A stretch of 11,644 nucleotides of DNA, taken from the IMG/VR virus record IMGVR_UViG_2576861092_000008; one strand, written 5' to 3'. The notes under the pieces were generated by a model that worked only from the letters and a program-made list of their open reading frames with translations, did no database searches and was not told where the DNA came from. Below, piece after piece: positions 1 through 11,644 of this stretch. The stretch is from a virus (taxonomy: Duplodnaviria > Heunggongvirae > Uroviricota > Caudoviricetes). Each line of letters starts with the position of its first letter. Position 1 is the first letter of the stretch. The position numbers and the translations under genes are program-made.

Positions 1-582
1 GGTATTGCACAGAATATGGCGGCGATGCTGACCGGCAGCGAACAGAACTGGCGGGGATTCACCCGTTCCGTGCTGTCCATGATGACAGAAATTCTGCTTA
101 AGCAGGCAATGGTGGGGATTGTCGGGAGTATCGGCAGCGCCATTGGCGGGGCTGTTGGTGGCGGCGCATCCGCGTCAGGCGGTACAGCCATTCAGGCCGC
201 TGCGGCGAAATTCCATTTTGCAACCGGAGGATTTACGGGAACCGGCGGCAAATATGAGCCAGCGGGGATTGTTCACCGTGGTGAATTTGTCTTCACAAAG
301 GAGGCAACCAGCCGGATTGGCGTGGGGAATCTCTACCGGCTGATGCGCGGCTATGCCACCGGTGGTTATGTCGGTACACCGGGCAGTCTGGCTGACAGCC
401 GGTCGCAGGCGTCCGGGACGTTTGAGCAGAATAACCATGTGGTGATTAACAACGACGGCACGAACGGGCAGATAGGTCCGGCTGCTCTGAAGGCGGTGTA
501 TGACATGGCCCGCAAGGGTGCCCGTGATGAAATTCAGACACAGATGCGTGATGGTGGACTGTTCTCCGGAGGTGGACGATGA
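1..582 (+). CDS. H: Tail tape-measure protein, C-terminal fragment (5' end lies upstream of the window)
   Basis: Open reading frame runs from window position 1 in frame with the 16..582 ORF. Gly/Ala-rich C-terminus (GGAVGGGASASGG ... GGLFSGGGR) matches my recollection of the lambda gpH C-terminus. Stop TGA at 580-582 overlaps the ATG of the next gene (ATGA), the lambda H/M arrangement. Confidence 0.88.
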   Translation, partial: GIAQNMAAMLTGSEQNWRGFTRSVLSMMTEILLKQAMVGIVGSIGSAIGGAVGGGASASGGTAIQAAAAKFHFATGGFTGTGGKYEPAGIVHRGEFVFTKEATSRIGVGNLYRLMRGYATGGYVGTPGSLADSRSQASGTFEQNNHVVINNDGTNGQIGPAALKAVYDMARKGARDEIQTQMRDGGLFSGGGR

Positions 583-908
583 AAACCTTCCGCTGGAAAG
601 TGAAACCCGGGATGGATGTGACATCGGCTCCTTCCGTCAGGGAGGTGCGCTTTGGTGATGGCTATTCCCAGCGTGCGCCTGCCGGGCTGAACGCTGACCT
701 GAAAACGTACAGCGTGACGCTGTCTGTCTCCCGTGAGGAGGCCACGGCGCTGGAGTCGTTTCTGGCTGAGCACGGGGGCTGGAAGGCCTTTCTGTGGACG
801 CCGCCTTATGGTTACAGGCAGATAAAGGTGACCTGCGCAAAATGGTCGTCGCAGGTCAGTATGTTGCGTGTTGGGTTCAGCGCAGAGTTTAAACAGGTGG
901 TGAACTGA
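579..908 (+). CDS. M: Minor tail protein M (tail tip assembly)
   Basis: 109-aa ORF, MKTFRWKVKPGMDV..., same length and sequence as lambda gpM as I recall it. GGAGG Shine-Dalgarno at 568-572. Start overlaps the H stop, and its own stop overlaps the L start (TGATG). Confidence 0.92.
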   Translation: MKTFRWKVKPGMDVTSAPSVREVRFGDGYSQRAPAGLNADLKTYSVTLSVSREEATALESFLAEHGGWKAFLWTPPYGYRQIKVTCAKWSSQVSMLRVGFSAEFKQVVN

Positions 909-1606
909 TGCAGGATATCCGGCAGGAAACACTGAATGAATGCACCCGTGCGGAGCAGTCGGCCAGCGTGGTGCTCTGGGAAATCGATCTGACAGAGGTC
1001 GGTGGAGAACGTTATTTTTTCTGTAATGAGCAGAACGAAAAAGGTGAGCCGGTCACCTGGCAGGGGAGGCAGTATCAGGCGTATCCCATTCAGGGGAGCG
1101 GTTTTGAACTGAATGGCAAAGGCACCAGTACGCGGCCCACGCTGGCAGTCTCTAACCTGTACGGCATGGTCACCGGTATGGTGGAAGATATGCAGAGTCT
1201 GGTCGGCGGAACGGTGGTCCGGCGTAAGGTTTACGCCCGTTTTCTGGATGCGGTGAACTTCGTCAACGGAAACAGAGACGCCGATCCGGAGCAGGAGGTG
1301 ATCAGCCGCTGGCGCATCGAGCAGTGCAGCGAACTGAGCGCGGTGAGTGCCTCCTTTGTACTGTCCACGCCGACGGAAACGGATGGCGCTGTTTTTCCGG
1401 GGCGTATCATGCTGGCCAACACCTGCACCTGGACCTATCGCGGTGATGAGTGCGGTTATCACGGTCCGGCAGTCGCGGATGAATATGACCAGCCGACGTC
1501 CGATATCACGAAGGATAAATGCAGCAAATGCCTGAGCGGCTGTAAGTTTCGCAATAACGTCGGCAACTTTGGCGGCTTCCTTTCCATTAACAAACTTTCG
1601 CAGTAA
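908..1606 (+). CDS. L: Minor tail protein L (tail tip assembly, Fe-S cluster protein)
   Basis: 232-aa ORF, same length as lambda gpL. C-terminal cysteine cluster (CTWTYRGDECGY ... DKCSKCLSGC) is consistent with the [4Fe-4S] site described for gpL. Position between M and K. Confidence 0.92.
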   Translation: MQDIRQETLNECTRAEQSASVVLWEIDLTEVGGERYFFCNEQNEKGEPVTWQGRQYQAYPIQGSGFELNGKGTSTRPTLAVSNLYGMVTGMVEDMQSLVGGTVVRRKVYARFLDAVNFVNGNRDADPEQEVISRWRIEQCSELSAVSASFVLSTPTETDGAVFPGRIMLANTCTWTYRGDECGYHGPAVADEYDQPTSDITKDKCSKCLSGCKFRNNVGNFGGFLSINKLSQ

Positions 1607-1610
1607 TCCC

Positions 1611-2354
1611 ATGACAGAGACAGAATCAGCGATTCTGGCGCACGCCCGGCGATGTGCGCCAGCGGAGTCGTGCGGCTTCGTGGTAAGCACGCCGGAGGGG
1701 GAAAGATATTTCCCCTGCGTGAATATCTCCGGTGAGCGGGAGGCGTATTTCCGGATGGCTCCGGAGGACTGGCTGCAGGCAGAGATGCAGGGTGAGATTG
1801 TGGCGCTGGTCCACAGCCACCCCGGTGGTCTGCCCTGGCTGAGTGAGGCTGACCGGCGGCTGCAGGTGCAGAGCGATTTGCCGTGGTGGCTGGTCTGCCG
1901 GGGGGCGATTCACAAGTTCCGCTGTGTGCCGCATCTCACCGGGCGGCGCTTTGAGTACGGGGTGACGGACTGTTACACACTGTTCCGGGATGCTTACCAT
2001 CTGGCGGGGATTGAGATGCCGGATTTTCATCGCGGGGATGACTGGTGGCGTCACGGTCAGAATCTCTATCTTGACAATATGGAGGCTACTGGTTTTTACC
2101 GTGTCGCACTGACAGAGGCGCAGCCGGGCGATGTGCTGCTGTGCTGTTTTGGTTCATCGGTGCCGAATCACGCCGCCATTTACTGCGGCGACGGTGAGCT
2201 GCTGCACCATATTCCTGAACAACTGAGTAAACGAGAGAGGTATACCGACAAATGGCAGCGACGCACACACTCCCTCTGGCGTCACCGGGAATGGCACGCA
2301 TCTGCCTTTACGGGGATTTGCAACGATTTGGCCGCCGCATCGACCTTCGTGTGA
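1611..2354 (+). CDS. K: Tail tip assembly protein K (JAMM/MPN metalloprotease-like domain plus NlpC/P60 domain)
   Basis: ATG at 1611 lies 5 nt after the L stop (MTETESAILAH...). JAMM-type motif HSHPGG...SEAD in the N-terminal half; Cys/His/His NlpC/P60-like residues (DCYTLF ... NHAAIYCGDGELLHH) in the C-terminal half. The ORF-track start at 1569 overlaps L and is less likely. An internal Met at 1755 would give the 199-aa length I recall for the older lambda annotation, but would truncate the MPN domain. Confidence 0.88.
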   Translation: MTETESAILAHARRCAPAESCGFVVSTPEGERYFPCVNISGEREAYFRMAPEDWLQAEMQGEIVALVHSHPGGLPWLSEADRRLQVQSDLPWWLVCRGAIHKFRCVPHLTGRRFEYGVTDCYTLFRDAYHLAGIEMPDFHRGDDWWRHGQNLYLDNMEATGFYRVALTEAQPGDVLLCCFGSSVPNHAAIYCGDGELLHHIPEQLSKRERYTDKWQRRTHSLWRHREWHASAFTGICNDLAAASTFV

Positions 2355-2893
2355 AAACGGGGGCTGAAGCCATCCGGGCACTGGCCACACAGCTCCCGGC
2401 GTTTCGTCAGAAACTGAGCGATGGCTGGTATCAGGTACGGATTGCCGGGCGGGATGCAGGAGAAACCGAATTATCATCCCGTCTTAATGAGCCGCTGGCA
2501 AATGGTGCCGTGATCCACATCGTGCCGCGTCTTGCGGGAGCAAAAAGTGGCGGTGTGTTTCAGGCGGTGCTGGGTGCGGCGTTGATTGCTACGGCAATCT
2601 GGATGCCGGGGATCAGTATCGCTTTCAGTGACATTCTCTTTTCAATGGGTGCGGCGATGACGCTTGGTGGTGTGGCGCAGATGCTGGCACCGAAAGCCAG
2701 AACTCCCCGTACACAGACAACGGATAACGGCAAACAGAACACCTATTTCTCCTCACTGGATAACATGGTTGCCCAGGGCAATGTCCTGCCTGTTCTGTAC
2801 GGTGAAATGCGCGTGGGGTCACGTGTGGCATCTCAGGAGATCAGCACGGCAGATGAAGGGGATGGTGGTCAGGTTGTGGTAATTGGGCGGTAA
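2252..2893 (+). CDS. I: Tail tip assembly protein I (ubiquitin-like N-terminus, hydrophobic C-terminal region)
   Basis: 213-aa ORF MAATHTLPLASPGMARICLYGDLQRFGRR... with an in-frame stop at 2228-2230 just upstream, so 2252 is the first possible start. GAGAGAGG at 2232-2240 is a plausible RBS. Overlaps the 3' end of K in a different frame, as in lambda. C-terminus ...EGDGGQVVVIGR. Confidence 0.9.
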   Translation: MAATHTLPLASPGMARICLYGDLQRFGRRIDLRVKTGAEAIRALATQLPAFRQKLSDGWYQVRIAGRDAGETELSSRLNEPLANGAVIHIVPRLAGAKSGGVFQAVLGAALIATAIWMPGISIAFSDILFSMGAAMTLGGVAQMLAPKARTPRTQTTDNGKQNTYFSSLDNMVAQGNVLPVLYGEMRVGSRVASQEISTADEGDGGQVVVIGR

Positions 2894-2966
2894 TATTATT
2901 TTACTCATGTTCTAACTGATTTAATATTTATATCGAACACTGATAATTATTCTATTGGTTAGCTAT

Positions 2967-3305
2967 ATGAACAAAACGATTTTATTCTGCACGATTATTG
3001 CCTTAACAGGATGTAAATCTTTGGATTACGTAAAATCCGGAAAACCTGTAATGGAAGGTAATTCATTAAAAAATATTGATGAATTGTCAGGCTGCATATC
3101 CAGACAATGGGCTGGTAATGGAACACCTATAACATCCCTTCCTATTGAGAATGGGGTAAGCCTTTTAGTTCCACAGGCTATGGGGGGATATGATGTTGTG
3201 CTTGATATCAAAAAAGCAGGAAATGGCAGTAGTTTTACTCTTTATGAACGTGTACCAGCATTAACGCCAAAAATTTTTGCTGATAGTGTTAATGCATGTA
3301 AATAA
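2967..3305 (+). CDS. Predicted lipoprotein of unknown function (moron inserted between I and J; candidate outer-membrane lipoprotein)
   Basis: ORF lying in a sharply AT-rich segment (2894-3330) between I and J. N-terminus MNKTILFCTIIALTGC is a signal peptide with lipobox L-T-G-C; the +2 residue is Lys, not Asp, so outer-membrane sorting is expected. Mature part is about 96 aa with two further Cys. Followed by a hairpin terminator. Start is either ATG 2967 or an upstream TTG at 2955; no strong Shine-Dalgarno. Confidence 0.65.
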   Translation: MNKTILFCTIIALTGCKSLDYVKSGKPVMEGNSLKNIDELSGCISRQWAGNGTPITSLPIENGVSLLVPQAMGGYDVVLDIKKAGNGSSFTLYERVPALTPKIFADSVNACK

Positions 3306-3329
3306 TAGTTAATCCTGTCGTAACTCATG

Positions 3330-3357
3330 AGCCGCCTTTTGGGCGGCTTTGTTGTTT
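3330..3357 (+). terminator. Rho-independent terminator downstream of the lipoprotein moron
   Basis: Inverted repeat AGCCGCC (3330-3336) / GGCGGCT (3342-3348) with a 5-nt loop, followed by the T-rich run TTGTTGTTT. Lies 14 nt upstream of the J start codon. Confidence 0.6.
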
Positions 3358-3371
3358 ATGGAGTGTGAGGA

Positions 3372-6300
3372 ATGGGTAAAGGAAGCAGTAAGGGGCATAC
3401 CCCGCGCGAAGCGAGGGACAACCTGAAGTCCACGCAGCTGCTGAGTGTGATCGATGCCATCAGCGAAGGGCCGGTTGAAGGTCCGGTGGACGGATTAAAA
3501 AGCGTGCTGCTGAACAGTACGCCGGTGCTGGACAGTGAGGGGAATACCAATATATCCGGTGTCACGGTGGTGTTCCGGGCAGGTGAGCAGGAGCAGACAC
3601 CGCCGGAGGGATTTGAATCCTCCGGCTCCGAGACGGTGCTGGGTACGGAAGTGAAATATGACACGCCGATCACCCGGACCATCACGTCGGCAAACATCGA
3701 CCGTCTGCGCTTTACCTTCGGTGTGCAGGCACTGGTGGAAACCACCTCAAAGGGGGACAGGAATCCATCGGAAGTCCGCCTGCTGGTTCAGATACAGCGT
3801 AACGGTGGCTGGGTGACGGAAAAAGACATCACCATTAAGGGCAAAACCACCTCGCAGTATCTGGCCTCGGTGGTGGTGGATAACCTGCCGCCGCGCCCGT
3901 TTAATATCCGGATGCGCAGGATGACGCCGGACAGCACCACAGACCAGTTGCAGAACAAAACGCTCTGGTCGTCATACACCGAAATCATCGATGTGAAACA
4001 GTGCTACCCGAACACGGCACTGGTTGGCGTGCAGGTGGACTCGGAGCAGTTCGGCAGCCAGCAGGTGAGCCGTAATTATCATCTTCGCGGGCGCATTCTG
4101 CAGGTGCCGTCGAACTATAACCCGCAGACGCGGCAATACAGCGGTATCTGGGACGGAACGTTAAAACCGGCATACAGCAACAACATGGCCTGGTGTCTGT
4201 GGGATATGCTGACCCATCCGCGCTACGGCATGGGGAAACGTCTTGGTGCGGCGGATGTGGATAAATGGGCGCTGTATGTCATCGGCCAGAATTGCGACCA
4301 GTCGGTGCCGGACGGCTTTGGCGGCACGGAGCCGCGCATCACCTGTAACGCTTACCTGACCACACAGCGCAAGGCGTGGGATGTGCTCAGTGATTTCTGC
4401 TCGGCGATGCGCTGTATGCCGGTATGGAACGGGCAGACGCTGACGTTCGTGCAGGACCGACCATCAGATAAGGTGTGGACCTATAACCGCAGTAATGTGG
4501 TGATGCCGGATGATGGCGCGCCGTTCCGCTACAGTTTCAGCGCCCTGAAGGACCGCCATAATGCCGTTGAGGTGAACTGGACTGACCCGGATAACGGCTG
4601 GGAAACGGCAACAGAGCTTGTGGAGGACACGCAGGCCATTGCCCGTTACGGTCGTAACGTCACGAAGATGGATGCCTTTGGCTGTACCAGCCGGGGGCAG
4701 GCACACAGAGCCGGGCTGTGGCTGATTAAAACGGAGCTGCTGGAAACGCAGACCGTGGATTTCAGCGTGGGCGCAGAAGGGCTTCGCCATGTACCGGGCG
4801 ATGTCATTGAAATCTGCGATGATGACTATGCGGGTATCAGCACCGGTGGTCGTGTGCTGGCGGTGAACAGCCAGACCCGGACGCTGACGCTCGACCGTGA
4901 AATCACGCTGCCATCCTCCGGTACCACGCTGATAAGCCTGGTTGACGGGCAGGGGAGTCCGGTCAGCGTGGAGGTTCAGTCCGTCACCGACGGCGTGAAG
5001 GTGAAAGTGAGCCGTGTTCCTGACGGCGTTGCTGAATACAGCGTATGGGGGCTGAAGCTGCCGACGTTGCGCCAGCGCCTGTTCCGCTGCGTGAGTATCC
5101 GTGAGAACGACGACGGCACGTATGCCATCACCGCCGTGCAGCATGTACCGGAAAAAGAGGCCATCGTGGATAACGGGGCGCACTTTGACGGCGACCAGAG
5201 CGGCACGGTGAATGGTGTCACGCCGCCAGCGGTGCAGCACCTGACTGCCGAAGTCACCGCAGACAGCGGGGAGTATCAGGTGCTGGCGCGATGGGACACA
5301 CCGAAGGTGGTGAAGGGCGTGAGCTTCCTGCTCCGTCTGACCGTAACAGCGGACGACGGCAGTGAGCGGCTGGTCAGCACGGCCCGGACGACGGAAACCA
5401 CATACCGCTTCACGCAACTGGCGCTGGGGCGTTACACGCTGACAGTCCGGGCGGTAAATGCGTGGGGGCAGCAGGGCGATCCGGCATCGGTATCGTTCCG
5501 GATTGCGGCACCGGCAGCGCCTGTCACTATTGAACTGATACCAGGGTATTTTCAGATAACAGCGGTCCCGAAACTGGCTGTATATGACCCGACGGTGCAG
5601 TTTGAGTTCTGGTTCTCGGAAAAGCGGATTATCGATATCAGGCAGGTTGAAACCAGCGCGCGTTATCTTGGTACGGCGCTGTACTGGATAGCCGCCAGTA
5701 GCAATATTAAGCCGGGTTATGATTATTACTTTTATATCCGCAGCGTGAACACCGTTGGTAAATCGGCATTCGTGGAGGCCGTCGGTCGGGCGAGCGATGA
5801 TGCGGAAGGTTACCTGGATTTTTTCAAAGGAGAAATCGGGAAAACACATCTGGCCCAGGAGTTGTGGACGCAGATTGATAACGGTCAGCTTGCGCCGGAC
5901 CTGGCTGAAATCAGGACGTCCATTACGAATGTCAGCAATGAAATCACGCAGACCGTCAATAAAAAACTGGAAGACCAGAGTGCGGCAATCCAGCAGATAC
6001 AGAAAGTTCAGGTTGATACAAATAATAACCTGAACAGCATGTGGGCCGTGAAACTGCAGCAGATGAAGGACGGACGCCTTTATATTGCGGGTATCGGTGC
6101 CGGTATTGAGAACACCCCTGACGGCATGCAGAGTCAGGTGCTTCTGGCTGCTGACCGGATTGCGATGATTAATCCTGCGAATGGCAACACAAAGCCGATG
6201 TTTGTTGGTCAGGGCGATCAGATATTCATGAACGACGTGTTCCTGAAACGCCTGACGGCTCCGACCATTACCAGCGGCGGTAATCCTCCGGCATTTTCCC

Positions 6301-6851
6301 TGACACCGGACGGGCGGCTGACGGCGAAAAATGCCGATATCAGCGGTAACGTGAATGCGAACTCCGGGACGCTCAACAACGTCACGATTAACGAGAACTG
6401 TCGGGTTCTGGGAAAATTGTCCGCCAACCAGATTGAAGGCGATCTCGTTAAAACAGTGGGCAAAGCTTTCCCCCGGGACTCCCGTGCACCGGAACGGTGG
6501 CCATCAGGGACCATCACCGTCAGGGTTTATGACGATCAGCCGTTTGACCGGCAGATTGTTATTCCGGCGGTGGCATTCAGCGGCGCTAAACATGAGCGGG
6601 AGAATAACGATATTTATTCGTCATGCCGCCTGATAGTACGGAAAAACGGTGCTGAAATTTATAACCGTACCGCGCTGGATAATACGCTGATTTACAGTGG
6701 TGTTATTGATATGCCAGCTGGTCGCGGCCACATGACGCTGGAGTTTTCGGTGTCAGCATGGCTGGTGAATAACTGGTATCCCACAGCAAGTATCAGCGAT
6801 TTGCTGGTTGTGGTGATGAAGAAAGCCACCGCAGGCATCAGTATCAGCTGA
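3372..6851 (+). CDS. J: Tail tip / central tail fibre protein J (host specificity protein)
   Basis: 1159-aa [27 protein letters not shown]..., preceded by a GAGG RBS. Size and order match lambda gpJ (which I recall as 1132 aa). C-terminus ...[35 protein letters not shown] resembles the lambda J receptor-binding end as I remember it. Confidence 0.95.
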
Positions 6852-6868
6852 ATTTTATAACCCATATA

Positions 6869-6896
6869 CGGGCGCCAGAAATGGCGCCTTTTTTAT
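6869..6896 (+). terminator. Rho-independent terminator between J and lom
   Basis: Palindromic stem GGCGCC (6871-6876) / GGCGCC (6883-6888) with loop AGAAAT, followed by TTTTTTATT. Confidence 0.6.
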
Positions 6897-6918
6897 TGCA
6901 GAAAAGCGAGAGGTAATT

Positions 6919-7518
6919 ATGCGTAAAGTTTGTGCAGTCATTTTGTCCGCAGCCATCTGTCTGTCCGTATCCGGTGCGCCTGCATGGGCGTCTGAACATC
7001 AGTTCACACTGAGCGCGGGGTATCTTCATGCCCGTACGAACGCTCCCGGCAGTGATAATCTGAACGGGATTAACGTGAAATACCGTTATGAGTTTACGGA
7101 CGCGCTGGGGCTGATTACGTCCTTCAGTTATGCCAATGCTGAGGATGAGCAAAAAACGCACTACAGCGATACCCGCTGGCATGAAGATTCCGTGCGTAAC
7201 CGCTGGTTCAGCGTGATGGCGGGGCCGTCTGTACGCGTGAATGAATGGTTCAGCGCGTATTCGATGGCGGGTGTGGCTTACAGCCGTGTGTCGACTTTCT
7301 CCGGGGATTATCTCCGCGTAACTGACAACAAGGGGAAAACGCACGATGTGCTGACCGGAAGTGATGACGGTCGCCACAGCAACACGTCTCTGGCGTGGGG
7401 GGCTGGCGTGCAGTTTAACCCGACCGAATCCGTGACCATTGACCTTGCTTATGAAGGTTCCGGTAGTGGCGACTGGCGAACGGATGCATTTATTGTTGGT
7501 ATCGGATACCGTTTCTGA
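6919..7518 (+). CDS. lom: Outer-membrane protein Lom (Ail/OmpX/PagC family beta-barrel), lysogenic-conversion moron
   Basis: 199-aa ORF with signal peptide MRKVCAVILSAAICLSVSGAPAWA and C-terminal ...VGIGYRF ending in aromatic Phe, typical of outer-membrane beta-barrels. GAGAGG RBS 6 nt upstream. Position after J matches lambda lom. Confidence 0.92.
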   Translation: MRKVCAVILSAAICLSVSGAPAWASEHQFTLSAGYLHARTNAPGSDNLNGINVKYRYEFTDALGLITSFSYANAEDEQKTHYSDTRWHEDSVRNRWFSVMAGPSVRVNEWFSAYSMAGVAYSRVSTFSGDYLRVTDNKGKTHDVLTGSDDGRHSNTSLAWGAGVQFNPTESVTIDLAYEGSGSGDWRTDAFIVGIGYRF

Positions 7519-7622
7519 CAACAGACGCCGATTTATCTTCTGTAAATATTGTTATGATACGCAGGTTCATCCACTTTATGGGGTGAACTGCGTTTGAGTA
7601 AACGTACAGTTACACTGTTCTG

Positions 7623-7650
7623 AAGCCCGTGGGTTCTGGCGGGCTTTTTT
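7623..7650 (+). terminator. Rho-independent terminator downstream of lom
   Basis: Stem AAGCCCG (7623-7629) / CGGGCTT (7640-7646) with a 10-nt loop, then a T-run ending at 7650. Lies just upstream of the stf RBS (GGGGTG) and ATG 7662. Confidence 0.6.
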
Positions 7651-7661
7651 GTGGGGTGAAT

Positions 7662-10600
7662 ATGGCAGTAAAGATTTCAGGTGTACTGAAAGACGGCACA
7701 GGAAAACCGGTACAGAACTGCACAATCCAGCTGAAAGCAAAACGTAACAGCACCACGGTGGTGGTGAACACGCTGGCCTCAGAAAATCCGGATGAAGCCG
7801 GGCGTTACAGTATGGACGTTGAGTACGGTCAGTACAGCGTTATTCTGTTGGTGGAAGGATTCCCGCCGTCACATGCCGGGACCATCACCGTGTATGAAGA
7901 TTCCCGACCCGGTACGCTGAATGATTTTCTCGGTGCCATGACGGAGGATGATGCCCGTCCTGAGGCACTGCGCCGTTTTGAACTGATGGTGGAAGAGGTG
8001 GCGCGTAACGCGTCCGCGGTGGCACAGAACACGGCAGCCGCGAAGAAGTCAGCCAGCGATGCCGGCACATCAGCACGTGAGGCGGCAACCCATGCGACTG
8101 ATGCTGCAGGCTCAGCACGCGCAGCCAGCACGTCAGCCGGACAGGCCGCGTCGTCGGCTCAGTCAGCATCTTCCAGCGCAGGAACGGCATCAACAAAGGC
8201 CAGTGAAGCATCGAAAAGTGCTGCTGCTGCAGAGTCCTCAAAAAGCGCGGCAGCTACCAGTGCCGCTGCGGCGAAAACGTCAGAAACGAATGCGGCAGCG
8301 TCACAACAATCAGCAGCCACTTCTGCATCCGCCGCGACCACGAAGGCGTCAGAAGCAGCCACCTCAGCACGGGATGCGGCGGCCTCAAAAGAGGCAGCGA
8401 AATCATCAGAAACGAATGCATCATCAAGTGCCAGTAGTGCAGCTTCCTCGGCAACGGCGGCAGGAAATTCCGCGAAGGCGGCAAAGACGTCCGAGACGAA
8501 CGCCAGGTCTTCTGAAACGGCAGCGGGACAGAGTGCCTCGGCTGCGGCAGGCTCAAAAACAGCGGCTGCGTCGTCTGCCAGTGCCGCGTCAACAAGTGCC
8601 GGGCAGGCCTCAGCCAGTGCCACCGCCGCCGGAAAATCGGCAGAAAGCGCCGCATCATCCGCTTCAACAGCCACAACGAAGGCTGGCAAAGCCACTGAAC
8701 AGGCCAGTGCAGCAGCAAGGTCTGCTTCCGCAGCGAAGACATCCGAGACGAACGCGAAAGCGTCGGAAACCAGCGCAGAATCCTCAAAAACGGCTGCCGC
8801 ATCGTCCGCCAGTTCGGCGGCGTCATCGGCATCATCGGCGTCTGCTTCAAAAGATGAGGCGACCAGACAAGCGTCCGCAGCGAAGGGCAGCGCCACGACA
8901 GCATCCACGAAGGCGACAGAGGCAGCTGGCAGTGCGACGGCGGCAGCACAGAGCAAAAGTACGGCGGAATCCGCGGCAACGCGCGCCGAGACAGCGGCAA
9001 AACGGGCAGAGGATATTGCATCCGCCGTGGCGCTTGAGGATGCAAGTACGACGAAAAAGGGGATAGTACAGCTCAGCAGTGCGACCAACAGTACGTCTGA
9101 AACGCTGGCGGCAACGCCAAAGGCAGTAAAATCAGCCTATGACAATGCAGAGAAACGTCTGCAGAAAGACCAGAACGGCGCTGATATACCCGATAAGGGA
9201 CGCTTCCTGAACAACATTAACGCGGTCAGTAAAACAGACTTTGCTGATAAGCGTGGTATGCGTTATGTGCGGGTTAACGCTCCTGCAGGTGCAACATCTG
9301 GAAAATATTACCCTGTTGTTGTTATGCGTTCTGCTGGCTCAGTAAGCGAACTGGCATCAAGGGTCATTATCACCACGGCAACGCGAACCGCAGGCGATCC
9401 GATGAATAACTGCGAGTTTAACGGATTTGTTATGCCTGGTGGCTGGACTGACAGGGGGCGTTATGCTTATGGAATGTTCTGGCAATATCAAAACAATGAA
9501 CGAGCCATCCACTCAATAATGATGAGTAATAAGGGCGATGATTTGCGCTCTGTGTTCTATGTTGATGGCGCTGCTTTCCCTGTTTTTGCGTTTATCGAAG
9601 ATGGCCTGTCAATATCCGCACCTGGTGCTGATCTCGTTGTTAATGATACGACCTATAAGTTTGGGGCAACAAATCCGGCGACTGAATGTATCGCGGCGGA
9701 CGTTATCCTTGATTTTAAGAGTGGGCGTGGTTTTTATGAGTCTCATTCGTTAATCGTTAACGATAACTTGTCGTGCAAAAAACTTTTTGCCACAGACGAA
9801 ATTGTAGCGCGTGGTGGTAATCAGATTCGAATGATAGGTGGGGAGTATGGTGCATTATGGCGTAATGATGGCGCTAAAACTCACCTGCTGCTTACCAATC
9901 AAGGTGATGTTTATGGTGGCTGGAATACATTAAGACCGTTTGCTATTGATAACGCAACCGGCGAACTGGTTATTGGAACCAAACTGTCCGCAAGTCTGAA
10001 CGGTAATGCATTAACAGCAACAAAGCTGCAAACGCCAAGACGGGTTTCTGGTGTTGAGTTTGATGGTTCCAAAGATATTACTTTAACCGCCGCGCATGTG
10101 GCTGCTTTTGCCAGAAGGGCAACGGATACATATGCCGATGCGGATGGTGGCGTTCCCTGGAATGCCGAATCAGGCGCTTACAATGTCACCCGCTCTGGCG
10201 ACAGCTATATTCTGGTTAACTTCTATACCGGAGTCGGAAGTTGCCGGACCTTGCAGATGAAGGCACATTACAGAAATGGAGGTCTGTTCTACCGTTCCTC
10301 AAGAGATGGCTATGGTTTTGAGGAAGACTGGGCAGAAGTTTATACCTCGAAAAATCTTCCACCAGAAAGCTACCCAGTCGGCGCACCAATCCCGTGGCCA
10401 TCAGATACCGTTCCGTCTGGTTATGCCCTGATGCAGGGGCAGGCTTTTGACAAATCTGCATACCCGAAACTTGCAGCGGCTTATCCGTCAGGCGTGATCC
10501 CTGATATGCGTGGCTGGACGATTAAGGGCAAACCTGCCAGTGGTCGGGCCGTATTGTCTCAGGAACAGGACGGCATTAAATCGCATACCCACAGCGCCAG

Positions 10601-11060
10601 CGCATCCAGTACGGATTTGGGGACGAAAACCACATCGTCGTTTGATTACGGCACTAAATCCACGAATAACACTGGTGCGCATACCCATAGTTTAAGTGGC
10701 AGCACGAATGCAGCTGGTAATCACAGCCATAGAGATGGCCGTCGATTTAACCCCAGTGTTTTTAAAGATACTTATCAATATGGTTATACAAGCTCAGGTC
10801 AAAATACCTGGGGTGTACAAGGCTCAGTAGGTATGTCTACGGGGTGGTTAGCTAATACCAGTACAGATGGTAATCATAGCCACTCACTGTCCGGCACAGC
10901 AGCATCTGCAGGTGCACACGCGCATACTGTCGGTATTGGTGCTCATACGCACTCCGTTGCGATTGGTTCACATGGACACACCATCACCGTTAACGCTGCT
11001 GGTAACGCGGAAAACACCGTCAAAAACATCGCATTTAACTATATTGTGAGGCTTGCATAA
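7662..11060 (+). CDS. stf: Side tail fibre protein Stf (intact, 1132 aa; mosaic)
   Basis: ATG 7662 gives [26 protein letters not shown]..., the lambda Stf (orf401) N-terminus as I recall it. Contains a long Ala/Ser/Thr-rich repeat region, a lower-GC central module, and a His-rich C-terminus ([27 protein letters not shown]) ending ...[11 protein letters not shown]. The GTG at 7629 used by the ORF track lies inside the terminator hairpin and is rejected. Confidence 0.9.
8011..9010 (+). repeat. Ala/Ser/Thr-rich degenerate tandem repeat region within stf (coding low-complexity)
   Basis: Motif A-K-[TS]-S-E-T-N-A recurs with codon starts at 8271, 8397, 8481 and 8733, spacings of 126, 84 and 252 nt, all multiples of 42 nt. 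The high GC and low complexity generate long spurious ORFs in other frames on both strands. Confidence 0.7.
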
Positions 11061-11644
11061 TGGCATTCAGAATGAGTGAACAACCACGGACCATAAAAAT
11101 TTATAATCTGCTGGCCGGAACTAATGGATTTATTGGTGAAGGTGATGCATATATTCCGCCTCATACAGGTCTGCCAGCAAACAGTACCGATATTGCACCG
11201 CCAGATATTCCGGCAGGCTTCGTGGCTGTTTTCAACAGTGATGAGTCATCGTGGCATCTCGTTGAAGATCATCGGGGTAAAACGGTTTATGACGTGGCTT
11301 CCGGCGACGCGTTATTTATTTCTGAACTCGGTCCGTTACCGGAAAATGTTACCTGGTTATCGCCGGAAGGAGAGTTTCAGAAGTGGAACGGCACAGCCTG
11401 GGTGAAGGATACGGAAGCAGAAAAACTGTTCCGGATCCGGGAGGCGGAAGAAATAAAAAACAACCTGATGCAGGTAGCCAGTGAGCATATTGCGCCGCTT
11501 CAGGATGCTGCAGATCTGGAAATTGCAACGGAGGAAGAAATCTCGTTGCTGGAAGCATGGAAAAAGTATCGGGTATTGCTGAACCGTGTTGATACGTCAA
11601 CTTCACAGGATATTGAATGGCCAACAGTACCCATTATCGAATAG
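11060..11644 (+). CDS. tfa: Tail fibre assembly protein (chaperone for Stf)
   Basis: 194-aa [25 protein letters not shown]..., same length and near-identical sequence to lambda Tfa as I recall it. Its ATG overlaps the stf stop (TAATG), indicating translational coupling. Stop TAG at 11642-11644. Confidence 0.92.

Follow-up and report, generated by a model that had tools for sequence, protein, structure and literature searches.

We describe here an accessory cassette of the moron type that lies in the I-J spacer of a lambda-like E. coli prophage and consists of a leader, a gene for a predicted lipoprotein and an intrinsic terminator. That this cassette was acquired horizontally and is no component of the tail we regard as highly probable. 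The kind of element is already well known, and morons in lambdoid tail operons have been described since 2000 (HK97 gp15, lom, Gifsy-2 sodCI); the lipoprotein family itself is unstudied. The role of the protein is most likely one of altering the envelope, perhaps by blocking other phages. The stretch of DNA that was analysed, 11,644 nucleotides in length and called the window here, covers the tail-tip end of a lambda-like late operon, and its features are collected in Table 1.

Table 1. Coordinates of the I-J cassette and of the neighbouring late genes in the window.
Feature	Position	Strand	Remarks
H, 3' end only	16-582		
M	579-908		
L	908-1606		
K (JAB + NlpC/P60)	up to 2354		
Tail assembly gene I (left flank, outside the cassette)	2252-2893	+	Pfam Lambda_tail_I, E 4e-24; RefSeq annotation of identical prophages; 2252 is the start of the longest ORF, the RefSeq start of the equivalent gene falls at window position 2318
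AT-rich leader, 5' of the lipoprotein gene	2894-2966	+	GC 0.22
GATAAT, candidate -10 hexamer (5/6)	2942-2947	+	best -35 is TTTAAT at 2920, spacer 16; 8/12 in all
Lipoprotein gene, 112 aa (coordinates with stop codon)	2967-3305	+	PHROG 914
Predicted signal peptide, lipobox L13-T14-G15-C16	2967-3014	+	G15 and C16 invariant in 14 close homologues
Intrinsic terminator	3329-3359	+	stem-loop 3329-3349, then T-rich tail to 3359; directly 5' of the J ribosome-binding site
Tail tip / host specificity gene J (right flank)	3372-6851	+	
lom	6919-7518		just 3' of J
Side tail fibre gene	7629-11060		
tfa			after the side tail fibre gene

The intergenic stretch between I and J (2894-3371) measures 478 bp and holds a single 339-bp gene that runs from an ATG at 2967, placed to within one base by an earlier note on this DNA, to a stop at 3303-3305. 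J of the window shares 83% identity overall with lambda J and 46-48% across the last 170 aa. In lambda itself, I and J are 60 bp apart and the spacer carries no gene, in agreement with the statement in the earlier note that lambda goes straight from I to J. When both spacers are aligned, the window has ~430 extra bases that replace ~16 lambda bases. The extra DNA is also set apart by its composition. Its GC content is 0.356 (0.363 in the ORF), against 0.572 in I and 0.566 in J, so that the description in the earlier note of some 470 bp of much more AT-rich DNA was accurate. In a sliding scan over all 11.6 kb the lowest-GC segment of 478 bp starts at 2891 (0.351; mean 0.543, standard deviation 0.058, hence ~3.3 standard deviations below the mean), and the depressed GC content is thereby borne out as the minimum of the entire window.

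Occurrence of the insert was followed in phage and host genomes. A megablast search with positions 2700-3500 against 50,697 records of isolated phages matched 110 lambda-like phages, in each case through the flanks only and with 43-44% coverage in two pieces; the lipoprotein gene was found at high identity in none of these records. Among 5,426 complete E. coli genomes, ~8,700 I-J junctions were located in ~4,290 genomes, and 334-350 of these junctions (338 genomes, ~4% of junctions) contain the insert at 95-100% identity. Of the remaining ~96%, a spread sample showed the contiguous lambda-type junction. The gene is hence present in ~6% of complete E. coli genomes, including UTI89, APEC O1, S88, IHE3034, NU14, UM146, ATCC 11775 and the O104:H4 outbreak strains. 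In UTI89 and O104:H4 the prophage is located at ompW and the gene is annotated as hypothetical protein (WP_001332187.1). Carriers were also isolated from dogs, cats, pigs, chickens and surface water, and the gene is therefore not specific for a pathotype.

The protein belongs to PHROG 914, which it matches over the full length of the profile (E 7.3e-33, residues 1-112 on profile positions 1-118 of 118). This is its own family, but the family is unannotated and membership thus tells nothing about function. Pfam returned no family at E <=0.1 for the protein and none at E <=0.01 for 49 relatives, NCBIfam and PADLOC returned nothing for the protein, and PDB sequence searches with two profiles gave signal-peptide matches only. 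The sole hits in the domain searches were a sub-threshold match to VirB7, confined to the signal peptide, and chance matches; an Rfam match to GcvB lay far under threshold and is likewise put down to chance. No paper on the lipoprotein turned up under its accession or by topic, within the limits of the searchable literature. Close relatives (48-62% identity) come from Enterobacteriaceae only, namely Klebsiella, Enterobacter, Citrobacter, Kluyvera, Jejubacter and Salmonella, and all bear the name hypothetical protein or lipoprotein. When 1.84 billion cluster representatives were searched with a profile, 115 members were collected, nearly all of them 105-125 aa long.

Three slots in tail modules are occupied by the family. 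The junction between I and J is used in E. coli prophages (~60 IMG/VR loci), that between K and I in Klebsiella, Kluyvera, the coliphages Fraca and LMessi and several IMG/VR and metagenome loci, and that between the chaperone gene T and the tape measure gene in Enterobacter, Citrobacter and IMG/VR loci with HK97-type tails. Homologues in the latter two slots show 48-59% identity and are likewise AT-rich, 9-21 GC points under the flanking tail genes. In all ~85 tail-module loci the gene is co-oriented with the late operon. A scan of genome contigs with narrow peptide patterns returned one locus, in Kluyvera. Distant members (24-28% identity) occur outside tail modules. A phage replication module contains one of them and another lies next to a head module; these two are on the strand opposite to their neighbours, which implies separate transcription there. 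Another distant member is found in an island adjoining an integrase-like gene. The tail-tip region also accommodates other cargo: an HNH endonuclease gene between I and J in mEp021, a gene for a multi-pass membrane protein at the same junction of a metagenomic phage, a 4.8-kb island between K and I in locus L065, and a Lom homologue together with sodC between M and L in Gifsy-2. The idea of a recurrent insertion hotspot holds for the tail-tip gene series overall, with varied cargo at several junctions.

A moron in the sense of Juhala and Hendrix is an additional transcription unit, placed between two genes that lie side by side in related phages. Held against this strict definition, the earlier reading is supported with two caveats: extra DNA, deviant composition and a terminator are present, but no promoter turned up in the consensus scan, in accordance with the reserve that the earlier note already expressed on this point, and the terminator hairpin has a homologue in the empty spacer of lambda. 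The hexamer GATAAT, proposed as a possible -10 element, is present as claimed; however, with its best -35 partner it reaches just 8/12, and a sigma-70 consensus scan of 2500-3700 returned no promoter on the + strand. The best relaxed pairs in the leader, in which a promoter of the cassette would have to be sought, score 8/12 matches only, and this in DNA of ~78% A+T. The intrinsic terminator noted 3' of the ORF was confirmed, with a 9-bp stem that contains 6 G-C pairs, followed by TGTTGTTTAT; it folds at -17.4 kcal/mol (z = -3.2), and none of 200 shuffles folded as well. A homologous hairpin is also found in the empty I-J spacer of lambda; its core (CCGCC...GGCGG) matches, it is likewise trailed by a T-run, and TTTATGGAG...GAGGAATG leads into J in both. 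There, too, hairpin and T-run sit just 5' of the J ribosome-binding site. Hence, the I-J hairpin does not belong to the cargo alone. Either a hairpin was already there and the gene inserted directly 5' of it, or the lambda spacer is the remnant of a lost cassette. In the K-I and T-tape measure slots, the homologues are followed directly by an own, different and strong hairpin with T-run, placed just before the ribosome-binding site of the next tail gene. In lambda, K and I overlap and leave no spacer at the K-I slot, as is also seen in the alignment with lambda. Since the terminator shares the low diversity of the gene and an own hairpin follows the homologue in every other slot, gene plus terminator is the normal unit of the lipoprotein family.

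The cassette also has a history of its own. In 42 distinct IMG/VR loci, nucleotide diversity was 0.013 in the leader, 0.0105 in the gene and 0.0104 in terminator and spacer, against 0.083 in K, 0.057-0.091 in I and 0.045-0.12 in the first kb of J in the same loci. The cassette is thus 4-10 times less diverse than its flanks. We read this as a probable single recent acquisition at I-J, after which the cassette would have spread among diverged tail modules by recombination in the flanks. The ratio dN/dS is ~0.10 (mean dN 0.005, mean dS 0.049; 13 intact alleles in 59 loci), indels occur in three loci, and frameshifted copies were seen (L062-L064, P0002). The lipoprotein gene is under purifying selection. 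The proposal of a horizontally acquired moron has therefore held up well, with extra DNA in ~4% of junctions, low GC content, an own history and homologues elsewhere that carry terminators.

The N-terminus of the protein (MNKTILFCTIIALTGC...) consists of MNK, a hydrophobic TILFCTIIA and L-T-G-C16, and it fits the lipobox pattern that was tested, [LVI][ASTVI][GAS]C. The earlier description of a classical lipoprotein signal on the 112-aa ORF was thus correct (lipobox LTGC, Cys16); after maturation, the chain would begin with Cys16 in lipidated form. Proteins with a lipobox are lipidated and cleaved by Lgt and Lsp, and those with Lys at position +2 are handed by the Lol system to the outer membrane. 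Here, Lys follows directly after the lipid Cys and an Asp retention signal is absent; by the Lol sorting rule, an outer-membrane location is predicted from this Lys, with the protein on the periplasmic face. Among close relatives the lipobox with the following residues (GCKSLD), C43, MGGYDVVLD and L..ER are invariant, and C111 is found in all but one, the C-terminus of that copy being frameshifted. In a diverse alignment of 49 members only the lipid Cys and the Cys pair 43/111 remain invariant, and we infer a C43-C111 disulfide in the periplasm. An AlphaFold2 model built from 14 sequences (mean pLDDT 84, pTM 0.75, core >90) orders the chain after the signal peptide as short helix, strand, long helix, four strands and C-terminal helix. 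The architecture in the model is that of a lipoprotein with a soluble domain and no membrane helix. The predicted domain is a compact, disulfide-stapled alpha/beta domain that comes nearest to Flpp3 (DUF3568) of Francisella tularensis (PDB 6pny, 2mu4, 9nlt), a moderate fold resemblance at 6-9% identity and with no Pfam match to DUF3568. Because unrelated helix-grip/TBP-like domains (KA1, DUF302, BamC N-domain) score similarly, this resemblance is one of fold class in the model and makes no family assignment. In a fold search among viral models, the only good match was to an uncharacterised Pseudomonas phage protein.

What could such a protein do? We tentatively favour an outer-membrane lipoprotein that would serve superinfection exclusion of other siphophages, a proposal we put forward with some reserve. 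Sec would export the precursor, Lgt and Lsp would lipidate it at Cys16 and cleave it, and the ~95-residue domain, stapled by C43-C111, would bind an envelope component that is conserved across Enterobacteriaceae. Such binding would hamper infection by other siphophages. Q-modified polymerase reads through terminators, and late transcription must cross gene and terminator to reach J; the protein should therefore be made at least late in the lytic cycle. If made late, it would keep progeny virions from being wasted on the debris of lysed cells. In the lysogen, expression from a weak leader promoter that ends at the terminator is possible.

Several known systems make exclusion plausible. The T-tape measure slot is the slot of HK97 gp15, a proven exclusion moron, and the Enterobacter and Citrobacter homologue lies exactly there, between T and an HK97-type tape measure gene (PMC3594210). 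Both are small genes for envelope proteins inside a lambdoid tail operon, co-oriented, of deviant composition and with a terminator. However, the two are not homologous: gp15 is a YebO-like inner-membrane protein, whereas the protein of the window is a predicted lipoprotein. Moreover, both expression in the prophage state and a block to DNA entry have been demonstrated for gp15, whereas the role of the window's protein is a proposed one, and the slot in the window is that between I and J rather than T and H. Other parallels are lipoproteins that block infection. Llp acts on FhuA and Rtp45 on LptDE, both as periplasmic lipoproteins that bind the periplasmic side of the receptor (PMC12685063), Cor of T1 and Llp of T5 are infection-blocking lipoproteins (PMC11990801), and the mEp phages encode the exclusion lipoproteins Lpp021 and Lpp010, of which Lpp010 excludes lambda (PMC11893012). 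Llp, Rtp45, Cor (present in T1, phi80 and N15), Lpp021 of mEp021 and Lpp010 of mEp010 are, like the protein described here, small phage lipoproteins encoded within or beside tail or receptor-binding genes, and a periplasmic-face location is predicted here as well. Nevertheless, Llp, Rtp45, Cor, mEp021 gp81 and Bor align with it through their signal peptides alone and are absent from the fold-search listings. The mature protein of the window, ~96 aa, is also larger than Rtp45 (~6 kDa; PMC12685063) and than mEp021 gp81 with its 72-aa precursor. The mEp021 exclusion lipoprotein was accordingly discarded as a homologue, as it has 72 aa, is encoded downstream of J on the other strand and aligns in the signal peptide alone. 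The Tai tail-assembly-interference systems are unrelated as well; they lie mostly upstream of the packaging module, and the Tai paper mentions neither a lipoprotein nor a signal peptide.

A further difference from lipoproteins of the Llp type is that the window's lipoprotein does not covary with the receptor-binding end of J. Tracking of the J receptor-binding domain, as is the case for llp with pb5, was considered and rejected: a lipoprotein of 99-100% identity occurs together with at least three types of J C-terminus (97-99%, ~64% and ~46% identical to that of the window) and also with some J genes without a detectable match to the window's J C-terminus. Conversely, the J C-terminus of the window (>=97% identical) is found in >50 records of Stx and other phages that have no lipoprotein gene. 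With several J types per lipoprotein and the same J C-terminus without the gene, there is no tight pairing with an own receptor specificity. A receptor shared among these J types is possible. The gene adjoins J on its 5' side, and 3.4 kb separate it from the receptor-binding end, a distance over which recombination would uncouple the two anyway. Coliphage Fraca encodes both a homologue of the lipoprotein and an annotated cor. An expectation that carriers have fewer lambda-like tail modules was not borne out in a weak and confounded test, with ~2.8 lambda-like junctions per record in a sample of 60 carriers vs ~2.0 overall. Exclusion might also work without a specific receptor; the protein would then sit on the periplasmic side of the outer membrane and interfere with a step that lambda-type tail tips share, and the family would be a new class of exclusion factor that masks no particular receptor. 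We consider this variant rather improbable; the target could be, for example, the way of the tape measure or of tip proteins across the periplasm, or an envelope cofactor that is conserved. Receptor-independent exclusion would explain why the gene rides among T, H, K, I and J of three siphophage lineages and is indifferent to the receptor-binding end of J.

Other explanations have to be weighed against exclusion, and two of them make the gene a part of the tail or deny it any function. If its product were a conserved part of the tail tip, structural or needed for assembly, and missing in lambda by chance, this would account for the finding that in Enterobacteriaceae the gene is always placed among the tail-tip genes (T, H, K, I, J) and co-transcribed with them. 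The occurrence data, with which this alternative to the moron claim was checked, speak against it, the gene being missing at ~96% of the I-J junctions in E. coli and in every close lambda-like phage of the collection searched. Phage tails assemble in the cytoplasm, and a Sec and lipoprotein signal removes the protein from this site. Adding to this, the position differs among three junctions, frameshifted copies exist, and distant members lie outside tail modules, so that a tail component is effectively refuted. A neutral passenger that hitch-hikes by recombination between tail modules could explain the few frameshifted copies and the absence at high identity from all 50,697 isolated-phage records. 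Such a passenger would hardly show dN/dS of ~0.10 within E. coli, motifs (GCKSLD, MGGYDVVLD and the Cys pair) that stay invariant across genera at ~50% identity, and ~115 cluster representatives of the same length and architecture; we judge it very unlikely.

The remaining two explanations share with exclusion an action in the envelope. For Bor, Lom and SodCI-type proteins, functions in serum resistance, adhesion or oxidative defence have been demonstrated, and a lysogenic-conversion lipoprotein of this kind would benefit the host by altered serum or stress resistance or by host interaction. Likeness exists in that Bor, Lom and the SodCI and Lom homologue of Gifsy-2 are accessory exported envelope proteins encoded in or next to the tail region, but they belong to other families, with no Pfam match to Bor, Lom or Sod. 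A benefit to the host is a possibility we hold to be unlikely, given that isolates from animals and surface water carry the gene too, without pathotype specificity, that the fold match is weak and generic (6-9% identity, with KA1, DUF302 and the BamC N-domain scoring alike), that Pfam shows no Bor/Iss, Lom or DUF3568 domain and that the consensus scan gave no promoter for the lysogen. The protein could instead be a helper of the lytic cycle only, translated from the late operon transcript without an own promoter and with no role in the lysogen; this we find improbable, and equally so that it would act late on the envelope, for example by conditioning outer-membrane disruption or by masking components at lysis. 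Co-orientation with the late operon in ~85 of ~85 tail-module loci fits a lytic helper, as does the Klebsiella locus, in which only 32 bp between the K stop and the start of the homologue leave little room for a promoter. So do the good Shine-Dalgarno sequences of the Klebsiella, Enterobacter and Fraca copies and the lack of a promoter in the scan. T5 Llp is active in lytic growth, and masking of debris is accepted for such lipoproteins (PMC11990801, PMC12685063). However, a strong terminator after the gene in every slot is hard to explain with antiterminated late transcription alone, distant members on the strand opposite to their neighbours need own promoters, and the gene is neither in nor beside the lysis cassette.

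As a genomic phenomenon the cassette is not surprising, because morons in lambdoid tail operons are already known; it is the distribution over three slots and the presence in pathogens that make the family worth attention. The gene resides in much-used pathogen strains and is annotated there merely as hypothetical protein. If the exclusion that we tentatively favour is true, the family would be an unrecognised barrier at the cell surface, relevant to phage therapy and to competition between prophages, and the classic HK97 gp15 slot would then have two unrelated occupants. If the protein is instead a lipoprotein for host fitness, it would be a further envelope factor, alongside Bor, Lom and SodCI, that extra-intestinal pathogens owe to a prophage.

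Among complete E. coli genomes, about 6% carry the lipoprotein gene of the cassette, the AT-rich insert between I and J; the gene is also present in about 60 IMG/VR contigs. The 50,697 deposited phage records include phages that share the J C-terminus of the window, yet none has the protein at more than 32% identity; prophages with the gene may seldom be isolated as plaque formers. Frameshifting indels occur in a few copies of the gene (loci L062, L063 and L064; homologue protein P0002), and it is therefore dispensable for keeping the prophage. In UTI89 the locus tag of the gene, UTI89_RS29190, is out of series with those of its neighbours, RS07275 and RS07280, suggesting that the gene was overlooked at first annotation and added later. 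Such an oversight may be the reason for its absence from published studies.

The lambda I-J spacer of 60 bp contains a hairpin and T-run, AACCGCCTGCGGGCGGTTTTGT, that is homologous to the cassette terminator and, as in the window, is followed by TTTATGGAG..GAGGAATG leading into J; thousands of E. coli prophages retain a spacer of this type. The lambda hairpin could be a scar left by a lost cassette or, alternatively, a pre-existing element beside which the cassette landed. An exact 8-bp direct repeat, TTGGGCGG, flanks the insert and can be extended to 19 nt at 74%; one copy is at the end of I, the other in the terminator, within the 3' arm of its stem. It could represent microhomology from an insertion or a deletion, yet in 800 bp an 8-mer repeat is expected by chance.

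Positions of features in the window and in the compared loci
Locus	Feature	Position
Window	direct repeat, copy at end of I	2883-2890
Window	direct repeat, copy in terminator stem	3339-3346
Window	terminator region homologous to lambda spacer	3329-3371
Window	last 170 aa of J	6342-6851
Window	second low-GC stretch	9273-10200 and 10600-10775
Lambda (L004)	I-J spacer	~1700-1754
L062	frameshifted lipoprotein gene	3279-3616
L063	frameshifted lipoprotein gene	6001-6338
L064	frameshifted lipoprotein gene	6001-6341
UTI89 (L093)	lipoprotein gene	20268-20606
Fraca (L001)	second lipoprotein ORF	5648-5994
LMessi (L002)	second lipoprotein ORF	5647-5994
IMG/VR prophage (L065)	K-I island	2100-6900
mEp021 (L090)	HNH endonuclease	45958-46524
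Metagenomic phage (L094)	225-aa protein	7217-7894
Gifsy-2 (L096)	Lom homologue and sodC	11239-12401

The last 170 aa of the window J share 46-48% identity with lambda J, the remainder more than 90%. Many Stx1a and Stx2a phages with long tails have this C-terminus (at least 97%), as do JLK-2012, PhiR5_1 and 'PPompW' prophages. The side tail fibre gene has, in its 3' part, a second stretch of low GC (478-bp windows below 0.47), as is typical of a swapped receptor-binding module.

Further cargo is found at tail-tip junctions. In Fraca and LMessi the K-I junction holds, immediately 5' of the homologue, another lipoprotein ORF (MRKFLSILACSLIIVGC...) that is unrelated to it and has no Pfam match, and the tail-tip module of these phages therefore contains two tandem lipoprotein genes; the Fraca record annotates the second ORF from an internal start (5725), and this phage additionally has cor downstream of J. 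One IMG/VR prophage contains a 4.8-kb island at K-I that encodes an Arc-like repressor, Bro-N and KilA-N proteins, a Cro/CI-type HTH protein, the lipoprotein homologue and a 149-aa ORF with no Pfam match. In mEp021 the I-J junction is occupied by an annotated HNH endonuclease. The same junction holds a 225-aa protein matching PF24838 (8xMP) in a metagenomic phage that has its lipoprotein homologue at K-I. In Gifsy-2, a Lom homologue and sodC, the latter on the opposite strand, are located between M and L, another junction in the tail-tip region at which envelope morons occur.

What the first reader, a model, noticed from the sequence alone, without database searches (positions are those of the whole stretch)
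2967..3305. Hypothesis: the lipoprotein is a receptor-masking superinfection-exclusion factor
The predicted protein is a small outer-membrane-sorted lipoprotein (Lys at +2) with two Cys in the mature part that could form a disulfide. It is encoded immediately upstream of the receptor-binding protein gene J. Known phage exclusion lipoproteins (T5 Llp next to the pb5 gene; Cor of phi80/HK022/N15 near tail fibre genes) are likewise small outer-membrane lipoproteins encoded beside receptor-binding genes, and they inactivate the phage's own receptor. By analogy this protein might block the outer-membrane receptor used by this J or Stf. This is inference from gene context and signal-peptide features only; I see no sequence similarity to Cor or Llp.
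Basis: inference. Interest (0 to 1): 0.8.

Follow-up and report, generated by a model that had tools for sequence, protein, structure and literature searches.

The report
Uncharacterised lipoprotein gene beside tail-tip gene I
A real, well-conserved gene for a small outer-membrane lipoprotein is inserted between tail genes I and J of an E. coli lambda-like prophage; it probably blocks incoming phages at the cell envelope, but comparisons argue against it masking the receptor used by this J protein.

Summary
Window 2967-3305 encodes a 112-aa protein with a standard lipoprotein signal (LTG|C), Lys at +2 and two further Cys. It ends 66 nt before J. It is a real gene: pN/pS is 0.11, it occurs in 337 of 5,426 complete E. 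coli genomes, 121 family clusters exist, and the structure model is confident (pLDDT 84.5).

It belongs to PHROG 914 (function unknown). It has no Pfam or PADLOC match. Similarity to Cor, T5 Llp and the mEpimmI exclusion lipoproteins stops at the signal peptide.

The receptor-masking idea is only partly supported.
- The same allele (98-100% aa) sits next to at least five J C-terminal types.
- Most prophages with this J type lack the gene.
- Phage Fraca carries both a true Cor and a family member.
- The mature protein (97 aa, globular alpha/beta) is larger than known masking lipoproteins (about 55-65 aa).

Across the family the gene usually lies about 50-60 nt upstream of tail-tip gene I. One lineage has it upstream of the tape-measure gene H. 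gpI and gpH are the proteins lambda ejects into the envelope.

My best guess is an exclusion factor that blocks envelope penetration rather than receptor binding (confidence 0.33). No experiment has tested this.

The parts
2894..3328 (+). Whole insertion relative to lambda-like phages that lack the gene. It starts just after the I stop codon and ends just before the native I-J hairpin.
   Evidence: Alignment with the I-J junction of vB_EcoS-640R1. GC is 0.35-0.38 against 0.56-0.60 in the flanks.
2894..2966 (+). AT-rich 73-nt leader of the insert. It may hold a weak promoter and has a poor Shine-Dalgarno sequence.
   Evidence: Sequence read. The consensus scan found no sigma-70-like site on the + strand. 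By eye the best candidate is TTTACT(2900)-17 nt-AATATT, an 8 of 12 match, which is inference only.
2967..3305 (+). Lipoprotein ORF of 112 aa, a member of PHROG 914 (RefSeq WP_001332187.1, annotated 'hypothetical protein').
2967..3014 (+). Signal peptide (aa 1-15) and lipobox L-T-G-C. Cys16, the lipid-modified first residue of the mature protein, is at 3012-3014. Lys17 is the +2 residue.
   Evidence: The lipobox is conserved across the family.
3093..3095 (+). Codon of Cys43, invariant in the family. It is the presumed disulfide partner of Cys111.
   Evidence: Invariant column in A1, A2 and A3. It lies in helix 37-50 of the model.
3297..3299 (+). Codon of Cys111, invariant in the family and located in the C-terminal helix.
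3329..3359 (+). Terminator-like hairpin followed by a T-rich run. It is native to the I-J spacer and not part of the insert.
   Evidence: Found by the scan. It is present, with compensatory changes, in the phage that lacks the lipoprotein gene.
2318..2893 (+). Context: tail-tip gene I (RefSeq start; the longest ORF starts at 2252). The product has two hydrophobic helices.
   Evidence: phrog_32. The role of gpI is taken from PMC11101478 and PMC12617516.
3372..6851 (+). Context: central tail fibre and host-specificity gene J. The receptor-binding end is the last ~250 codons (6102-6851).

Best explanation
[quoted passage not shown] There a 97-aa disulfide-braced alpha/beta domain faces the periplasm. 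It is an accessory gene of lambda-like tail modules.

I propose that it protects the infected cell or lysogen, and the progeny that meet its debris, at the envelope step of infection. I propose that it interferes with the tail-tip penetration machinery that all these phages share, not with the receptor-binding end of J. That machinery comprises gpI, whose hydrophobic helices are proposed to insert into the outer membrane, the gpH tape-measure channel, and possibly a peptidoglycan-cutting activity.

Shown: gene, signal features, fold class, distribution and synteny. Inferred: localisation, disulfide, exclusion function and target.
For: - Lipoprotein features are real and conserved.
- Selection is purifying, with pN/pS 0.11.
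- The model is confident.
- The gene is a presence/absence accessory with GC 5-22 points below its flanks in every phage copy.
- In 111 fetched loci it lies within about 100 nt of I in most lineages: 60 I-Lpp-J loci, which form one E. coli clade, and 32 K...Lpp-I loci plus 3 further loci with I directly downstream (2 of them the same phiAH14a region). In the K...Lpp-I loci the Lpp-to-I gap stays near 7-60 nt, while 0-4.7 kb of other cargo separates K from Lpp.
- The one lineage that is not next to I puts the gene 55 nt upstream of H.
- Pseudomonas phage phiAH14a carries a family member together with a second, intact copy of I in its early operon.
- gpI is a virion plug whose two hydrophobic helices are proposed to enter the outer membrane. 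gpH forms the periplasmic channel (PMC11101478 and PMC12617516).
- The gene is uncoupled from the J receptor-binding end and coexists with Cor.
- There are precedents for exclusion proteins that target ejected tail parts instead of receptors: Ltp of TP-J34 (PMC3952083), and T4 Spackle and HK97 gp15 (my own knowledge).
Against: - No experiment on any family member was found.
- There is no PADLOC or Pfam hit.
- Synteny with I could be neutral. If new cargo always inserts right after K, older cargo is pushed against I.
- Among close relatives (50-60% identity) the gene has moved between three slots: G/T-H, K-I and I-J.
- A chromosomal, non-prophage member exists, between a YidB-like gene and ecotin in CP001560. 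Some members have contexts that could not be identified.
- The fold is a common TBP-like/helix-grip type and does not indicate a function.
- Only about 8% of E. coli records with this I-J region carry the gene, so it is dispensable.
Confidence: 0.33

Rival explanations
1. Receptor masking. The lipoprotein binds from the periplasmic side to the outer-membrane protein used by this phage's J or Stf (or by competitors) and makes it unusable, as Llp does with FhuA, Cor with FhuA, Rtp45 with LptD and Lpp010 with LamB-dependent phages.
For: - It has the same protein class and cell compartment, a conserved Cys pair, and a gene in the tail module next to J.
- Several unrelated families already do this (PMC11893012; PMC12685063; PMC9586334).
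- Accessory presence/absence is also typical of cor.
Against: - Identical alleles occur with at least 5 J C-terminal types, and with varied Stf.
- Most carriers of the same J type lack the gene.
- The gene is at the 5' end of J here, and between K and I in most lineages.
- It coexists with Cor in Fraca.
- The mature domain is 97 aa and globular. The known maskers are about 55-65 aa.
- There is no sequence similarity to Cor, Llp or Lpp010 beyond the signal peptide, and Llp does not appear among the top fold matches.
Confidence: 0.2
2. Host-fitness or virulence cargo with no role in phage-phage conflict, comparable to lambda Bor (a serum-resistance lipoprotein) or Lom. The lipoprotein would alter envelope properties of the lysogen.
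For: - It is a low-GC insert in a prophage that also carries lom.
- It occurs in many clinical E. coli, including O104:H4 and ExPEC/APEC strains.
- A chromosomal relative exists outside any prophage.
- The nearest fold match, Flpp3, is a Francisella virulence lipoprotein.
Against: - The family keeps its place inside tail modules in phages of very different hosts, including an Antarctic Pseudomonas phage and environmental metagenomes. That points to a phage-centred role.
- In many relatives it is packed into the late operon within 10-40 nt of K, which leaves no room for a promoter of its own.
- It is not a member of the Bor family: there was no Pfam hit of any kind.
Confidence: 0.15
3. Periplasmic inhibitor of a tail-borne cell-wall hydrolase, like T4 Spackle. 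The protein would neutralise the NlpC/P60 peptidase domain of gpK, or a lytic N-terminal domain of gpI, from superinfecting phages. This is a sub-case of the best explanation with a named target.
For: - In most lineages the gene follows K, which has JAB and NlpC/P60 domains.
- The peptidoglycan-cutting activity of lambda is still unassigned, and the location of gpK in the virion is unknown (PMC11101478 and PMC12617516).
- Genes for periplasmic immunity proteins often sit next to the genes for cell-wall hydrolases (my own knowledge).
Against: - When other cargo is inserted, the gene stays next to I, not K.
- gpK has not been seen in virions.
- There is no fold similarity to known hydrolase inhibitors among the top matches.
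Confidence: 0.08

Closest known systems
T5 Llp (lytic conversion lipoprotein; FhuA-Llp complex, PDB 8a60)
   Same: It is a small lipoprotein on the periplasmic face of the outer membrane, has a disulfide, and is encoded in the tail region beside a host-recognition gene.
   Different: - Sequence similarity is confined to the signal peptide (E 0.23, residues 1-19).
- Llp is about 6-7 kDa; this mature protein is about 10.6 kDa and globular.
- llp is coupled to the receptor-binding gene pb5. This gene is not coupled to the J receptor-binding end.
Cor (phi80, N15, HK022, T1; PHROG 1119)
   Same: It is a phage-encoded lipoprotein cargo gene in the tail module and has an exclusion role.
   Different: - It belongs to a different PHROG (914, not 1119).
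- Profile comparison aligns only the signal peptide and tether.
- Cor lies downstream of J. This family lies upstream of I, or between I and J.
- Fraca carries both genes.
mEpimmI Lpp021 and Lpp010 (PMC11893012)
   Same: These are lipoproteins encoded beside J in E. coli temperate siphophages. They were shown by plasmid expression to exclude OmpA- or LamB-dependent phages, including lambda.
   Different: - They are 72 and 82 aa precursors from other PHROGs (4281 and 12984).
- They are encoded on the opposite strand just past the 3' (receptor-binding) end of J.
- Only the signal peptide aligns.
Rtp45 and SE-Oeko (LptD-masking lipoproteins, PMC12685063)
   Same: They are periplasmic outer-membrane lipoproteins with a disulfide, encoded next to the receptor-binding gene.
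   Different: They are about 6 kDa and insert a hairpin into the barrel lumen. No sequence comparison was made here, and they do not appear among the returned fold matches.
Ltp of Streptococcus phage TP-J34; HK97 gp15; T4 Spackle
   Same: These exclusion proteins act after adsorption on ejected tail components or their partners: the tape measure, the tape measure-PtsG route and the tail lysozyme. That is the mode of action proposed here. HK97 gp15 also occupies the G/T-H slot used by one lineage of this family (the position of gp15 is from my own knowledge).
   Different: No homology was tested or is expected. Ltp comes from a Gram-positive host, gp15 is an inner-membrane protein, and Spackle is soluble.
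Flpp3 (DUF3568), the BamC N-terminal domain and other TBP-like/helix-grip lipoprotein domains

Membership tests
Bacterial lipoprotein (Lgt/LspA/Lnt substrate, Lol-sorted to the outer membrane) | Positively charged n-region, hydrophobic h-region, and lipobox [LVI][ASTVI][GAS]C | tested here: met
   The N-terminus is MNK-TILFCTIIA-LTGC. A lipobox is present in nearly all of the 121 representatives.
Bacterial lipoprotein (Lgt/LspA/Lnt substrate, Lol-sorted to the outer membrane) | Residue +2 is not Asp (no inner-membrane retention signal) | tested here: met
   Residue +2 is Lys. Across the family +2 is K, A, S, T, G, V or E, and never D. The rule itself is established E. coli knowledge.
Bacterial lipoprotein (Lgt/LspA/Lnt substrate, Lol-sorted to the outer membrane) | Actual lipid modification and outer-membrane localisation | not testable with these tools
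   This needs globomycin or palmitate labelling and cell fractionation.
PHROG 914 (function unknown) | Full-length match to the family profile | tested here: met
   E 7.3e-33, residues 1-112 against profile positions 1-118 of 118.
Cor superinfection exclusion protein (PHROG 1119) | Sequence match to the Cor profile | tested here: not met
   There was no PHROG 1119 hit at E<=1. hhalign against Fraca Cor aligns only 30 columns of signal peptide and tether. Fraca Cor itself scores 6.8e-34 against PHROG 1119.
Cor superinfection exclusion protein (PHROG 1119) | Gene located downstream of J in FhuA-dependent phages | tested here: not met
   The gene is upstream of J here, and between K and I in relatives. 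The receptor of this J is unknown.
T5 Llp | Sequence or fold similarity to Llp (8a60_B) | tested here: not met
T5 Llp | Binds and inactivates the phage's own receptor | not testable with these tools
   The indirect evidence points the other way: there is no co-variation with the J C-terminus.
mEpimmI exclusion lipoproteins (types A and C) | Sequence similarity to Lpp021 or Lpp010 | tested here: not met
   hhalign against Lpp010 aligns 17 signal-peptide columns. The PHROGs differ. The A3 profile finds no family member in the mEp021 or mEp010 genomes.
Lambda Bor/Iss lipoprotein | Match to the Bor family profile | tested here: not met
   There was no Pfam hit of any kind at E<=1, nor for 39 family members at E<=0.1 apart from lipid-attachment-site models.
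Moron (independent cargo unit in a phage late operon) | Base composition unlike the flanks, and presence/absence between otherwise collinear phages | tested here: met
   GC is 0.36 against 0.58 and 0.59 in the flanks. The insert has precise boundaries against vB_EcoS-640R1. 334 of 4,385 matching E. coli records carry it.
Moron (independent cargo unit in a phage late operon) | Own promoter | tested here: inconclusive
   The scan found no consensus-like + strand site. Only an 8 of 12 match can be found by eye in an AT-rich leader. In many relatives the gene starts 10-40 nt after K.
Moron (independent cargo unit in a phage late operon) | Own terminator | tested here: not met
   The hairpin at 3329-3349 is also present in the I-J spacer of a phage without the gene.
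Known anti-phage defence systems (PADLOC-DB 2.0) | Match to any defence protein model | tested here: not met
   There were no hits at E<=1 for the window protein or for three relatives.

The most novel reading that the evidence does not exclude
PHROG 914 lipoproteins are a widespread, receptor-independent exclusion system of lambda-like siphophages. The gene stays next to tail-tip gene I (or next to H). Its product, anchored to the inner face of the outer membrane, would intercept gpI and gpH as they insert into and cross the outer membrane. An adsorbed phage would then be unable to open a DNA channel, whichever receptor its J protein binds. This would be the first such mechanism in Gram-negative hosts. 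It would also give a genetic handle on the gpI membrane-insertion step that recent cryo-EM work proposed.
Probability: 0.25. Interest if true: 0.8.

Novelty: new variant of a known kind. Interest (0 to 1): 0.5.

Why it matters
The gene is in about 6% of complete E. coli genomes, including O104:H4, ExPEC and APEC strains and the type strain. Its family sits in a fixed place in lambda-like tail modules from enterobacteria to Pseudomonas. Every copy is annotated as hypothetical.

If it excludes phages, it would add a new and larger structural class to the few known exclusion lipoproteins, and it would affect host-range prediction for phage therapy.

If its target is the gpI/gpH penetration machinery and not a receptor, it would make the least understood step of lambda infection testable by simple genetics. 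That step is how the tail tip breaches the outer membrane and periplasm.

Tried and rejected
- Pfam, NCBIfam and PADLOC scans found nothing useful. The only NCBIfam hit was a VirB7 signal-peptide match at E 0.08.
- Megablast and tblastn against 50,697 phage records found no close copy. Only 29-31% relatives turned up, in Fraca and LMessi.
- The genome-contig scan returned a single locus. Alignment A1 was too diverse to build search patterns.
- The afdb50 fold library was unavailable.
- Searching papers for WP_001332187 found nothing. A badly chosen search on 'moron' returned cardiology papers.
- A second word-indexed protein search with a broad profile added almost nothing.
- I first took the hairpin at 3329-3349 for the gene's own terminator. 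I rejected that after aligning a phage without the gene.
- I considered L027 (I only 59% identical, lipoprotein 100% identical) as evidence against a link with I. The I gene there is a frameshifted pseudogene, so it says nothing either way.
- I considered a mirror-tree test of co-evolution with I, K and J. I dropped it because physical linkage would confound the result.
- I considered folding a lipoprotein-linker-gpI fusion.
- The supplements of the mEpimmI paper do not give the sequences of lipoprotein types B and D, so those could not be compared.

Full report
WHAT IS THERE

The window is the tail-tip end of a lambda-like prophage. Gene order is H (end), M, L, K, I, the ORF in question, J, lom, stf and tfa. 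The ORF runs from ATG 2967 to the stop at 3303-3305 on the + strand and encodes 112 aa. Its N-terminus, MNKTILFCTIIALTG|CKS, is a standard lipoprotein signal with lipobox LTGC and Lys at +2. Two further Cys, C43 and C111, lie in the mature part. J starts 66 nt downstream.

The gene is real.
- Thirteen E. coli alleles give pooled pS 0.047 and pN 0.005, a ratio of 0.11.
- The exact protein is on more than 1,000 contigs.
- It is in 337 of 5,426 complete E. coli genomes at 95-100% nt identity, always annotated 'hypothetical protein'.
- An exhaustive profile search finds 121 clusters at 50% identity. Nearly all are 105-125 aa proteins with a lipobox and three Cys.
- Across 39 diverse members the only invariant columns are C16, C43 and C111. 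This fits a lipid anchor plus one structural disulfide.

AN INSERT WITH CLEAN EDGES

The region has GC 0.35-0.38 against 0.56-0.60 on both sides. I aligned it with the I-J junction of phage vB_EcoS-640R1, which has a 98% identical J C-terminus but no such gene. The alignment places the insert at about 2894-3328, from just after the I stop codon to just before a hairpin. The terminator-like hairpin at 3329-3349 is present in the gene-less phage too, with compensatory stem changes. It belongs to the I-J spacer, not to the insert. The scan found no consensus-like promoter upstream.

WHAT FAMILY IT IS

The protein matches PHROG 914, function unknown, over its full length (E 7e-33). It matches nothing in Pfam, and nothing meaningful in NCBIfam or PADLOC.

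Similarity to Cor, T5 Llp, mEp010 Lpp010 and the phiAH14a lipoprotein p83 stops at the signal peptide and the first tether residues.

THE RECEPTOR-MASKING IDEA

The analogy class is real and has grown. Unrelated lipoproteins encoded next to J in mEpimmI phages exclude OmpA- and LamB-dependent phages, lambda included (PMC11893012). Rtp45 masks LptD (PMC12685063).

A factor tuned to 'the receptor used by this J or Stf' should travel with the receptor-binding end of J. This one does not.
- In 37 IMG/VR loci with a complete J next to a 98-100% identical lipoprotein, the last 250 aa of J fall into five types with 26, 6, 3, 2 and 1 members. The types are 56-83% identical to each other or alignable over only about 50 aa. 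None is the lambda type.
- Stf C-termini vary as well, from 47 to 85% identity.
- The window's J C-terminal type occurs at >=95% nt identity in about 1,100 E. coli records.
- The same type occurs at 97-99% aa identity in deposited phages such as VT1-Sakai, the PPompW prophages and 640R1. None of these carries the lipoprotein.
- The gene abuts the 5' end of J, 3.5 kb from the receptor-binding end. llp, rtp45, cor and lpp010 all lie at the receptor-binding end of their partner gene (the llp and rtp45 positions are from the cited papers and my own knowledge).
- Phage Fraca carries a true Cor (PHROG 1119, E 7e-34) as well as a PHROG 914 member.
- The mature protein is 97 aa and globular. The characterised masking lipoproteins have mature parts of about 55-65 aa.

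WHERE THE FAMILY LIVES

I fetched 111 loci that hold a family member. I classified their neighbours against a panel of tail proteins.
- The E. coli clade of the window (60 loci) has the order I-Lpp-J.
- Thirty-two loci have the order K...Lpp-I. They come from about ten lineages that share less than 60% identity with each other and often only 22-38% with the window protein.
- These include phages Fraca and LMessi, a Klebsiella phage, a Kluyvera prophage and many metagenomic viral contigs related to Pseudomonas phages.
- In these loci the gap from the lipoprotein gene to I is usually 7-60 nt. The gap from K ranges from an overlap to 4.7 kb of other cargo, such as arc/ant/Bro-N blocks.
- One lineage, L066-L071, has the gene 55 nt upstream of the tape-measure gene H, after the G/T chaperone genes.
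- One member is chromosomal, between a YidB-like gene and ecotin in CP001560. A few short contigs could not be classified.
- Every phage copy has lower GC than its flanks.
- In many relatives the gene starts 10-40 nt after K with a good ribosome-binding site, so it is read as part of the late tail operon.

Pseudomonas phage phiAH14a is a striking case.
- Its gene p33 is annotated from an internal start. The full ORF is a family lipoprotein.
- p33 sits in the early-left operon, directly followed by p32. p32 is an intact second copy of tail gene I, and its last 55 aa are identical to those of the tail-module I gene (p84).
- In that phage's tail module the slot upstream of I holds a lipoprotein of another family, PHROG 890.

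HOW IT MOST LIKELY WORKS

Recent cryo-EM work shows that gpI is a virion component. Three copies plug the tail tip and bind the C-terminal fragment of gpH. On receptor binding the plug opens, and two hydrophobic gpI helices are proposed to insert into the outer membrane. gpH* builds the periplasmic channel. The peptidoglycan-cutting activity is unassigned and the position of gpK is unknown (PMC11101478 and PMC12617516).

A lipoprotein on the periplasmic face of the outer membrane is well placed to interfere with that step. This reading accounts for the family's habitual place beside I (or H), its independence from the J receptor-binding end, and its coexistence with Cor.

I therefore favour an exclusion or progeny-protection factor that blocks envelope penetration rather than receptor binding (0.33). 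Receptor masking remains possible (0.20). So does a host-fitness role of the Bor/Lom kind (0.15). A Spackle-like hydrolase inhibitor is a narrower sub-case (0.08). The remaining probability is for functions I have not thought of.

The weak points are plain.
- No member has been tested.
- The synteny with I could be neutral, if cargo always inserts right after K.
- The gene has moved between three slots among close relatives.

COMPARISON AND NOVELTY

It works like, or may work like, the exclusion lipoproteins Llp, Cor, Rtp45 and Lpp010/021. It fails every sequence or fold test for membership in those families. It is a member of PHROG 914, which has no assigned function.

I rate it a new variant of a known kind: a phage tail-module lipoprotein cargo gene of a new and larger structural family with unusual synteny. 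Interest is 0.5. The finding itself is an uncharacterised accessory gene. What raises its interest is the conserved pairing with gpI, its 6% prevalence in E. coli and the ease of the decisive experiment.

Noticed in passing
L094 (phiAH14a, KU708004) 13998-14984, minus strand: p33 is annotated from an internal TTG. The full ORF (MRIAALGLAVALLSGC...) is a PHROG 914-type lipoprotein. It is followed by p32, an intact duplicate of tail gene I whose last 55 aa are identical to p84. Both lie in the early-left operon near the repressor.
   Followed up: partly
L089 and L090 1270-5940; L064 6080-9900; L098-L113 between K and the lipoprotein gene: The gap after gene K is a cargo hot spot in lambda-like tail modules. 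It holds arc/ant/Bro-N/KilA-N blocks, HTH regulators and HNH genes, from 0.4 to 4.7 kb in total, always inserted upstream of the lipoprotein gene.
   Followed up: partly
L094 46238-46660 (p83) and L064 10406-10855: Two other lipoprotein-like families (PHROG 890 and PHROG 3152) occupy the same position directly upstream of gene I. The PHROG 3152 protein has a Cor-like signal peptide.
   Followed up: no
window 3329-3359 and L095 2210-2250: The I-J spacer hairpin is conserved, with compensatory stem changes (GAGCCGCC/GGCGGCTT against AAACCGCC/GGCGGTTT). This suggests a functional terminator or RNA element between I and J in lambda-like phages, whether or not the insert is present.
   Followed up: partly
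L082 6001-6339 (CP001560.1, 4.16 Mb chromosome): A family member (38% identity) lies outside any prophage, between a YidB-like gene and ecotin and next to copC/copD/yebY. Its GC matches its surroundings (0.62 against 0.57-0.59).
   Followed up: no
L027 1844-2602; L061-L063 near 10000-10340; L009, L028, L038, L043, L056, L072: Several IMG/VR copies of this prophage are decaying. Gene I is frameshifted in L027, the lipoprotein gene is truncated or frameshifted in L061-L063, and J is interrupted in others.
   Followed up: partly
window 7629-11060: The side tail fibre gene has a long Ala/Ser/Thr-rich low-complexity stretch (about aa 130-480). This stretch produces long spurious ORFs in other frames and on the opposite strand (8059-9066, 8159-9088, 8254-9045).
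   Followed up: no
L001 20643-22351 (E. coli O104:H4, NZ_CP027394): In O104:H4 this prophage ends at a truncated ompW next to yciE/yciF/yciG and trpA. This is the 'PPompW' integration site. A SAM-dependent methyltransferase gene lies on the opposite strand just after tfa.
   Followed up: no

Follow-up and report, generated by a model that had tools for sequence, protein, structure and literature searches.

The side tail fibre protein (Stf) of phage lambda is among the closest described systems. Residues 102-393 of lambda Stf are assigned to a proximal coiled-coil domain; a trimeric bundle joined to three collar domains is resolved in the cryo-EM map, and most of the rod is described from AlphaFold3 modelling and low-resolution tomography (PMC12617516). 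The structure PDB 9e7m covers lambda Stf residues 1-94 only (PMC12617516). In tomograms the lambda proximal fibre appears as a rigid body, and the side fibres of adsorbed Ur-lambda change in hinge angle only (PMC12617516). A second relative is the PCoil segment of EPclA and EPclB, collagen-like tail fibre proteins of EHEC prophages. A PfN-PCoil fragment of EPclA is alpha-helical by CD, trimeric by SEC-MALLS and undergoes a transition near 49-52 °C that is cooperative and reversible; a PCoil core of Ala and Ser rather than Leu and Ile was noted in the same work (PMC3368898).

The window, the whole 11,644-nucleotide stretch of viral DNA that was analysed (Caudoviricetes; IMG/VR record IMGVR_UViG_2576861092_000008), carries a lambda-like tail module, H'-M-L-K-I-J-lom-stf-tfa. 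All features are on the plus strand unless stated. The stf gene (7662..11060, ATG at 7662) encodes 1132 amino acids plus a stop, and its nucleotide sequence is 99.0% identical to that of the phage PhiR34_1 side tail fibre gene. A promoter and terminator scan of the lom-stf interval gave nothing useful. The protein matches PHROG tail fibre families and the Pfam families phage_tail_N (PF08400, residues 1-134), Gp34_trimer (663-762) and Collar (907-954). Its residues 1-94 align with chain Ta of 9e7m (E = 2e-51), residues 441-521 match tail fibre protein S of Mu (5yvq), and the C-terminus resembles the tip of T4 gp37 (2xgf). The N-terminal collar domain (residues 1-91, 7662..7934), with limits taken from lambda gpStfN (PMC12617516), attaches the fibre to the tail. 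A conserved junction at residues 467-490 (9060..9131), identical or nearly so in lambda, served as an anchor for the extraction of homologues, which diverge past this point.

[quoted passage not shown] It is very probable that these heptads make up the proximal three-stranded coiled-coil rod of the fibre. A preliminary description of this DNA had placed a repeat region at 8011-9010, which is roughly correct and slightly too narrow. Position 1 is Ala in 47 of the 49 heptads (Val in the other two), position 4 is Ser in 37 and position 5 is Ala in 35. The first heptad begins inside the PF08400 match and the array continues directly after it; no Pfam domain model matched residues 135-455. The array consists of 38% Ala, 24% Ser and 11% Thr, and contains 2 Val, 1 Ile and no Leu. 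A stable coiled coil would not usually have a core so nearly devoid of Leu, Ile and Val (3 aliphatics in 343 residues). Variation among 62 distinct homologous arrays follows the same layout: positions 1, 4 and 5 are conserved, varying in 6, 6 and 5 of the 49 heptads, whereas positions 2, 3, 6 and 7 vary in 20, 21, 19 and 17.

The periodicity of the array was determined by several means. Residue autocorrelation over residues 111-505 gives z = 10.3, 8.2, 9.3, 9.0, 9.1, 8.4 and 10.3 at lags of 7, 14, 21, 28, 35, 42 and 49. For an indicator of Ala, Fourier power reaches 42.4 at period 3.5 and 19.1 at 7, as against 0.9 at 3.6 and 0.2 at 14; the peaks of the array lie at periods 3.5, 7 and 2.33. The real repeat is the heptad, of 7 residues or 21 nt, and the 14-codon (42-nt) period originally proposed is an alias of it. 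Enrichment at lag 14 over a residue shuffle (z = 8.2) is merely a harmonic of 7; the lags of 7, 21, 35 and 49 are equally strong or stronger, and against shuffled heptad order a lag of two heptads shows no excess (z = -0.66 for protein, -0.74 for DNA). A higher-order repeat, for example of 22 heptads, was sought, since with such a repeat a 15-heptad block absent from lambda Stf might be a recent duplication. The highest z values at any lag were 2.0-2.3, and none was significant against the heptad-order shuffle (family-wise p = 0.36).

The 14-codon proposal stemmed from the sequence A-K-[T/S]-S-E-T-N-A, which does occur at the four reported sites, nt 8271, 8397, 8481 and 8733, with the reported spacings of 126, 84 and 252 nt, equal to 6, 4 and 12 heptads. 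Copies 1, 3 and 4 read AKTSETNA (residues 204-211, 8271..8294; 274-281, 8481..8504; 358-365, 8733..8756) and copy 2 reads AKSSETNA (246-253, 8397..8420). The copies are near-invariant in the 62 homologous arrays, being found in 61 (as AKTSETN), 51, 62 and 62 of them for copies 1 to 4. Four copies exceed chance, as none of 20,000 column-preserving heptad shuffles reached four, and AK[T/S]SETN is a genuine, recurrent and conserved heptad type within the array. Its even spacing, by contrast, is due to chance: if four of the 49 heptad places are drawn at random, the probability that all are of one parity is 0.11, so that the observation that all spacings are multiples of 42 nt is not significant. 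Degenerate copies lie only 7 residues after copies 3 and 4, namely ARSSETA (residues 281-287, 8502..8522) and AKASETS (365-371, 8754..8774), and violate a 14-residue spacing rule.

A structural unit of 14 residues, duplicated, diverged and changing in copy number by 14, is favoured by four exact copies at even heptad distances and by the raw lag-14 signal, but is contradicted by the low Fourier power at period 14, by the lack of a two-heptad excess, by the parity probability and by the degenerate copies. Homologues argue against it as well. Odd and even heptad counts occur alike across the family (44 versus 36), as do odd and even spacings of a loose form of the motif (244 versus 220); AKxSETN heptads are directly adjacent in one homologue (L073), and lambda differs from the window by an odd number of heptads. 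The Pfam family Phage_fiber (PF03335), a short repeat with the 14-residue period at issue, does match the same protein, but the match is confined to residues 1002-1015 in the His-rich C-terminal tip, outside the Ala/Ser region and unrelated to it in sequence, and its score of 18.8 bits falls short of the cut-off, 20. The lag, Fourier, parity and homologue tests have already refuted the 14-residue unit, which can be given very little credence, and the region is better annotated as 49 heptads than as a 14-residue repeat.

Array lengths in homologues were taken from retrieved loci and from representatives at 50% identity; a protein search with the N-terminal domain yielded nearly only contig-end fragments of 110-235 amino acids, useless for this purpose. 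Heptads were counted with a generic score for positions 1, 4 and 5, as a profile derived from the window's own heptads gave values too low for the more divergent arrays L101 and L104. Arrays of the PF08400 fibre family range from 4 to 49 heptads and mostly start in register from residue 113, 120 or 127. Among 102 Stf open reading frames recovered from loci of close relatives, about 85 with both anchors have exactly the same array length; the exceptions are nine lambda contigs, shorter by 105 residues, and three small-indel variants. Length differences are in multiples of 7 apart from these three (L004, L029 and L069), whose recent indels of +4, -3 and +9 residues are multiples of neither 7 nor 14. 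Either a strictly unbroken phase is not an absolute requirement or these three copies are defective.

At the DNA level the heptads are only about 44% identical to one another, and Tandem Repeats Finder detected no heptad array in stf. The only tandem repeat that it found in the gene is a 22-nt tract at 8818..8839, 2.4 copies of the 9-mer CGGCATCAT, which encodes SSASSAS; the three-residue deletion (ASS) of L029 lies at this site. With unit identity this low and length the same in about 85 relatives, the array does not behave as a DNA tandem repeat or contingency locus. The suggestion that the repeats were duplicated and then diverged is plausible for an old event, and expansion and contraction by recombination fits the long timescale reflected in the range of 4 to 49 heptads but not the constant length among close relatives.

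The array also contains three long open reading frames in other frames, which the preliminary description had called spurious, and the data agree. They comprise a 335-amino-acid frame in +2 relative to stf (8059..9066) and two antisense frames on the minus strand, of 309 (8159..9088) and 263 amino acids (8254..9045). Public record LR597635.1 annotates antisense coding sequences within the array, and the length of the three frames could suggest real overlapping genes. None of the three, however, matches a Pfam family, and all gain or lose stops among homologues: of 69 homologous arrays, about 20 have acquired a stop in the first frame, stops vary in the second, and the third has 0-6 in frame. 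When 76 arrays of the same length were compared as DNA (69 distinct sequences, 90-99% nucleotide identity), the 332 variable sites fell 64, 50 and 218 at stf codon positions 1, 2 and 3. Codon changes in the 8059..9066 frame are 311 synonymous against 3267 non-synonymous, and the antisense frame that shares its wobble positions with stf is the only one to mimic synonymous change. The alternative frames are open because of the GCN, TCN and ACN codons of the array, its GC content of 0.62 and its strong excess of A over T (AT skew +0.36 to +0.47); they are artefacts of composition. A second role for the region, be it as overlapping genes or as a hypervariable tandem repeat that often alters fibre length, has next to no chance of being correct given these data, the single short repeat found and the identical array length in close relatives. 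Long off-frame reading frames of this kind should not be called genes, as they are in at least one public phage record.

The earlier suggestion of a fibrous shaft or coiled coil is correct as to the kind of structure: the region is the shaft of Stf, and a coiled coil has the best support, in view of the heptads, the conserved positions 1, 4 and 5, helix prediction and colinearity with lambda. The array has a stripe of small residues, Ala and Ser in place of Leu and Ile, beside a variable polar surface. A single-sequence AlphaFold2 model of residues 92-520 as a monomer has helices at fragment positions 7-161, 167-294 and 305-414, with moderate confidence (mean pLDDT 68.8, pTM 0.26). The two breaks are fold-backs of the modelled monomer, an artefact. 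An alpha-helical rod is therefore predicted for residues 98-505 (7953..9176), the experimental CD data being those of the homologue EPclA only. At 0.148 nm per residue the array would be some 51 nm long, and the complete helix, if straight, some 60 nm.

The same stretch could be regarded as a disordered or flexible low-complexity linker, given its Ala, Ser and Thr content, the lack of a Pfam model and the merely moderate AlphaFold2 confidence. A 7-residue pattern that stays in exact phase over 343 residues, selective conservation of positions 1, 4 and 5 and a length invariant in about 85 close relatives would be unexpected in such a linker, and helix is predicted throughout. The homologous EPclA fragment is helical and shows a cooperative transition at about 49-52 °C (PMC3368898), and the lambda proximal fibre is rigid (PMC12617516). 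A linker of this type is very unlikely.

Less likely still is an array that forms, or switches to, a beta-structured fibre such as a beta-prism or beta-helix, as reported for a coiled-coil segment in the central fibre of the F7 pyocin. In a siphophage-type central fibre a trimeric coiled coil converts to a beta-prism, which needs small residues at defined positions (PMC12874032), and the array is rich in small residues. The pattern SxSxxMxxLxS, however, calls for Leu, Ile or Val at L and M (PMC12874032) and is not found in the array, with its three aliphatics; a period of 7 with power at 3.5 is a helical signature. Lambda is said to show no such extensive fold switching (PMC12874032), and for the side fibres of adsorbed Ur-lambda a change in hinge angle is all that tomograms report (PMC12617516).

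In the coiled-coil rod, three parallel Stf chains would form a left-handed coiled coil of alpha-helices. A core stripe of very small residues would be formed by Ala at position 1, Ser at 4 and Ala at 5 (a, d and e), with positions 2, 3, 6 and 7, occupied by Lys, Glu, Thr, Asn and Gln, facing the solvent. From sequence the stripe could be read as a/d/e or as g/d/a. By analogy with the published homologues, the rod would be trimeric and alpha-helical in solution and would act as a spacer between the collar domain, which clamps the tail tip, and the distal receptor-binding part. As a spacer, its number of heptads would set the reach of the fibre.

A more active role can be imagined, in which the rod is a length ruler and the AK[T/S]SETN heptads are specific structural sites; the two together are improbable. 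The exactly conserved length of 49 heptads could be a molecular ruler that matches the reach of the side fibre to the central fibre, in which case the 34 heptads of the lambda-like class would be a second discrete length. In the near-invariant AK[T/S]SETN heptad, Lys occupies position 2, Glu takes the place of the core-flanking Ala (position 5) and Asn occupies position 7. Such heptads might provide inter-chain salt bridges or polar layers by which an otherwise featureless Ala/Ser coiled coil keeps its axial register, or they might be docking sites for another component of the virion or host.

Read as a rod, the array is the Ala/Ser-rich three-stranded coiled coil already described for lambda-type side tail fibres, and it adds little new biology: heptads and a trimeric coiled coil were published for a homologue in 2012 and for lambda Stf in 2025. 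Of practical use is that counting heptads gives the length of the fibre, a help in the design of chimeric Stf fibres for host-range engineering; junctions and deletions in such chimeras should keep to multiples of 7 residues.

Compared with lambda, the window Stf is orthologous and colinear, with the same collar domain, the same heptad start at residue 113, the same register and the same junction at residues 467-490. Three of the four AK[T/S]SETN copies are common to both. Pairwise MAFFT alignment shows a single in-register gap of 105 residues: the window has 49 heptads and lambda 34, a difference of 15 heptads or about 15.5 nm. The block absent from lambda lies at about residues 304-408 (8571..8885), its edges being placed only to within a few residues, since its flanks resemble one another. 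Distal to the junction the two proteins differ, the window Stf having 1132 residues against 774 and a domain of the Gp34_trimer type.

PCoil of EPclA and EPclB likewise follows the PF08400 (PfN) domain (PMC3368898), and the array of a collagen-type fibre of this kind (L101) is in the same register as that of the window. It differs in being shorter (about 17 heptads in L101) and richer in Glu, and in being followed by a collagen triple helix and not by a distal fibre of the lambda/T4 type.

The StfR protein of the Rac prophage of E. coli K-12 and many E. coli prophage proteins with the tail-fibre N-terminal domain have the same 49-heptad array. The full-length 1038-nt array, at 90-99% identity, is found in 3593 of 5426 complete E. 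coli genomes, among them K-12 derivatives in which the gene is annotated stfR. Within the array these proteins differ from the window by point substitutions only, mostly synonymous or at surface positions of the heptad; beyond it they carry other C-terminal receptor-binding modules and have total lengths of 652 to 1176 amino acids.

The 11.6-kb window is a lambda-type tail module. By Pfam, its gene order runs from the end of the tape-measure protein through M, L, K (JAB + NlpC/P60), I and J to Lom (Ail_Lom); then follow stf, a 1132-amino-acid open reading frame at 7662–11060, and a Caudo_TAP tail-fibre assembly gene that starts at 11060. The 1132-amino-acid frame is Stf, the side tail fibre protein. 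Pfam places PF08400 (phage_tail_N) at residues 1–134, Gp34_trimer at 663–762 and Collar at 907–954, and the protein also matches PHROG tail-fibre families. The first 94 residues match the resolved portion of lambda Stf (PDB 9e7m) and the last 230 the T4 gp37 tip (2xgf). At the nucleotide level, stf shares 99.0% identity with the gene for the side tail fibre of Escherichia phage PhiR34_1. The C-terminal tip of Stf, at window positions 10650–11000 (residues ∼1000–1110), carries the same His-rich HxH repeats as the T4 gp37 needle (2xgf, E = 3e-84).

Two features lie between genes of the module. A hairpin, AAGCCCG-N10-CGGGCTT followed by a T run, is found at 7623–7650 (+) between lom and stf and ends 12 nt upstream of the ATG of stf. 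It probably serves as a terminator downstream of lom; a consensus scanner missed it because its loop is longer than 8 nt. An open reading frame of 112–116 amino acids at 2955–3305 (+), with a probable ATG start at 2967 and a lipoprotein-type signal (MNKTILFCTIIALTGC...), sits in the 478-nt gap between the end of gpI (2893) and the start of gpJ (3372). The gap is a low-GC island (0.38–0.43, vs ∼0.57 around it). The frame has a match to phrog_914 (E = 7e-33), a family of unknown function, and none in Pfam, and resembles a moron that has inserted into the tail operon.

The Ala/Ser-rich stretch of Stf at residues 113–455 (nt 7998–9026), here termed the array, has a period of seven residues and not 14. 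Laid out in sevens, it forms 49 heptads in unbroken phase. Ala occupies position 1 in 47 of them (Val in the other two) and position 5 in 35, and Ser occupies position 4 in 37; the remaining positions (2, 3, 6 and 7) carry Ala, Ser, Thr, Lys, Glu, Gln and Asn. Autocorrelation over residues 111–505 peaks at each multiple of seven and nowhere between (z = 10.3, 8.2, 9.3, 9.0, 9.1, 8.4 and 10.3 at lags 7 to 49), lag 14 being one among equal peaks. In a Fourier analysis of the Ala indicator, periods of 3.5, 7, 2.33, 3.6 and 14 have power of 42.4, 19.1, 12.3, 0.9 and 0.2, respectively. When the order of the heptads is shuffled as the null, heptads two places apart resemble each other less than average (z = −0.66 for protein, −0.74 for DNA), and none of the higher-order heptad lags survives multiple testing (family-wise p = 0.36).

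The 14-codon unit of the preliminary description had been read from the motif A-K-[T/S]-S-E-T-N-A. Its four starts at nt 8271, 8397, 8481 and 8733 are exact and correspond to residues 204, 246, 274 and 358. Four heptads placed randomly among 49 share the same parity with a probability of 0.11, and the spacings in multiples of 42 nt are therefore an alias of a 21-nt period viewed through four points. Degenerate copies, ARSSETA at residue 281 and AKASETS at residue 365, each lie one heptad past a full copy. Comparison with homologues also contradicts a 14-residue unit, which is rejected: lambda Stf is colinear with the window protein save for one in-register gap of 105 residues, equal to an odd number of heptads (15). 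With the N-terminal domain as query, HMMER retrieved 692 relatives from 1.84 billion cluster representatives, and the 80 long ones with a detectable array have 4 to 49 heptads (modes 33–34 and 49), 49 being the largest. As the sequences are related to one another, the counts across this family are descriptive only: 44 arrays have odd and 36 even numbers of heptads, and successive spacings of the looser motif A..SET[NAS], which are multiples of seven in 464 of 465 cases, comprise 244 odd and 220 even numbers of heptads. Within Stf, the 14-residue Phage_fiber repeat of Pfam has its sole match, below threshold, at the C-terminal tip, which may be where the broader notion of 14-residue repeats in fibres comes from.

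The motif itself is not an accident of composition, because none of 20,000 within-column residue shuffles of the heptads yields four AK[TS]SETN copies. The four are almost invariant in 62 distinct homologous arrays. AK[T/S]SETN is a conserved flavour of heptad, in which Glu replaces the Ala of position 5, and Lys and Asn occupy surface positions.

Small apolar residues that recur with a 7/2 period mark a left-handed alpha-helical coiled coil. In the 62 arrays, 6, 6 and 5 of the 49 heptads vary at positions 1, 4 and 5, vs 17–21 at positions 2, 3, 6 and 7. A buried a/d/e stripe with an exposed surface would be expected to show just such selective conservation, which lends independent support to a coiled coil; a/d/e, rather than g/d/a, is suggested by the helical-wheel positions of the conserved stripe. 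For residues 98–505, AlphaFold2 (single sequence, monomer) predicts a helix that is interrupted twice, where the lone chain folds back on itself (mean pLDDT 68.8). The folding back is an artefact, of a kind reported for full-length lambda Stf as well (PMC12617516). The earlier reading of the region as a possible fibrous shaft or coiled coil was right in kind. [quoted passage not shown]

Array length is largely fixed. Of 102 Stf frames recovered from IMG/VR and GTDB loci coding for the same N-terminal domain, ∼85 have a distance of exactly 354 residues from the array start (VARNA) to a conserved junction further downstream (GIVQLS); total length ranges from 652 to 1176 amino acids because distal modules differ. 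A disordered linker does not explain this fixed length, nor the phase-exact pattern and selective conservation. Expansion and contraction by recombination had also been proposed. Length has changed in heptad units over family history, but the array is not a labile repeat today, because heptads are only ∼44% identical in DNA, Tandem Repeats Finder reports no array, and 69 distinct DNA versions (90–99% identity) are all of the same length.

Three close variants on IMG/VR prophage contigs have breaks in heptad phase: L004 gains four residues by an SAST duplication near residue 222, L069 gains nine by an AAAESSKSA duplication near residue 197, and L029 loses three (ASS) near residue 390, at the gene's only DNA tandem repeat (8818–8839, 9-nt unit). 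The changes of +4 and −3 represent the same coiled-coil phase shift (+4 modulo 7), and +9 a shift of two. The Stf of L073 (IMG/VR, 1101 amino acids) has its first ∼23 heptads in common with the window, then a different array, with AK[KNSA]SETN heptads directly adjacent to each other at residues ∼280–343, and an unrelated distal part. The switch marks a mosaic junction within the coiled coil. Partial megablast matches covering only nt 1–509 of the array point in the same direction. In another homologue (L101), ∼17 heptads are followed by collagen triplets.

Three long off-frame open reading frames, at 8059–9066 (+, in the +2 frame), 8159–9088 (−) and 8254–9045 (−), do exist and are spurious, as had been warned. 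None matches a Pfam family. Variable sites in the 69 versions fall 64, 50 and 218 at stf codon positions 1, 2 and 3. The +2 frame gains a stop in ∼20 of the 69, and the antisense frames carry 0 to 6 stops; synonymous-like change is seen only in the antisense frame that shares the stf wobble positions, as expected. These substitution data and the length data contradict overlapping genes or a contingency repeat, and both are rejected. What keeps these frames open is the array's make-up of GCN, TCN, ACN, AAR and GAR codons; the GC content of the array is 0.62, second-position GC 0.80 and AT skew +0.36 to +0.47. Two database records mis-annotate the region. LR597635.1 (phage ev099, L118) has two antisense 'hypothetical protein' coding sequences inside the array at 798–1660 (−) and lacks the stf N-terminal coding sequence; in PV340541.1 (mEp332, L119; 982–1664), stf is broken into two pieces and a gap with no annotation covers the array.

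The array is already known, from a prophage gene that is very common in E. coli. Of 5426 complete E. coli genomes, 4090 contain it and 3593 have it at full length, among them K-12 derivatives, in which the gene bears the annotation stfR. Among the homologous proteins P0001–P0120 are more than 100 clusters, some of them hundreds to thousands strong, of 'partial' PF08400 proteins of 110–235 amino acids, cut off by contig ends soon after the array begins. This multi-copy prophage region, or its vicinity, is apparently a point at which short-read assemblies break. Laboratory-lambda-type Stf with the frameshifted 401-amino-acid orf-401 is found on GTDB genome contigs (L083–L100, L105–L109, L113–L117) from assemblies of unrelated organisms (Leeuwenhoekiella, Pseudomonas, Shewanella, Desulfosporosinus, Oceanobacillus, Kitasatospora, Bradyrhizobium and others), often on contigs of ∼48.4–48.5 kb or tiny low-coverage contigs, and is almost certainly lambda DNA contamination.

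The structural interpretation of the array is already published, and the value of its analysis lies mainly in careful annotation and fibre engineering and is low beyond these. By analogy with homologues, three chains most likely assemble into a parallel coiled coil whose Ala/Ser core is unusually small. The rod, rigid by the same analogy, most likely works as a stiff spacer that separates the collar, which grips the tail tip, from the hinged receptor-binding part at the distal end, and the number of heptads would set fibre reach. At 0.148 nm per residue, the array is ∼51 nm and the whole helix ∼60 nm long. In EHEC prophage fibres, the homologous region after the same PfN domain, termed PCoil, has an alpha-helical CD spectrum with a reversible transition near 49–52 °C, is a trimer by SEC-MALLS and appears as a rod on rotary shadowing (Ghosh et al., 2012; PMC3368898). 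In the Ur-lambda structure of 2025, Stf residues 102–393 are assigned to a proximal coiled-coil domain, which is joined to three collar domains via linkers of roughly 10 residues and moves as a rigid body (PMC12617516). The window array is the same element as this lambda coiled coil, longer by a block of 15 heptads, or ∼15.5 nm.

What the first reader, a model, noticed from the sequence alone, without database searches (positions are those of the whole stretch)
9100..10370. Lower-GC central module in Stf suggests a swapped receptor-recognition cassette
Between the GC-rich repeat region and the conserved His-rich C-terminus, the stf sequence becomes noticeably more AT-rich and encodes a globular-looking segment (…[26 protein letters not shown] … [38 protein letters not shown]…) that I do not recognise from lambda Stf. 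Tail fibre genes are known to be mosaic, with exchangeable specificity modules, so this is likely a horizontally exchanged domain that determines secondary-receptor or glycan specificity.
Basis: partly seen in the sequence, partly recalled or inferred. Interest (0 to 1): 0.55.

Follow-up and report, generated by a model that had tools for sequence, protein, structure and literature searches.

The report
StfR-type shaft module in stf
The AT-richer middle of this prophage side-tail-fibre gene is a real, horizontally exchanged block, but it is the well-known middle of E. coli K-12 StfR and looks like fibre shaft, while the receptor-choosing cassette is a short hypervariable tip further downstream.

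Summary
Window 9100-10370 is the lowest-GC 1271-nt stretch of the window (0.471 against 0.542). Homology to lambda stf stops at 9131 and resumes at 10380. About 416 aa here replace about 147 aa of lambda Stf, the part Yu et al. call hinge plus distal coiled coil.

The block is not new. The gene is an allele of E. coli K-12 Rac prophage stfR (97% DNA identity up to 10700). The block occurs in 2270 of 5426 complete E. coli genomes and, at 98% identity, in at least one P2-like prophage fibre.

It is a chain of fibre domains:
- a Mu S/P2 H-like linker;
- a beta-rich "domain X" with no Pfam family and no solved structure;
- a T4 Gp34_trimer domain;
- a T-even gp37 motif;
- a Mu S'-like domain.

It is under strong purifying selection (dN/dS 0.05). 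The same block pairs with at least five different tips.

The C-terminal 229 aa align end to end with the T4 gp37 receptor-binding tip (2XGF). Its head insert (10701-10874) is hypervariable and is the only part that differs from K-12 StfR.

"Swapped module" is supported. "Receptor-recognition cassette" is not supported but not excluded. Ordinary, low interest.

The parts
7659..11060 (+). stf: side tail fibre gene, 1133 aa from the ATG at 7659 (the mechanical ORF starts at GTG 7629). It is an allele of E. coli K-12 Rac prophage stfR.
   Evidence: 94.9% aa identity over the full length to StfR b1372, and 97.3% DNA identity over 7612-10700. It lies between lom (6919-7518) and tfa.
7662..8063 (+). 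Tail-attachment domain (Pfam phage_tail_N), aa 2-135, lambda-like.
   Evidence: PF08400, 239 bits against a cut-off of 26.6. 80% aa identity to lambda Stf 1-352.
8067..9050 (+). It corresponds to lambda's proximal coiled coil but is about 106 aa longer.
   Evidence: GC2 0.79 and GC 0.61. No DNA tandem repeat. Aligns with lambda orf-401. Domain name from PMC12617516.
9051..9131 (+). Left junction: the conserved fibre motif '[26 protein letters not shown]'. This is the last stretch shared with lambda Stf (lambda aa 374-385).
   Evidence: Lambda DNA homology ends at 9130. Motif positions. PF03406 (Phage_fiber_2) is precomputed for the homologues. The next 115 nt match P2-like H genes at 88-90%.
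9132..10379 (+). Central StfR-type module (aa 492-907, 416 aa). It replaces lambda Stf aa 386-532, which is the hinge plus distal coiled coil.
   Evidence: No lambda homology. Present in 2270 of 5426 E. coli genomes. dN/dS 0.05 against K-12 StfR. GC3 0.41.
9132..9251 (+). Linker '[40 protein letters not shown]', like Mu S and P2 H.
   Evidence: Segment aa 1-42 matches Mu S residues 131-172 of 5YVQ/8JU3. DNA match to P2-like H genes.
9252..9776 (+). Domain X (aa 532-706): a beta-rich globular fibre domain with no Pfam family and no solved structure.
9777..9995 (+). Gp34_trimer-type domain (aa 707-779; the Pfam envelope starts at aa 664).
   Evidence: PF21446, 91.4 bits against a cut-off of 27. 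Matches T4 gp34 (4UXE, 5NXF, 9X3R) and Mu S 268-336 (5YVQ).
9996..10100 (+). Motif '[31 protein letters not shown]', shared with T-even gp37 and other fibres.
   Evidence: tblastn gives 58-77% identity over aa 1-31 of the query in T6, RB32 and Yersinia T4-like gp37 genes.
10101..10370 (+). Mu S'-like domain (aa 815-904). In some alleles an unrelated domain replaces it.
   Evidence: Segment aa 333-421 matches 8JU3 residues 321-409 (E 1e-20 for that stretch). 42-54% identity in Felix O1-like and P2-like fibres. Alternative domain in P0080, P0084 and P0085.
10371..11057 (+). T4 gp37-type receptor-binding tip (collar, His-rich needle, head), lambda-like.
   Evidence: Aligns end to end with 2XGF, E 9.6e-85. 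Collar PF07484, 44.5 bits against a cut-off of 24, at aa 908-955. 72% aa identity to lambda Stf 530-774.
10701..10874 (+). Hypervariable head insert of the tip: the most probable receptor-specificity cassette.
   Evidence: It is the only part of stf without DNA homology to K-12 stfR. Identity among 120 homologues is 46-64% here against 92% or more elsewhere. It diverges from T4 gp37 exactly at this place. GC3 0.28-0.30. This allele is in 1144 of 5426 genomes.
11060..11644 (+). tfa: tail fibre assembly protein (runs to the window end).
   Evidence: PF02413 Caudo_TAP, 143 bits. 98% DNA identity to tfaR and 92% to lambda tfa.

Best explanation
Window 9132-10379 encodes a 416-aa, multi-domain shaft module of an StfR-type side tail fibre. 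In lambda Stf the same position holds the hinge and distal coiled coil (aa 386-532).

The module is a string of trimeric-fibre building blocks:
- a Mu S/P2 H-like linker;
- an uncharacterised beta-rich 'domain X';
- a T4 Gp34_trimer domain;
- a T-even gp37 motif;
- a Mu S'-like domain.

It was exchanged by recombination at two conserved motifs that flank it: the '[12 protein letters not shown]' fibre repeat and the 'GAPIPWPSD' collar. Fibre genes of lambdoid siphoviruses and P2-like myoviruses share it.

Inferred role: a longer and knobbier distal shaft or knee that sets fibre length and geometry and presents the C-terminal tip. Receptor specificity is set mainly by the T4 gp37-type tip, above all its head insert at 10701-10874, which folds with Tfa.

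Shown: the identity, boundaries, domain content, distribution, conservation and mosaicism of the module.
Inferred: that it is structural and not receptor-binding.
For: Boundaries. Lambda homology stops at 9130 and resumes at 10380. Ur-lambda has an unrelated 147 aa there. Those lambda residues are the hinge (394-422) and distal coiled coil (423-525) in PMC12617516. Engineered lambda STF chimeras were fused at R393 and S528, the same two junctions (PMC11338833; positions checked).

Identity. The gene has 97.3% DNA identity to K-12 stfR over 7612-10700. The block is in 2270 of 5426 E. coli genomes, against 731 for the lambda-type middle.

Domain content. Gp34_trimer is above the Pfam cut-off. 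Mu S, Mu S' and T4 gp34 structures match by sequence. T4 gp34 is named the long-tail fiber proximal subunit in those entries. Domain X occurs mid-fibre in 9g, P2-like, T5-like, rV5-like and Aeromonas T4-like gp36 proteins.

Conservation. There are 12 synonymous and 2 non-synonymous differences against K-12 StfR, dN/dS 0.05. Identity across the 120 closest homologues is 92-98%.

Independence from the tip. The same module pairs with at least five different tips, and both domain-X alleles pair with several tips.

Tip. The C-terminal 229 aa align end to end with 2XGF. Only the head diverges, is hypervariable and differs from K-12 StfR.

Exchange between virus types. P0045 has a P2 gpH N-terminus plus this module at 98% identity, next to a gene carrying the P2 gpI (Tail_P2_I) domain fused to a Cox domain, in a degraded prophage.
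Against: No experiment or trimer structure for StfR was found, so 'structural only' rests on homology and conservation.

Domain X is globular, has no assigned function, and keeps invariant or near-invariant polar residues (N69 and E100 invariant, D84 in 90% or more). A lateral binding site is therefore possible.

Domain X exists in at least two alleles of about 60% identity, and the Mu S'-like domain can be replaced by another domain. That is also what one would expect of a secondary specificity element.

The Mu S' match lies in the part of 8JU3 where S' no longer resembles S. In Mu, from my own knowledge, that is the host-range-variable half.

The Sf14 paper notes receptor-binding-like domains in the middle of a fibre (PMC11821841).

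The 120 homologues were selected by similarity to this block, so its apparent invariance there is partly circular. The dN/dS value rests on a single close pair.
Confidence: 0.7

Rival explanations
1. The central module is a second receptor-recognition cassette. Domain X and/or the Mu S'-like domain bind a surface glycan or protein laterally and set secondary-receptor specificity, alongside the tip.
For: Domain X is a compact globular domain, unassigned in Pfam and PDB, with invariant or near-invariant polar residues.

Diverged alleles of domain X exist, and the S'-like domain can be replaced by another domain.

Mid-fibre receptor-binding-like domains have been proposed in Sf14.
Against: dN/dS is 0.05 and the block is 92-98% identical among relatives, while the tip is hypervariable.

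The same module pairs with at least five tips.

Its recognisable parts are homologous to T4 gp34 (proximal half-fibre) and to Aeromonas gp36, neither of which is a receptor-binding tip.

The fold matches are below any convincing level. There is no beta-helix depolymerase fold and no Pfam enzyme or lectin domain.
Confidence: 0.15
2. Compositional artefact. The GC drop says nothing about origin and only reflects the end of the Ala/Ser/Thr-rich shaft. On this reading the block is simply the ancestral Stf middle, and lambda's short version is the derived state.
For: Most of the drop is in GC2, 0.79 to 0.47. GC3 of the block equals that of the stf 3' end and tfa (p 0.54). The StfR-type middle is about three times as common as the lambda-type middle in E. 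coli genomes. The direction of replacement cannot be read from two sequences.
Against: GC3 also drops significantly against the 5' part of stf (p 4e-4) and against J (p 2e-21).

Whatever the composition, exchange is shown directly:
- identical modules lie behind lambda-type and P2-type N-termini;
- sub-domains reassort;
- the homology breaks sharply at conserved motifs.
Confidence: 0.1
3. The module's main role is mechanical. It supplies a different knee or hinge that changes fibre reach and angle, and it was selected for adsorption kinetics on encapsulated or O-antigen-bearing cells. On this reading it is more than a passive spacer.
For: It replaces exactly the lambda residues that include the hinge, 394-422. 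It adds 269 aa to the distal half. Domain X recurs in L-shaped T5-type fibres and next to the knee protein gp35 in an Aeromonas T4-like phage.
Against: No structural data exist for the trimer. The AF2 monomer model of the whole segment was unusable (pLDDT 35). The position of any hinge in StfR is unknown.
Confidence: 0.05

Closest known systems
E. coli K-12 Rac prophage StfR (b1372, 1120 aa)
   Same: Collinear over the full length: 94.9% aa identity, and 97.3% DNA identity over 7612-10700, which includes the whole flagged block. Same lom-stf-tfa context.
   Different: The head insert of the tip (10701-10874) is replaced by an unrelated sequence (about 58 aa here, about 45 aa in K-12). In K-12 the gene sits in a defective prophage. 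Here a complete lambda-like tail module is upstream.
Phage lambda (Ur-lambda) Stf, 774 aa
   Same: N-terminal attachment domain and proximal shaft (80% aa identity over 1-352). gp37-type tip (72% over 530-774). Tfa (92% DNA identity). Same gene order.
   Different: Lambda aa 386-532 (hinge plus distal coiled coil, PMC12617516) has no similarity to the 416-aa module here. The proximal shaft is about 106 aa longer here. The head insert differs.
Mu tail fibres S (5YVQ) and S' (8JU3)
   Same: The linker after the fibre repeat matches Mu S 131-172. The Gp34_trimer-type domain matches Mu S 268-336. The last domain matches S' 321-409.
   Different: In Mu these domains lead to a C-terminal tip that works with the U/U' chaperones. 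Here they are followed by a T4 gp37/lambda-type collar-needle-head tip with a Tfa of the Caudo_TAP family. Domain X is absent from the Mu matches.
T4 gp34 proximal half-fibre, C-terminal trimerisation domain (PF21446; 4UXE, 5NXF)
   Same: Pfam hit of 91 bits. Sequence match over aa 707-778.
   Different: Only one domain is shared. gp34 is a proximal, non-receptor-binding subunit of a two-part fibre. Here the domain lies in a single-chain siphovirus side fibre.
Phage 9g (Nonagvirus) side tail fibre, and P2-like gpH variants (P22H4; prophage protein P0045)
   Same: 9g Stf is collinear over the full length (49% aa identity; domain X 63%). P22H4 H carries domain X and the S'-like domain (50-57%). 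P0045 carries the same module at 98% identity behind a P2 gpH N-terminus.
   Different: P22H4 lacks the Gp34_trimer domain and the gp37-type tip. The N-terminal anchors belong to other families (PF12571 against PF08400).
Engineered lambda STF chimeras (Broedel et al. 2024, PMC11338833)
   Same: Heterologous fibre parts were grafted onto lambda Stf at R393 and S528. These are the two points where this natural gene departs from and rejoins lambda.
   Different: The engineered chimeras replace everything distal to the junction, including the receptor-binding end. Here only the stretch between the two junctions differs, and the lambda-type tip is kept.

Membership tests
StfR-type prophage side tail fibre (E. 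coli K-12 b1372) | Full-length collinear homology to StfR | tested here: met
   One blastp alignment, aa 2-1133 against 1-1120, 94.9% identity. DNA 97.3% (7612-10700) and 98.3% (10875-11626).
StfR-type prophage side tail fibre (E. coli K-12 b1372) | Lambdoid context: lom upstream, tfa downstream, phage_tail_N anchor | tested here: met
   Ail_Lom 416 bits, Caudo_TAP 143 bits, phage_tail_N 239 bits. K-12 gene order lomR-stfR-tfaR.
Lambda Stf hinge and distal coiled coil (aa 394-525) | Sequence homology to lambda aa 386-532 | tested here: not met
   No tblastn, blastp or blastn alignment between window aa 501-904 and lambda, even at E=10.
Pfam PF21446 Gp34_trimer | Score above the Pfam gathering cut-off | tested here: met
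   91.4 bits against 27, aa 664-763. T4 gp34 chains at E about 3e-11.
T4 gp37-type receptor-binding tip (collar-needle-head) | Collar domain and end-to-end alignment with the solved tip, including the His-x-His repeats | tested here: met
   PF07484, 44.5 bits against 24. 2XGF E 9.6e-85 over query 1-229. HTHS/HSHS/HAHT/HGHT motifs are aligned.
T4 gp37-type receptor-binding tip (collar-needle-head) | Iron coordination by the His motifs, and binding of OmpC or LPS by the head | not testable with these tools
   Needs metal analysis, a structure and adsorption assays. OmpC binding is reported for lambda Stf and T4 gp37 only (PMC12617516).
Tailspike or depolymerase (right-handed beta-helix enzymes) | Beta-helix catalytic fold or an enzyme family match in the flagged block | tested here: not met
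Carbohydrate-binding module or lectin | Significant fold or sequence match to a CBM or lectin family | tested here: inconclusive
Mu S' distal region (8JU3) | Homology to S' residues 321-409 | tested here: met
   77.8 bits for the stretch, segment aa 333-421.
Mu S' distal region (8JU3) | Same position at the fibre end, working with a U'-type chaperone | tested here: not met
   Here the domain is internal and followed by 229 aa of gp37-type tip. The downstream gene is a lambda-type Tfa, 92% DNA identity to lambda tfa.

The most novel reading that the evidence does not exclude
Domain X (window 9252-9776) may be more than a shaft knob. It defines a small, uncharacterised family of mid-fibre domains: 137 cluster representatives among 1.84 billion proteins, no Pfam family and no solved structure. 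It is found in lambdoid, P2-like, T5-like, rV5-like and T4-like fibres. It could be a functional element, such as a lateral glycan-binding site or the hinge that gives such fibres their kink. In that case StfR-type fibres would carry two independent recognition or positioning elements.
Probability: 0.15. Interest if true: 0.45.

Novelty: already known. Interest (0 to 1): 0.18.

Why it matters
It matters little as a discovery. The block is the middle of a protein already annotated in E. coli K-12 and present in over 40% of complete E. coli genomes. Mosaic tail-fibre genes are textbook knowledge.

There are three practical points:
- Annotation and phage-engineering work should look for host-range determinants of StfR-type fibres in the head insert (10701-10874) plus Tfa, not in the large middle block.
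- The natural junctions coincide with the R393 and S528 fusion points used to build chimeric lambda fibres. This supports them as safe grafting sites.
- One 175-aa fibre domain in the block still lacks a Pfam family and a structure.

Tried and rejected
1. The AF2 model of the whole 424-aa segment, built on a shallow alignment of 15 close relatives, gave pLDDT 35. It was unusable and was not fold-searched.

2. A profile of distant domain-X homologues (A3) put to the search for homologous proteins returned only 17 short E. coli fragments. The 50%-representative library supplied the diversity for the second model instead.

3. The PDB sequence search with a domain-X profile gave only chance nanobody hits at E 0.04-0.8.

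4. The afdb50 fold library was not available. BFVD was used in its place.

5. TRF found no DNA tandem repeats in the 'repeat region'.

6. A literature search for the phages that carry the block (mEp332, PhiR34_1, Chlobot, ev099) found nothing on their fibres. The Mu(-) fibre paper for 8JU3 is not held. The DT57C structure resolves only the LtfA N-terminus, so it says nothing about domain X.

7. PhiR30_1, which shares only the ends of the block, has a fragmented stf annotation and was not analysed further.

8. A depolymerase in the block was considered and rejected: there is no enzyme domain and no beta-helix.

9. The idea that the GC drop alone proves foreign origin was rejected, because most of the drop is in GC2.
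Full report
**Context.** The window is a lambda-like tail module. It holds L (908-1606), K, I, a small low-GC ORF, J (3372-6851), lom (6919-7518), a 1133-aa stf (ATG 7659 to 11060) and tfa (11060 to the end). Pfam finds four families in Stf:
- phage_tail_N at aa 2-135;
- Gp34_trimer at aa 664-763;
- Collar at aa 908-955;
- a sub-threshold Phage_fiber repeat.

**Observation.**
- The flagged stretch has GC 0.471 against 0.542 for the window. It is essentially the lowest-GC 1271-nt stretch of the window (profile).
- Splitting by codon position shows that most of the step at about 9100 is amino-acid composition. GC2 falls from 0.79 in the Ala/Ser/Thr-rich shaft to 0.47.
- GC3 also falls, from 0.53 to 0.41 (p 4e-4).
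- The low GC3 continues through the 3' end of stf (0.44) and tfa (0.43). It is lowest in the tip (0.28-0.30). Upstream tail genes have GC3 0.57-0.68.
- So the composition step marks the start of the whole distal fibre region, not this block alone.
DNA homology to lambda ends at 9130 and resumes at 10380.
- I rebuilt Ur-lambda Stf (774 aa) across the PaPa frameshift. It has an unrelated 147 aa there, 'VVMDETNRKAPLDSPALTG...GAGENSAFPA'.

**What the block is.**
- The gene is an allele of E. coli K-12 Rac prophage stfR. It shares 94.9% aa identity over the full length and 97.3% DNA identity from 7612 to 10700. There is no homology from 10701 to 10874, and then 98.3% identity to the end, including tfaR.
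- The block occurs in 2270 of 5426 complete E. coli genomes, near full length in 1307. It is also in phages Kati, mEp332, ev099, 2H10, Chlobot and PhiR34_1 at 99%.
- The lambda-type middle occurs in only 731 genomes.

**Anatomy, from N to C** (coordinates):
- A linker after the conserved fibre repeat matches Mu S residues 131-172. At the DNA level it matches P2-like H genes at 88-90%.
- Domain X (aa 532-706) has no Pfam or PDB sequence match, even with a profile.
- A Gp34_trimer-type domain (aa 707-779) matches T4 gp34 and Mu S 268-336.
- The motif '[13 protein letters not shown]...[10 protein letters not shown]' is shared with T-even gp37.
- A domain matches Mu S' residues 321-409 of 8JU3. 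It also occurs in Felix O1-like and P2-like fibres.

**Domain X.**
- A full HMMER scan of 1.84 billion representatives finds only 137 proteins at E<=1e-3. In the long ones the domain is always internal, with a median of 426 residues following it and a minimum of 76.
- In phage genomes it lies in the 9g side tail fibre (63% identity), a P2-like gpH (57%), a Warwickvirus protein, the BF23 L-shaped fibre, an rV5-like lateral fibre and Aeromonas phage 25 gp36.
- With 40 diverse sequences AF2 gives a confident all-beta model (pLDDT 87.8, pTM 0.83).
- Against predicted viral structures, the named hits among the 15 at E<=1e-3 are all phage tail or tail-fibre proteins.
- So it is a fibre-specific domain with no assigned function. 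It is not a beta-helix depolymerase.

**Mosaicism.**
- The left edge lies right after '...[12 protein letters not shown]' and the right edge right before 'GAPIPWPSD'. Both motifs are conserved across fibre families.
- In lambda numbering the neighbouring landmarks are MDETNR (388-393) and GAGENS (523-528). These are the R393 and S528 fusion points used for engineered lambda STF chimeras (PMC11338833).
- The StfR block therefore replaces the hinge plus distal shaft, not the receptor-binding domain.
- The same block at 98-99% identity follows a P2 gpH-type N-terminus in P0022 and P0045. P0045 lies next to a gene carrying the P2 gpI (Tail_P2_I) domain in a degraded P2-like prophage.
- Inside the block, the stretch holding domain X and Gp34_trimer has a second allele of about 60-70% identity (P0092, P0095, P0104, P0114). 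The S'-like domain is replaced by another domain in P0080, P0084 and P0085. These variants combine freely.

**Where specificity most likely lies.**
- The last 229 aa align end to end with the crystal structure of the T4 gp37 receptor-binding tip (2XGF, E 9.6e-85). All His-x-His needle motifs are aligned. Only the head insert diverges.
- Among the 120 closest homologues every 20-aa bin of the block is 91-98% identical. Bins covering aa 1021-1080 are 46-64% identical and are flanked by 96-100%.
- At least five unrelated head sequences occur behind the same central block. Both domain-X alleles occur with several heads.
- Against K-12 StfR the block has 12 synonymous and 2 non-synonymous differences (dN/dS 0.05). 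The head is replaced outright.
- The window's head allele is in 1144 genomes.

**Interpretation.**
- The best-supported reading is a horizontally exchanged structural module. It forms a longer, knobbier distal shaft or knee that presents a lambda/T4-type tip.
- The short head insert plus Tfa would be the specificity cassette.
- This rests on homology, position and conservation. No experiment on StfR was found.
- Caveat: the homologue set was chosen by similarity to the block, and the dN/dS value comes from one close pair.
- Caveat: domain X is unassigned and keeps invariant or near-invariant polar residues.
- Caveat: allelic variation of domain X and of the S'-like domain would also fit a secondary binding role, and mid-fibre binding domains have been proposed elsewhere (PMC11821841).
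- I give the structural reading 0.7, lateral binding 0.15, and the remainder to a mainly mechanical hinge role or to vertical descent with lambda as the derived form.

**Novelty.** The finding is already known in substance. The block is that of K-12 StfR, its domains are partly in Pfam, and fibre mosaicism between lambdoid, P2, Mu and T-even phages is long established (cited in PMC3945230). The only loose end is domain X.

Noticed in passing
window 2955-3305 (+), inside the low-GC island at about 2850-3350: A 116-aa ORF lies between tail genes I and J in a stretch of GC 0.34-0.38 (GC3 0.25). It starts with a lipoprotein signal, 'MNKTILFCTIIALTGC'. It has no Pfam family and matches phrog_914 (unknown function). 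It has no megablast match in the phage collection but is present in 337 of 5426 complete E. coli genomes as 'hypothetical protein'. An otherwise near-identical prophage (E. coli EC77, L003) lacks it. It looks like a moron, and a superinfection-exclusion lipoprotein is a guess I did not test.
   Followed up: partly
window 10701-10874: The head insert of the gp37-type tip is the only part of stf with no DNA homology to K-12 stfR. It has the lowest GC3 of the gene (0.28-0.30). At least five unrelated versions occur behind identical flanks. This is the real swapped specificity cassette of the gene.
   Followed up: yes
window 9132 and 10379 (lambda Stf aa 385/386 and 532/533): The natural homology breakpoints with lambda lie within a few residues of R393 and S528, the fusion points chosen for engineered chimeric lambda side fibres.
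   Followed up: yes
window 5551-6851 (3' third of J): GC falls to about 0.50 and DNA identity to lambda J drops from 95% (3341-5868) to 77% or nothing after 5868. The receptor-binding C-terminus of J is therefore also a non-lambda allele.
   Followed up: no
window 8067-9098: The Ala/Ser/Thr-rich proximal shaft is about 106 aa longer than lambda's. It has no DNA tandem repeats by TRF despite its repetitive protein sequence. AT skew is strongly positive there (0.3-0.5).
   Followed up: partly
L010 (phage PhiR30_1, PV340558.1) 1064-4457: The stf of this deposited phage is annotated as three separate 'side tail fiber' CDSs, and only the ends of the central block match the window. This could be frameshifts or a different central allele, and I did not resolve it.
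   Followed up: no
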